A DNA stretch of 64,000 bases from Moniliella sp. 'wahieum' (Eukaryota). Positions 1 through 64,000 of the stretch are shown here, piece by piece. The translations under genes were made by a program, and so were the position numbers. The DNA is taken from contig RSEE01000015.1 in NCBI GenBank assembly GCA_003971905.1, positions 372,001 to 436,000 on the forward strand. The letters are read 5' to 3'. The notes under the pieces are model-generated. The model did no database searches. It worked only from the letters and a program-made list of their open reading frames with translations, and was not told the DNA's origin. Within the stretch, counting starts at the first letter, position 1, and each line of letters starts with the position of its first letter.

Positions 1-3000
1 TGTATTTCGCACGGGCGACCGATTGAGGTACCGTTGGGGGTGGTAACGCAAGAAATGGCTTGATGGTAGGAGACAAATTCCCTCTTCGTGGGCAGCGCAC
101 CCCATGTCAAGTCAGGGCGTCAGAGCGTAGCTCAATTTTGGCGGTCCAGCACGACTAGACAGAAAAGTCCGTGAAGTCTGTGAAGTCCGTGAAGATATTC
201 CATGTGTAACGCGTCTCGCGCGCCATAGCCCGTCGCGGGCATATTCCGCTTCGAGGCCGGATGTGGCCATAATTGAGTGACCTGCCCATCGCCCCAGGGA
301 CGGGATACAACCACGGCGTCACCTCTGGGGTGGACTTACTGTTTAGTCTGAGGAGCGGGGCAGAACGGCCGACGCGTAACCGCAAACTCCATTCAACGGT
401 GGGGTAATCGGGTCGACGATCATGGTGTATTCTGTGCACTTGGGGCAAGAGGTAAGGGGCTGTCGTCAACCGCCCCACCACGATGGAGCCAACTGCAGCC
501 CTCACCACGTTCCGAACCTCAACGGGTCCAGAACAACGACCAGACTGGGGCATGTGCCCGACTCTGTCTCATCTCTGCGATCGAGGCCACAGCGATGCGC
601 CCACCCAAGTGTACTATCTCAAAGCATCGACGAAAAAGCACTGCGAGGTAAGGGTTATTCTTGGAAACACACAACCCGGCACCAGCAGCGTTAGGCTGAG
701 GGCACCAGCAGCATTAAACAGTGCGCATGCTCAGCGAACGTTGAGCTCCGGCACGTCTCGCGCAGGACTTTCAGCACAGGAAGCTCGTGGTGATGATGAG
801 GATGGTGGTCTGCTGAAATATGGAGTCTGAGGCTCCGACCCTCAGGCCAGAGCTCAGGGACGGAGTCGCTGCAAACAAGCACAGCACCAACCCTAGCCAT
901 CTGAGCGGAAGACGAAAACACTGACCCTGTGCCCCAAGGCGCAAGTGGCTTACGCAGTTGGACCACCATGTGTCATGCATTATGATGGGTGATGGATGGA
1001 ACGGTCAGTTGGCCACTGCATAGCGATCGGTGATTGGTACGTAAGCGCCCTCGAAATTCTGCATGCCGGGACCGCCACTAGCGCAACAGCAGGAAAGCGA
1101 CACAAACTACTAGGACGACAGGCCAAGAAGGAACGCGGCGTTGTGGCGACCACCAGGATGGTCCGTACGCGCGTTTGCTGACAGCTGTCCTGGAGCTCAC
1201 ATCCAGCCATCATCCCGCCAGACAATGCGCGCATACGCCAACCGGATTCGTTTGTCCTGGGCCATTCCTAGAAATGATTTATCGCGGGAGGGCGCGATGA
1301 AGCAACCATGCCATGAAAACGCCCCAAAAGAAAAGAACTTCATCCGCAGTACTGAGAAAAGCTATCAAGAGAGACAGAAGGTGATATGGCGGATAGGATC
1401 GATATGTGGAGAGGTAAGAAAGAAGTGGCCTGGCATGGACGGGCCAAGTAGAGGCAAACGATCGTGCTTCGCACACTTAGGTCACGTTTGGCATACCACA
1501 TCATAGTAGTGTTTGCACTTACACCCCCGCCCCACTCCACGACGCCTCGAGGCGATGATCCGATTGCCTGCTGGTGATGATGAGTCCGAGACAATTTGTG
1601 GGCTTGGTGGGGGAATCTCTTGAGGCCCATTAGAATTTGGCGCACGCATGAAGTATAGCGACACCAACATCAGTTTATACTACTGTGTGCATCATCTGGA
1701 AGCACGGTATCATAGAGGGCATGAGCTTGCCGAAGTCATTGGCGGTGGATTCTCAGTCCAGAGGGTATGTTGAGGAAAGATATGAGCTCCGAAACTTACT
1801 CAGGGAACCACTGCGGACGGATATGTTCATGTGATGGGCCCCACAAAATGAAAACCGACGACCACGCTCCGATAAGAGGGCAGCAATCAAGAGTCGCTGG
1901 AAAGGCCTCCCCTGAGTAATGGGAGGGGAGGAGAAGCTTAGGCCGTGACCTTGCTAATACGAACAGCGTATAGGATCAGAGATGAGACCACAAGTTGACA
2001 CCATCGGGGTGAATGGCGTTCCGCCGTAAGCGTTGTGGCTGATGGTGATGGCAGCCAACGGCCGGTTCAACCTGTATTACGATCCACGTCCAGGGGGAGT
2101 ATATCTCGCAGTGCGGAGTGGGTGGCCACATTACTGGGATCCCCGTGTTTTCCCTAGGGTCGAGCATATACAATACTGTCATTGTCATACACTCCTCTGT
2201 CGTGTGCCGTTTTGCTGATGCAGTGTGAGGAGGCAGTCTCGACGAAGATGAGAATCATGTCATCTGTGATGTCCACAGTGAGCTTTCTTGTATGGAGCCT
2301 TGCACAGTGCTTGATCCATGGTCTTGCCCTGAAAAGCTGAAGCATGTTTGTCGGTACAATCCCTAAGATGAGTTGCATCAAACACGTCCTTCAACCAGGC
2401 GTGGAACCAAAAAGGAGGATTGAAGGGTCGCCGCAGGGCAAGGGTGTTGGTTCAGATAAAACTTGTGTGCAAAACGACATAGTCATGGAATGCAGCATGT
2501 TTCGTGCATTGTGAACCTCATTTCGGTGTGCGCCGACCATTCTCGTGAACGCCATCGGTGGGGTGTACTTTTAGGCGAGGGCTAGAGCTAAGCTGAGCAG
2601 CCTCTGGAGGGGTTTTCCCATCAACGAGGATCGTGTCATCATGTGAGCGGCGTGGGTGCCTTCACGTCCAAACGTATTCATGACCGATTGTAATGGCGAT
2701 GATGTGTGTTTTGGCAACGGCATTGACTGCATTCCCCCAGTGGCGGGAGGCAACAGCTCGGTGTGGCATCGCGGAAGACAAGCACCCCGAGCGTGGGAGG
2801 GGCCTTCTTTTAGGATGATCGATGAAGGGGGCTGGTTGACGGAACTGTGTCTCAGGCGGGGAGGCCGCAGCCATGAGGTATGATCAAGTGGACAGATGAG
2901 AGAGAGATACAATCGCCGCCTGTTCGGAGAAAACGTAGGCACCACTCGAGAGAAATGACATGATGATGATGTCCTATATTCTCAAAAAGAGGAACCCAAT

Positions 3001-3237
3001 ACGAGGGCCAATTAGCGTGATATGTTGAGGGCAATAAAACACAGTTGACCTGTTTCATTTCTCTTCTCTGGTTCCTGATCCCCACCCCCATCTTGCGTAC
3101 ACTGACATATCGCATACCATGCTCTCTGCGCAAATGTCTTTACACCATCCAAACGACAACAGGCTGTATGAGACCCAAAAGAAGAACCCGCATCATATAA
3201 TTAGCATTACTTGTTGTGCGTATTATCCTTTGCACTC

Positions 3238-3932
3238 CTACAGCTTTGCCAATCCGGCCACGTACGTGTTCACCGTCTTGGCAAAGTGAATACCCTGGTT
3301 GTACGCAATCTCCAACTCCAAGTCCGTCGGCTTGCGGTCGCCCGTGGGACCCGCCAGCGTCGAGGCCCCATACGGCGAGCCACCGTGGATCTCCGTCAGA
3401 TTAGACTGGAGCGGGAAGGAGCTGTAGCCATTCGGCACATAGTTGATCCCGTGGTGCACAAAGTAAGGCAGCGTGGTGTAGTGAGTGGTCTCCTGGCCAC
3501 CTTGCTGGGTACCAGTCGAGGTGATGGTCGAAGCAAACTTGCCAATCAGAGCACCCTTGGCCCACAGCCCACCAGTCTGGTCAAACAGGTTGCTCACCTG
3601 GGCAGGCGCACGGCCGAAACGCGTGCCAAAGGCGAAGATGTAACCGTCATACTTGGGCAGATCACCGGGAGTGATGGCAGGGAACTCGTCCTTGAGCGCC
3701 TTGTTGGCGTGCATCAGATCCAGCACCTTGTCCGGCAGCGTCTCGGCAAAGGTGAAGTTGTCGACCTTGGCCGAAGTCGAGGCAGCTCCGCGGGCGGCCT
3801 CGTTGGCGAGGGTACGGACGTGGCCGTAGAGCTGGGAGGGTGGGTTAGGTCAGTCCGCGAACCACGAACATGCCAACGCATGTGCAATGGAGGACATACC
3901 GAGTGGGAGACAACGGCGATGCGGCTGGACAT
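3238..3932 (-). CDS. Flavodoxin-like NAD(P)H:quinone oxidoreductase (WrbA/Pst2/Ycp4 family)
   Basis: Start MSSRIAVVSHS, then intron 3832-3899 (GTATGT...CCTAAC...CAG). Motifs YDGYIFAFGTRFG, FDQTGGLWAKGALIGK, STGTQQGGQETT, EIHGGSPYGASTLAG. At least one indel in exon 2. Confidence 0.92.
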
Positions 3933-4887
3933 GGCAACGAGAGGCAGAAGTGTGGGTGGGGGAAGGAAGGAAAGCGTTCGCGCTGCTCTGCTCTGCTTTT
4001 GGCTTGTAGACGAGAGCCTTCGGGCCTGTTGGGGTCACGCGTCACCGGTCAAGAGGGGCCAGCCGACTGCATGAAGGCGGGTCTGAATTCTACCAGAGGC
4101 TTGCGGCGGTGACCGGGACCAGGCGGCCCGTGGACGATGCGTGCGTGCGTGCGTGCGTGCGGGTGAGTAACAGACGTATGTGGAGCCGACGGGTGTTTGA
4201 TATGTGGCTTCGCAGCGGCTGTTTAGGCCCACCTGACACAGCACGGGCCATTTTCTCCCTGGCTTGAATTATCGAAACAATCAAGTAAGGTGCTAGCTAC
4301 GTTGGCTGGAAAGCGGGGTTGGTTGGGGTACGTTTGAATGTTTGAATGGAATGGGTGATTGGCTATCGCTGAGCTTCAAGAGTTGGTCGATGATCGATGA
4401 TCTGATCATTGTTCGCTCCATCGCTCCTCGCCACTGAGACTCAGTACTCAGTACGTTCAGTACATTCAACGTTCAGTATACGCACTAGCTCTCTCAGTTA
4501 CTCGAATTAATCATTCGCTCTTGCGGCGCCTACGTCATCGCCACATCCAATGCGCCAGCGCTTCGAAAACATACTTCGGCGGGCACAACTTGGCTAGACT
4601 ACCTACCATTCAACGACCTTCTGTCATCAACGTCGACCCCTGGGTCTTGCTGTGCATGTTGTCTGCGGTTGTATCCCTTTTGAGCGAGGAGAGCCGAAAG
4701 ACAAAAGGAGCGGGTCAGTTGGCGACGGTGCTGCTCCAAAAGCTTTAGAGAAGAAACCAAGGCTGCCATCCCGGATTCAATGGCTGTGAATGATCCGAAG
4801 TAAGAAAGGAGGAGATGGTTGTACTTCCCAAGAAAACATGTCAGGGGTATGAGCGTGAAGAAAACATTTTATTAAGCGCTTTCACGA

Positions 4888-4982
4888 GCTTCAATGGGTT
4901 AGTGGTATACTACATCGTTGCCAGACTGGCCTAGTGCCTGTGAGATTTCGATGTGACAGGGGTTCGATTCCCCTTTGAAGCA
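4888..4982 (+). tRNA. tRNA-Gly(GCC) with ~24-nt intron (4924-4947)
   Basis: Acceptor stem GCTTCAA/TTGAAGC+A, D-loop AGTGGT, anticodon stem CATCG/CGATG with TT-GCC-A, T-arm AGGGG-TTCGATT-CCCCT, downstream T-run. Confidence 0.9.
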
Positions 4983-5557
4983 TACTTTTTGCCTTCATTT
5001 TAGCTCCCAAGCTTTAGGGGATCAAACAGCTTGGAAATACTGCACGTTGAACATAACAAGTGGTATTTCTTCGTATAGCTGGACCGTATTGTCCCAATGT
5101 CTAGCAAAGAGCGGTTCCCATAGCAAGCGAAATACAAATGATGTGAAGAAAGGAACTGCAAATCCTCACTGCACTCCCGAGTTTGGGAATACTATGCTAC
5201 CAACCCTGCTACCTGCCCCCTGCCCCGCCTGCCAGTGAGGTTCGTTAGTGTACACATTGACACTTCGTTCATTCGGTGTATTCCGCCGTGTATTCCGTGT
5301 ATATATATACCCAGGAGGAACATGACGGTTCATAAGTTACACCGATCATATATGTACTTGCGCATCCGTCATTCTTTGGAAGCCAGCCCGAAATATACAC
5401 CATTGACAACAACAACAACAGGGCGGCCAAAAAGGACGGAAGACGGTTTGGAAAGGATGCCACGCAGTTCAAAAGTGTCGCCTGACGCCACATGAGGCTG
5501 TTTCGTTCCGTAACACCCTCTAGCTTCAAGCCCTCAGACTGGGATCAGGCCGCCTCC

Positions 5558-7093
5558 TCACTGTTTCAGCCGCATCACAAAAGTATGCCAACCGTTAGCA
5601 CCGAGCGGAGCGAGGCGAGCGATTTCATCCAGCATCGCGTTCTGCTCAAGTCGTTCGGTAACCTTCTCCAATTTGCGTGGGTGCACCGTGTCGGACGAGT
5701 CCAACAGCTTCGTAATTCTGTTTTTTGCATCCACTTGGCGTCCATGCTCCGTATGTTGGTGATTCGCCACGGATACACGTTCTCCCAAGTTCATGCCTGA
5801 AGCAGTGGGAGTGGCTCGAATGAGGGCGCGTCTCGTCTGGGGGAAAACAAGGATGAAAGCTGGATGCGGAAGGGGGCTGGGTACGCCGTGGAGTGATGTT
5901 CGGTTGAGTGGGAACACTGAATTGGAAGCGAGGTGGGGGCCCAGGGAGAATTGATGTTGATGGAGTGGGAGTGACGGAGGACGTGAAAGTAGATGGGGGT
6001 ACAAATTGAAAAAGGGTTGCAGACGAGGAAGAAGCGTTGCGTGCGAGCGGGATGGGGTTTGAGGAAGGGGGATGGGCATTGGACGGAAACTGAAGACGTT
6101 TGAGGACGTTTGAAGGGGCTTTGAAGGGAAATATGTTTGAGAGTCTTGAAGGGGCTTTGAAGGGAAATATTTGAGGTCGTTGAAGGGGCCTTGAAGTGAA
6201 AGATGTTGAGGACGAGGACATAGGTGCGAGCTGGGCGGAGTTTGAGGAGGAAGAGTTGGACGGAAACGGGAACAAGTTTGAGATCGTTGAAGGGGCATTA
6301 AAGGAAAATATGTTGGAGGTCGTTGAAGGGTCTTGAAGGGAAATATGTTTGATGACGATGACGGAGCGCTGGGTGCGAGCTGGGTAGAGTTTGAGGAGGG
6401 GTTGGACGGAAACTGGAACAGTTTGAGGTCGTTGAAGGGGCGTTGAAAGTGAAAGAAAATGTTTGAGGATGAGGACGAAGAGTTGGGCGCGATCTGAGTG
6501 GGGTTTGAGGAGGGAGGATGGGCGTTAGCAGAAACTTGAACAAATTAGGGGAAGTTGAGGGTGGAACGTGGCGACCGAAGAAGCTGGAAGGGAAGGACCG
6601 GCGACTTGGGTTGCGGGAGGAGGAAGGGGAGGATTGAAGCGAAAAATTGGGGCTGGACCGGGAAGTGGAGCCTCTTTAGGGCATGGATGCGCTGTGAGAT
6701 ATGGGATGGGAAGCGATTCTGCTCAAAGAGCCTGGTACGGGTAGCTCTCCCTCTACCGCCTCCCTGCCAAGCGCCGCTCTGAGCCGGACGAAGGAGCTGT
6801 GCCAGTCATCAAGCGCAGCAGCATAGGCTGCATCGTGGGTAAAGTGGAGCAGATCCTGTAGCGCTGCATCATTTCGGATACGAGCTGCGTGAGTTGGGAT
6901 TGTCCATGTGGTCTAGCGGCAAAACAGTGCCACTTGCGTCCGGCGGGGATGGGCACTTAAGCGGGATGCGGCGCCCATGCAGCAGCTCGCCGAAGCAGGG
7001 GTCGTCCGGACGAGGAGGAGAGAGAAGCGTTGTACGACGCCATGGAGCCCGCGCGGGCTGCCGGTGCGGGGGGGCTCTGGGAGAGCTGGCCAT
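5558..7093 (-). CDS. Orphan Pro/Ser-rich protein with internal FxF repeats (ends approximate, frameshifted)
   Basis: ATG at 7093 (MASSPRAPP). Overlapping minus-strand ORFs join into a repetitive NIFPFKAPSTTS / NLFQFPSN region and a helical-looking C-terminus (AKNRITKLLDSS...LEKVTERLEQNAMLDEIARL). Confidence 0.5.
6040..6545. repeat. Imperfect nested tandem repeat (coding minisatellite)
   Basis: Recurring ~30-35-nt unit TTTGAGGTCGTTGAAGGGGC(T)TTGAAGGGAAATAT inside larger blocks starting GTGCGAGCTGGG at about 6040, 6223, 6373 and 6487. Confidence 0.85.
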
Positions 7094-7364
7094 GCGGGGG
7101 GGATGGGATGGGTGCGGGGAGCGCGGATGGTGGTGTGGCGGGGGGGGGGGGGGTGGCGTGTGCTTTAATGAGGAAAAAATGGGCGCTGTCCCATCCCATC
7201 CCAACCCATCACCGGCCGGAATCACAAATCACGCACCCCGAGCCGCCGGCCGCATCAATATTCAATGCCCGTCGCGTTCCGCTCCTTGCCCGCAGTCCTG
7301 CTGAGCCCGAGCCCACCACCACCACCGCCACCGCGCCGGCCTGGGAGCGCACCGCACCAGCAGC

Positions 7365-9532
7365 ATGTCCTTCCATTTCAACTGGCCCGTCTTTAGCGAC
7401 CAGTTCCTCTCCGACGCGGCCTCCCTCCTGACAGCGCGCTGAACAAGGGAGCCAAGCCCGCCGCCATTGCCGACGAATTCTCGTCGAGCGCCTCGAGATG
7501 GGGCATGTCCCGCCCGAGCTCGACATTCTTGAGATTGGCGACTTGGCTCCCGACCGTTTCCGCGGTATCTTCCGCCTGACCTATGCCGGAGATGCTCAGC
7601 TGGTGTGGCCACCAAGGTGCAAGCCAACCCGCTCTCAGCCGATGCTTCGGCGGCCGCTGCGGCCGCCAGCATGGCCGCTGCCTCTCCCCCCGCCGGCGCA
7701 ACCGCCGACATGCCCGAACCCAGTCTCCCCGCCCACGGTCCGACGCTGACCAGCGCCCTCTTCCCGGCCACTGCCTCGCGCGGGCGCGGCATCCTCTCGC
7801 AGCTCAGCCACTCGTGGTGCCGATGCAGCTTCGTCTGCACCGCTTCGCTTGCGCGCAATGTCGTGCTCATCCTCAGCAAAACCAAAGGTATCACCATGGT
7901 GTTCAAAAACGATCCGCTGGAGAGCGTTGCGGTGAGTTCGACATTTGACGACGTGCCTCCCATTGCCTCGTTCTCCGACTCAGATCGAGGAGACTATCCG
8001 CACCTCTTTCGAGAAGACTTGCCTGCAATCATTCACCAGCTGTCCCAATCCTACCTGAGGGGTGAGCTCAAGTCACAAAAACCCAAAGTCGCAGAACAGA
8101 GGCGACGCAAGACGCAAAGCAGGAGGGAAAATCCCCCGTACCCACACAGGGAAGCACTACCACCCGTTCGCGTGACTCCCCCGACTGCCCGCCGACGACC
8201 CCGAAAAGAATGACAAAAAGAAAAGGCTACCGCGCGGCCGGGCAAACCCCCTCGTCCAGTGTCTGAGGCGGGCGCTCTACGCCCCTCCCAGCCCCGAGCA
8301 GGGAGCACTGCTAGTGCCACCCTGCTCTCTCGCCCTCGCGTACCTAGCACCCTCGCTTCACCCAAGCCCACCAGGGCCGCCAGTACGATCGGGATGCAAC
8401 AGCAAACGCCCCTCGGTTCCACCCGCTCAAACTCTGCGTGCTGTTTCCTCGGAATGGACCCTTCTGATCCTGAAGGGGGGAGTACGACCCCACCTATGGC
8501 TTCAAAGAAACACCTGGTCCTTCCCCCCCGCCGCAGGGTGGGACCCATTCGCTCTCTCTCTCGCGGATCGTCGCCTCTCGCCGCCCACGCCGGGGCCTAG
8601 CGGAAGCAGAGGATTTGTGGCTGGATGAGAATCCTGGGTTGAAGCACAACGACGGAATCAGCTGGAGCGTCTCAAGGAGGAGACCGATGGCGAGGAAACG
8701 GTGCAAGACGAGGAGGAGGAGGAAGATGAGGAGGAGGACGATGAAGATCTTCAGGCGGACGATGCAACTGACGAGATTGATTTCTACTTCCCCTCTGCCA
8801 ACCCCCCGGAGAAGAGTTTGAAGATGGGTCCTATGCGGATGAGGTGGACGAGCTCGATTCAGGGTACGATTTGACGTTGGACGAGGACCCCGAACAAGAG
8901 CAAGGCTCTGATCGGGAGAACGACGCTGATCCCGAGGCGGTGGAGAGGGTGTCGGAACCAGAAGGTTCCGACAGCTCTCCTCGTCCCAATTCGATGCGCT
9001 TGCTGCGTGGGGAGAAAGACGATAGTGATCTTGCGAGCGTATCGCGTCGAGGAAGAACGTCGCTCTGGGACCCTTTCCAGGATACGCGGGGCAAGTCCCG
9101 CCCCGACGTACGCGCCTCGTCCCGTCTTCCACGACCAATTCCCCCTCCCCCGCTCTGGCGCCCATCGCGCGCACCCACCAGGCTGCCGCGCATGCCCGAG
9201 TACCACGCCCCCCGTCTGCCCCTTCTTCTACCATTCGCACTCTGCCCACCAAACCTGCCTCCCACTTTACCGGTCGCGTCGGGTCGACGCAGACCTGTCT
9301 CCCTACACTCCGCCCTTGCACCATGTCCAAGTACGCGCAGGCCAGGACCTTGCGCCGCACCCTAGCCCGCGCTCGGCGCGGGGAAAACGGACTGACCCCC
9401 CACCGCCTCTTCGCCCGCGTCGCAAACATCGCACCTTTACCTTGGGCCAAGCTTGACACCCTCCTCCCCCTCGTACTACCATACTTCTTGGACCCACATG
9501 CGCGCACTTTGTTCATCCGCCATCATACTTGA
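7365..9532 (+). CDS. MDM34: ERMES subunit Mdm34 (SMP domain plus long disordered acidic tail); 3' end approximate
   Basis: Reframed N-terminus [14 protein letters not shown]...[12 protein letters not shown]...[46 protein letters not shown]; also [27 protein letters not shown] and [15 protein letters not shown]. Confidence 0.9.
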
Positions 9533-9770
9533 CTCTTACTTTCCCATTCGTAGGTGCAGCGCTGCCTTCACACTGTGCCTGTTCTTCTCGCGCCCCAGAA
9601 CGCGTTGCCGTGTCCCCGCCCGACAGTACAAGTCATGTTGGGACGCCCAGACTGGTCCCTGCGGCACAGATTGTCGTTCTTTTTTGATGGACCGGCAGAT
9701 CATCGTCTCTTGTACAACGACGGGTGCCATGGAAAATGGAAAGATTAGGGAAGCTCAAGGGAGCAAGACC

Positions 9771-9842
9771 CAACATGACAGGAGAAACGATGTATCCATG
9801 ACAGGAGAAACGATTTATGCTGTTATTTCTCCTGTCATGTTG
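9771..9842. repeat. Perfect 17-bp inverted repeat with an internal 18-bp direct duplication
   Basis: CAACATGACAGGAGAAA (9771-9787) pairs with TTTCTCCTGTCATGTTG (9826-9842). CATGACAGGAGAAACGAT occurs at 9774 and 9797. Confidence 0.9.
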
Positions 9843-10429
9843 AGTGAAGAAGAGAGGACTTGCACACTCTATTGGCGTCAACGTCGTCTCGACTTTCGTG
9901 GGCCGCAATCAATGGCACAAGGGGAGAGAGCAGAGGAAGTAAGGAGCCTTAGTAGCAGTGCCTTCCGAGGGCCCGGGCCGTGATATTGGTAGAATGAACT
10001 GGGGACTGCGTCCAAGGCAGATGTACCAGGGTGTACCCGCTCTCGACAAACGGCCGCTCCAAGCGAGCCACTTGTGTTGGTTAAGGGGCGGTCACTGGGT
10101 GCCAATGGGTTTCACCGTATCACGTCGGAGGTGGCAATGGAGCTCATGTCAGGAACCGGGTGAGAACGCTCGTTTCTCCTCCATTTGTATGGTGGCGTCA
10201 GTAGTGAGATATCATAAAACCAAAGAGGCTGAGGGAAATTGCTCAAACCCGACCGACGCAGCCTGACGGAATACTAGCTCCTGGACCCATACATGCAACA
10301 GAGTAACAGCATTAGGAGGAAATCCTACAGAATGATAACATTCTATGCGGAGAGTGGGAAAGGGGGAGTAAACCCTGCTGAATGCAGTAGTATGTGTAAG
10401 ATAAATGGATGCGGGGAGGTGGGGGGGGG

Positions 10430-12110
10430 AGGAGAAGGCCCGAAGCCAAGCCGAAGCAGACCGATTACTTGTCCACCACAAACGAGAAGGCGCTTCCCAA
10501 CGCCAGACCAATCGCCAACCAAAAGCTCAGCACCGAGGCGGCCAAGCGTTTTCCTCGGCCTCGAGCCCCGGTGGGAAGGAGTGGAGACAAACAGGCTGGT
10601 GATCAGGTACCCGTTCGATGCACCAAAGAGGAAGAGCACCGTAAAGAAGACCCAATCTTGCTGCAAAAAGGGAGGCGTCGGCGTGGCTCCCATCACCGCC
10701 CGTGGTACCCAGGAGAGCGACGTGGCATTGCCCAGTCCTTGGTCCTGGACGCTAAGGGGGAGCGGAGAAAGCGGACACAGCGCCTCCCGTGTGGGCATGC
10801 TGGAAGAGCGGGACAAACAAGACCGGGCCAAAGCAAAGACCAGTACCGACGCTGGGCGTGAGGGAAGCCAGCTGGAGGGAAGGAAGGAAGGGAGCGTGCG
10901 ACCGACTACATCGCTCAAGTTGAACAGGAAGAAATGGAGCGAGGCAAAAACGAGCGGAGAACCGAGTGTTCCCTTGGGCGAAGTGGACGACGTGACGCGA
11001 CTTGTAACCGTAGGGAAGAGAGCAAGGGTAACGACAAAGTTGAGTACCATGGCCAAACAAAAGTACCATACTTTTTGCCCAGGCGACCCAAGAGCGCCCA
11101 CGATGCACCGTCATGCTCTTCCGCATGCTCCTCCCCGTCCACCCGGGCCCAAGAGGAGGAACCAGCTTCTTTGTAATGCATTCCCAAAACAGGTCGGTCT
11201 GAATCAGCAGACGGAAGGCGATCAGCACTACGCTCATCAGCATCACGGAAATCACGAAAAACACAATGGTAGCCGGCTGGATTCAGCATCGACAGATTGC
11301 ACTCCTGGCGTATCGTTAGCAGGCGGGTGAGAGCGGACAAAGGAGACAGCCGCCACCAATTGGATCACCGACACAACTACAGCAATGACGCCTGGAACGA
11401 AAGCATCGTGCCCATACAAAGCGGGCCAAACGCCGAACTGAGCGCGACCACGGCGTTTTGGAAGTAACTGCAGCCGGCGGCCAGGGTATTGGCCCAGACA
11501 AAAGCGCACCAAAGTAGAACAGGTCGCACCTCGCGTGTCTACCTCGGGGTCCGGAGTGTGCCCGGCCCAAGGGCGGTGATGAGAGTGAATGCCAAAGAAA
11601 CAGAACAGCAGCAACACTCCCGACCGTCCGATCCGCTTGGACGGGGTGGTCTTGGGCAGCGACTTGGTCGCCGCTCCTTGGAAAAAGATGGCCGTGCAGT
11701 TGTAGCTCACAATGAGCCAGTTGGCAAAGTTATGGGCAAAGGGCGTGTCGGCAAAGCGAGTACGGTAGTACTCGGACGGGGTAATGACCACGTTACTGCA
11801 GCGACCGACGGTCCCAGTTAGCCTGCCTTGCCGCTGGCTCAGGAGATCACTGCGAAAGCACGTACAAGGGAAGAAGCACGCCGGCACCCAGCAATCCAAA
11901 CGCAATGTAGATGCCCAAGCGGGCGAGAGGCGTCATTTCCTGCCATGCATCGGTCGCCTCGGCCCCCGTAAGGCCGTCCTCGTCGTCGGGTTCGGGCGGG
12001 TCGGACTGGGCGGCAGCCAGCGCGGCGGCGGAAGGCGGGGCGGAAAGAGCCGCCGGCGTGGGCGTGTCGTCACTGGCGTCAGTGGGAAGCTGGCTGTACC
12101 TGGCGCTCAT
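10430..12110 (-). CDS. Equilibrative nucleoside transporter (ENT/SLC29, Fun26-like); 3' end approximate
   Basis: MSARYSQLP...IYIAFGLLGAGVLLP, intron, NVVITPSEYYRTRF; FVVTLALFPTVTSRV, HFFLFNLSDVVGR, FLFGASNGYL. Confidence 0.88.
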
Positions 12111-13499
12111 GGTGGCCAGCAAGCAGAAGGGACAGGCGAGCAAAGGGCGAGGGTGATGCGAGCGGTTGAAGGTGCGGGAGCCAGCGTCCCAGTCGCACGC
12201 GTTGGGTTCGATGCCAACGCAACACGACGCTGCAGGCGAAACGAGGGATGTGCTGGACGCTGGACGGTGCTTATCAAACTCCGGCTCGGGGCGGAATGAG
12301 GGAAGAAGCGCTAGCATGCGCGAACCCTCTCGGGGGGGCTATCGATCGATTATCAATCCCTGCCACTGGTGGCGTGCATGATCCACACACGACTTGTTCA
12401 ACGAGAAGGGCCGCAATGAAACTTGAAAGGTGAATGTGCTTTGAACATTGAACATTGAACATGGAGTAATTGATCTCTGTGGACCCGAAAGTTGCAATTG
12501 AGCGGGTGGGATGGGCCGTGCCACAGCGTGTGCTTGAACCTCCGCGACGGCATGGTCCACCGCAGACGCCACTGTGGATGGATTCCAACTTGCAGCCGCC
12601 TTCTTCCGCAAGGTGCGCCCTGTGCCACCCACTTGGCCAAGATACACAGCGCCTGGCCGCCGAGATCCGAGAGGTGGCCAGTGCTAGTGAAGCAGGGACT
12701 GGTGACTGGTGACTAGTGCCTGTCACTAGTCACTCTTAAATGCCTCGGCTGTGGTGGTAGAAGGGGGGAGCGGGAGCCACTGGGGCGCGGAGCGCAGAAG
12801 GGCGGAGACCAGAGGACCATCAGATGGAGTTGCGCGGCGGTGGCTGGTGGGGGGCCGCCAGCTGGGCTGGAGGCAGTAGATGGGAAAGGAGAACCATGTT
12901 CCTGGTCATCGATCGCCGGTGTTCTGTCATCGATCATGCATCATGGAACATCCCACTTGGCAGGTTGCCGCGCCGCGCCACGCCATCCACCCACTGCCCC
13001 CCTTCCCAGGGGCCACCTGGGGGGAAGGGGCGCAGCAGGCGCAGCTCGGATGTCGATGATCGAAGAGGCAGGTGGGAGCTGGGGGCGCAGGTGCACTGTG
13101 CCCGTCTCCCGCTTTTTTCCCTCATCGGGCGGGTGTGCCGGCGGGGGCGGCACATCCGCACACCCTGGCCCCCCCGGCAGCAGCAGACGACACGGTGTGG
13201 CTCGGGCAGGATCTACCCGCCCCGGGGGCAGTCCCAGCCGCGGGCGCTTGAGCCCCGCCAAGCGCCAACCACAGAAGCGTCGGAAAATGGGCGTCGGAAG
13301 GCGTCACGCGTCAGATCGGCAGAGCAAACGCCCACCATGCAGGGGGCAGCCGCCGTCACGCGCATCACGCGTCAACTTGTCCAGTTGGTCCAACGCTGTC
13401 CTATTAAATCCCAGCCCGCTCCTTGGGCGGCGCAGCCCACCGCCGCGTGTTCTGCAAACCACCCCTCCCACCACCACCCCCTCTGCCTCTCTGTCTGCC

Positions 13500-14251
13500 A
13501 TGAAGCTCACCACTGTTGCCGCTGCCTCCCTCGCGCTCGCTGCGGGCGTCTCGGCGTTCGACATCACCTTCCCTTCCTCCGCCTCTGGTACGTCTCCTCC
13601 CCGCTCCGGCTACAGTGCATGCCTTGTCCCCCTCGAGTCGCCTCCAGTGCGGGGGGCTCTGCATCCACCCACACCCCTCCCTGCTCTCGCCCCTGCACGT
13701 CGGACTGATGCTAACTCGCGCACCCAGATGCCTACTGGGTCGCTTGCCAAAACAACACGCTCAAGTGGACGTACCAGCAAAACGACCCTCCTCTGTTTAG
13801 TGTGGCCCTGCTCAACTCGAACCAGCAGCAACTCATTGGCAACTACCAGATCGCCAACAGTCTCAACACCTCCGCTGGCGAGGCAGTGATTGCGCTGACC
13901 TGCATTCCGGCCGGCACCTACACTGCCATGTTTGTCAATGCGTCGCAGTACTCGCTGAACCACCCCCAGGTCTTTGCCAACAGCTCCACCTTCACCATCT
14001 CCCCCAACGGTACCGCCCCTGCGACCGCCACTGCTGTTCCCGAAGGCTCCTCGACCGGCACGGCCACCGTCGGCAGCTCCACGCTGACTGCTTCGCTATC
14101 CTCGTCGGGCGCCAGTGTCATCTCGGGCCAAGCCACTTCCTCGGCCTCGGCCTCTTCGGGATCGTCGTCCAAGTCGCCTGCTGGTACCGTGGTTGTCCCC
14201 CTGATGGCAGCTGTTGGTGCTGGCGCTTCGGCCATGTGGGCCCTGCTTTGA
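13500..14251 (+). CDS. Secreted Ser/Thr-rich, probably GPI-anchored cell-surface protein
   Basis: Signal peptide MKLTTVAAASLALAAGVSA; intron 13588-13727 keeps frame (DAYWVACQNNTLKWTYQQNDPPLFSVALLN); S/T-rich stalk; hydrophobic C-terminus VVVPLMAAVGAGASAMWALL. Confidence 0.85.
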
Positions 14252-14621
14252 GGGTCTCCCTCCTTCTCATACCCCGATCCTGATCCTGTGTCTGGCTCCT
14301 CTTCCCTTTCCCTCCTCCCTCTTCCTTCTTCTCTCCCCTGTCCCCCGTCCCCCGGGTTTGTAGGGGGATTGTCATGATTGTTCTTCCTCTTGACGGGCAT
14401 TTTTTTGGCTCACGTGTGTCCACGTTTGTTTGCTCTTACTAGCATACCTTGTTCGTATAGCCCCAACTTTTCCTTTCCTTTATTTCTGTTCTGTTCGGGT
14501 CGTCTTTCCTTTGTCTCGCTTGGGCGCGTATCTTAATGACGATCGACTGAGGCAACCGTTCGCTTGGTCGCCAGCCTTTCTTTTTTTTATGCCTCCCCGT
14601 CCATCATGGATGATTTGTTCG

Positions 14622-15377
14622 TCATCGTGCGCCGCCTGCAGCGGCCCCCAAAGACATAGGCAAAACGTAGGGTCGGGCATATTGGTATCTTGGCATCCAT
14701 CTACGCGGTTTGACGGTTAGAGAAGAGATGAACGGATACCCATTGCTGTCTTCGAGTGGTGCAATGGCAGAACGTCTTGGGTCTACAATTGGGCTCCAAA
14801 CAGAACGCTGTTCATAGACCTGCATACGGCGAGGGAGTGGAAAGACGAGGAAGAAGCTAGTATACTGTCCAATGAGTAACTAGTAATGAGGCCATGAAGT
14901 GCATCAGTCCTGGGGCCTGAGGAAAGATCATCGATCAGTGTGCGGGAAAGACGAACCGCATTGCTACTCCAAGCCTGATACGGATAAACTGTGGCTGCAT
15001 CAGCAACAAAATATCTCAGCAAGTGCACAGAAGAGCAAAACGATCGCCAAGCTCCCTACGATCCGTAGGAGTAGATTGGAAGGTTGGCCAGAGATCCACT
15101 CAAAGGGTCCAGGGACTACGTTCTCCATCAACAGCTCCCGAGTCGGAAAGATCATCAGATCTAGGATAGAGTTTAGTAAAGAACGTCGATTATATGTCCC
15201 TGACGGGGTAACCGGTAACCCGTGACCGTCACGGAGGGCCCGGAGCAGACTGGCAAATCGGCCTGATTCACGGTTTGCATCAAGGGTCCCAGGAGCGGCG
15301 CCAGCAATGCATTGTCTGATCGTGGTAAATAAAGGCGGTTTTGAGAGAGCGGCGACATGGTACACTTCAAACTGCAA
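14622..15377 (-). pseudogene. Possible fragmented orphan ORF or pseudogene
   Basis: Three overlapping minus-strand ORFs with protein-like composition (15000-15377, 14783-15028, 14622-14825). No family recognised. Confidence 0.22.
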
Positions 15378-18300
15378 AGCAATTTTTGTTCAGCTCGTAA
15401 TATAAGGAGCTTATTAGTGTCAGCCTGTCAGGCAATATATACTAGGTGTGGCGTTTTGGGGATTGATGGGCGTTGTCATATGCGGGGCGCCCGCTTTGGA
15501 CCGGAGCTGTAAATTCGGTCGGGGGGGGTCGCGGCACTGGAAAGCACACCTTGAAAGGCAGAAGAGTTGTGGCAGAAGCCGAAAGGGAAAAGTCACAGCT
15601 GTGTGGATCTCGGTCCATCATCAACTTCATTACCTTTGCAGGGTTGCGCAGATTAGAAATAGACGCAGTGGTACTGAGCTTATGTGTGGTCTATGGCCCG
15701 CACTCGTCGTGTGAAGGTAAACAGTAACGCCACTGGTATACGCAGAATGGGAAGGGGCGCTTTCATCACAGGTACCTCTGTTACCCACACGGGGCAAGTC
15801 TTCATATAGCCAAACAAGGATGGCAGTGTTATTACTTAGTGAGTGCCTCTGCACCATGAACAAAGCTGTACGCACCCACAGGCAGGACTGATATATACCT
15901 TTCCTTTCCCACCGCCATCATCCTCATCTCACCGTCCTCCTTTCACTCCTGTCGCCCCCCGCGCCAAGCCACTTCTACCACCCCATCCCTGCCATTGCCA
16001 TGACCATTGCGCTCGGCCCAGCCCCAGGAAAGGCGGATGAGCCTTCTGCTCCTTCCACCCCAAGTTCCACAACGGCACTTGAGGAGATAGGACAACTACT
16101 GCAAACGATGCTTGAATCTCAGGGTGCGCTCGAAGAACTCCTCTTCCTGATGCGCCCATCCAAAACACCAGGCAGGTTGTTGCCCCCCAACCGCGCTTGT
16201 TTCCGCCACGCGCATTATCAAGCCCAGAGGATGGTTGGGGCTGCGTGCATGCGTGTCGTACTTACGTGCGCGGCCCAAGACGCCTCGCCACGCGACAACC
16301 AAGCCCCACCGCGTCGGCGTAGGACGCGCGTTTGCACGCCCTTGGAGTTATACCCCGCCACCACAGTTTGCTCCGCCCAAGGCGTAGAAGGAACGCGCCT
16401 CGGTTGCTTTATCATACTATCCTTGTCTCCCCTTTCGTACATTTTTTCCCCTCGTCCCAATCGACGTCCCTCGTTCCCCTTTCCTCCATTTTCTCCTTTA
16501 TCTCTTCTCATCGCATTGCATACCTGATTGGCTTGACCATGCAGCCTGCCATTTTGTATCCCCCACCTGTCCATTCACCGTCACCTGCACCTGCGCCTGA
16601 TCCTTTGTTATGCGAGGAGTATTACGGAGGTGTTCGGAGGGGAGGTATGCTGCGGGGGCTACGAGAAGAGTAGGAAGTTACATAGCGGAGGGTCCCCAGA
16701 GCAGAGGGTGCGTCCCGGACGATAAAAAGTAAGTAATAGACGTGATGCCTACCACGCAGGACAGTGTGGCGGGGGCATCGCACCAACAGCTCTTTCGTCT
16801 GGGCCACATGGATCAGCCGGGCGAAAACGGATGGTTGGGTGGCGAGGAGCGGAAGGAGTTGGCTAGGCACCCTCTCCACACGGATCTATTATAGCCGCCT
16901 TATTCATCCAAGGAACTAGGGCATCATACCCATTGGCCGAAGAGAAGCGACGCAGCTCGAGTGGGATATGGACGATGGACAGCGGTCCAGCAAGTCCAGC
17001 TCCGGTATACACCTGGGTGGGAGGAGGCTGAGGCTACTTTCCAGCTGCTACCAGCCCGAGGCCTGAGGTGAGAAGACTTTGGCGTGGAAAAGCGTGTGCC
17101 TCGTCGTGGTAGAATGCGTGGGAAGGCGAGACGGAAGTGGCTGTCGCTGCAGGCTGTGGCAAGTGTGGGGAGTGGAAGTGGAGGAGGTGGAGGCGAGAGG
17201 GACAGATGGAAATGGCGAGCGGTGGGAGTGTAGCAAACAAATGGGAGCAGAGCATAGATAGATGGACAGCAGCTGCCTGGGATCATCTCGAACATCGATC
17301 ATCGTGCTTGGACGGAGAGGAAAATGTGGAGGGGAAAACTCAGTTGAGTACTCAGTCTGAGTACTCAGTTTGAGTATACTCATCGATCAAAGGGTGATTG
17401 TCATTAGTCCCGGCAGCGTTGTTTGGTGGTCGATGATCGATGATCGTGATGGATATTCGATGGAGGCGCTGAAGGATGGCGCATGGCATGATGATGATGC
17501 ATGATGGATGATGCAATGATGCCGCCCGGAGGCGTTGGGGTGCCGGAGGGGTGCCGGTGGGGCCGGGGGGGGGGCGTAGTGGTCCGGTGCGGAGCGGGTG
17601 TGAGGCCTGTGAGGGGTGCCTACCACGTGGTCTCAGCAACTGATCAGTACGTGGGGGTGAAACATTCGGTACATTGAAATTGAAATTGTTGACAGACGGG
17701 CCTGGACATGTGGCGCACGTATGCGTGCGCATGGCGCGCATGCTAGTGGGGGGTGCAGGATGGAGTCCGAGTGGAGATGCCAGATGGTGCGGACGTTCGG
17801 CCAGGCCAGGCCAGGCCTGTGTGTCGTGCGCCCGAGCCCGAGCACCAACAAAACCCGAGGCCTAAGGGAACGTGGGGCCTGGGAGGTGTGGGCTGGGCAC
17901 ACTCGGCAGGCTGGGGCGGGCGAGCGGCGAGGGGCGAGCGCTGGGGGCCGAACAGTGGTGGGGTGCGGGCAGGGCGGCAGCGCAGCTCACGTGAGGCTGC
18001 GGGAGGGTTAAGCGTTAAGCTAGTTAAGCGTTAAGAGTGACTAGTGGGTTGCAGTCGGTTTCAGCGGCGATACGCGATACGCATGGCAAGCCCTCCACAC
18101 TGGGCTGGTGCGGTGAGGCTCGTACAGCGTGGAGCCTGCGGGCTGCCCCGGCGCCGTCTGGGCATGAATATTCGCCCAAGGCCTCGTGCGCATCCGCCCC
18201 CTCCACAGTGCCCAGGAGCGGCAGGCGCGGCAGGCAGCAGGCAGCAGGCAGGCAGGGCAGGCCGACGGACGCAGCAGACAGCAGGCAGGAGCCCGCAGGC

Positions 18301-18705
18301 AGGATGTGTGATGTGTGCGTCAGATCGGTGATCACTGATCAGATCGATCACCGGGGTCGAATCATGAATCAGTAACTGCTAGCCACAGCAAAGCCAAGGC
18401 AGCCCGGCGCACTGGGGCACTGGGGCACTGGGGCACTGGGGCACTGGTGCCTGAGCAGCCGATGCGCTGCCTCTGAGGCACGGGGCATGGGGAACGAGGC
18501 ACGAGGCACTCTGCCAAGCACCGCACATAGCCGGCGGTGCTTTGCGCTGCCCAGCCCATCGGCACGCGCCCCTAAATGCCATCCGACAGGCTCCCTGCTC
18601 GGCTCGTGTCGCCACCACCACCGCTGCTGCCCTCGGCCTCTCCCGTCTTTTCTTCGTCTTCTCGGCCTCCTCCGCGCGCCCCTCGTCCCCACCCGCGTCC
18701 TCCCC

Positions 18706-20580
18706 ATGCTCTTCAAGCGCGCCTCGCGCTCCTCGCCCGACTTGCCCGTCGATGACTTGGTCACCACCCCTCATGAGGCCGACGCCCCCCGCCGCGACCC
18801 ACTCTACAAGCGCATGTTCCAAGTCGGCCAGCTCGGCGCCGTCTTTGCCAGTGGCAGCGCCCTCTTCTCAGATGGGTACGTCCCCCCTTGCCATCCCCCT
18901 CTGCCCCGTCGCCTGACTGCTGACGGTGCATTCTTTTCTTTTCCTCTCGTAAAGCTATGTGAACGCCGTGTCGGGTGCGACCAACACGGTCATTATAGTA
19001 TGTGCCCCCCCCCCCCCTCCCTCTCTCGCCTTCCCCTCCTGGACACAGCTGTTAGCTGACACAGGTACCCACCCAGACCTATCTCTACCCTGACGACCCG
19101 CGTGTCGCTAATTTCAGTCAACTCTTCTCGTCCCTCGCCTTTGCCGGCACCGTGCTGGGCATGCTTGTGTTTGGCGTGGCGGTCGACTTGACTGGGCGCA
19201 AGGGCGCTATGCTCTTTGCTTCGATCTGGCTTACCATTATATCCATCCTCTCTGCCGGCGCGTGGGGCGCAGGCGGCTCGCCCGCCTCGGGCAACCATGC
19301 GCTTGGCGGCTTGTTTGATGCCCTGATTGCGTACCGTTTCCTGATTGGTATTGGTATTGGAGCTGAGTACCCAGCAGGCTCAGTCGCTGCCTCGGAAAAC
19401 ACCGAGCAGGAAGGCGTCAAGAAGAACCGGCAACAAATGTACTTTTCCTTGGCAACCAACTGCGCCATTGACTTTGGCTTTGTCGTGGCGGCCTTTGTCC
19501 CGCTCATCATCCTTTGGATCGCTGGTGGGACCTCCCCCGGACAGCTGACCACCGTCTGGCGTGTTTCGCTCGGCTTGGGCGCCGTCCCTCCCTTGACTGT
19601 GCTCCTCTTCCGCTTCCAGATGAAGGAAACAGAGGCGTACACCAAGTATCACATCAAATGGTCCAAGCTGCCATGGTGGCTGATCATCAAGCGCTACGGA
19701 GTCCGCTTCACTGCGCTCTGCCTTGCATGGTGGTCGTACGACTGGGTCACCTACCCCACCGGTCTGTACATTAGCCAGATTCTCCTTTCTGTCGTCAAGC
19801 CCGGTCCGGATGGACAGCAAAGTCTGTACAAGGTCCTGGGATGGACCACACTCATCAATGTGTTTTATCTGCCTGGCACCCTGATTGGGGCCATGTTTGT
19901 GGTGGAGCGGCTGGGGCCCAAGAACTGCATGATCTTGGGCTTGGTCATGCAATCAGCCTTTGCGTTTGGCTTGGCCGGCGGGTACTCTTTCCTCCAAAAC
20001 CACATTGCCGGCTTCATCCTGGTGTTGGGTTGCTTCCTTGCCTTGGGCGAACTGGGTCCAGGGAACAACCTCGGTTTGCTCGCCTCCAAGGCGGTCGCCC
20101 CACGTGTGTCCGCGGTGTAGCATATGGTGTCGCTGCAGCGGTAGGCAAGGTACGCATTCTTTCAATCCTCTCTTCCCTTCTCCTCTCTCCAGCCGGTGCG
20201 ACATGATGAAAGTTGCTGACCAGGTGATATGGTTTGGGTTCCAGATCGGTGCGTTTGTAGGGTCGTATGTGTACCCCGACATCAAAAAGGCCATGGCCAA
20301 GTACAATCCCATTCTGAAGTACTCGGGTCCGTTCTACATTGCTGGTGGCTTGGCTCTGTTTAGCGCTGCGATCACCTATCTCTTTATCCCGCCCGTCGTA
20401 CAAGACGGGATGAAGAAGGAGGACGCAGCGTTTGTTGCCTATCTGCGCGAACACGGGTACGACCCCAAGGAACTGGGTCTGGAGGAGGAAGAGGTGTACG
20501 AAGTGCCGTCGCAAGATGACAAGAAAATGTCGGACGACGAAGCGGTTACCTCGGCTCGTCCCGTCCTGTCCTTTGAGTAG
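18706..20580 (+). CDS. MFS glycerophosphodiester/phosphate:H+ symporter (Git1-like)
   Basis: AVFASGSALFSDGY; AYRFLIGIGIGAEYPAGSVAASENTE; ATNCAIDFGFVVAAFVP; GELGPGNNLGLLASK. Introns near 18876-18953, 18998-19064 and 20150-20244. Confidence 0.88.
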
Positions 20581-21105
20581 AGATCGCTTCCCCGCCCTCA
20601 CTGCTCCCCCGCCCCCCTCCTTCTACTCCAGCGGGGCCCGCCTTGTCACTCCCCCTCCATTTACTTTCCCTCTTGGGTCAATCTTTTCATGTGTCCGATG
20701 TTACCTCTGCCCCTCTCTGCAGAATGCCTGTTTCTATCCTTTGCACGGTGGCGCGCTTCTGGGCAACCTATGATGAAAATCTTACGTTATGGGGACCAGG
20801 ACATGCTGGGAACATGAAGGGTAACTGTAGTTCAAGAAGAGGCATATCCGACGCTCAATGGCGAAGAATTGCGACGCGGGGGCTAGATCTCAACACGGTC
20901 AAGCGAGAACCCGCCCGAAAAGGCGAATAGGCAAAAGAGAGGGGGTGACGAGCCACGACGAGAGCGGTGTCAGTCGATTGGGAGAAAGGGATCAGTGGCA
21001 GAGCAAGAATCGAGCTAGAAATAGAAATAGAAAAACGGTTAGGCGTCTTGCTCCCTCTGTTGTTCTTGCTCTTGCTCTTGCTCTTGTTCTTCTTCTTGTT
21101 CTTCT

Positions 21106-23198
21106 TCATCCTTTCCCTCGGCTCATGACCCCCGTCCACGTCGAGCGTGGCGGCATAGTGGGACCACTGCCGCAGTTGGGGTCCATAGCGATGGAGAAGG
21201 ATAGGGATGGGCGCCATGGCCAACGCGATGAAACCCAGCACGGTAGCGCCCCACGCGACGGGGAAGTGACGCGGACCGTACCACTTGTGCATATTGTTAA
21301 ACAGTTGGCGCGAGACGAGCGGCAAAGCGCTTCCCACCGCCGCACGCGTCATCGTTGGCGGCAAACGTGCTGGCGATCCAGTTGGGGTAGGCTTGGGCTA
21401 GGTACCCAAACGAACTTTGAAAGATAAAGTAAATGGGCGGAGCTATTAAGCTGTCATGTGTTGGCCAGTGCACGACAGAAGAGAGCAGAGGTGGACAACG
21501 TCGAGGTCAGCAGGGGCGCTCATGACACAGTCATACCAAACGCAGCACAACGAAGCAAAGGGAACCGCAAACGTACACATAGGCAATGGTCGGAACAATC
21601 CAATGGATCTTGGGCGTGGCCGTCCAGGCAAAAAAGAAGAGGATCGCAGGCAGGGTAATGCCACCGAGGATAGAGAGGTCCAACCAGATCTCGGTGGGTG
21701 GAAAGCTGCCGCGGTGAAGGTAGCTCATAAAGGTAGGGATGAACCGACGCTCGTGCCAGATCCAGTAGAATCCATACGCAATCCAACAGGTAATGTTGAG
21801 GCAGAAAAATACCACTCCCAGTTCGCCTAGGTTGAAGCCATAGCCCTCGGGACGAGGCACAACGTACACCAAGGGCAAGCTCTCGAGAAAGACGTACATC
21901 AAGCATACACCAACGCAATGTGCATGTTCAACCCAATCACGATCGGCTGGGTCGTGCCGAGGATAAACGGACGAACCAACGTCTCGTACGCCTCTTCTTT
22001 GAACGTTTGCTTGTGCTTGAGCTCACACCGCGCGCGCAAATGCGGATTGCCCGTCAACTTGCGCAGTCGCTTGGCCCGACGGAGCAAAATGTTGTCGGCA
22101 AACGTTTCCGGGAGCGTAAACACGAGCAGGACCAACGTCGTGCCAGACAAGATGAGTAACGGCCAGATGGACCAGCGCCAACCCAACCGTTGCGATGCAA
22201 AGCCGCCAATCAGCGGGCCAGCCGTGGGACCCATCACCGCTCCCAACGACCAAAACCCAATCGCCAACGCGACCCGCGTAGGAGGCCAAATGTCCCCCAA
22301 GCTCGCCCCCCCCGTGGCAAGAGGCGGACCCCCAAGAAGCCCCCCAGGAAACGCAGGACAATCATCCCGGCGTAATTGTCGACGAGCGCCGTGGGGATCT
22401 GGAGGATGACAAAGATAGAGAGGCAAACGATGTAGGGTGGGTTGCGTCCGATCCAGGAAACTTCCGAAGCGGCCGTCAGACCAATCATCGGGCCTAGCTG
22501 TGGAGAGAGAAAGAGAGAGAGAGAAGGGTCAGTTTTCCCATTTCCATAGAGAGTCATATATTCTGGGGAAACGTGTACGAACCCCATAACCAATGATGAA
22601 GACGGTCAACCCCACATCACGGCCTCGAGCGAAACATGAAAGTACTCGGCCATCAACTCTCCGAAGCCGTGTAAATACCAGCCCCCATGTACACGCTAAA
22701 CGTCAGAATCGAGATGGCCAGGGTAAGCCACAGTTTGAGCAAATGCGACCAATTTTGCGGATTGTCCCCATCTTCCGGACCAAACCATTCTACGAGATAG
22801 GGGTCGCCGTCGGGTGCATCCATAGAAGGCGGGCCTTCGACCGCTCCTGGCGCGTTGATCACGGTTGAAAACGAAGTACGGCTGCCTTTCTCCTCCTCAG
22901 GTGATGGGGCCGACTTGAGGCGACTGGTTTTGTAGCCGAGACAGTAGCGGGCCGGGACGTGGCTCAAAGCATCCTCTGCTTCGTCGACGTACTTGAAAAA
23001 CTTGCCCTTGCTCGCCCATCGTACTACCTGGCCAAAGGTAGTCTCTTGGAACATGGAGGTATGCAGGCCCTGCAAGAAGAATGTCGACTCCTCTTTTTCC
23101 AAGGCTGGGTCCACGATGCGGTCCAGCACTTGGGCCTTATTGTTCTCTTCTTCGCCATTGGCAGCGGGGACAGAAACAGATGGAGTGTCGAACGTCAT
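21106..23198 (-). CDS. MFS drug:H+ antiporter, DHA1 family (Flr1/Caf5/Tpo1-like)
   Basis: VEWFGPEDGDNPQNWS, GGPPLATGGASLGDIW, GPTAGPLIGGF...WRWSIW, LPETFADNILLRRAKRLRKLTGN, PILLHRYGPQLRQWS. Several indels and introns. Confidence 0.9.
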
Positions 23199-25064
23199 GA
23201 CGAGATGGACGGGACGACGGAGGGAGTGTGGTTCGACCAAGATGGATCCAAACGAATCGAGAACAAGGGGTTTTATACTACACTGCTACTAATCGCTCTC
23301 GTCTTCTGTGTTTTGCCGCGGGATTTCCACACCAATTAAGGCCGTAAGAAAGTCCCTTGGCCTCACTCGTACCGCAGCGCCTCAGGCCGCGCATAGGTTC
23401 CCAGGGTGTTGCTCTTCCGAAGAACTGATAGCGTTTCCACACGAAAGGGAGTATGTGGACAGTGAGTGCATGGTGGAGGAGCACATAGCCGAAGAGATAT
23501 TCTAGCTTTATTGCCGAAAGTTTTCCGCGGCGTATATTATGTTGCTTTGCCAATCCCATTTTCGGCATGTATGTGGATTGCATGGCGTCAGATTTCACAC
23601 TGTTGTTTCGGGCGCAACACGACCCATGACTCCGGCCACACCAGGACAGATCAAAATAGTATTAAGGCGTTTTGCCGCGGAAAGGTTGGCGTACAAAAGG
23701 AGACCGCGACTCGATCAATCTTCATGTGTTTTTGTGCTTGTGGGACAATACCATCCTCATCTCAAAAGGGCCCAAATGCCACGGAAGTTTCCCGATACGT
23801 GGTATGTGTCGTGAGTCATGCGGAAGCGAGAATGAGCCATCGATGATCGATCATCCCCCGAGGGCGCGCGGGCGTCTTCCGCAGCATTCGTATCTGGCGA
23901 CGTGCTGGGTAGTAAGTACCAAAATTATAAGTGCACCGCGTCTATACCCCGAGAATCAGGCTGTGGGCCGTTTAGTGCCTGTAACTAGTAGAGAGAGGGC
24001 ATGCAGCATGGCACATTTCAGTATATAATTGGCGCGGGTCTGGAGCTTGGCATTGGCGTCTGTTGCTGCGGGTTCGCGTGTCGATACCGAAATACGCTCG
24101 GTTAGCTACACACTGGCCACACCACAAGCTCGCTGTGCTGCTATTCTCAAAGAGCTCTCCACCTATGTGTTGGAGTAAGAGCGAGAGAAGACCACGTTTA
24201 TGGTTCGCCGTGCAGAGCGGTAAGGAAGACAGCAACCAAGCTCCTTTTGCCACTTTCTCAAATGCCCGCAACAAGTCCCTTGAGGCTGGAAGATTGGACA
24301 GGTCAGTAGCCCAAGTCGATGCCTATAATCTGTTTGCCTGAGTGGGGCTCACTGCCCTCCCACTTGCCTCTCCGCCTGGCCTCTCTTCGGACGAGCACGG
24401 AATTAGCAACGAGGCAAATGGGGTCGATGGTCGATGCTGGTTGCTTTACCCCCTCGGTATGGGTGGGTATATCTCCGAGTTTCTGAGAACCTCATCTGTC
24501 TTCGGCGTCTTGATGAGACCCCTGACCGGTGACCCTGCTTACTGTTTTCTCTCCGTCCGCAGCAAGGAGAGGCACGTGGCATGGCCGGAGAGCGAGGGCT
24601 ACCGATTGAAGTGATGGCTGCGGGGGCAACCCGAGGAGTTGGAGGGGGTGAGGAGGAAGAGCAGACGGACGCACCACTTGCTTGTCGCCGACAGGCTCCT
24701 GTGCCGTGGAAACGCGCGTCGAACCCGACTGCCGCGGTGCAGCCACACCTTGTGTCCGGCTATGTCCGGTATCGACGTCATCTGGCGAGAGCGGCAGGGC
24801 GGCAGCCAGTCACCGATGGCCACCTCTCACCCACCACATATGTCCTTCAGACAATGCAGCAAGCGATGTTTGAACGTTCAACTCCGCAGCCGAGTAAGGC
24901 GGGGCGCCCCCCGAGGGCACGGACCTGGCCAGGGCCTTTGGCGGTGTTGCGGCGCGGAGCGATTCGGAGGCCTGATTAAGATGGGCCACTGGGCCTTCCC
25001 ATCCCCCATTCATGTTCATCCCCCCACATCCTCACCACCACCTGCCTCTTCCCTCCAGCCCGCC

Positions 25065-25520
25065 ATGTCTCTCTTTATGCGCAACCTGCCCATCGTCACG
25101 GCCTTCTTTGGCTCCACCGCCGTCTTTGCCGGCGCCTATGGCTCCCATGGCCTCGCCGGCAAGGTCACTGAGCGCCGTGCGTATCTGTTCTCCCCTGCCG
25201 CCTGCGCCCAGCGGACTGCTGACTCGTTATTAACCCTGGACGACAGGTCTCGCCATGTGGCGGACGGCGGTGCAGTACCAGCTGATTCACACGCTTGCTC
25301 TGGTGGGACTGACGTTTAGCGGCGTTGCGGCGCGCAGTCGGGCGGGCGAGGTGGCGACCGGTCTGTTTACCACTGGCATCCTCGGCTTTAGCTTTGGTAT
25401 CTACACCACCTCCTTCCTTACCCCGGGGGCAAGGCGGCTAAAATCATTGGCCCCATTACCCCCTTGGGCGGCATTTCGCTCATTGTCGCCTGGATCTCGC
25501 TGGGCTTTATCCAGTTGTAA
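25065..25520 (+). CDS. DUF423/TMEM256-family small membrane protein
   Basis: GAYGSHGL and WRTAVQYQLIHTLAL; GILGFSFGIY; reframed IGPITPLGG. Intron about 25178-25246. Confidence 0.85.
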
Positions 25521-25742
25521 GCCCTCCCTGGTCTGACTGGGTCACTATGTGCGGGCTTGGATCCTGGGGGGGGCGAGGAAATCCACCCAGCTCTAGCTCT
25601 TTCTTGCATTGCCCACTACTTTTTTTGCCTTAATCTATAAGACTGTTCACATGAACCACTGCAATCCATCAATTCGCTCACCAGGGTAGTCAGATCGGGG
25701 GGTAGCAGACAGGACAGAGGCAGGACAGAGGTGCGCAAGTCA

Positions 25743-28717
25743 TTATTCATCGCCATGTACACGCACGCGGTAAACACAGGTGAACTCGGGGTTACCATGG
25801 TTGCCTACGAACCGGAACCGAAGTACCGAGGTGGGGATCCGCAGCGCCCGCACCGCCGGCGGCACAGGGAACGTTTGGATCGCCCGCGTGTGCGGCGAGG
25901 CGTCGTAGGTGACGGTGCCGAGGTAGAGGTAGTCGTCGTCGGGCGGCACAGGCATCGGTTCAGCAGTGGAGCTCGAGTCGGAGGAGAGGGCGTGGCGATA
26001 GGCAAGGTACGTCTCTTTGTCTTGCTCGCTGCTCATCAGGCCCCAGACTTGCACCTCTCTCGGTGCCGCACGTGCGTCGTGGACAAGCGAGCGCGGCACA
26101 TGTTCAATCGTAATGTCTGTCACGACGACCGGCTTGAACAGCGCAATGCCCAATTGGCCTTCTGACCCGGCAAACGCCCAGCACATCCCGGGTGTCGTGT
26201 CCGGGTGCAGAGCAACAACCGGCGCACGAGGCGGTGGCATGCTCTGTCCCAAAGGAACGGGAGTGATGGCGCGTACCATCGAACCGAGCCAGCCCGGCTG
26301 CGAGGGGGAGTAGGATGGACTGGTGAGGCTCGGTACAACACGGCCGCCGATGGTGTACAGGGCGTAGTCTGGCCTGGCCAGTTTGTCCGCCGAGTAGCGC
26401 TCAAGCGCAGCATCAATCAAGGCCAGAACCGAGGCGGATCCTTCGAGGGGTGCCGAGGCGGCAGCGGGCGGCGTGTCTCCGGTCGGAGGAGACGGTCAAT
26501 GAACCGGGCCGAGGTACGGTCGAGGGAGCCAGCATCGGTGTATGTCTTGGCTGTCTTGCGCAAGCGGTCCCACACGTCGCTCTGGACCTCCCCAAGACGC
26601 TCGGTAAACTTGGTCTCTAGCTGGGCTTGGAGGACCTGGAGCTCTCCGCGCACCAGGGCAGCAAAGTCGTGAGAGACTAGTTGGGTATCTGCCAGCCCCT
26701 GGGGATCCGACAAGAGCGAGGGTATCCTGCTTGACTTGGCGGCGGAGCTGCGTCGTTCCCATGGGCCACATGTTTCCGCAGTTCGGTCCAAAAGGTAGGG
26801 TCGATTTCCAGTCCTGCCCCCACCCGTCGCACTACCATCTGTGCGGGCAGGGACTTTTCCAGTCCTGCCAGCCGATCCAGAAGTCCGGCGTGCTGGGCTT
26901 GCGCGTCCGAGCGCGCTTGCATCAACTGAGAGGTGTCGGTGGTGATCTTGCGTAAGGACGTCTCGACCGAAGCGATCTTGCTCTTGAGCTCAGCGGCCAG
27001 GGTAGAGGTGGAGCCACTCGCCTCGTCCAGGGTGTGAAGGCGACGGGAAAGCGCAGCCAATTCAGCTTTGAGTCCACGCTCCTTTTCCGCCACCTGGCCC
27101 GTCAGGCGCACCAGTTCTTTGCGCAGTTCAGCAGCCTGGCTCTCCAACGAATCAATCGTCTTCTGCCCTGCTTGGTTATGGTGCTCAACTTTGCCCAGGC
27201 GCTCAGAAAGTTCGGCCTTGGTTCTTCCAAACTCATGCTTGAGTGCAGTAAGCTGAGACCCGTGGAGACTGCTCATAGACCCGGCAGCTTGCTCGAGCTT
27301 ATGCAGCCGCTGGGCTAAGGCCATGATGTCCCGTGGAGGAGTGGACGGGGGTACATACATCCCTCGTGACGGGAACGCCAGGGGGTAAAGAACTGCACAT
27401 AAAGCGACCAGTATACCCACAAGGACAGCAACACCAGCCCGCGTCTTGAGGAAGGACCAGGGAATGGAGGCTGGGCCGACAGGCCGATCCACTTCAATCC
27501 GTTCTCTCGACTCGGAAATCGTCAGTTCTTCCACTCGGCCAAGTCGGCCTCCTCTTCCTCTTCCTCCAGGGGCCGACCAAAGGGAACCGAGCGATTCGCC
27601 ATCCCCTTGGCTCCTGTACGAGGCTGCTGGATCACGGGTTGGGCTTTGGTCGCAGTCCGCGCCCGGGTGGGGCGACGGGAGGTACGTTTGCGTCCGTCCG
27701 AAGAGTCGTCGTCCGACTCGTCGGGACGGAATTGAGCATCGTCATGGCTCGGACGGGCTCGACGCCTCCGCCCCTGTTGGGCCTCCTTCAGCGCTCGATG
27801 GTCATCGGCAGTGAGTACGATCTGCTCAGCTCCGCATCCGAGGAAGGCTCGGCTGTGGGGCGGAAGACGGGGTCCTGGGTCCCCCGTTTCTTTCTCCGGG
27901 CCGGAGCAGGGCTTGAGGCCTCTGTTTGGAAGGAGGAGGAGGGGGGGGGTGCAGGTGCCTCAACGGGCGGAGAAGAGACGCGGCTCGCGCTGGGAGTCAT
28001 GTGGTTCATCAAGTCGCGCGCCATGGCAGACTCGTCAGCATAATCGTAGCTCGCGGTTCCCGATCCTGTGGTCGAAGCTGGGCCTGGTCGAGGGGAAGAA
28101 AGGATGTTTCCCCTTTTCTGAGCGGCAACAAGCAGGCCGCTGGAAGCTGTAGGAGGCCCACTGGCTGGACGAGGGAAGAGCCGCCCGGAGGAGGGTAGGT
28201 GGGGAACTGGAGTGCCTTGTTGGGAATGGCGCGTCTCCTCCTCTCTTCATCTTCGTCTTCTTCCTCGATGGGGGGGTCGCGTGCAAGTCTGCGGGGAGAC
28301 GCAGGATCAGCACGTACGGCTCGGCCTTGCCTCTCTTGACGCACTTGGGTCTGCCGCTCGCTGGCCTCGGCGGTGAGGATGGCAGCCGAACGGCGCTGGG
28401 CGCGGAGGAGGGCGTAGCGCTCGTTTGCCGGCAGGCGCTCCTCTCCGTTTGCTGACGCGCCACCGGACACAGACACAGCCGATCCAGCTGAGCCGGCCGA
28501 CTCGCGGTGGCCGTTGCGGCCTACGATTGGAGTTGCGTGTGGTCTCGTCGGGCGGGGCGCCGTAGGCGTAGCTGGGCTGGGGGACGGCGAGGTTGACATA
28601 GGAGGTGCGGCGCCTGCTGCCCGAGGAGCGGTTGGAGACGTCGTCGGCGGCATCGCCGTCGATGGAGTGGGAGACAGAGCGGCGCCAGGGCGCAGCGCTC
28701 TCGGGTGGCTCGGCCAT
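25743..28717 (-). CDS. SUN-domain nuclear envelope/spindle pole protein (Sad1/UNC-84)
   Basis: C-terminal SUN domain (DYALYTIGGRVVPSLTSPSY, PGMCWAFAGSEGQLGI, ITIEHVP, APREVQVWG, NHGNPEFTCVYRVRVHG) preceded by a coiled coil, one TM helix and a disordered N-terminus (SYAYGAP). Confidence 0.9.
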
Positions 28718-29173
28718 GTTGGGGGCGGAGGTGGTGGAGCAGACGACGCGTTTGCTGCTGCCGAGCTGCCAATCCTACACCCTGCCCGTCGCGTCCGGCC
28801 AAACACGCAGATGTGGCACACTGGCCCGCGCACCTGCCCTTACGTACACATCTGCGTTGGGTCGGCGCGCCGCCCTGGCGTCCGTCTCTGCCCCGCCACT
28901 GCCACTGCCTGCCCTCGCCTTGTGTCGCTACGCACCGGCGAGGACTATGAACATGGAACTACAGTCACAACAGCCACTAGGGGGAGGAGCACGGCACCGC
29001 GTGCCTGCTCAGGTTCATGGGGTGGTGGTACAGATGCAGGGAAGGAGAGGGGGGGGGGTGGATATACGAGTGAGGGGAGGGGGGAAGCAAGGCGCAACAC
29101 AGGCACTTCGAGACGGGCAAGAGCCCCCGTGTGGACGTCTAAAGCTTCCAGGGAGCAGCACAAGTACCGCCAC

Positions 29174-30052
29174 TTAGAGCTTCTGCATGGCAGCAATGTC
29201 CGTCGACTGGACATAGTCCTCGCCGGCGGTCTCAATGCTCTCCTGCACGTCGTCCAAGGACACCTTGTCGTCCTCGACAACCAGGGTGATTTGGAGCTTG
29301 TGTACGCCGTAGCCAACGGGCACAAGCTTGGAGGAACCCCAGATGAGGCCCTCGCGCTCGATGGAGCGCACAGTCTTCTCCAGCTCAGCCATCGGCGTCT
29401 CATCGTCCCACGGCTTGACCTCGAGCGTGACGACCGACTTGGCCGGACCCTTGGGGCCCTTGGACGCCTTCTTCTTCTCGTACTCAGCCACACGCTCGGC
29501 CTTGACCCGCTCCGCCTCGGGGTCCACCTCGTCGTCCGAGCCAAATAGGTCGACCTCGTCATCGTCGTCCTCCGCCGCGGCCGCAGGCGCCGCAGCCTGG
29601 CCAACCCACCGGCAGCAGCGAGGGCCTGGGCAGCTGCGGCCTTGTCGCCCTTCAAGGCCGGGTGCTCAGCCTCGTACGAGGCAACATGGCCAAACCACCG
29701 GCCGACGTGAGGGTACTGAGCAAACATACCGGCGGCAACAGCTTCGTACGTCGCCACATCCGCCTGGGAGGGTTCAGCACTGTCAACAGAACCACAAGGT
29801 CAGCCAGTGCCATCCAAGAGAGGGATGGGGCAGGGTGGAAAGGTTCAGAGTGCCATAGAAGTGGTTGTCTTCACAGCAAGAAAGTCGCGGGGTCTTACGC
29901 CGCTGGGCTCGGAAACACGGACCACAGCATTAAGATCATCAGGCAGAGGAGGGAGGGAAGAGGGACACGTACCCGACCACGTAGGACTTGTCGGCGAGGA
30001 ACTTGTCCAGACCGGCGAGGGCAGCAGCGTTGCTGAAGTCGGGGAGGGACAT
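29174..30052 (-). CDS. EFB1: Translation elongation factor 1-beta (eEF1Balpha)
   Basis: MSLPDFS...LADKSYVVG; intron 29780-29972; [28 protein letters not shown]...[12 protein letters not shown]...[12 protein letters not shown]. Confidence 0.96.
29841..29946 (-). ncRNA. snR18: Box C/D snoRNA U18/snR18 in EFB1 intron 1
   Basis: C box TGATGA (29936-29941), guide TGGTCCGTGTTTC next to D' CCGA, D box CTGA (29845-29848). The guide is complementary to LSU rRNA GAAACACGGACCA. Yeast snR18 is also in the EFB1 intron. Confidence 0.88.
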
Positions 30053-30283
30053 GCTGGCGATGGAGGAAGAGGTGGTGGAGGCAAGCGAGCGAGAGGGCGA
30101 GCGAGAAGGCGGTCTATAAATGCGCAGAGAGACACTGCCCGGGTGCGGCGGCGGTGAGGACGGGAGCGGCGCTTGCACTTTTTTTTTCTTCGTGAGCCCA
30201 GAGCCCAGCCAAGGCGGCGCGCGCCAGCAGCAGCGGCCTCCACATTCGATGATTTCGTTGCTGCTCGGTTTCGATTATGGAGG

Positions 30284-30449
30284 TTAGGGTTTCCGCCCCG
30301 CTCCTCAGCACGTGGGGGCAGTGATGTCACTATCACTAATCATTAATCATTGGTCACTTGCACTGTCACATTCATGTCACATGGGATGCGTGATTTACTA
30401 TTTACTCATCGATCATCGACACCACACGTCACACGTGATAGGTCACGTG
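30284..30449. promoter_or_regulatory. Bidirectional EFB1/UBA3 promoter with telo-box and E-boxes
   Basis: TTAGGGTTT at 30284-30292; CACGTG at 30309, 30432 and 30444. Confidence 0.4.
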
Positions 30450-30617
30450 GTCCTGCACTGGGACCGCGGAAGCGCTGCCATTGCGAGGGTGGCCCCGGCG
30501 CGGAATCAACGACTGGGGCAGCGGTGAGGTCATCCCCGCACACATGTCCCTCCGCCGCCGCTGGCGATTGACACCTCCTATCTGCCGCCTGATCCTGCTT
30601 CCACCACCACCCTCGCC

Positions 30618-32119
30618 ATGACTACCCTTTCTGCGCGATCCGCCCATGTGGACAAGGTCTTATCTCGCCCCGGACGTGAGTACTGCCTCTTCCTCCCGAC
30701 GATGCCCACTCGAAGCTAACGGTCGTGTGTGTCCGCCTGCTCCCAGCCTGGACCCAGGAGGGATTCAATGCTGCTGCGTACGTGTCATGCGCCTGACAAG
30801 GAGGGTGCACGCGCTAACTATTTCCCCCCACCTCAGCGCCCGACAAGCGTTGCGTGATCAAGTGCGCGTCCTGGTAATCGGTGCAGGTGGCCTGGGGTGT
30901 GAGATCCTCGCCAACCTGGCCCTGAGCGGATTCAAGGAGATCGACGTGATTGACATGGATACCATTGACATCTCCAACCTCAACCGCCAATTCCTCTTTC
31001 GTGATGCCGACGTGGGTCGGCCCAAAGCTGTAGTTGCTGCTGAGTTTGTCCAGCGCCGCGTTCCGGGGACCAAGGTGAATGCGTACGTCCCGCCTTTCTC
31101 TGCTTCGTCCATGACACCCTCCCCCGGCTGACGTGCGGCCGATTTGCCAGGTACCATGGAAAGATCCAGGACAAGCCCATCTCGTATTATGCCAAGTTTC
31201 AGTTGGTCATCTGTGGGCTGGACAGCGTGGAGGCCAGGAGGTGGATAAACAAAACGTTGGTGGGCATGACCCAGGACCATCCTGACGATCCCGACATGTT
31301 CAAAGTCCTGATTGATGGGGGCACCGAGGGATTTCGAGGGCAAGCGCGTGTGATTCTGCCGACGATCACGAGCTGCTACGAGTGCTCGCTTGATTTGCTC
31401 GGTCAGCAGATGGCGTTCCCGATCTGCACCATTGCCAATACGCCGCGGTTGCCTGAGCACTGCATTGAGTGGGCAGCGGTGCTGCAGTGGCCCAAGGAGA
31501 TGGGTGAGGATAAGAAGATTGATGGGGACGACGCTGACCAGATCAGTTGGTTGTACAACAAGGCCCTGGAGCGTGCACACGAGTTTGGCATTGATGGAGT
31601 GACCTGGTCGTTGACCCAGGGCGTAGTCAAGCGCATCATCCCAGCCATCGCATCGACCAACGCGATTGTCGCTGCGGCGTGCACACAGGAAGCGCTCAAG
31701 TTCGCCACCTCCTCCGCACCGTATCTCAACAACTACATGATGTACACTGGCAATGCGGTGTGTACACGTACACCTACCCCTACGAGAAGCGGGACGACTG
31801 TCCCGTCTGCGGCGGCACCACGCGGCAGATTCTGGCCCAACAAGGCTGGACCTTGGCTGATCTCCTGGCGTATTTGGTCGAACAGGACGACTTGGGCCTG
31901 ACCAGTCCGTCCCTGTCCACCTCGGCGGGGACGCCACTCTACTTCCAGCGGCCTTCGCCCTTGGAGGCACCGCTACGGCCCAATCTGGACAAGTGCCTGA
32001 CCGACCTGCTTGCCGCGGACCTGGGCCCAACAGAGGCTGGAGCACAGTCGGTGACAGTGTCGGTGACAGATCCCAAGTTGCCGATCCGCCTGGACGTGGA
32101 GCTGGTCTGGGCGGCGTAG
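30618..32119 (+). CDS. UBA3: NEDD8-activating enzyme E1 catalytic subunit
   Basis: [94 protein letters not shown]. Three introns, including a ~31-nt microexon. Confidence 0.95.
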
Positions 32120-32535
32120 CGGGGCCAGAAATGCATGACCGATCTGTCAGTGTTACATGTTCCGACGCTGAATGTCCGGCGCCGGCTGCGGCCACTGGCG
32201 GCGGTGTAGGCGGTGCGCGCGGTTACGTCAGCCCGCGGGGGGTGGCGGTGGGGGTAAGCGGTGTGGAGCAGGCCAGTGGGAGGCTATCCTGGGCGCACCG
32301 CAGCGGAGGAGGGGCGGCGGGGCAGGCAGCGCAGCGGACGCCGAGGTGGACACTGGCCGGGTGCCCTGTCGGCGCGGCGCGACACGTGGCAGCCCAAGTG
32401 GCGCAGACGAAGCTCCGGCCAACGCAACTGACAGGCGAGCGACCGCCGACCCCCGCCCGCCCGTCTGTTCCCATCCCCAGCCACCATCACCCACCCCCAC
32501 CCCGCCTCTCCCTCTCCTCCCGCTTACCTCTCACC

Positions 32536-33131
32536 ATGGGCGACCACATCCGCGACGAGGAGCTCCAGCCTACCCAGACCCAGGGCTTCAAGGTCGGCGA
32601 GAAGAAGACGCTCGACGAGTATACCCAGCTGGACGCCAACGACGACTCCCTCAACAAGTGGAAGGCTTCGCTCGGCATCACCGGCGACGCCAAGGCAGTC
32701 GGTGGGCCCAAGCTCACTGTTCACACCCTCGCCCTCGAGTCTCCCTCTGCCCCCGGCGGCAGCGTGCAGATCAGGCTCGATGGATCCCCCGAGGCGCTGG
32801 AGGCACTGCGCAAGCACCCTCTGTCCATCAAGGGGGCGTCGAGTACAACATTGCCATCACCTTCTCTGTCGGTGCCACCGTTCTCTCCGGGCTCAAGTAT
32901 CTCCATGTGGTCAAGCGCGCCGGTGTGACGGTGGACAAGCTGGAGGAAATGATTGGCTCCTATGGCCCTCGGTCCGAACCCTACACCAAGCGTTTCATCA
33001 CCGAGGAAGCCCCATCCGGCATGCTCGCTCGCTCCGGCACCAACATCGTCCGCAGCAGGATCATTGACGACGACGGCAATGTCTACACTGACTTTACCTG
33101 GTCGTTTAAGATTTCCAAGGAGTGGAAGTAA
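32536..33131 (+). CDS. RDI1: Rho GDP-dissociation inhibitor
   Basis: GFKVGEKKTLDEYTQLDANDDSLNKWKASLG; LSGLKYLHVVKRAG; EEAPSGMLARSG; WSFKISKEW. One indel near 32833. Confidence 0.95.
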
Positions 33132-34363
33132 GTGGGGTGACCTTGCTTTTGCGACACAATACTTCTTCCCTCTTTCCCCTCTCCTCGTACCTCCATGCAC
33201 TTCTTGGACCGCCAACTCGGTCATTTCCTCGCCTCCCCTCAGCACCTTGAACTCGCTTTGTATCATTTTTACTTGGGCAGAGAACAAACGAGTGAACGAG
33301 GGTGACGGCGGCAGAGGCGTCAAGAGCCATGACGAGAGGGTGTGGACCGAACTGGATGCTCTTCCAAGGTGTTTATCTCTCACCCCTACCCTCCCGATTT
33401 CCCACTAGCCAGCCTGTGATGGTATGGACCCTCTGTTGCCATCTTTCTTTTCTAGTTGTGCGTGTTTCTTTTCCGTTTCCACTCTTCCCTCTTCTCCCTG
33501 TCCCCCGCTTTTCCCTCTTGTTTTTGGCGCTTTTTGCGTACCGCTCTCACCCAATCCAACATAACACGTTTGACCATGCCTGCCGCCGCACGTCCACGAT
33601 AAGGCGCGGGGGCTAAACACTGTCAATGGCACCGGTCTGCCACCCGCTCCTGTCGGTTGCCGGATGGTCCAAGGTTGGCCAATGTGGATTGGGCGTGACG
33701 CTGCCATCCCATAGGCGTGCTGTGAGCACTACTAGTTGAGTCGGGGTTACTCCATATATGGTTAGTTCCCACGTTGCCCAGCTCCCCCGCCCTCGCAACG
33801 AAACAAAGAGTTTCGGTGCATTTGAATGGGGCATAATGGAGAGGCGAGGGAGTGATGGAAAAGGGGTCATACGCAGTGTGGGAGCTGGGGATGACCGACG
33901 GCAGCAGATCGTATAGATGTGGTAAAGGTTTTGGCAAAACACGCGGCAGAGGGGAGAAGGGATTGGGGGGAGGGGATGAGGCAGCCAGAACGGAGACAGG
34001 CGGGAGGGGGGAAGGGGAGGGGTACGAAGCCCCAGCTCGTCTGTTTGCTATGCATCTTATGCTGCCTTCAGTGACAAAAACAAGCAATCAAGGCGGTGGG
34101 GCAGGCGGCACCAACCAAGGCTGCCAGCCCGCTCTAACAAACACAAGGCATAGCGGGGCAAAATGGCAATTGATTAAAGTGATCAACGTAACCAACCGTG
34201 AAAGTGGCAAAGACCCCGCCGCGCGCGGAATGGAGCAAGCAGTAGGGTTGCTTTGCTTATCGCCCTCTCCGCCCACCCACTCCGCCCCTGTCTAGCGGCA
34301 GAGTGCCTTGTGCCCCCACCGCCACCGCCTGTCCCCGCTTCCTCCACCCCCCTCCCCCAGCCC

Positions 34364-34817
34364 ATGCGATCCAAGTTCAAGGAAGAGCACGCGTTCGAGA
34401 AGCGTCAGGCGGAGGCCCAGCGCATCCGCGCCAAGTACCCGGACCGTATCCCCGTCATCTGTGAGAAGGCGGACAAGACGGACATCCCGACGATCGACAA
34501 GAAAAAGTACTTGGTCCCCAGCGACCTGACTGTGGGCCAGTTTGTCTATGTCATCCGTAAGCGCATCCGCTTGGCGCCCGAGAAGGCAATCTTTATCTTT
34601 GTCGATGACGTCTTGCCTGCGACCGCGGCGCTGATGAGCGCGATCTATGATGAGCACCGTGACAAGGACGGCTTCCTCTATGTGTCGTACAGCGGGGAGA
34701 ACGTGTTTGGAGAACAGGACGATGCGCTAGCTTCGCTTTGGTGCGTCCTTCCGCTCCGCTCCGCTTCTCCCCTGAGCCGCCCTGATGGGCATGCATGACT
34801 AACCAGCACCTTGCAGA
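34364..34817 (+). CDS. ATG8: Autophagy ubiquitin-like protein Atg8
   Basis: [14 protein letters not shown]...[11 protein letters not shown]...[23 protein letters not shown]...YSGENVFG. Splicing of intron 34741-34816 forms the stop TG|A. Confidence 0.97.
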
Positions 34818-35139
34818 CGCCCGCGCGGTCCTCCACCCCCTCTTATGCGTCAAGTTGTTACTTCTCTCCGACCGTCCTCCTCGTCCCGGCTCAAAGCTTG
34901 TTTGTACAATCTACCCCTTCCTCCTTTTGACTCCGACACAGACGTGTCTTGCGAATGTGCGTCCGCGTATGTAGATGGTGGGCATGGGATGCGATCTGTT
35001 GGAATATTTACGTTCACCCCTACTTGGCACAGCTGCCGAACGTGATCACCAACCGCCGCATCTCTCACGCTGCATCTAACTCGACCAGGGAAGAAGGAGA
35101 ATGGCGTGGGAGGTGGGGTATACATAGCGTGGGTACCAG

Positions 35140-36163
35140 TTAATTCCCGGTTACGCCGAGGAACTTGATCAGTCGCCGCATCCACGTCACGCTCTCCGCA
35201 TGCCGTTTCCACTCCAACAGGGCGATGACGTCGGTACAGAACTCCTCGTGCAACCCAATCTCGTCGAACCAGGTGTTGAGGTCGACGGTGAGTGCGAGCG
35301 AGTGCTTGCCTCGCCGCGCATAGTGGAACTTGTACGGCGCCCATTTCCTCAGTAGGTTGGTCGAGTTGCGCAAGTCTGACCCGTCTGGTACTTTTTCCCC
35401 ATTGGGTAGGATCGGAGGGAGGATCCGGATCTGCTCAATAGACCGATTGGATGGTAGAAAGATCATGGGAACCAACATCAATCCTCGGTCTTTTCGATGG
35501 ATGGCAACCACCCACGAGCAGCTTGATGCATCGGCTTCTCCGCGTCGGGACGACCAAAGTTGAGCGTCGGTTGCTCGTTGCTAGGTACATTGACAAACGC
35601 AATCCGAAACGCATCCAGATGCACATGAATCGTTCCATCCTTCCCAGTGGCTTACTGAGATGCACGTACTTGGACCCCACTTGTTCGCGCATTCGCCAGG
35701 GACCAAGACCCTTGCGGTACACACGCACAATCGCCCCTTGGACCGCATCGCCGAGCCATCGCTCTCCACCACTGGCTGCATGGCCATGATCTGGGCCGGA
35801 GTGGGGCCTTCGGCCGTGGGCGCCGTCACAGCGCGCAGCGGGGCTTCCCATCGCTTGATCAGGCGCTGAGCGGCATTCAGCTTGGGGAAACGCATTTGGG
35901 ACGCTTCCTTGTTGGTCTTGACCCGTGCCAGCTTGGTTTTGCGCTGGTCGATCTTCTTGATGTTGGGTTTGGGGATGCCCAAGTTGCCGCTCTTGTACGC
36001 TTTGAGAAAGGCACGCCAGGAGGAGAGCATCGAGGCGTGCCGGCAGGCGCCAGCGGCCGCACGCGCTGCGAGACAGGGGAGCGGGGGGGTAGGCCGTACA
36101 GCGCGCAGGGGGGAGGGGGCGCACCTCATCCCCAGCAGGAGCGAGGGTCGGGGGGTGGGGCAT
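35140..36163 (-). CDS. Hypothetical basic protein (intron and frameshifts)
   Basis: ATG 36163 followed by a GTGCGC donor. Protein-like stretches KPNIKKIDQRKTKLARVK... and DLNTWFDEIGLHEEFCTDVIALLEW. No family recognised. Confidence 0.45.
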
Positions 36164-36590
36164 GGACGGCGTAGAAAGGAGAGATGGGACGTGGGGGAGT
36201 AGAGGGACGTGGGCGTGGAGGCTGGCTAGGCAGTTGTGGTTGGTGGCACTGCCGTTCTTCCCTGGACACTTTCATCTTCATCCATCCTCGAGCTTCGCAC
36301 CACGCCCATTTTTTTCCGACCCCATCGGCTTGAAATATTGTGGCCCCCGGGTCCAGCTTCAAGTTTCAACGTTCAACCCGCAGGTGCTTTGTGACATCGC
36401 CATGCTGCCGTTGTCCTTCTGTGAAGAGTCACGTGGTGTGATGAGTGACGCATTGATGACGGCGAAATGCAGCGAGTAGACAGGACTTTTTTCTCTCTCC
36501 AGCCATCTCTTACTCGGGAAGACTTTAAGAAGGAGCCAGCCTATGGGTTGCATTGTATGAAGGGCCGGTAGTTGAAACTCGACAAAAAAA

Positions 36591-36674
36591 GGGGTCCGCC
36601 CGGGATCGAACCGAGGACCACCTCTACGAGTTGAAACACCCTAAAGAGGCATGATACCACTACACCACGAACCC
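36591..36674 (-). tRNA. tRNA-Pro(AGG), 12-nt intron (36627-36638)
   Basis: Acceptor stem GGGTTCG/CGGACCC+C, anticodon arm CCTCT-TT-AGG-G[intron]T-AGAGG, GGTTCGATCC T-loop, T-run terminator. Confidence 0.93.
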
Positions 36675-37075
36675 GGTGTTACAGGTGTCCCGAAGGTCTT
36701 GTTAACAAAAATGCGGAAAATCCCAAGCAGTTTTCCTACTTGCTTTCTCAACTCCACCGGCGATGCCGAAGCCACGTAGGTGGCAGATGTGCGTGTGGCA
36801 GAACACTGAGGAGCATTGGCCCTTGTTCTGTATGGGCCAGAGAGAGATAACCACAAGAAGAGCAGCATCTTGAGGTTCGGCCTGAGTCTCAAGTCGATCT
36901 GAAGGGCGAGGCGTGATGGGTGACGGTGACAGGTGACGCGTGATGCGTGACGCGTGACGCAACACCCACTTCTCACTTGTCATTCCGCCGTCTGGGGCGG
37001 CTGGTTCCGCGCGGGGCCGAGGCCAAAACTTCTTGGCCAGACGCAACGCTACGAGCGGACATCACTGCGAGCACG

Positions 37076-38056
37076 ATGGCGTTTCTGAGCCGGCGGACGG
37101 TGCTGCAGGCACGCAGCAGCCTGCCCTCGATGCCGCTCCTGGCGCGCAGCCTCCACTCGCTCCCGCCCTACCAGCCCCAGATCGCACCCGAGCTCGGTGG
37201 CGCCGCGCCCCTTCCTCAGCCGCGAGGCTGTCCACCTCGTCGGCACCGTCTACCGCCAGGGCCTGATCACCCGCCTCAACCAGTCGATCCAGGGCACCCA
37301 CATGGAGAACTCCCAATAGCCGATGTGGCCATTGACGCGGCCAGAACCCCAAGTACATCCACGCTTTTGGCTACGCCGCCGACCCTCAACAACGCCTTTT
37401 TCCTTCACAACCTTGTATGTCTTCCCCCCTCCCCCCGTCACGCCCCCCCCCCCCCCCCCGGTCGCCCCTCCTGCGTCCCACTAACACTCCCGTGCAGAAA
37501 CGCAGGGCTGAAGGTGAGGCGCCTGCTATTCCCACAGGGAAACTGCGTGCGCGGATCGGCAGGACTACGAGTCGCTTCCGGCGTTCAAGTCGCAGTTCAG
37601 TGCTGCTGCCTTGGGCCTGGCCCAAGCTGGCTGGCTGTGGCTTGTGCGCGACCAAACTGGCCGCTGGGCATTTTCCCACCATCGGCCGGTCGACGTTGCG
37701 CTGGTGAGCAAGCAGAGCAAGCGTGGCCTGCACGACTTTGAGGCGACCTTGATTGACACCCCTCCGCAGGAGGAGGAGGCGGCGCCCTCGTCGCCCGCGG
37801 CCACTATGGCTCGGCCGAGCCCCAAGCCAACTATGTTCCCTTTGCTCGTCTTGCCTCGGCGCGGGACAAGTCCAAGGTAGGCCAGGACCTCACTCCCCTC
37901 TTCTGCATCTCGCTCCACGAGCACAGTTGGCTCCCCGATTACGGCATCTGGGGCAAAGAGGACTACCTGGTCAACTTTTGGCACAGCCTCGACTGGGACA
38001 AGGTCAGCAAGGCCTATTCGCACGTCCCCATTGTGGCTCCGTCCAAGGAGGCGTAA
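37076..38056 (+). CDS. Fe/Mn-SOD-fold mitochondrial small-subunit ribosomal protein (Rsm26/Mrp1-like)
   Basis: Arg-rich presequence; reframed GLITRLNQSIQGT, LNNAFFLHNL, GWLWLVRD, PLFCISLHEHSWLPDYGIWGKEDYLVNFWHSLDWDKV. Lacks the canonical SOD DxWEHAYY and N-terminal His ligands. Confidence 0.75.
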
Positions 38057-38259
38057 TTCTCTCCGGTAGGTTGGAACCAATCCAACGACGGTTCTGCTCC
38101 TGCAAACAGACTCTGGTCGTCACAGATGAGTACAGGCGAGGTCTTCCGCAGTCATCTATAGGGGACTGATTATGTGGAAAAGGAAGACGGGAAAAGGCAA
38201 AGTGCATTTCACCCACCTCAAGTGGGGCAGTAGAGGGTATAAATGGGGACGACAGTTGG

Positions 38260-38997
38260 TTACCAGTCGCAGGCGCTGGCAAGCAGGCGGGCAATACGCT
38301 CCAGGCCCTTGCGGTCCTCCTCGTCAAACCCTTCCAAGGCTTCACAGTCAATGTCCAGAACACCAATGATGATCTCGTCCTGGTCTCCACGCCCCTGCCA
38401 GTCGACCAGGTCAGAGGCCAGCTCGGCCTGATGGGCCTTGCTCAGCGCACTACGCGAAACAGTAACCGGCACAACGATTTCCGACAAGGAGGCACTGTCA
38501 CAAGCAATGTGGCCCGCTGCAAAAATGCGTTAGTAGAATGCCCCAGGGGAGGGGGGTGGGGGGTGGGGGGGGTTAGACGCACGGTAGGCATGGGTACTGG
38601 GCACAATGACGGTGCGCGGCGGAAGGAGGGCGCTTGCGTCGGCACAGACCCACGTCCGGGACCGAGGCGATCTGCTGGCAAGCGGGTAGGCCGCAAAAGG
38701 GCCAGGAGCAGCGTCGGCCGCTTGACCTGGCCACGGGGAGAAGTTGGGGCGAGGATGGGAGAAAGGAGGTAGAAGCCAGCCCAGTTGATCGTCTTGGCTT
38801 CGTAGCCCGGGGTAAGTTCGGCCAGACGCTGCTGGAAGCGGTTGAGGCCAAAGTAGATGAGACTCGAGGCGTTGGCTAGGTTGGACACCCAGCTGCGTTG
38901 GCCATCGACCAGACTTTCGATGGAGATGAAGAGGTGCTGTAGAAGCCTCCTTGGTGCGGATGTGCTCAGGGATGGAAGCAGCGTCGGCGTGGACCAT
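38260..38997 (-). CDS. Free methionine-R-sulfoxide reductase (GAF domain, fRMsr/YKL069W-like)
   Basis: MVHADA, WVSNLANASSLIY, INWAGFY, reframed LGPF, GHIACDS, SEIVVP, IIGVLDIDCEALEGFDEEDRKGLE. Confidence 0.92.
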
Positions 38998-39407
38998 GGT
39001 GGATGGGGGGGGAGGGAGGAAAGGTAGGCAGCCGGAAGAAAAAGAGCAAAAGAGCAAGCTAGAAGAACGGCAGTGGGACGGTGCGGACCGGAAGGTAATG
39101 ACGCGCAGAGCGGTGAGCAGAGACCGGAGTGGCCGAAGCAATGATTCGCAATGGGTGAACTAGTGACTGGTGCACGCTGACGTCTAGCTGGATGGGAGCG
39201 ACTGGTGACCAAAATATTTCGGGTGCATTTTAAGTCCGCTGGTTCGTGGCTGCGCGCCACAGTGGCGCCGAGCGCTAGCACGCCATCCTCTTTTCCTGCC
39301 CAGCCGCTTTTCTTGTCCCAGTGCACGGGCCGGACGGGGGCAGGCAGCCGCCCCCTCCGCAGCGCTTGGCGCCGTCTCGGTCGTCCCGCCTCTTCTGTTT
39401 GTGGGCC

Positions 39408-41229
39408 ATGTCTGCCTTGGCTCGCTTAGGCCGCGTCCGTGGGAGCCCACGCCGGTCGTCGTCGCTGCTCCGCCGGCACATGCCTCGCGTCCAGCCAGCG
39501 CCCGCCTTCCTGCCGGCCGCCTGCCCAAGCCGCCGACGGGTGATGGCGTTGCGTCCGCCGTCCCCTCGCCGCTGGGCGTCTGCACCGCCGGCACCGCCTC
39601 GCCGTCTTCCCCTGCGTCGATGCAAACGCCCAGAGGGAGGCGCGCCTGCGGTCCCAGGGCCCCGTGCTCTTCGACAGCGCCCGCGCCGGCCCGGCATACC
39701 GCGATCCCGTCCTGGGAAAATGCGACGACCCAAACGCCCAACAAGGAGCCCACCTACACATCCAACCACTCGGGCTACCGCACCTACCTCCATTCCGAGC
39801 CCTACCGTCGGACTATGGCGGGATCCTGCCCCAGTTCCAAATCGCGTACGAGGGGGGAACGCTGAATGAGGCGCGAGACAATGTGGTGCTGCTCCACACG
39901 GGCTTGAGTGCCAGCTCGCATGCGGCCTCCACCGAGGCCAACCCGTCACGCGGATGGTGGGAGGACTTCCTGGGCCCAGGTAAGGCCGTGGACACCAACA
40001 AATACTTTGTCATCTGCACCAACGTCCTCGGCGGCTGCTACGGCAGCACCGGCCCCTCTTCCCCGTACCTGCTGCCGCTGGGTCCCCAGACGCCGGCGCA
40101 TGGGGCACACGCTTCCCCATCCTCAGCTTGTTTGATATGGTCCGAGCCCAGTTCTTCCTTCTGGATTCCCTCGGGATCAGCAAGGTGTATGCAAGTGTGG
40201 GCAGTAGCATGGGTGGCATGCAAAGTATTGCGGGGCCCACCTCTTCCCCGAGCGGGTGGAACGCGTGATCAGTATCAGTGGCTGTGCGCGATCGGGACCG
40301 TCGAGCGTAGCGCTGCGGTATGCGCAACGGAGCGTGATCATGGCCGATCCCAACTGGAACCAAGGCTTCTACTATGGTCCGGGCCAGATCCCTCCCCACA
40401 CAGGGATGAAGCTGGCACGACAAGTGGCCACAATAACGTATCGCAGTGGTCCGGAGTGGGAGCAGCGGTTTGGTCCGTCGTCGTCGCGCGGCCCAACCGA
40501 ACGTTTCCCCGCCGGCGGCCTTGCCTGCCATCTCGACCACCCCAGCCACCGATGCGGCGCGACTGGCGGAGCAGGAGGCGCCGTTTGAGGCGGACCCGGC
40601 CCTGTGCCCGACTTTTTGATTGAGACCTACCTTGACCACCAGGGGAATCGTTCTGCTTAAAGTACGATGCCAATTCGTTGATTTATGTGAGCAAGGCGAT
40701 GGACTTGTTGACATGAGCGACTTGTCCTGCGCGACTTGGAACGACGAAAGGAGATGCGGCGCAAGATTGAAGAGGGCATGCCGTCGGAGCAAGCCCTGGC
40801 GGAGATGCAACGACAAGCCGAGCAGGACGACGCGGATGAAGACGAGGGTGGGACCAAACCCTCTCCCGCTCTTCGTCGCGCGTACACGCCGCCAACACAT
40901 ATCCACCATTACCTCCCCCGCTGCTCATGCATATGTTCCTGCCTTGGCCCGCGGCCTGGCCAACTTGCGTACCAAACCCACCCTTATCATTGGCGTCCAG
41001 TCCGATGTGCTCTTCCCCGTCGGCCAACAACGTGAACTCGCCGAATGTCTCCGCATGATTGGAAACGACAGGGTCAGCTACTACGAGCTCGACGCGCCGT
41101 ACGGCCACGATAGTTTCCTGTATGTACTTCCCCCCTTCCCCCTGCCTCATTGGTGGGTATCCTGCTGACCCAGTCTCTAGACTCGACGTGGCCTCGGTTG
41201 GCACGACCGTACGTGGTTTCTTGGGCTGA
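39408..41229 (+). CDS. Homoserine O-acetyltransferase-family enzyme, Cys2/CysA-type serine O-acyl(succinyl)transferase
   Basis: [102 protein letters not shown]. Presequence-like N-terminus. Confidence 0.88.
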
Positions 41230-41314
41230 ATCATCTATCTCGTTGGCTACGACTCGCATTGGGACAGAGCATGGGGTATCTAATAGTCGTCCAACAATGT
41301 CGCATCGTGCGGCC

Positions 41315-43045
41315 CTAGTTCGCTGAGCCAAGGCAGGGGAAAATCTTCTTGCAAACCAACCAACTCTCCTCGGGATCAGCCTTGGCATCGGGTAGTTCGG
41401 CTTCCAGCAGCTCCTCCATAGCGTGCATGTAGACCTCCTGTTCCTCTTCGGAGCGAGGTAACCTTCCATCTCATCGGGCTGGAACAAGACCTGGTCCAGT
41501 TCGTCGGGGGCAGCTTGTCCAACGCGGCCCAATTGGTGATTCCGCGCAACGAGGCAACACTCGGCTTGGGCGCGGGCTGCGGGCTGGTCGGACGTGGGGG
41601 GCAAACAAGGAACCGACAAGATGGAGGGAACTTGTCCTCGCGCGCGCTGTTCCGAGAGACGACACGAAACGATAGCTGGCGCGTACCGGATCAGATCGGA
41701 CCGCGAAAGCGAAAGCGAAAGTGTACCGGTCGGTGGTGTTGGGCACAGCAGCTGGCCGACTCGGTTTGGGTTGTCCAGAACGAATCACGACCGCGCACCT
41801 TGGTCCGTTGGACCCGAGCCGCGCAGGCGTCGGATGCACCCAGGGCAGTCCCACGGCAGCTGCGCGAAGCGAGCGGAGTGTAGCAGTTGCGATTTCTTCA
41901 GTACGCTGAACGTTACCGGTCGTTCCTCCGGCCCGAGAGAGAAGCGAAGAAATCGACTCGGCTGAAGGAGCGGTGATGAGGAGGTTCATCAGCTCGGTCA
42001 TGGGCTCGCGTTGGAGCGGATGACCATGACATACTTCAAGCGCGAGCCCGAGACAGCTCAATGCGGACGTAAGAGGATCGCGCCGAAATGCAACGGGTTC
42101 CATGCCAGGCGAAGAACCAAGCCCGGACCCAAAGAGTTCCGCCAAGTCCATAGCTAGCGACTCGGCTCGTGCTAGGTCCATACCAGCTACCACCTCAGTA
42201 GCCGACACGAGCCCGGAAGCCGCCCGACGCGTGCGTTTTCGCGCTGGAGACGAAAGCGTACCCTGCACCGCCTTTAGCCGGGTAACGATCCCGGGAATCT
42301 CCGTACGCGGGTCGAGCGTGGCAGAACGGGGAAAAGTGGGTGTAGATATACGTGAGGAGGAGATACTTGGCCTGGATGTTGTACGCACTCGTCTCGGCCA
42401 CTACGGCCAAAGGGTCAAGCGGAACCCAGTGGTTGTGCTGGTACAGCAGGGCAAATACAGCGGCAGCAAAAGCGCGTTGCCGTGACCCTGGATGCCCCAC
42501 GGAGCTTAGCATGAACAAGGGCGTGCGTGGCTTGGGGCGGCAGGCTGCTGTCGGTTAGCACAGGACGTCGTCGCGGCGGCACTCAAACGGGCCACAATCG
42601 ATTCCTCTATCTTGACCTCGGTTGTCGTGCCAGATTCGGTCCGAACAGACGATAGGCCGTCTTGCCTTTCGTCCCGCGCGCGCACTCGAGCACCATGCGT
42701 TCCGCCTGCGTCTGGAGCGCGGGCGAAAGCGATCCGCCCACCGCCGGCACACGCGCAGCGAGGCGGCCGATGATCTGGCGGATTTGCGTCGCAGCATCGG
42801 CATGTGGAACGAGGAGACGTACTGGGTACGCGCCCAGGTACGCGTGCGGAACTGGGACGAGGCCAGCACGCCCCCCACGCCCACAGGAGCGACTTGGCGA
42901 GTGCCCGTGCCGTACTGGGCGTCAAACGCGGCTCGTACTCGGTGCGCTCGAGAAAGAAGCCGCATGCGGGGCAACCGAATTGCCCTCCTCGTGCACCAGA
43001 GCGGGGTGGTCAACGCACAGCGGCAGCAGCTGCCGTGCAGCTAGG
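41315..43045 (-). CDS. Divergent TFIIB-family protein (Zn ribbon, cyclin-like region, Brf-type TBP anchor); start uncertain
   Basis: Reframed CVDHPALVHEEGNSVCPACG; RAFAAAVFALLYQHNHWVPLDPLAVVAETSAYNIQAKYLLL; LFQPDEMEGYLRSEEEQEVY. The first and last motifs each need one indel corrected. Confidence 0.55.
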
Positions 43046-43379
43046 TGGTAGTGGTGGTAGTGATCGGGCGGCGGTGATGCAGATGGGAGGCGTTTAATTA
43101 CTTGCGCTGGGCAACACCCAGCTGGAAGGACCAATTTCAAAACCAAATGTCGGCGCACACCAGTCCCTGTTGCACCGATCTCTGTTCTGTGGCAGACTAA
43201 CACAACACGTCAAGCTTCAAGGTGACCATCGAGAAGATCGACTCAGGCCAGCAGGTGCTCTGCATCGTCCAGTCCCTTTATACTGCCAAGTCACTAATAG
43301 TCAGGGACCTTTGCCCATGGCCCAGCGCCTCCCACACGTCCTAATAGACTGGGGCATCTGTTACTGGGAACAACAAGCT

Positions 43380-44371
43380 TAGAGCAGGAAGGTATTACGA
43401 TTCTGTCGCCTGGGTTACATGGAGGAGATGAGCGCGGGGACAAGGCGGTCGTTTTAGTTGCGTGCTGCGCGAGGAGCCAGGTCAGTAGCGGTAAGAACAA
43501 TGGAGGGTTATAGAGAAGCGGGACGACGTACCTCCCAATTCGTGAATCTGGCGCTCCGAAGCAGCGATCGAACGTTCCAACAAGAACGTCAGGAGGCCCA
43601 CGCCGGCCGAGATGGACCACCAAGCAGCATTGTTGTTGCTGCCAGCGCCAAAGACCATAAGCGGAAGGGGCAAAAGAAGGATCCAGAGGAAAAAGACATA
43701 CATCACCCGCGGCGCCACGGTTTTGACCACCAGTTCCTGCGGTGGGCGAATGCCATCGGGACCGGCCTTGCCCGGTGCCCACTTCATCGTCGACAAAGTC
43801 TCCACAACAAAGTCGGGCGCAGTACCAAACGCATGCGGTTGCGCAGGGAACGCGAACTTTTTCCTCCGGCTCACCACGAAGCGCACACCCATCGCGTCGG
43901 CAATCTCCCAGGCCAGCGCGTAGAGCAGCGTTCCTTGCACGCAGAGGAAGAAGAGGTAGAAAGGCAGGGCGGGGAGGTAGAGAAGGTCATCGAGTGTGCC
44001 CGTATGCTTGCCATGGAACATGGTGTATGCATCTGGGAGTGGGTGCCGAGGATGTAGGAGGGGATGGGGGTCAAGTAGAGCACAAACGTGCTGAGGAGCA
44101 GGACAAGCGAGACAAAGCGGTAGCGATAGGCGATCTTGCGGCTACGCGCACTCAGGCGCTCGATGGTGGCGTGCTGGACTGCAGCACAAGGAAGAGGGTC
44201 AATCCATACTGCTACTGGGACGCAACGCGCGCAAGACACGACGGCCAACGTACCGGCAGGGTCGATGCCGCTGGTGCCGATAGGCGCTTCGTCGAGCACG
44301 GCGAGTGGGTCGTCGGTGGTGGACGCGTCATACTCGGGACGGGGAGCAGGGCGGGCACGAAGAGAGGACAT
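43380..44371 (-). CDS. Uncharacterised multi-pass membrane protein; 3' end approximate
   Basis: MSSLRARP...DDPLAVLDE; about four hydrophobic segments; C-terminal ERQIHELG; GTACGT-donor introns. Confidence 0.6.
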
Positions 44372-44739
44372 GGTGGTGGGGATGGGATGGGAGCAGCGAC
44401 CCGACGGGTGGCTGTGGTTTTCTTCTCGAGGGGCAACTAGACAGGCCGCTTCGAGTTTCGAAGGAGCGCGCCGCGCTTGGAGGGCTGCGCCGGCGCTTCA
44501 ACACAATTGCCTGGACCCGTGGCGCTCACGCGCAGCCAGCGGGCAGTCAGTGACTGGTCCCTTGCGGCGGCCCTCGCTGGGTACACGTAAGCGCCGCCCT
44601 CAATCTGCGCCAAACGCAAGTAGGTTGCAGCGTTCGCGTTCAAACCTTCAGATCTCAGAAGCGCTCGTCAAATTAATCCAAGTCGTGTCAAACTACACCC
44701 CCGCAACCCTGCCAGCCCCACTCAGTACTCAGTACTCAT

Positions 44740-45751
44740 TCATCCATCCTCGGCCTCCCCCCTCTCCGGCCCCACGACACCCGGCCCCGGCTCTACCCTC
44801 CGCCCGCGACCGATGCAAGCGGTCGGGCGACGAGGAGCGGTGGCGGCCGTGCGACCGCTCGCTTGGCCCGTGCCCCCCATGGTGCTTGCGGGTGCGTGCG
44901 ATGATGACGGGAGCGATGTGACCCCTCCTTCTCCCCCGCCGCCGACCGGGGAGCATGAGAACGCGGCGCGTGCACGTGCTTCTCGTCCTATGGGTACGCG
45001 AGTGGCTGTCTTCCTTGGACCGGCGCGATCGTTCCTTGTGCCGCGACGAGCGCTCCTTGGTGTCACGAGAGCCGTGTTCCTTGCTTGTGTGGCGATGGGA
45101 ACGGAGTGGGCGTGGCTGTGGCTGCGGGGGCGATGAGAACGAGAACGAGAATGAGAATGAGAATGAGAATCCGAATGCGAACGGGAATGAGGATGAGAAT
45201 GAGAATGGGACCGGTGCAGACTAGACCGCTTCTTTTCCTGTGATGGAGAGGAGGAAGTATTACGAGTAGACTTGGACCGATGGGAGTGGCGACGCTGCTC
45301 CTCTGGGCTGCGTAGCAAAGAAGGACTGCGTCTCCGCTTGGTGCCCCCCGTCACTTGCTCCACCTCACCTGAGGCGACGGGCTCCGCACCTCGGCTCGAT
45401 CCTGCCCCTGCTCGCTCCGCTCGTCCTCCGAGAAGGAATCGGAGGTAGAGGTCGAGAAGCTGGCATGCATCGCAGCGGCAAAGCGGGATTCCTGATCGCG
45501 CCTCTTCTCATCCGGCGGCCTGGGCTCGTGCTGAGGAACAGGCGCGTGTGCTTGGGGGGGTGCCGGACCGGAAGGGGGAGCGCGCATGCGCTCCAACACG
45601 CGGTTGTGAGCATGAGTGTGTCGAACAATACGGGCCAAGTAGGTGGTGTCCAGCACGGGGGGCTCGGCGGGGGGAGGCGCGCCAAGCAGGCGGCCATCAG
45701 GTGTGTACGGTGTCCAAGCCATCCCAATCTTCCTCCCTACCGCTGCGACAT
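44740..45751 (-). CDS. Hypothetical low-complexity Arg/Ser/His-rich protein; ends approximate
   Basis: LDTTYLARIVRHTHAHNRVL followed by an RS/SH-rich tail encoded by (GAGAAT)n-like repeats at 45133-45207. Confidence 0.45.
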
Positions 45752-45883
45752 GGTAGTTGCCCACAACCAGGCTGGCTAGGAAGCGTATGTCGGCGTAGGA
45801 GCAAAAGTGGCCACTCCATCTGTTCAATTGTGCAAACAACCATCGCGTCCCCCCTCGCAACCTACGCGGGATCCGAAAAAAAT

Positions 45884-45968
45884 GGGGTCCGCCCGGGATC
45901 GAACCGAGGACCACCTCTACCAGGTATTAGAACCCTAAAGAGGCATGATACCACTACACCACGAACCC
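45884..45968 (-). tRNA. tRNA-Pro(AGG), 13-nt intron (45920-45932)
   Basis: Exons identical to the copy at 36591-36674; different intron; T-run terminator. Confidence 0.93.
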
Positions 45969-46371
45969 CTGTTGTTTTGCCTCTGCGAGTTTGTTATTTG
46001 ATTCAGACACTACACTTAATCTTTGCCAACACGCCGTCCTCCCATCGATCAGGCACTTCATCAAGCTTATATAGATCCCATACCTTAGCTTCCCTGCCTT
46101 GCCTTCTTCTTCAGAGGTCTCGGACAAGATCTATCGCCACCCTCCACGGCTATATCACCTATGGTCTGATGTAGTGTGCCGCTTTTACAGACGGCATCGT
46201 GTGATCATAGGAGTACAACAAACGCATCGGGCGTTACTTGGTGCGGGACAGACTTGTGGAGTAGCGTGGAGAGAGGAAACGAGGGAAGAAAAGGAAGAAA
46301 GGGAGGGAGGAAGGCACAGAAAGGGGGGATCACCCCACCGCTTCCAACCGAGCTAGTACCTCATCAAACAC

Positions 46372-47071
46372 TCAATCCTTCGCCTCCTCCTCCGCCCCGC
46401 CAAAAGGCCCTCCATCCAGCGGAGGATCCACTTCCTCCCGTTCGGCGCGTACGACCTGCGGCTGTACCCGGGCCATATCCGCATCGGGCAATGGCTTGAT
46501 CGTCATGGGCCGGTGCAGGTTCTGGGGTAGCGCTCCCTTGCACGAGCAGAAAAAGGGTCCCTCTCTACGGGGAGCGGGCCGGTAAGAGAAGACGAGGGGG
46601 ATGCGCGGCGGGACACGCAAGAGGGGCAAGGAGGATTGGAGACAAGCGAAGTGCTTGCCATATCTTGGGTAAGGTCATCGAGCTTGCGTTGCGCCAACGT
46701 TTCTTCCAGCCGCTCCATCGACTGAACAATATAGGCACGACACGTGGGTGACAAGGCCTGGCGCAACAGGGTGTGGAGCCGGTCCAACTTTTGTTCAAGA
46801 TGCGGGGTCGCCAGGTCGGTTTGTTTGCGCCGAGGCAAGAATACCGATGCGCGCGCACGTGCTCGGCTCGTCTGTGCCCGCGTGGGCTCGGGGGCTGCAC
46901 TGGTACCTGCCGTGGTGGGAGAGTTGCGTCCAGAGACGGAGGCACAGCCGGGAGAAAGGCCAAGGGGACTGGAAGACTGAGTAATAGACATCGATGCCAC
47001 GCACGCTTGGTGGTCTGAGGGACGTGTGGGTGTGATGCGGGAGGGGGCAGGCCGAAAAGCGTGGGAGGCAA
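46372..47071 (-). CDS. Hypothetical protein; ends approximate
   Basis: TATA-like TATAAAA at 47131-47137 (minus). Helical segment LEQKLDRLHTLLRQAL...MERLEETLAQRKLDDLTQDM. Confidence 0.35.
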
Positions 47072-47406
47072 TGGAGGCAGTGGGGAGCGGGAGCAGGGTG
47101 TTAGGGGGCAAGAAATGCGGACGCGGCTGGTTTTATAGCATCGAGCTCTGGCGATTCAACGTTAACGGTACCTACATTAAATGACGCCCATCGTCGTTCA
47201 GACCAAGGCGGGCGAGGCGGAGCAGACACTGGGCGGCTGCTGGGCCGGGGTGCGGTGGCCCTAGGCCTTGGGCCTTAGGCCCAATGCCATGCTCACAGGG
47301 TAGGGTTAGGGCACCGCCCGAGCGCTAGGGTTACCCCGTCTGTGCCACGTCCTGGGCGGCAGTCGCTCCGCCACGCCGTCGGCCCACGACCAGACGGCTG
47401 CTCGCG

Positions 47407-48331
47407 ATGCGTTGGCTGCCCTTGGTGCTGTGCGTCGCTGCTGTTGCTGCCGCTGGCCAGGCCCAGGCCCAGGAGGTGCCACAGGAAGAGGCCGACGTGT
47501 ACACCTCCTCCACCGCGTCCACGCCCCGGGCACCTCCACCGCCTGGGCCCCCGCGCCCACCTCAAGCTCCTCGCCGACGACCCAGAGAAGGCCCAGGCAC
47601 TGTACCGCGGTCTGGCCGGCGCCGACGAGTGGAACGCCCTTCTCGCCCAGGCCGAGGCGAAGAGCTTGTACCAGCTTGCCCTCGTCCCTGGCGCATGGGA
47701 GCAGCAGTTCGCCCACCTCGACCACCTTCCCCCCTGCCGCGCTGACCAGCACCAACTTGTACGTCCTCTCTGCCTCTGATATGGCCAATGCCCGTTCGCA
47801 GGAAGGAGCAGGATGCAATGTGACAAACAGAGCAAACTGACACGCTTGCAGTGCACGTTGACCAGTGCTGCGCCACATGAAGTGACCGTGGTCGCCACCC
47901 CGCTGTCCGAGGAAACACCATTGACGCCTGGCGATTGAGTATGCGGCGCAGGTCGAGCCCAGCGCCCTCGATGCCCAGGGCTGCATCAAGACCCCTGCCG
48001 AGTACCCAATCGAGTCCCCGGAGGCACTACGCGTGCGTGTCCGCCACCCCTCCAGGCCCGCTTGTACGTCCCCCTCCCCCCCGCGCGCGCCTGAAGAGCT
48101 CCCGGCCCCAGGCCCCAGGCCCCATACTGACCTAGAGGACGATACGAGCAGGCCGGCGGTACAGCTCAAGCCTGTGGAGGCGAATGAGGATGCGTCCAAA
48201 CCAGTGGTAGATGACACGCCCGAGCCGGAAAAGACTTTCCTTCAGAAATACTGGATGTACATCATCCCCATCCTCATCGTCCTCATGACCAGCAGCAAGC
48301 CGCCTGAAGAGAAAACACGGGCGGGGACTAA
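47407..48331 (+). CDS. ER membrane protein complex subunit 10-like
   Basis: Signal peptide MRWLPLVLCVAAVAAA; C-terminal PEPEKTFLQKYWMYIIPILIVLM, typical of EMC10; intron from about 47759. Confidence 0.75.
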
Positions 48332-49294
48332 TTCGCCCCCCTCACATCTTACCACCCCCCGCTTGTTCTCGCTTTCGTTCTCGTTTTCGTTCTTGTTCGA
48401 ATTTTGGGTCGGCATGCACCGGGTCCAGTTTGCCTCCCAGCTCGGGTTCGCTGGGTGGGGGGGACCATGCCCTGCCTCGAAAATGAATGGATGGTCCAAG
48501 GGGTGTTTATTGTTAGGGCTTTATGCTTCGGAGGCCCAGAAGGGTGGAGGGAGGGGAGAGTAGAGTCAGGGCTACCAGCACAACGCAGCAAGATGGGCAC
48601 TAACGCAGGCAGAACGGTAGATAGAGAAAGACAGGATGCGGTGCAAGCCAACTTGCCAGACGAATAATGACAGGACAGAGGAGCCTTTCCCAGCAACGGC
48701 AATTAAAGGGGTTGTCTCGGTGGCAGTGAGGTAATCAGGGCGGCACCAACGACCACTCCGCTTCCTCCACTTGCCTTTCTATCGCAGTAGCAAAGTCGGG
48801 GAGAGGAGGAGCGGGTCAGAAGCCCTTCTCCTTTGACCCCTAGACGCGAAACGAGCATTTCTGCCACTCCTCTGCGACCCTGAACGCCCCGCGCACCCAG
48901 CCAACCATCAAGCGCAGGCGCATCACCAGCAGCGCAAGCGGGACCGGTGCAGGCCCATATAGATATTCACGCTCATTGCAAGTAGGAGAAGCGGGATACT
49001 GCCCGCTGGGCCTAAGGCCACAGTTCACCTACCCAACGAGCAGCGTTGGCATTTTCCAAGAGATGCCGTACACGTGCTTGCATAATTCATACCTGGGCAT
49101 GTTGCTTGGCAACCTAGGTCACTGTCTCTCCCCATGACATACAACCGTTTGGGAAGGTTGCTGATGCAGACTCGATGTATAACTCTCTTTTGAGGGTACT
49201 TCGTGTCCGAGGAGGGGTGACGCTGTTGGTATCGAAACAGCGTCCGGAACTGATTACTACACTCGACATTGTAGTATTACCCTACCCTCTCTCA

Positions 49295-49402
49295 TTCATC
49301 TTCATCTTCATCTTCATCTTCATCTTCATCTTCATCTTCATCTTCATCTTCATCTTCATCTTCATCTTCATCTTCATCTTCATCTTCATCTTCATCTTCA
49401 TC
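49295..49402. repeat. (TTCATC)18 microsatellite
   Basis: Perfect hexamer array of 108 bp. Confidence 0.97.
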
Positions 49403-50064
49403 TCATCTTTATCGCCATGACCATATTGGCACGTATGTGAAGTAGGGTCTTTTCTACTTGTTCCCCCAACCGACACCTGATTCTCCCCTATTGCCCTGGA
49501 GGCCTCATTTTCTCTTTCCTGAGAGCTTCCCCCAGACCCCCTTTTTTACACTGCAGACGTGCAGACGGGCTGTCCCTGTATGCCCGAGCAGCAAGTCCAC
49601 TCAACATACCGTCAGCAACAAATGGAATTATGACATAGTAACCCGCCGCACCCCTCCCTGAACGGTCTGGCCTCAGTACCCCCTCTGTGTACCAGCATCA
49701 CAGCCTTTGAACCGCGTATTACCCATAACTCACTGAGTTCTCTTCTAGTGCCGTGTCCAGCTCAGAAATGCCTTTCTTCACACACAGAGACCCCTTTGCC
49801 TCATCCGTGGGCAGGCTACAGCAATAGTGATGCGGTCGTGATGCTCGACGTCAGGAAGATACTTTAGGGCAGAAGGGACAACAGTGGCATCCAAGACTGT
49901 TGTTCTAAGAGAAAAAGGACGGTACACCGTAAAGACATGAGCACGCAACATGCACGGTCCTTTTCGACATACATTGCATCGAAGGGTCATTTTTGCCGTG
50001 CTCCGTTCAACACGAACCGTGGATGATTGACGGGCCTCTGCGGTAGAGGTCGTGCACAGCCCCG

Positions 50065-50460
50065 TTAAGGTTGAAGCCGTTTGTTAGTAGGATGGGGGAC
50101 ATCAGCTAAATTTGCAACTGATCTGAAGGGAACTTGTGCCTGTTTACAATGGGGCTTCCCCTTGCAACTGAGTACTGAAGCACTGATGGCTGATGCTCTG
50201 GCACATGCAGTTCCCTTGGCGACAGAGTAGGCTGATGGGCCCGCATATCCACAGGTAATTCCCCACCATTTAGATTGCACCCCAAAGGTGAGTAAACCGT
50301 ATTCAACAGACCATTGCATTCTCAAAACAAGACTGTGGGCCACATATGTATATCACACCTCACAAAATGGCATTGGGTGCACTGAGAGCTATGCCAAAAA
50401 GAGCTTTTACCCTTATGTGGTGATCGATCTAATGTACCTTTTACGGTGAAACCAAAAACA
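50065..50460 (-). mobile_element. Possible degraded transposon/integrase C-terminal relic
   Basis: Lower-GC intergenic block. Broken-frame fragments (DRSPH..ALFGI; EYGLL; TLSPRE; SCKGKPHCK) recall Cys-rich C-termini of integrase-type elements. Confidence 0.25.
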
Positions 50461-52880
50461 CTATCTCATCTTCAAGCTTCAAGCTTCATCGACTTCATAT
50501 CAGGTCTCATTTCCGGTCCAGGGCCACTTATTAGTCGGACAGATGACTATAGCCCCAATAAGAACGTGTCCACATAAATTCCTCGAGGAATGTGAAGCGT
50601 CTTTTGAAGAGCTTAATAAAGGTCTGTCCAGCTGTCAACACATGAACATGCTTTTGTCACATGTCTTTGAGCCATATACCAGAAAGAGTTGTTCCGCATC
50701 TCATGTCGTTCGCAGCTCAAAACAGAATAGCTCTCGTCGATAGATTCAACATTTGACCTGCCAGTCGTTCCTTCTTGCAATGTCCTTCTCTCATATACAT
50801 CCAAAGTCAGCCATGCCGCTACTGCGCCATCGATAGGCCTTGGAGGAAGTGTGGGGAGAGACATTGCTTTGAAACTGCCCAAATAACACCATTCCTTTAC
50901 CACCGTCGTGTTATCATAACGACCGGAGGTGAAGGTGTGGCAAAAAATAATACTTTTGTCATGCCGTAGTGGTCGTATTGTTGGGCTATACTGCGGCGAT
51001 ACCGCGGCTGTCTTGAGGCAAACCCCGAGAGCCGGAGCCGCCTGAGCCTCGGGAACGTTGAGAAGGGTGAGAGGTGAGGTACTGTTGATGACGTTGATTA
51101 TTGTGGGCGCTTAATTATTAGCGTGTGTGGTTATGAGGGCAGAGAAGAAGAGAGAGCAGAGATAAAGTTTTTGAAAGGTTTATTTGATTGGCGCGGTTAA
51201 TATGTTGGTGTAGCAGGTGGGCCGAGAGAGTGGGTGCCGATCGGTATGGAGAAAGGAAGAAGGGCGAGGGTTGGGTGTGTTTTCGATTGACAACAATAGG
51301 GTGTGTTGGGCCCCGATCAAAGCGCTGGCATAACATAACACGTCTAGGCGCTGGGACAAAAAAGCCACCCAACAGGCAGTCGGCAGGGGACCGGGGACTG
51401 GGGACCGGGGACTGGGGACCGGTGAGTTCCAAGATGCGAGATGGCCGAGAAGTGAGATCTGAGACCCGAGTATCAACGTATAACCCAACATCCACGCTGC
51501 AACAAAAGCAAAACCTGCCATTCTGGGCATGCCACCCGCGGCACAGTGCGCTCGTGCCAGGTGCCGATCCTGGGCAATGTTATTGATGCTCGCATGCCAG
51601 TCCTTCCGTACCCTGCCGTACATCATCGATCATCCGACACGTTTTGCCGGTGGCCAAGGCAAGCCGAAGCAAATGTCGATCCCATTCGTCATCCGCCCCG
51701 CGGCCCCCAGCCTCCATTCCTGTGCCACTCGGTCTGAGTACCGAGCTCTCCTGAGCCGCTTAGCCGCTCAACCGCTCAGCCGCTCAGCGCCACCCCATTC
51801 CGCGCTTAAGCCAGCCCTCCCGCTATCCTAACCCAATTAAGCAGGTGTGCCGCGTGCCCATAGCCATCCCTTCCTGTAACATAGAATGTTGGGCGCACGA
51901 GGTTGACGGATCAGGGACACAGCCGAGCTGAGCATGGGAGCCTGAGATCGAGCCCCCGTCACTAATCACTAGTCGCTCTGGCTCGCTTCTGGATCTTTTC
52001 CACACGTCATCGCGTCATCCGTACTTGGATGGCTTCCTCTGGTGCTTCCTGTGCGCAGCACTAAGATCGAGGGCAAAATGATCTAGTACTACTGTCGATG
52101 TTCTTTACGAGCTTCTAGTATATTGTCAGTGCATGTCAGTCCTCAGTGAGGATCGAGGAGAGACATTTTACAGTGTCTCTCAGTCGGTTCGCCTGTCAGA
52201 CTTACACATGTTACAGAGAGGGCCTTGTACTTAGTATAGCTACACGCCACTGCACACTGATCGTCTGCTGCCATCTAGCGACAAGAGTGAAACTTCGCAG
52301 AACAGCAGACGCCTATAGTGCCCTTGGGTTGACACATGCCACTATGCCAGCTACAGACCTTAGGTTCTGTACCTTATATTAGCACTGCGTACTCCACGTA
52401 CAAGCGGCAGCTTCTTAGATCCCAACGTTCAAAAAGTAGACAAGGCAGGCAATCATCACTGAAGGAGCGGGCGCAGATCATCCACGGCCCAACTTCATGT
52501 TGCGCCGGCCCTGAGTGCCCAAACCTTTTGCACAATAAGAGAGGTCTGAGCGGTGCACGGAAAGCACGGGCTCACTTAGTTAGAAGGCGTGGAGGAACTG
52601 CGCGAATATGTTCAAGCTGCCATTTGGCCCCATTGTGTACTTGTTCCCATCATCACGTTCAACCACCTTCAAACCGCCCAGGATGATGCTTGAAGCAAGG
52701 TGTGGTTGGGACTTATAGACGAAATTTAAGAAAAAGTGTATATATAGACGGACTGGACCGTTGGTTCCCTCTCCCCCCTTCCACCACCCATCCACTCCGT
52801 CCTTTCCTCTTCGACGTACCCTGGACCCCTCTTCTCTCCTCATCACTCTCGCCTACCCAGCCACGACACCCTCTTTGACA

Positions 52881-53780
52881 ATGAAGTTCACCGCTACGTT
52901 GCTACTTGGCCGTCGTATTGGTCCTGGCTTGCTCTGTCGAGGCTGGTCCCATCGCAACCAACGCCCTACACATCTCCGTCGCCAGGATGACATCCTCGAT
53001 GGCGTTGCCAACGTGGTATCCTTGATGGCCAGATCAAAACAACTTCCAGCACTCATCGAAGCGCGACAACATTGGTGATGGTATTCTCAACGTTGGCGCT
53101 ATTGGCGGAGAGGTAAACAACAACTTCCAAGGTGACAAGGGTGGCGACAACATCCTCGATGGCGTTGCCAACGTTGGTCTCCTTGACGGTCAGATCAACA
53201 ACAACTTCCAGCATCTTCGAAGCGCGACAACATTGGTGATGGTATCCTCAACGTGGCGCTCTCGGAGGAGAGGTGAACAACACTTCCAAGGTGAAACGGT
53301 GACGATATCCTCGACCGGCATTGCCAACGCTGGCATTCTTCACGGTCAGATCAACAATGACTTCCAGCACTCGAAGCGCGACAACATTCTGGATGGAATT
53401 GCCAACGTCGGACTCCTTGGCGGTGAGATCAACAACAAAACTTCCGAAACTCCAAGGGGACAACATTGGCGATGGCCTCCTCAACGGGTGGCGCGATCGG
53501 CGGAGAGAGGAAGGTGAAAACCATTTCCAAGGTGACAACGGTGACGCCATCTCGATGGCCTTGGCAACGCTGGATTCTCACGGTCAATCAACATATGACT
53601 TCCAACACTCGAAGCGCGACAACATTGGTGACGGTGTTGTCAACGTCGGTTTGGGCGGTAAGGTGACAACAACTTCCAAATCCGTAAGGCTCCGCCGCCC
53701 AGCAAGGGTCAGACCAACATCCTCGATGCCTGCTCAACGTTGGTGCCGGGAATGGTGAGGTCAACAACAACTTCAACTGA
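52881..53780 (+). CDS. Secreted Kex2-processed repeat protein (KEP-like peptide precursor), ten ~26-aa repeats; frameshifted in this assembly
   Basis: TATATATA at 52738-52745. Signal peptide MKFTATLLLAVVLVLACSVEA (one indel). RR at 52977; AAGCGC (KR) at 53059, 53220, 53374 and 53612. Repeats DNIGDGILNVGAIGGEVNNNFQ and DNILDGVANVGLLDGQINNNFQH. Ends VNNNFN-TGA. Confidence 0.85.
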
Positions 53781-55510
53781 AAGCCTACCACATTCTTCTC
53801 TCTTGTTCCGACGAGTCGTTAACCCTTAGGTACGGTTACAATAATACACAAAGGCATTCTTCAATAGTGAAGCCATTCAAACAGCCTCGTTTTACCTCTT
53901 TCGGGCGTAACCTCAGGCCGCATCTTGGCAAGGGTGAGTGATGGGGGTTCTGCGGGCCACTGCATCAGTTCAACGTTCATGGGATGAGAGCTCTGTAGCC
54001 TGTTCTGCGCTGAGACACCTGACCATGCACCGGAGTGTGGCACGGCGAAAAACAAACCATCGTGTGGCGGAGGACATTGTCTCTCTCCTTCGTTGCAACC
54101 GAGGGCAGGCTCTTTGAAGTTTGAAGCTTGAAGAGAGGTCTACAGGGACCTGACGCTGGCTTTATTTTACTGTGAGAGGCTCAGGTGGATTCACGCACTG
54201 TGTCGTATAGTAACAGCTCTCACGCCATCCGTCCGTCTGTCGGATGTGAATAGAATTTTGAATCGACTCGGGCCGAGGCGAGGCCACTGGATAGGACGGT
54301 CGCGTACCTGTCGCTGATGAGGGAGCCACCTTTGTGCGTGTGGTAGCAGGTGCGGTAGAGGTGTACTAGGTACTAGCGACCAAGTGAGTTTACAGATGGT
54401 TACGTTGACCACTGCAGGACGTACGTACTGTGGAGTAGACGGAGCAGGGTATATAAAAACGACTGCGGCAGAACGCGTCGCTATTATAGGCAGCAGACCC
54501 AGCGTGACGTGACTCTCCCGAGCCGTTGAAATTTTTTGACATGGGGCCGAGGGCCGCAAAGGTGCCTGTCCCTGTCGGTCCTAACGCTGGGAGAAGAGCA
54601 CGCGGCGCCGATGGTTGCCTGGGCGCCTGAGCGGCCAGACACCCTCCCGCCTGCGTATTGCATGCGCTCCGTTGGTGCCCCACCGAGACACGAAACCGGT
54701 GCTGTTTCCGGTGCCTGTGCCGGGGCCGCGGCCAAGGAGAGCGAGTGGATGGGTGTGGGTGGTTTGTGCTGCGTCATGGATGGGGGGGTGCACATGGGCT
54801 GGGGGGTGGGAGAGACGAGGGGGAGGGTGGCACTGCAGCGGTGTCCTATCTCGTCCCGACCGGGCAGGCGTGTCTTACTGGAGGTTGTATGTTGCCTGGG
54901 TGCGAGGTGAGGGCGTGGGGGAGGCCAGCGGGGCATATTGGCAACGCGTAGCAAATCGCCCCGCCGGGCACTGGGGTGGGGCTGCCGCGTGGCGGCCGGT
55001 GGCTACTGGATGGGTACAACCTGCTCGCAGCCGCCGGCGGGCAGGCGGGCGAACGCCTGCCGTGGCTTCGTCATGGACAGGCGGTGGTGGTGCGCTGAGG
55101 CGCTCGCAGCTGCGCTGGTGCTCGGCCCACCGCAAAGGTCCTCATATTTCACGACGCTGCCAATTTGGATGGCGACCTGGGATGTACCATTTCGGGTGCT
55201 TTTCTCCGGTGCAACGCCTCTTTGGCGGCTGCCTGCCCGTCTCCTGTGCCGTCGACGCCGTGCCTGGGCGCCGCCATGCGCTCGTCTCCTTTCTGCCCTG
55301 CTGTCCCAGGCCAGTGTCGCGGCCAGTAAGCGATAAAAAAAGCGTTGTGCCTGCATTAGTAGTATCTGCTGGCGCACCCACTACCACGGTCGTGTTTTTG
55401 CACACAGGAGTACCCGCACTCCCATATAACCCTCCCCCTTCCTCCCCCACCTCGTGTTCACCCCCGCCCCCAGCTCTCTCTCCGCTTTCGCATCCTCCCG
55501 CGCCTCCACC

Positions 55511-56661
55511 ATGTCCGACGCCTCTGATGCCTGCAGCAAAGACCCGCCCTATGCCGGCAGCATCGGCCTCCGAATCGGCTCCATCTTCATCATCCTAGCC
55601 ACCTCCCTCTTTGCCACCATGTTCCCCGTCGTCACCAAACGCGTGCCCCACGTCAACATCCCCATGTGGGCCTACGACATTTGCCGTTACTTTGGTTCGG
55701 GCGTCATCTTGGCCACCGCCTTTATGCATCTACTTCAGCCTGCGTCCGAAGAGCTTGGATCGCCCTGCCTCAACTCCACCTTCCAAGGCTACCCGTTCGC
55801 CTTCCTCTTCTGCCTCCTCTCTGCTCTGTACGTGCGACCGATCCTCCTTTCTCGCATACCCGCACAGTGTGTACGGCCGCACTAACTCCTGGTCACCCAT
55901 CACAGCCTCATCTTCCTCATCGAAATGCTCGCCTTCCGCTGGGGCATGAAGCTCGCAGATAAACTGGCATACGACCCGCACCAAGGTGGACACCACCATG
56001 CCACCGAGCACATCAACCCGCCCATTGCACCCATTGGCGAGTACACTTCGTCGCCCAGGCAGCAGCCTGACGTGCTGGAGAAGACGGACAAGATGTCCGA
56101 CGAAGAGAACTGGGTCGTGAGTGCACACGATGCTGATTCGGAGCAGACCGAGGCACTGTCGGGAGTGGTGCGTCGCAAATCATTGGTGTGGCCATCCTCG
56201 AGTTTGGTGTCATCTTCCACTCGGTCATCATTGGTCTTACCCTCGGTTCTTCCAGCTCCCAAAGCGACTTTATTACTCTCTTCATTGTCATCATCTTTCA
56301 CCAAATGTTTGAAGGGTTGGGTCTTGGCGTCCGTCTGGCATTTTTGCCTCTTGAAAAGAATTCGTGGATCCCCTTCCTGGGCGCATTGGCCTACCCGTGC
56401 GTCACGCCCATTGGCGAGGCGATCGGGTTGGGTCTGCGCCACACGTACAATGGCAACAGTGCCACGGCCAACTACGTCGAGGGCACACTCGATTCCATCT
56501 CGGCGGGCATTCTGTGCTACACGGCCTTTGTCGAGCTGATTGCCCATGACTTTATATTTAACGACAAGATGCGCAAGGCACCCATCTGGCTGCTCACCCT
56601 CGACATCTTTTATGTCTTCCTCGGCGCAGGCTTGATGGCACTCTTGGCGAAATGGGCCTAA
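55511..56661 (+). CDS. ZIP-family zinc/iron transporter (Zrt1/Zrt2-like)
   Basis: LRIGSIFIIL, YFGSGVILATAFMHLL, His-rich loop GGHHHATEH, ILEFGVIFHSVIIGLTLG, FHQMFEGLGLG, DSISAGIL, MALLAKWA. Intron 55828-55905. Confidence 0.95.
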
Positions 56662-57731
56662 TCGTCTACGATCGATGTTAGTACGTTACTGTACAATAAT
56701 AACCGCACTGACCTATCCAAGATTCCAAGATTGGTACCAAAACGGCTTCAAGTTGCCAGCCCACCAGCCCACACTCGCACGGATGCATCCCCCCCTCTCA
56801 CCTCTTCTTTGCTGTAAAGATTATCCCCCTCTCTCGAGAAGACTGTGTTGCCGCTGCAAGCGCAGTTTCTGCGAGATGCACCCCCCGCTCTCATCTTTGG
56901 GTACTATATAACCTCCCCTTCTTCAATATTCTCACTCCCAGGTCCGTGGGACCTGGCCACGCTGCGATGGGACGAATGACGATACTTGCTCATTCAATGG
57001 GACACGTCGAAACCGTGTTGTCCGTCAAGGCGCACTGGATCATAGATGCATTAACGAAAGGTGCGGCGACTCGGAGATTCCGTAATGTTATACTACTCAT
57101 TGCCTTAGTAGCTCATTCAGAATCGTCAGACTGTTTGTGCAGCCACACTGTTCTACCATCCATTCATCTTCTTTTATACGGTCAGGTCCCGGTCAGGAGG
57201 AGGGAAACATGGTGTTGAAGAAAACTGGTTGAAATGGACGAGACTGTGTGCGGAGATGCCGCCGCCTATCCCCGGGGTGTTGGGACTATGATATAACCTA
57301 CCAACTAGAATGATTTTGATGATACTCCTGCGTCCGTGTTCCAGGGTATAGAGTATCCATTACTGGCCATGACAGCGCGGACGGAGACTCGGTGATGTTG
57401 GCGGTGGAGCCACACGTGTGCTCCTGGCCGGAGACCTGCAGGTTCCTCTGCGATTCCCCTCTCTCCAGGGCGATTACGAGCGCCGTGTTGGCAGGCGAGT
57501 CTCGGCAGTGGCGTTGTTTCTCTTTCTTTGTTCTATGTAGCGGGACTGCTGAGGCGCTGAGGATCAGTCTGAGGCCTGAGGCCGAAGATTAGAAGGCAGA
57601 GGCGTGGGTTGTCGTGTGTGGTGGTAGACGGGAAGGAGAAGGAGGTGAAAGAGGCGCTGGACCTAACGCTACTTACGTACAAGTGATGAGTGAGATCATT
57701 AGCGATTGTCGATTACCGAAAGATAAAAAAT

Positions 57732-57803
57732 TGGACGAACAGGGAATTGAACCCCGGACCTCATGCATGCTAAGCAAGCGCTCTACCCCTGAGCTATCCG
57801 CCC
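57732..57803 (-). tRNA. tRNA-Ala(AGC), intronless
   Basis: GGGCGGATAGCTCAGGGGTAGAGCG-CTTGC-TTAGCAT-GCATG...GGTTCAATTCC...TCGTCCA, with a G3:U70 pair and a T-run terminator. Confidence 0.93.
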
Positions 57804-58362
57804 GTTGACGTGCACTTTACGTTCACGGTTTACCATTTCAACGTACAACTGAACGTCAATCCCCCCCAAGACAACCCCGCCACCATTGTGTAGTACCTCG
57901 TCGGGGCGTCTAAGCCTAACCTATGGCGACACCCATCTTGGCCCGCCTCCATCGAGGCGGGTCTTACAAGTGGTTTGGTGGCGCTTCTAGCATCAGTTGA
58001 ACGTGCTAATATCTAGAATCCACACCGCTGGTTTTAGCGCACTCTTTTGGGGCCGCCGTCACGTCGTCGATCGGTTGTACAAGGGGTTGATGATCTCAAT
58101 ACGGGGGCGTTTCAAGCGACGTTTGTCATACCAATGACACGGTCTGTATGGGCTTTTTACTAGCACTTCCCTCCCTCGCCTTACACGCCTTACACGCACC
58201 GTCCATTGTGACCAAGCATCCATTTCCTCTTCCCGTGTGAAACTGACAAGCACGACGGAAATGAATGAGATAAGATGGGATAAGCGCATGGTCGCCGCAG
58301 AGGATCCCCATCGATCTTTCCCCGTCGCTGTGCACAACCTGGGCAGACCTCTCGACAGTTCG

Positions 58363-60732
58363 CTACCCCATCGTCAGCAACTTGTCAATCGTATCCTCCA
58401 AGTTACCCGCGCACGCCTCCAACATCAACTGGCACACGTTCCGCTCCATGTTGGGGAACATGATGGCCAATGTCTCGAGCTTGGCTTGTTGCTGTTGGTC
58501 TTGCGCCCACGGATTGGGCACCTCATCCCCAAGTGGCGGAAGGGGCAATTGGAAACTGGTCGCGGCCGCGCGCCCCCACCGGTCCGACGAAAAACCAGCT
58601 TCGCCATGCGCTGACGCCGCTTCCGAAGTCGTAGGACGGTCGGAGACAAACGGTAGCAGACGGTTGCGTTGCGACTGAGAAGCGTGCGTGGACGAAGATG
58701 GGCACGAGTTGGGCGGCAGTGCCTCCTCGCCACTACGGGGATCACGCACTTTCTCCCCCGTCTTCCTCTTCCCACCCTGGACTTCAGCACGGAAGTGTCC
58801 GTAGCCTCAGCAACCGGTGCGACGGTTGGTTCCGCCACTGTCGCCTCGGCCCACAGTTTGTTTAACGCTCCAATCGGACGACCAATGCCCATCTTGGCTG
58901 CCTCCCCCGTGCGCTGCAAAAATTGACGAGTGTCCTCGGCAAGAGAGGCGCTGGTCAACGGCGCCGTCAGAGCCCCCAACCCACTCGCCACCGCAGCAGG
59001 GAGGGCAACCCCTTCGCGTGTCCCCCGGTTGGGGCGATGCCGTGGGTGCAGTGGCAGTGGGAGGGATGGAAGTAGCAGCGGAGGTAGAAGGAGTGGTTCC
59101 TGCGTCGGTAAACCACCGATCAGAACGCCTTGAGTGACAGGACCCCCGATCCGGCCATTTCGAGTAGGCCGAATTCCTTGGGAGCCGGGGAGCGTTTCCG
59201 CTCGGCCTCGGCAGCCATGCGAATGGCAGCACGTTCTACTTTTGCTTCAAACTCGTCCAAGGTAAGGTGGGAGAGAGATGAAAAGTCATTTGTTCGAATG
59301 TGATGGCGCCTTGGAGCGAGGTAAGATAATATCCCGCTTCCGAATTCAGTCGCTCAGGACTGCGAAAGTTGGTGATGTACTCGACGTTGCTTACCAGGTG
59401 TGGGCACTTGGCATGCAACACCACAAACACTAACAGAGGCAAGAAGGTGTCGGCACTTGCGTCTTCCTTGAGCTGCCGGATTAAGCCAAAGATCACTTTG
59501 CATACGTTGAGGATGCAGATGAGCTTGTCACGGGGTGCCTGTAGTGGTTGATCTGAGCAACTCTTTGACGGCAAATTCGAGGAAGCCACCTGAAGCGCCG
59601 ATGGGAGGCAGGTCCATATGAGATTCTTCCACCCACGCAAACAGGGCGATTTTTTGGTCCAGGACTGCATCCCGTTCCAAATCGTCCGTCTGGATCGGCC
59701 ATTTCCCTGCGCAGCAACAGCGGGGGAGAAGGTGTAGTTGTACAGCGACTCATCACGAGCTTCTCCATCGCTTCCTTGGCATTGTCAAACTCGACCGCCG
59801 TTTGTTCGCTCCATGGCAAGGTCTGGCTCATGAGATCGGTAATGAACTTGAGAAAGTCCATGACCAGCTGAACCTGGCTCGGACGCGTGTGGGGACGACG
59901 GGCAAAATTGCGAATAATAAAACTGCGCGCGCAGGGGGAGAGGTAGGTTAGGACCCTGTTTCACCTTGACACCTTGACACCTTGGCACCTTGGGCCAGAT
60001 GGACAGACCAGAGGCACATAACATACCTTCGCACATATTCCCCGACTGGCACTGCGCTGCGCAGTTTCATCTGTTCGAGAACTTGTTGAAGTCAAATGGC
60101 ACTTCGGGTGCAGGGTATCGCTGTGCACATGCTCGAGGTGTGCGGGGGGAGGGTTGGCAATTGGGCGAGAGAGGGGGGCGTGGAGGTGTTGGATGACTGC
60201 TGGGCCGGCGAGGAGAGGGGGACAAGTGCACCAGCGGCGGGTTCCTTATCGATCGGCCGAGGGGCGGATGTAGCACCATGCTGTGCGTCTCCCTCTGTTT
60301 CATGGTCTTCTTCCGCTGCCGTAGGAGGCGCAGGAAGAGGACCCTCGTTCACAATGCCGTGGGGAGGGGAAGGAGAAGGGTCGTAGCCAGGCTGAGCCAG
60401 CAGGAGCTCGCCTGCTTGCGCACTCACGTCGGCGCTGGATGGGGAGGGTATGCGCTCTCGACCGACAGGGCGGGTGGATGGTAAGGATGCAAACTGTTCT
60501 TCCGCCGAGGCTCTGGGGGGCTGGTGGGCTGGAGAAAGGGTGATCGGGGAGGGGTGGCAGTTGTGGTGCGGGGGTGCTGCGCCGCGGGCGAGGGCGAGGC
60601 GGGGGGCGAAGAGGAGGGCGATGAGGAGGGCGAAGGCGAGGGCGAAGACGAGAGTGGGAGCGTTGTGAAGGAGACGCTGCGGTCGAGGTAGGCTGCGGGG
60701 GGGCAGCTGCTTGCCCAAGGCCGGGGGGGCAT
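58363..60732 (-). CDS. VPS9: Vps9-domain Rab5 GEF with C-terminal CUE domain
   Basis: PFDFNKF, EFDNAKEAMEKLVMSR, APRDKLICILNVCKVIFGLI, SADTFLPLL, EAGYYLTSLQGAITF; CUE-like LAIMFPNMERNVCQLMLEA...IDKLLTM. Intron 59923-60026. Confidence 0.9.
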
Positions 60733-61831
60733 GGGCGCGGCGCTAGCGGAGGCCAGCAGACGCGCGCGCGCAAAAGCGGTGGCGGCGGGGCAAACGTCCA
60801 GCACTTTTACGTGAAACCAGCCAGCGGCGCTGCTTGCGCCACCAATCCCAGTCACGGGACTGCGGCATGATGAATGTTTCGATTGATGGTCAGACTCAGA
60901 CGACTCAGAGGCTGAGGACCCCGCCAGAACTCTCGTTTCCGATACACATGCCGTCGGCAATAAAAGCCGGTTATTGCACGTTGTATTAGCGAGCAATTGA
61001 GGGCGCTTCAAGTGCGCATCCTCACTGGCGTATAGCCGGGCGACTGCCGGTGGGCGTCGATATTGGTCCGCTTCTATGTGCAGAGGGTGAGTAGTTGCTG
61101 TCGCACTACAGTTGTGTTCGCGTCGTCTCGTCGTCCGTCACCCCTTGTGCACCGACTCCCCTGGCCTCGCTAAACTACCTAGTCCCCATCTGTTGCGATG
61201 ACCGAGGCAGTCGGATTGGCGACTAATTAGGGACTGTGACAGAGACAAGCCGGGAATCAGGCGAGGGCAGGGGGAGGAGGAGGGAAGCAGAGGGTTAGAT
61301 GAAGAGTCGAGAATGGCACGAAGCGGGTAGGAGCCAGCGGGGAATTGAAGCCAAAAGGAGGGGGAAAGGAGACAAGCAACGGATGCCGTTGAGGCTACTC
61401 CCACCCCGCCGGCCGGTGATCCAGGTGACACAACATGCATCATGAATCATGCATCACATATCACAGCCGCCTGTCCTGGCATTGCACTGACGTCATTGCC
61501 TCATACCGGCCATTGCATTGGATGGGCAGTTGCCAGTTTGAAACCAACAGGTCCATAAGGCCTAAGGCCTAAGGCCTCACGCGTCGGCTGACTGATAACC
61601 TAGCAGGAGAAAGGGACAATGCACGGGACATAGCCCCCGTGGCGAGAGGGTTATCCAATGGGGCAGGCGCAATAAACAAGCACCGCTGTCCGAGGGGGCG
61701 ACCCGCCCGACAGCGGAGGGGAGCCGAGCGCGGCGCCAGTCTCGGTTGCGGGCGCTGGGCTGGGATGCTTGCCGGGCGCTGTGCGCTGGCCGACACCTGT
61801 CTTTCCACAAGCCTACGACGGAGTGGTCACA

Positions 61832-62329
61832 AGTAAGTCGGCGCTTGCATATCAGGGGGGCGGACTGGCAACCCCCCCCCCTCCCCTCCCGCCGCCAGTC
61901 CTCCCAGCGTCTCTGCTTTGGGGAGCCTGCTTCCCGCGCCAGGTGGAACACGGCCTGCTGCTGCGAACGAGCGCGCATGCGCTGAGAATCAGGAGCACTC
62001 TACTGACCTTGTTTTGCGCCTGCAGTGCTCCCAAGAAGTCGGCGATCCTGGCTTCGGCCACCAAGAGCGCCAAGAAAAAGAAGTGGAGCAAGGGCAAGGT
62101 GAAGGACAAGGCCCAGAACAATGTCGTGCTGGACAAGGCAACGTACGACCGCATCATCAAGGAGGTGCCAACCTTCAAGTTCATTTCGCAGTCGACGCTG
62201 ATTGACCGGTTGAAGATCAATGGTTCCCTCGCCCGCCGTGCCATCAAGCACCTGGAGCAGGAGGGCCAGATCAAGCGTGTGGTTCACCATCACGCTCAGT
62301 TGGTCTACACGCGCGCCACGTCGGACTAA
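61832..62329 (+). CDS. RPS25: 40S ribosomal protein eS25
   Basis: KKKKWSKGKVKDKAQNNVVLDKATYDRIIKEVP...DRLKINGSLARRAI...YTRAT. Intron 61833-62025 splits the start codon A|TG. Confidence 0.95.
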   Translation, partial: SKSALAYQGGGLATPPPPLPPPVLPASLLWGACFPRQVEHGLLLRTSAHALRIRSTLLTLFCACSAPKKSAILASATKSAKKKKWSKGKVKDKAQNNVVLDKATYDRIIKEVPTFKFISQSTLIDRLKINGSLARRAIKHLEQEGQIKRVVHHHAQLVYTRATSD

Positions 62330-62826
62330 GCGCCTTGCTGGGGCGACTGCACTTGCCGCACATTTGCGCTTTGTTTTCCTCCCCAAACGCATGCTGTCTT
62401 ACCTGGCATCCAGCTTGTTACATTCGCTTGAGACTGGGGTGTATCGTAGTCTAGCTCCAGCCATTTTCTACTCGCCTATTTGCGTCGTGGTGTCGTTCGT
62501 CAGAGCATAACGTGATGCGCGACCATCTATGTGTCCGTTGTCAGACTGATGGCGAGGCCGGGTACAGTTTGGCCACGGAGCCTGTTATATTCCCGAGTCT
62601 TCTATACACATAAAATTTGCATTTGGGACGAAACTGGTGGCCAAGTCGCTATGAAGTTTGAAGGGCGGAGCAACTGTTGATACTTAGAATGCGATTGAGA
62701 AGAGTGAGTGGACACCAGGTCCATATGATAAGAGGGGTATGCGAAGGCCTCTGCAGTTACCAGTTAGAGCCGCATGACGCATGAAGCATACAGCGGTTGC
62801 AATGGCACGACCAAAGTGTGTACTCT

Positions 62827-64000
62827 TTAGTCATACTCTTCATCGTCTTCATTCGACCCGAATCACTGCGAGAGTTCTTCTGGCGCTCATATTCCTCCAC
62901 GAAGGACGGGGCCAAGTCGCGTGCTCGTTGAAAGAGGTGGTCGACGGGCACGGGAGCATGAGGGTCGCCCCATGCCCCGGAAACACGCACGAGAGCAAAG
63001 GAGATGAAGAGTTCCTTCAACAAACTGAAGCTGAACTGATCCGTTTCCTTGGCCAACTGCCGAGCCACGGCCGAAATCGAATCATACTCCCCCCCGAGCA
63101 CAAGAGAATTGGCATACTTGTCTTGCAGCCAACGGAGGACGTAGGTGTAGCGCAACTCTTCATCTGGGAGGCCAAATTCGTACTTGGTGTCGAAACGCGA
63201 AGGGCGCGAGAGCAAAGCAGGATCCAACCGGGCTGGATGGTTGGTCGATGCAATAATTAGAAGGCCATGATTGGGGTGATTCCATCCAGCTCGTTAAGCA
63301 GGACCGAGAGACGGGTGTGTTTGACCAGCGAATCCAGGTCCTCCATCACCAACACGCAGGGGGCCACTTTGCGTGCTTGGGCAAAAATCTGCGGCAAGTC
63401 ACAAGAACTGTCCGCCCCCTTTACCACCAAAACCTGTTGCGTCCTTTTCAGGTTGCGAAGCACCGAGCGGATCGCAGTCGTCTTCCCGTTCCCGGAGGGC
63501 CGCAGAGAAGAAGACCGCGTCGCCAGGGTGCGTCAAGCGTCTTGTACATCTCTTCACTTTGGAAAAACGTCTGTGTGTCCGTTCGAGCCAAAGGCGCACA
63601 TTCCTTGAGCACCAAGGGATCCTGGGGCGAATGATGAAGTTTCTCATACATACTCCAGGATTTGCGCCACCTGCCGTTGTCAAACACCCACACAAGGGGC
63701 CGGGGCATTTCCGGGGGTTGGCGTCAAGCAATTGGAGCGGGACCGCACGTTGCCCGAATCGAGGTCGACGATGGCCTCCATGACGTAGCCATGAATCCCC
63801 AGTCTTGGATTACCAGCATAGTGAGTGGTACACGAGCAGCTTGGTCTCGGAAAAGGTAAAGCTAAGTGTACCCGTGCGGAAGGATCGAGCTGCGGAAGAG
63901 GTACACCTATCCGTCCTTTCTCATCTTCTTGTGTTTGCGCGAGGTTCCAGGCGTCACCATACGGAATGACCGCCCCTTCCGACTCCTTGACAAGTCCCGA
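62827..64000 (-). CDS. Fungal AAA+ ATPase (single AAA module); 5' part outside the window
   Basis: WRRGLLLCGPPG(N)GKT Walker A, APCVLVMEDLDSLV Walker B, LNELDGI, DPALLSRPSRFDTKYEF. Reframed end NEDDEEYD*. Confidence 0.9.

Follow-up and report, generated by a model that had tools for sequence, protein, structure and literature searches.

A very divergent TFIIB-family gene with Brf2-like C-terminal motifs in a fungal contig

The window, i.e. the whole 64-kb stretch of DNA analysed here, contains on its minus strand a frame-broken gene, the product of which is, as judged by profile comparison, a very divergent member of the TFIIB family. There is about an even chance that this protein is a Brf2-like Pol III factor, albeit a very divergent one, a reading which is based on its look-alikes in language-model feature space and on arch-like and anchor-like motifs arranged in the Brf2 order. 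Brf2 (TFIIIB50) is the TFIIB-related Pol III factor of animal type 3 promoters, which contain a TATA box and on which it acts with TBP, Bdp1 and SNAPc in genomes that also have a Brf1.

Gene reconstruction and the frame breaks

The conceptual coding sequence was delimited by frameshift-aware alignment to two orthologues (P0001 and P0002), three-frame translation and peptide coordinates; the alignment replaced plain tblastn, which ran through wrong frames. The features identified, all on the minus strand, are as follows.

41280..43043, TFIIB-like conceptual CDS
42959..43025, zinc ribbon (C)PLC ... CPAC-G, interrupted where the frame shifts near 43023 and 42975
42819..42926, conserved block FDAQYGTGTRQ ... 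WARTQY in the B-reader/B-linker position, 78% identical to P0001 and inside the N-terminal hhalign match to TFB
42363..42783, putative first cyclin repeat, placed by hhalign on the TFB block GRS...ALYAACR...PR.L.EI
42783-42736, helix 1 of cyclin I, IRQIIGRLAARVPAVG, followed by an insert of about 50 residues
42499-42363, helices 3-5 of cyclin I, WGIQGHGNAL / AAAVFALLYQHNHWVPLDPLAVVAETSAYNIQAKY
41837..42316, putative second cyclin repeat, from the hhalign pairing with TFB
42316-42290, 42088-42029, 41971-41954 and 41851-41837, pieces of cyclin II, namely LDPRTEIPG, FRRDPLTSALSCLGLALEVC, APSAES and the closing GLPWV
41668..41697, arch-like motif DLIRYAPAIV, the best six-frame match in the window to a BRF2-only arch pattern
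41505..41561, conserved block SVASLRGITNWAALDKLPP, identical or almost so when P0001 is aligned with P0002, and ending in LPP, which recalls the Brf2 pin [LIF]LPP[C] but has no Cys next to it
41396..41502, acidic motif resembling the TBP anchor, ELDQVLFQPDEMEGYL-(R)-SEEEQEVYMHAMEELLEAE, set against the anchor columns of BRF2 and the region II rows of Brf1
41283..41395, acidic C-terminal tail ending in DFPLPWLSELGPHDATLLDDY, which aligns to ELIGFVDDFPFPLWSTDVGLPAED of P0001, with a frame change near 41368

A 309-aa piece from the window retrieves P0001 at E 1.2e-36 and P0002 at E 6.2e-15, the only relatives found among 1.84 billion representatives; these matches go beyond chance, and the locus is considered a real gene. 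P0001 is an intact protein of 574 aa, of which three more intact 574-aa variants differing by 1-3 residues are present, while the family as a whole spans 574-702 aa with 42-59% identity among its three members. The alignment to P0001 runs from 43023 to 41304 and contains 319 identical codons out of 541 aligned, 17 frame changes and no stop, the identity (59%) being even over the whole length of the aligned window gene; with P0002, 265 of 533 codons are identical and 15 frame changes are needed.

The three peptides on which the original prediction was built are present in the minus-strand translation, about where it had located them: the ribbon parts PLCVDHP (43023-43003) and CPACG (42973-42959), the cyclin-box segment AAAVFALLYQHNHWVPLDPLAVVAETSAYNIQAKY (42467-42363), and ELDQVLFQPDEMEGYL (41502-41455), which is continued by SEEEQEVY... 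from 41452. They form a single protein only if frame changes are allowed, one of which (41454-41453, within the anchor motif) falls on the Arg codon of the orthologues. The gene had been thought to end at 41315, about 40 aa past the acidic motif; its stop is instead placed at the TAG 41282-41280, about 58 residues past the motif tyrosine, because the final 21 residues, DFPLPWLSELGPHDATLLDDY (41345-41283), agree with the orthologue tail in a third frame. The lack of a start codon is confirmed, no ATG being present from 43229 to 43023. A TAG (43043-43041), which may be a miscalled start codon, lies one codon away from the position of the orthologues' methionine. The alignment to the orthologue leaves no intron in the gene; a suspected one at 42616-42549 (GT...CTAAC...AG) was rejected, as this stretch aligns as coding. 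The host fungus is GC-rich.

The frame breaks are likely the result of assembly error, since similar breaks occur in the housekeeping genes nearby. The Met2-like neighbour contains at least 5 frame changes, two of which lie within contiguous conserved sequence, and a nearby Rho_GDI domain is divided over overlapping ORFs; no ORF in the 64-kb window is longer than 454 aa. A pseudogene of such a factor, recently inactivated by genuine frameshifts, would agree with the missing ATG and with the 17 frame changes per 1.74 kb, a density (about 1 per 100 nt) exceeding that in the Met2-like gene (about 1 per 250 nt), but is highly improbable in view of the 541 aligned codons free of stops, the 59% identity maintained uniformly from end to end, and the like damage to conserved housekeeping genes of the same window. 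Tracking of codon-position GC across the window recovered only 1 of the 17 known frame switches and thus has no resolving power on frameshift density.

TFIIB kinship: ribbon, reader and putative cyclin core

The membership in the TFIIB family that had been proposed for this protein is supported by profile-profile comparison (Prob 90-92%), in which the family aligned by hhalign with 15 archaeal TFBs at Prob 90.0 and 91.6% (scores 54.2 and 56.4), as compared with scores of at most 21.0 and Prob of at most 0.7% for 40 column shuffles and a score of 14.7 for the reversed family. The alignment is collinear through the ribbon, helices 3-5 of cyclin I and helices 1-3 of cyclin II, and is carried by the ribbon and reader, mostly by the first 79 residues, which by themselves match the same TFBs at Prob 94.9% and E 4.8e-8. 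The best PDB match of the family profile is likewise a TFB ribbon (1pft, E 0.067), and the ribbon is modelled by AF2 as three short strands with pLDDT of 62-70.

Both orthologues begin with M-x4-CPLC and contain ribbons of the form CPLC-x14-CHTCG and CPLC-x14-CLECG, for which reason the ribbon is assigned four cysteines; in the window the first of these is encoded by TGC at 43025-43023, displaced by one base from the frame of PLC. The C-x2-H ribbon read earlier is therefore a frame artefact, consisting of the second cysteine of the first knuckle and a chance histidine, the true ribbon being C-x2-C...C-x2-C. This four-cysteine ribbon together with the reader/linker is present in P0001 and P0002, and also in the window once one frame change is allowed.

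The cyclin core is far less distinct. Within the putative second repeat, hhalign pairs LDPRTEIPG with DP..YVPRF and RRDPLT.AL with GKSP...AAA of TFB, and the repeat closes with the motif [LIV][PA]W[VL], which ends cyclin II in all seven BRF2 orthologues compared and for which the score of P0001 was reached by 18 of 1000 shuffles. The core deprived of its N-terminus scored 24.6 against TFB (Prob 2.7%, P 0.017; 40 shuffles reaching at most 18.3), the C-terminal region alone gave no score against archaeal TFB, and no internal repeat was detected between cyclin I and cyclin II (Prob 0.3%). Two AF2 models have pLDDT values of 35.5 and 37.6, too low for use. The cyclin-box segment of the original prediction lies within the collinear TFB alignment, but remains a putative assignment, the core on its own being weakly detectable (P 0.017) and unmatched by PF00382.

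A Pfam-A hmmscan (E up to 10) with P0001, P0002 and 7 pieces of the window as queries matched no family, TFIIB-related or otherwise, leaving PF00382, PF08271, the BRF1 domain PF07741 and the BRF2 model PF21886 all unmatched; the absence of the first three even at E 10 bears out the earlier view that the protein is not a canonical Sua7 or Brf1. Homologue searches with P0001, with the family profile and with region 183-420 of P0001 returned P0001 alone, a result which says little because even P0002 was missed. Metagenome scans yielded 303 and 215 pattern matches, none of which was confirmed. PDB sequence searches with P0001, the 71-aa tail of P0002 and the cyclin I piece of the window gave chance matches only (PsbX, AraC, HigB and a histidine triad protein), while PDB searches with the whole-protein profiles and the tail matched no BRF2 or Brf1 chain, the profiles matching the ribbon only.

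The C-terminal region and its likeness to Brf2

The arch of human Brf2 (residues 291-314) forms the interface with SNAPc, and the redox cysteine, Cys 361, belongs to the conserved LPPC motif of the molecular pin. Arch, pin and anchor were defined, together with their roles, in Gouge 2015 (PMC4671959), as given in the available text of that paper. Column-class patterns for these motifs were built from 7 BRF2 orthologues only (PMC7221094, supplement 4), and the arch and anchor patterns were also run against the 127,996 six-frame residues of the window as background. The collinear score of four motifs amounts to 79.5 in P0001 (shuffles 39.4 +/- 5.6) and 70.2 in P0002 (shuffles 40.9 +/- 5.2), which none of 1000 shuffles reached in either case. 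These shuffle figures are somewhat optimistic, because the motif boundaries were chosen after the family had been seen.

The arch pattern DLI[KR][HY]A..[IV]V scores 22.4 in P0001 and 20.9 in P0002, values which none and 2 of 1000 shuffles, respectively, attained; by strict class counting the arch agrees at 7 of 10 positions (p about 0.06), and it lies about 41 residues past the W, as against 17-19 in BRF2. The anchor pattern scores 21.6 in P0001 (4 of 1000 shuffles as high) and 25.2 in P0002 (none of 1000), scores which are unmatched elsewhere in the six-frame background of the window. Its tyrosine is positioned 52-65 residues from the C-terminus in the family and about 58 in the window, and belongs to a Y-phi-R-S with an aromatic residue at +10 as in the BRF2 rows, whereas Brf1 rows have Y/H-phi-L-N. 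The pin pattern is not significant, the scores of P0001 and P0002 being reached by 155 and 935 of 1000 shuffles; here the family reads ALPPD (P0001), KLPP (window) and RLPDD (P0002) and has no cysteine, which is also absent from the pin of the sea urchin and amphioxus BRF2 rows. Under strict class-match counting the motifs are marginal (p 0.016 to 0.07 each), and the anchor of P0001 is not the top site. Taken in sequence, an arch-like and a TBP-anchor-like motif in Brf2 order with the protein ending soon after agree with the Brf2-like tail that had been suggested.

In the ESM Atlas, with 30 matches listed for each query, the chordate BRF2 cluster ranks first for P0001 (score 0.92, 191 of 256 features), while for P0002 a plant cluster with PF21886 ranks first, Basidiomycota clusters second and third, and the chordate BRF2 cluster fourth (0.91). 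Brf1 clusters (0.84-0.87) rank below the BRF2 clusters, and 8-9 Basidiomycota clusters, which comprise unnamed proteins of 589-642 aa with PF00382 in 20-25% of members, score at the BRF2 level. The recognition values, 2032 and 1924, fall under the mark of 2300 for strong evidence. The suggestion of a Brf2-like factor is favoured by the tail motifs and by the BRF2 clusters at ranks 1 and 4, but not by PF21886, which is unmatched, nor by the pin, which has no cysteine.

Alternative assignments, putative function and known systems

The protein may instead be a divergent Brf1. It would then be either the only TFIIB-like factor that Pol III has in these fungi, or a duplicate specific to the lineage, which was independently shortened and became Brf2-like by convergence. 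The anchor motif is indeed common to region II of Brf1 (D-x-E-[IL]-x-x-[YH]-[IL]-L-N-E in the yeast and human rows), which according to the available text of Gouge 2015 (PMC4671959) is structurally resembled by the Brf2 anchor; the yeast and human Brf1 rows also share with BRF2 rows a Trp ahead of the G-R-R-P of cyclin II, and Brf1 clusters do occur among the ESM matches. However, those clusters are outranked by BRF2, PF00382 and PF07741 are unmatched, an arch-like motif is present, the family has R-S past the tyrosine and the aromatic at +10 where Brf1 has L-N and a Trp at +14, and its members end 52-65 residues past that tyrosine; a divergent Brf1 is on this account unlikely. Assignment as the lineage's Rrn7/TAF1B orthologue, i.e. 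a subunit of the Pol I core factor or SL1 which resembles TFIIB and has diverged past the Pfam Rrn7 models, suits the size of 574-702 aa, the inserts in both cyclin repeats followed by a long conserved C-terminal region, the very fast evolution (42-59% identity among three members) and the absence of any Pfam match. It is nonetheless improbable, as the order of the two significant motifs, the arch-like one and the Brf-type anchor, is that of Brf2, Rrn7 is not known to carry a TBP anchor of the Brf type, the sets listed for the 30 ESM matches of P0001 and of P0002 include none of Rrn7, and the Pfam scan up to E 10 gave these two proteins no Rrn7 ribbon or cyclin model, a blank which lowers this assignment and does not exclude it, because Rrn7 evolves fast.

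A separate, undescribed clade of Basidiomycota TFIIB-like proteins, the polymerase and targets of which could not be predicted from Brf2 and the tail of which would be a generic acidic TBP-binding peptide, has likewise a low probability. It is suggested by the 8-9 Basidiomycota clusters scoring like BRF2, by the failure of every profile to assign the family, and by the spacings and the block ahead of LPP, both unlike BRF2, while the match to two distinct motifs of Brf2, the arch and the anchor, where and in the order expected, and the position of BRF2 clusters as the nearest named families argue against it.

Under the Brf2-like reading, the locus would be a functional gene broken by assembly errors alone, and would encode an initiation factor related to TFIIB, about 570 residues long and evolving fast, which comprises a four-cysteine ribbon, two much-diverged cyclin repeats each with an insert, and a C-terminal module of the Brf type. 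This module, arranged as in Brf2, passes from an arch-like helix through the LPP block and the acidic E-phi-x-x-Y-phi-R-S TBP-anchor motif to the end of the protein. This factor is predicted to be the subunit resembling TFIIB in a complex of the TFIIIB type, in which the ribbon and reader may extend into the polymerase, the cyclin repeats may sit on TBP and DNA next to a TATA box, and the anchor motif may wrap the convex face of TBP, as region II of Brf1 and the anchor domain of Brf2 do, while the arch-like helix could touch an upstream factor in the way the Brf2 arch touches SNAPc. Its presumed targets would be Pol III promoters that lie outside the gene and depend on a TATA box, such as that of U6, and it would work beside a canonical Brf1. 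It is conceivable, if rather doubtful, that basidiomycetes retain an ancient Brf2-type factor together with a Pol III promoter system that is gene-external and resembles type 3, and perhaps a SNAPc-like partner of the arch.

If this is the case, Brf2 would be older than animals and lost in the textbook yeasts rather than a vertebrate invention for redox control, and the redox switch would, given the Asp found at the position of the pin, be a later animal addition. With a fungal TFIIB-related factor that has a Brf2-type tail, fungi other than the model yeasts would possess a second route of Pol III initiation, the origin of Brf2 would move far back, and the question could be tested in genetically tractable basidiomycetes. 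The evidence for a fungal Brf2-type factor is at the level of motifs and language models only, and no fungal Brf2 was found in the literature; the find points to a set of Basidiomycota proteins (ESM clusters, 589 and 642 aa) which current profiles leave unnamed. A 'BRF2-like' Pfam family with plant members is already present in databases, while Brf2 is described in the available text of PMC4671959 as vertebrate-only and absent from plants and fungi, an evolutionary argument being built on that.

Compared with known systems, the family matches archaeal TFB in profile from the ribbon through the third helix of the putative second repeat, but TFB and eukaryotic TFIIB both lack its C-terminal region of 170 residues. 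The size, inserts in the cyclin repeats and fast evolution are characteristic of Rrn7/TAF1B and shared by the family, as is an extended C-terminal domain (PMC7865254, available text); in contrast, the family tail carries Brf-type motifs, and neither a Pfam model nor a listed ESM cluster of Rrn7 corresponds to it. With Brf1 (TFIIIB70/90, the general TFIIB-related factor of Pol III; region II on TBP in 1NGM) it shares the ribbon, an acidic anchor-like motif of the type D-x-E-[IL]-x-x-[YH]-[IL] with an L-P-containing stretch ahead and, putatively, the two repeats, whereas Brf1 runs on past region II into another conserved region.

From Brf2 (structure 4ROC) the family differs in its length (574-702 aa vs 419), the inserts in its two putative repeats (about 50 and 25-60 residues), the lack of a match to PF21886 or PF00382, the lack of a cysteine past LPP (Asp in P0001), the conserved block PS-x-A-A-L-R-G-I-x-x-W without counterpart in BRF2 rows, the spacings from W to arch (about 41 residues vs 17-19) and from LPP to anchor (about 10 vs 15-27), and its occurrence in fungi, which have no Brf2 according to the available text of Gouge 2015 (PMC4671959). 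It resembles Brf2 in the N-terminal C4 ribbon, the putative two-repeat core closed by [L][P]W[VL] in cyclin II, the arch-like D-[IL]-[IL]-[KR]-[HY] helix followed by the LPP block, and the anchor motif E-phi-x-x-Y-phi-R-[ST]-x-x-E, which has an aromatic residue at +10 and the end of the protein close behind it, and Brf2 is its nearest named family in ESM feature space.

Structure of the TFIIB-like gene and probable indel errors in the window

The minus strand at about 43043-41280 carries a single TFIIB-like gene, whose three-frame translation switches repeatedly among frames and whose longest unbroken piece (41471-42400) encodes 309 aa. Among 1.84 billion cluster representatives, a phmmer search with this piece gives just two matches, the 574-aa P0001 (E 1.2e-36) and the 702-aa P0002 (E 6.2e-15), both of which are unnamed, come from Logan assemblies only and share 42% identity with each other. 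Three more intact 574-aa variants of P0001 differ from it by 1-3 residues. The two orthologues were placed on the window by our own protein-to-DNA alignment with frameshifts permitted, where P0001 residues 7 to ~570 span 43023-41304 with 319/541 identical codons (59%), 17 frame changes, no stops among the aligned codons and no intron-sized gaps, while P0002 gives 265/533 identities (50%) and 15 frame changes. An intron suspected at first at 42616-42549 was rejected, the stretch being coding.

The three peptides quoted in the original prediction are all present, and the in-frame ATG it reported missing is indeed lacking, with no ATG between 43229 and 43023 (200 nt upstream); TAG 43043-43041 (-), preceded by a CCACC context, lies at most one codon from the start-Met position of both orthologues. 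The proposed C-x2-H ribbon is an artefact, as the orthologues start with M-x4-CPLC and in the window a Cys codon directly precedes PLC, shifted by one base relative to its frame, so that the ribbon is an ordinary four-cysteine one. Nor does the gene stop at 41315, as the tail goes on in a third frame to TAG 41282-41280.

Further conserved genes of the window show similar breaks:

Conserved protein-coding features
30841-31898 (+): ThiF domain, interrupted by a 66-nt gap (profile position 101/102) that may be an intron or a frameshift
32551-33122 (+): Rho_GDI domain, split at 32829-32844 over two ORFs that overlap, lie in different frames and cover profile positions 4-101 and 97-193, respectively
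39850-41130 (+): Met2-like homoserine O-acetyltransferase, convergent neighbour of the TFIIB-like gene
55430-56658 (+): ZIP transporter, fragmented, with profile positions 88-170 missing between two ORFs

The split Rho_GDI, ThiF and ZIP domains suggest indel errors across the whole window, in whose 64 kb (GC 56-69%) no stop-to-stop ORF exceeds 454 aa. The Met2-like gene contains at least five frame changes in ~1.4 kb, with conserved blocks in at least three frames; two of the changes (after ...STGPSSP and at the block with LFPERVERV) fall within contiguous conserved sequence, so an intron is impossible there. Frame changes are denser in the TFIIB-like gene (1 per 100 nt) than in Met2 (~1 per 250 nt), and for this reason a real pseudogene is given a small probability, although it is a very improbable reading.

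The longest ORF of the window, 30861-32222 (-), is antisense to the ThiF/E2_bind gene and has no Pfam match. ARAGORN and Rfam disagree on the tRNA genes, as follows:

tRNA calls
4888-4982 (+): tRNA, 95 nt, Rfam alone
36591-36674 (-): tRNA-Lys(TTT), 84 nt, ARAGORN alone
45883-45969 (-): tRNA-Lys(CTT), 87 nt, ARAGORN alone
57732-57803 (-): tRNA-Ala(AGC), common to both

The lengths of 84, 87 and 95 nt suggest that these three genes hold introns.

Relationship to the TFIIB superfamily

Neither the window pieces nor the intact orthologues match any Pfam profile, even at E 10, and the sole PDB match of the fungal family profile (P0001, P0002 and the window protein) is the TFB zinc ribbon 1pft (E 0.067-0.073). 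For comparison by hhalign, 15 distinct archaeal TFBs were translated from genes located with PF00382 in archaeal genomes retrieved via a 16S primer pattern. The whole family aligns with them at Prob 90.0% and score 54.2 (alignment A4) or 91.6% and 56.4 (alignment A3), where 40 column shuffles reach at most 0.7% and 21.0 and the reversed family 14.7. This alignment spans 252-255 columns and is collinear over the ribbon, helices 3-5 of repeat 1, and repeat 2 as far as helix 3. The signal comes chiefly from residues 1-79 (ribbon and reader; Prob 94.9%, score 51.0), while the core (residues 80-420) is weak (Prob 2.7%, P 0.017, score 24.6; 40 shuffles at most 18.3) and the C-terminal region (400-574), where a match is not expected, gives Prob 0.1% and score 10.4. 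With the signal thus divided, assignment to the TFIIB superfamily is well supported by ribbon and reader similarity, and the predicted cyclin repeats are weakly supported by collinearity. Two AlphaFold models have pLDDT values of 35.5 and 37.6, there being too few relatives, and a fold search with the first was meaningless.

BRF2-like C-terminal elements

BRF2 and Brf1 orthologue alignments were taken from PMC7221094 supplement 4. Beyond the second repeat, the seven BRF2 rows (human, chicken, Xenopus, zebrafish, coelacanth, amphioxus and sea urchin) have four elements in common: [LIV][PA]W[VL], an arch (D-[IL]-L-[QKRH]-[HY]), a pin ([LIF]LPP) and an anchor (S-E-[IL]-x-x-Y-[IL]-R-[STG]-x-x-E-[IVM]-x-x-[FV]). 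In the Brf2 structure paper, residues 291-314 form the arch, which contacts SNAPc, residues 357-363 (LPPC) the pin, which lies at the TBP/DNA interface, and residues 374-419 the anchor, which sits on the convex face of TBP, like Brf1 region II (Gouge 2015, PMC4671959). The fungal family has candidate counterparts of the four elements in the same order:

C-terminal elements (P0001; P0002; window)
End of cyclin II: GLPWL; ALDWV; GLPWV
Arch-like: DLIKHA; DLIRYA; DLIRYA
Pin-like: ALPPD; RLPDD; KLPP
Anchor-like: GEVEGYFRSADEQEAY; GELDGYLRSPEAQKAY; DEMEGYL-SEEEQEVY

Scoring patterns were made from the BRF2 columns only. Strict allowed-residue counting is marginal, with the arch at 7/10 (p ~0.06) in P0001 and P0002 and the anchor at 10/19 (p 0.016) in P0002, while in P0001 the anchor is not the top site. 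By BLOSUM-average scoring, the best collinear four-motif chain falls on homologous sites in both proteins. As motif borders were picked after the family was seen, the shuffle figures are somewhat generous: the chain scores 79.5 in P0001 (shuffles 39.4 +/- 5.6) and 70.2 in P0002 (40.9 +/- 5.2), each reached by 0/1000 shuffles, the arch score is reached by 0/1000 and 2/1000 and the anchor score by 4/1000 and 0/1000, respectively, and the pin is not significant against 1000 shuffles in either. Within the six frames of the window (127,996 residues), the top arch score is the TFIIB-like gene's own (41697-41668), and nothing equals the anchor scores of P0001 and P0002, the window's own anchor being split by a frame change.

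The best conserved C-terminal stretch in all three members is PS-[IV]-A-[AS]-L-R-G-I-x-x-W-A-x-L-x-x-L-P (window 41505-41561 (-); P0001 residues 487-505). Neither the seven BRF2 rows nor the Brf1 rows compared contain anything that corresponds to its PS-[IV]-A-[AS]-L-R-G-I-x-x-W block.

Candidate function and rival readings

The gene product is a TFIIB-related factor named by no current profile, and its tail, judged by sequence, is a Brf-type TBP-anchor laid out as in Brf2, unlike Brf1. The likeliest function is that of a Brf2-like Pol III initiation factor, to which we give roughly an even chance. By analogy with known families, the ribbon would sit in the polymerase, the repeats would lie on TBP and DNA, the anchor would bind TBP, and the arch would reach an upstream factor. 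No report of a fungal Brf2 was found in the searchable literature; Brf2 is vertebrate-only and lacking in plants and fungi according to Gouge 2015 (PMC4671959), and the BRF2 alignment extends no further than deuterostome invertebrates (PMC7221094). Three or four TFIIB-related proteins are usual in non-plant eukaryotes, as stated in a plant review (PMC7865254). PF21886 is already 'BRF2-like' in Pfam and, per the ESM table, is present on plant proteins.

ESM Atlas look-alikes were taken for two members, P0001 and P0002, and at recognition values (2032, 1924) under the level where a high score is strong evidence, a chordate 'TFIIIB 50 kDa subunit' (BRF2) cluster ranks first for P0001 (score 0.92; 191/256 features common; PF21886 on 88% of members), P0002 reaches chordate BRF2 at 0.91, and Brf1, viral TFIIB and Asgard clusters come later (0.84-0.88). 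The next ranks of P0001 are a plant cluster with PF21886, a second BRF2 cluster and nine matches in Basidiomycota clusters of unnamed 589-aa proteins (PF00382 on 25%), while for P0002 BRF2 comes fourth, behind the plant cluster and then the Basidiomycota clusters of 642 aa and 589 aa. That the family forms a separate Basidiomycota clade is unlikely. A very divergent Rrn7 is rather improbable, with no Rrn7 set among the ESM Atlas sets listed for either protein. A divergent or shortened Brf1 is also doubtful, as the residues after the anchor Tyr and the aromatic at ten follow the BRF2 rows: the fungal family has R-S after Tyr and an aromatic ten residues on, whereas the Brf1 rows (yeast and human) have L-N after Tyr and Trp at +14.

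Follow-up and report, generated by a model that had tools for sequence, protein, structure and literature searches.

Known KEPs and fungal amyloids

Kex2-processed repeat proteins (KEPs) have, by definition, a signal peptide followed by repeats with Kex2 sites between them (Umemura 2020, PMC7329392; this and the other papers named by PMC number are cited from excerpts). The catalogue in that source holds 7878 members in 1345 of 1461 strains, with 2560 members lacking homologs, and only 103 of its 1680 basidiomycete KEPs have a DUF3328 neighbor (PMC7329392). Yeast-like basidiomycetes tend towards longer KEP peptides, and the excerpted survey ties STE13 dipeptides to hormone-like KEPs and describes Rep1 as lacking the STE13 signature (Le Marquer 2019, PMC6339444). 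In the excerpts of a Coprinopsis study, KEP deletions gave no phenotype, non-growth roles were suggested for the deleted KEPs, and most KEP peptides were linear and of unknown role, many of them being pyroglutamated (Vogt et al., PMC9769878).

Rep1 of Ustilago maydis (UMAG_03924) is released as 10 peptides of 34–53 residues that assemble on hyphae as amphipathic amyloid fibrils (PMC3133707, PMC4617103), and orthologs have been reported in Tilletia (PMC9172201) and in other smuts (PMC7409079). Hum3 of the same fungus contains 17 amphipathic repeats of 31–36 residues, with 14 of the 17 split by putative Kex2 motifs (PMC4617103). Among other fungal amyloids, the prion-forming domain of HET-s is built from two 21-residue pseudo-repeats joined by a 15-residue loop and held by Asn ladders and salt bridges (PMC4055769), and fungal amyloid signaling motifs are linked to NLRs (PMC9815663).

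Organization of the repeat locus

The window is the whole 64,000-nt stretch of DNA that was analyzed. Within it, an ATG at 52881 and a TGA at 53778–53780 on the plus strand bound a putative signal peptide and ten related units (52986–53777). The coordinates, unit starts and A and B consensus sequences claimed in the initial annotation agree with the sequence, as does its view that indels hide the gene, since no listed open reading frame covers the whole of it. A TATA-like box (52739–52746), a putative promoter element by its sequence, lies 142 nt 5' of the ATG and is followed by a pyrimidine-rich leader. The putative signal peptide (52881–52943), identified by hydropathy and by three-frame reading across one internal frame break, consists of M-K, a hydrophobic core with a 9-residue hydropathy peak of 3.5, and V-E-A before G-P. 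A short pro-region (52944–52985), with one break of uncertain position, ends in a putative RR-Q (codons 52977–52985).

Frame-aware alignment to two unbroken cores gave the unit order A B A B A A B A B B'. Units are 26–27 codons long and have in common a 22-residue core; the two unbroken cores, DNIGDGILNVGAIGGEVNNNFQ of unit 2 (type B) and DNILDGVANVGLLDGQINNNFQ of unit 3 (type A), agree at 14 of 22 positions. The tail is H-S-(S)-K-R in A units and a Gly-Asp-x-Gly linker in B units. The proposal that the two types mostly alternate stands through most of the array and breaks down at the A A pair of units 5 and 6 and at unit 10, an A/B hybrid with alignment scores of 96 versus 98.

Unit 1 (type A, 52986–53064, two breaks) has a 5-codon tail, HSSKR, with KR at 53059, and unit 2 (type B, 53065–53145) is free of breaks and ends in an uncut GDKGG linker. 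Unit 3 (type A, 53146–53225) has an unbroken core, KR at 53220, and a 5-codon tail containing its single break. Unit 4 (type B, 53226–53300, three breaks) ends in a Gly linker, and unit 5 (type A, 53301–53379, one break) ends in HSKR with KR at 53374. In unit 6 (type A variant, 53380–53458, two breaks), the dibasic site is only putative and cannot be called, because the tail breaks right after Lys. Unit 7 (type B, 53459–53542) carries a GDNG linker, two frame-changing breaks and one 3-nt excess, while unit 8 (type A, 53543–53617, five breaks) again ends in HSKR, with KR at 53612. Unit 9 (type B, 53618–53712), with one break and one codon missing, runs into an 11-residue Pro-rich spacer containing RK, and the hybrid core of unit 10 (53713–53780, one break) leads to the TGA.

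Tandem Repeats Finder reported periods of 81 (5.7 copies), 161 (2.5 copies, score 552) and 238 (score 617), with scores for the three spanning 260–617. The 903-nt locus contains 113 shared 12-mer pairs compared with at most 3 in 1000 shuffles; elsewhere the median was 0 across 211 windows of the 64 kb, and only a hexamer microsatellite topped the locus.

Coding constraint on the units

Stops are absent from the 202 intact core codons, as are Tyr, Cys, Trp, Met and Pro, and 10 of the 22 core columns are invariant. Pairwise dN/dS was 0.18 for A-A (10 pairs), 0.18 for B-B (10 pairs) and 0.23 for A-B (25 pairs), values that come from non-independent pairs and include sequencing error. When each variant codon was counted once, 22 of 47 variants were synonymous in the coding frame; the remaining five frames gave 10/48, 3/45, 8/47, 2/48 and 16/45, with stops also involved in four of them. 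The absence of stops is weak evidence on its own (P 0.10–0.77). The units are protein-coding and were under purifying selection, a conclusion held with high confidence given dN/dS values near 0.2 and stop-free intact codons, and the protein-coding, KEP-type gene of the initial annotation is upheld.

Dibasic sites and predicted products

KR is read directly after four of the five A units, always in the same register, with identical codons and with Asp as the next residue; the earlier statement that KR follows A units thus holds for these four, the exception being the broken tail of unit 6. B-A junctions have no dibasic site, so that firm KR occurs at four of nine junctions and two further sites fall at breaks. 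The N-terminal RR at 52977, also claimed earlier, is in frame with unit 1, and its reading hinges on where the pro-region break is placed.

In the established secretory pathway, such precursors are processed by signal peptidase, Kex2 and Kex1. On this basis, the predicted pieces are 26 residues (if the RR is real), 52, 50, then either 24 and 50 or a single 76, and 55 last, with lengths estimated where three tails are broken. Because cut and uncut junctions alternate, the products would be two-repeat peptides; the expectation of B-linker-A products of about 50 residues is supported in that most pieces are two-unit B-A peptides of a predicted 50–52 residues. The unbroken B-A stretch is composed of 22% Gly, 20% Asn, 12% Asp and 30% Ile, Leu, Val and Phe, with no Pro (Gly plus Asn 42%), and has a net charge of -6 per 49 residues. 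If the RR is real, the first predicted peptide begins with Gln. No STE13 dipeptide (X-A or X-P) follows KR at any of the KR sites.

The locus thus has the features by which KEPs are recognized in sequence: a putative signal peptide, ten tandem units and four firm KR sites, the dibasic sites standing at repeat ends. It also resembles most basidiomycete KEPs in having no DUF3328 neighbor among 42 reading frames scanned, and it is an orphan, like 2560 of the 7878 members in the excerpted catalogue. A distinctive point relative to the standard KEP layout is that HSKR/HSSKR cut junctions and Gly-Asp-x-Gly uncut junctions mostly alternate, which would place two diverged repeats in each product.

Homolog searches and genomic context

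All homology queries were fragments of 49–139 residues, and distant relatives may therefore be missed. In a word-indexed protein collection that includes smut proteomes, as matches to a neighboring ZIP transporter show, a 59-residue unbroken stretch matched 0 of 53 candidates among proteins of 105–2000 residues, and a 139-residue frame, made up of about 100 true repeat residues and an out-of-frame part, matched 0 of 31 candidates among proteins of 76–244 residues. A phmmer search of 1.84 billion representatives gave no genuine homolog of the repeat; the sole match, an Ig-repeat protein, aligned through the out-of-frame part of the query and was rejected. The ESM Atlas returned no usable match for the repeat in either of two queries, Pfam and NCBIfam gave no match to it, and neither did the PDB, where a profile gave two chance matches at E>1. 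Metagenomes gave 0 of 599 pattern matches for the repeat, and none of 39 metagenome ZIP loci matched the repeat (best E 3.7) or had a neighbor in common. Exact look-ups of two neighboring proteins gave no entry in the protein collection. Rep1 was the sole KEP amyloid in the texts searched, which did not describe the repeat; a full-text search for the motifs gave three irrelevant matches.

The secreted repeat precursor, as read from the DNA, has a gene layout that is common in fungi and a peptide sequence for which these searches gave no relative. A match to a characterized family had been named as one outcome that would refute the original proposal; the protein, structure and metagenome searches gave none, and Rep1 was compared by description only. 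To speak of a new family was an overstatement, as this is a single orphan locus and a third of the KEPs in the excerpted catalogue are orphans (PMC7329392). Since no search found a homolog, any function proposed here has no cross-species conservation behind it.

The neighboring genes encode EMC10, the ZIP zinc transporter, a tRNA, a VPS9 protein, RPS25 and an AAA ATPase. The top named matches of the ZIP transporter (55511–56661) are from Tilletiaria anomala, Sympodiomycopsis, Tilletia and Testicularia at 66–70% identity, and by these sequence matches the locus belongs to Ustilaginomycotina, with no close relative among them. An Rfam scan of 48–58.5 kb detected one tRNA only, and the tRNA gene lies at 57732–57803 on the minus strand, between the ZIP and VPS9 genes. 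On the minus strand at 50616–51110, a 165-codon open frame lies in a low-GC stretch (0.46–0.47) and faces away from the repeat gene; it has several Cys, a hydrophobic-looking run just upstream and no Pfam or NCBIfam match, and it may be non-coding. The spacers around the gene contain three exact 7-nt duplications (50470, 54113 and 54363). Farther away, Atg8 (34364–34798) is read without an intron, and its frame runs about 29 codons beyond the conserved Gly, possibly with a break near the end.

A Rep1-like surface film as the favored reading

We tentatively favor a chain leading from an intact gene through Kex2-cut peptides to a Rep1-like surface film, though taken as a whole it has somewhat less than an even chance of being correct. 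In a smut-related fungus, an intact gene without introns would encode a secreted precursor of about 300 residues, which signal peptidase, Kex2 and Kex1, acting as in the established pathway, would probably cut into peptides. Given these steps, the chances are about even that the acidic, Gly/Asn/aliphatic peptides would come together on the cell wall by self-assembly, as an amphipathic β-sheet film or as fibrils. At B-A junctions, where a Gly linker stands in place of KR, two in-register cores (identical at 14 of 22 residues) would stay in one chain and could stack. By analogy, their role could be like that of the Ustilago maydis Rep1 repellents in adhesion to hydrophobic surfaces and in aerial growth. 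The Rep1-like film is preferred on four grounds: the same subphylum offers a precedent, the products have a fitting size, STE13 dipeptides are missing, and the composition suits it.

The likeness to Rep1 extends to predicted secretion, to imperfect repeats with KR sites and without an STE13 signature, and to product size, predicted here as 24–55 residues (one possibly 76) compared with 34–53 for Rep1. The two differ in precursor length (652 residues for Rep1, about 300 here), in repeat length (34–55 versus 26–27 residues) and in the 228-residue terminal piece of Rep1, which is absent here. No sequence match to Rep1 surfaced in the searches, and the comparison of the two draws on published descriptions. 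Fibrils and a phenotype have been demonstrated for Rep1, whereas here both are predictions from sequence. In Hum3, too, some junctions lack a putative Kex2 motif, as 14 of the 17 repeats are divided by one (PMC4617103), a precedent for the uncut junctions; Hum3 differs in its C-terminal hydrophobin domain, absent here, where the mature part has no Cys. The repeats of Rsp1, also from U. maydis, differ in being hydrophilic and 18 or 21 residues long (PMC4617103).

The strongest competitor, a possible reading that we consider clearly less probable than the film, keeps the same gene and the same Kex2 cutting and has the peptides remain soluble, as signals, as host- or microbe-directed factors or as acidic cation binders. 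It would suit the net charge of -6 per 49 residues, and it would agree with the excerpted report of Vogt et al. that most KEP peptides are linear and without known role, with non-growth roles suggested, and that pyroglutamation, which the Gln after RR would permit, is frequent (PMC9769878). AlphaFold2 also gives amyloid no structural support. Against this, STE13 dipeptides, a mark of hormone-like KEPs in the excerpted survey (PMC6339444), are missing after KR; products of about 50 residues that carry two degenerate copies would seem to be structural components more than ligands; and the strict calcium motif of RTX proteins is absent.

That the peptides may form amyloid is suggested by their composition and by the example of Rep1 within the same subphylum. 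In a more specific version, which we regard as unlikely, the locus would be an independent second smut-type repellent whose cut and uncut junctions, in alternation, release two-rung units that stack as a secreted β-solenoid amyloid with a HET-s-like fold. The similarity to the prion-forming domain of HET-s lies in two pseudo-repeats of about 21–22 residues per chain, a Gly-rich link, and conserved Gly and Asn at matching positions (PMC4055769). However, the HET-s loop has 15 residues and the linker here 4–5, and HET-s has inter-rung salt bridges (PMC4055769), while the cores here carry acidic charges only, save one Lys and one Arg. HET-s is also cytoplasmic and NLR/HeLo-linked, whereas this precursor has a putative signal peptide and no other domain; it shows no sequence or motif match to HET-s and lacks the G-N arc motif. 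In an in-register stack, aligned Asp and the charge of -6 would be expected to repel unless screened by low pH or cations.

Curli CsgA, chaplins and RTX β-rolls are secreted, Gly/Asn-rich and low in Pro. The repeat precursor shares these properties, with no match to them in Pfam, NCBIfam or the PDB. Curli CsgA/CsgB repeats follow the pattern S-X5-Q-X-G-X2-N-X-A-X3-Q, and RTX β-rolls consist of consecutive GGxGxDxUx nonamers. The curli repeat, full or core, had no match in three frames of the repeat and none in Pfam, and curli, PP, RHIM and HET-s-like patterns in their generally known forms likewise had no match in three frames. RTX nonamers gave 0 strict matches and 1 relaxed match, and a nine-residue sub-repeat of RTX type was rejected, as lag-9 periodicity had P 0.14 after allowing for lags. 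Strand-type hydrophobic alternation in the cores did not exceed that of shuffles (P 0.14–0.53). AlphaFold2 monomer predictions had pLDDT values of 51.7 and 53.4 with almost no structure, an uninformative result for amyloid monomers. The HET-s or curli architecture proposed in the initial annotation is therefore not supported, as there is no motif match, no strand alternation, no PDB match and a pLDDT of only 52–53. Judged by sequence, the repeat precursor falls outside the groups typified by HET-s, curli, RTX proteins, dikaritins and alpha-pheromones.

The precursor might also be secreted largely or partly uncut, with inefficient use of KR, and fold or polymerize as one repeat protein. The presence of firm KR at only four of nine junctions fits this proposal, but the recurrence of KR in register after four of five A units, with identical codons and then Asp, is the standard KEP layout, and we consider an uncut precursor improbable.

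Frame breaks as assembly errors or decay

The repeat gene is very probably intact, with its damage confined to the assembly. Over 0.9 kb, 20 breaks change the frame (about 22 per kb), 15 in cores, 3 in tails and 2 in the leader, a count that excludes two length changes that keep the frame and an offset artefact in unit 10. In the ZIP gene, at a distance of 1.7 kb, alignment to each of three homologs shows a single break over 1.15 kb, in a variable loop near 56155, and the general error rate of the assembly alone therefore cannot explain the repeat locus. A codon-usage break model detected 5–6 of the 20 breaks and gave 0–6.4 breaks per kb for other genes, rough figures as the model was trained on the neighbors it scored. 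Introns and programmed frameshifting were rejected as sources, with no match to a branch site or a slippery heptamer, respectively, and with breaks of 1–2 nt that are irregular.

If the indels are real, the gene was recently inactivated, which we judge improbable to the same degree as an uncut precursor. This account draws on the contrast in break density with the ZIP gene (about 22 versus about 1 per kb) and on the two of 20 breaks that lie outside the repeats. Neutral decay usually brings several substitutions per indel, but the closest unit pairs are 6 substitutions and 3, 4 or 6 indels apart, with the qualification that the unit alignment may hide substitutions within breaks. In simulations of neutral decay, at least 10 columns stayed invariant in 20% of runs when each indel came with one substitution, a ratio that is thus not rejected (P 0.20), in 0.1% at two, and in 0 of 4000 runs at three or more, so that decay at two or more substitutions per indel is rejected (P ≤0.001). 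Inactivation also sits poorly with the lack of stops, with a start, stop, signal peptide and KR codons that are all intact, with breaks in housekeeping neighbors too (once in the ZIP gene), and with an equally indel-rich second repeat in the window.

This second coding-type tandem repeat, at 6040–6560 on the minus strand, consists of 36-nt units reading approximately S-N-I-F-P-F-K-A-P-S, interleaved with longer Ser/Pro/Asn-rich units. Its frame shifts in nearly every unit, with 12 indel events over 214 nt relative to a reference unit. It has no Pfam match, and it is called coding-type from its sequence without implying a working gene. A (TTCATC)20 microsatellite at 49295–49413, with 97% matches and 1% indels, contrasts with the indel-rich coding repeats.

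A repeat-specific consensus error is favored because of the unit-pair differences, the decay simulation and the second indel-rich repeat. The breaks are thus very probably uncorrected long-read errors in a tandem repeat.

Helical and cyclic peptides

An Ece1/candidalysin-like reading, in which the released peptide would be an amphipathic helix acting on membranes, is quite unlikely. It shares the KEP layout, and the N-terminal half of the core is slightly better as helix than as strand, with a helical hydrophobic moment of 0.55 over the first 11 core residues; however, this moment is marginal and not significant relative to shuffles (P 0.06–0.09), the peptides are strongly acidic with 42% Gly plus Asn, and AlphaFold2 predicts no helix.

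Dikaritin cores are far shorter than the repeat cores here. A dikaritin-type precursor with cores cyclized by DUF3328 oxidases, which would likewise have a signal peptide and KR-delimited repeats (PMC9769878), is very improbable, in keeping with the initial annotation: the cores have no Tyr, no DUF3328 or other tailoring enzyme was present among 42 reading frames scanned, 10 HxxHC matches included none in a DUF3328 context as judged by eye, and a DUF3328 neighbor is in any case rare among basidiomycete KEPs (103/1680 in the excerpts of PMC7329392).

Implications

As it stands, the locus adds one orphan to the thousands of known KEPs; its 50-residue B-A peptide is short enough to be synthesized and assayed directly. 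Repeat-peptide genes drop out of annotation in error-prone long-read assemblies, and because long-read errors hide such genes, KEP catalogues built from gene models undercount them. Rep1 is the only KEP-derived amyloid in the literature searched, and a second one unrelated to it in sequence, if true, would mean that KEP-built hydrophobin substitutes arose repeatedly in smut-related fungi.
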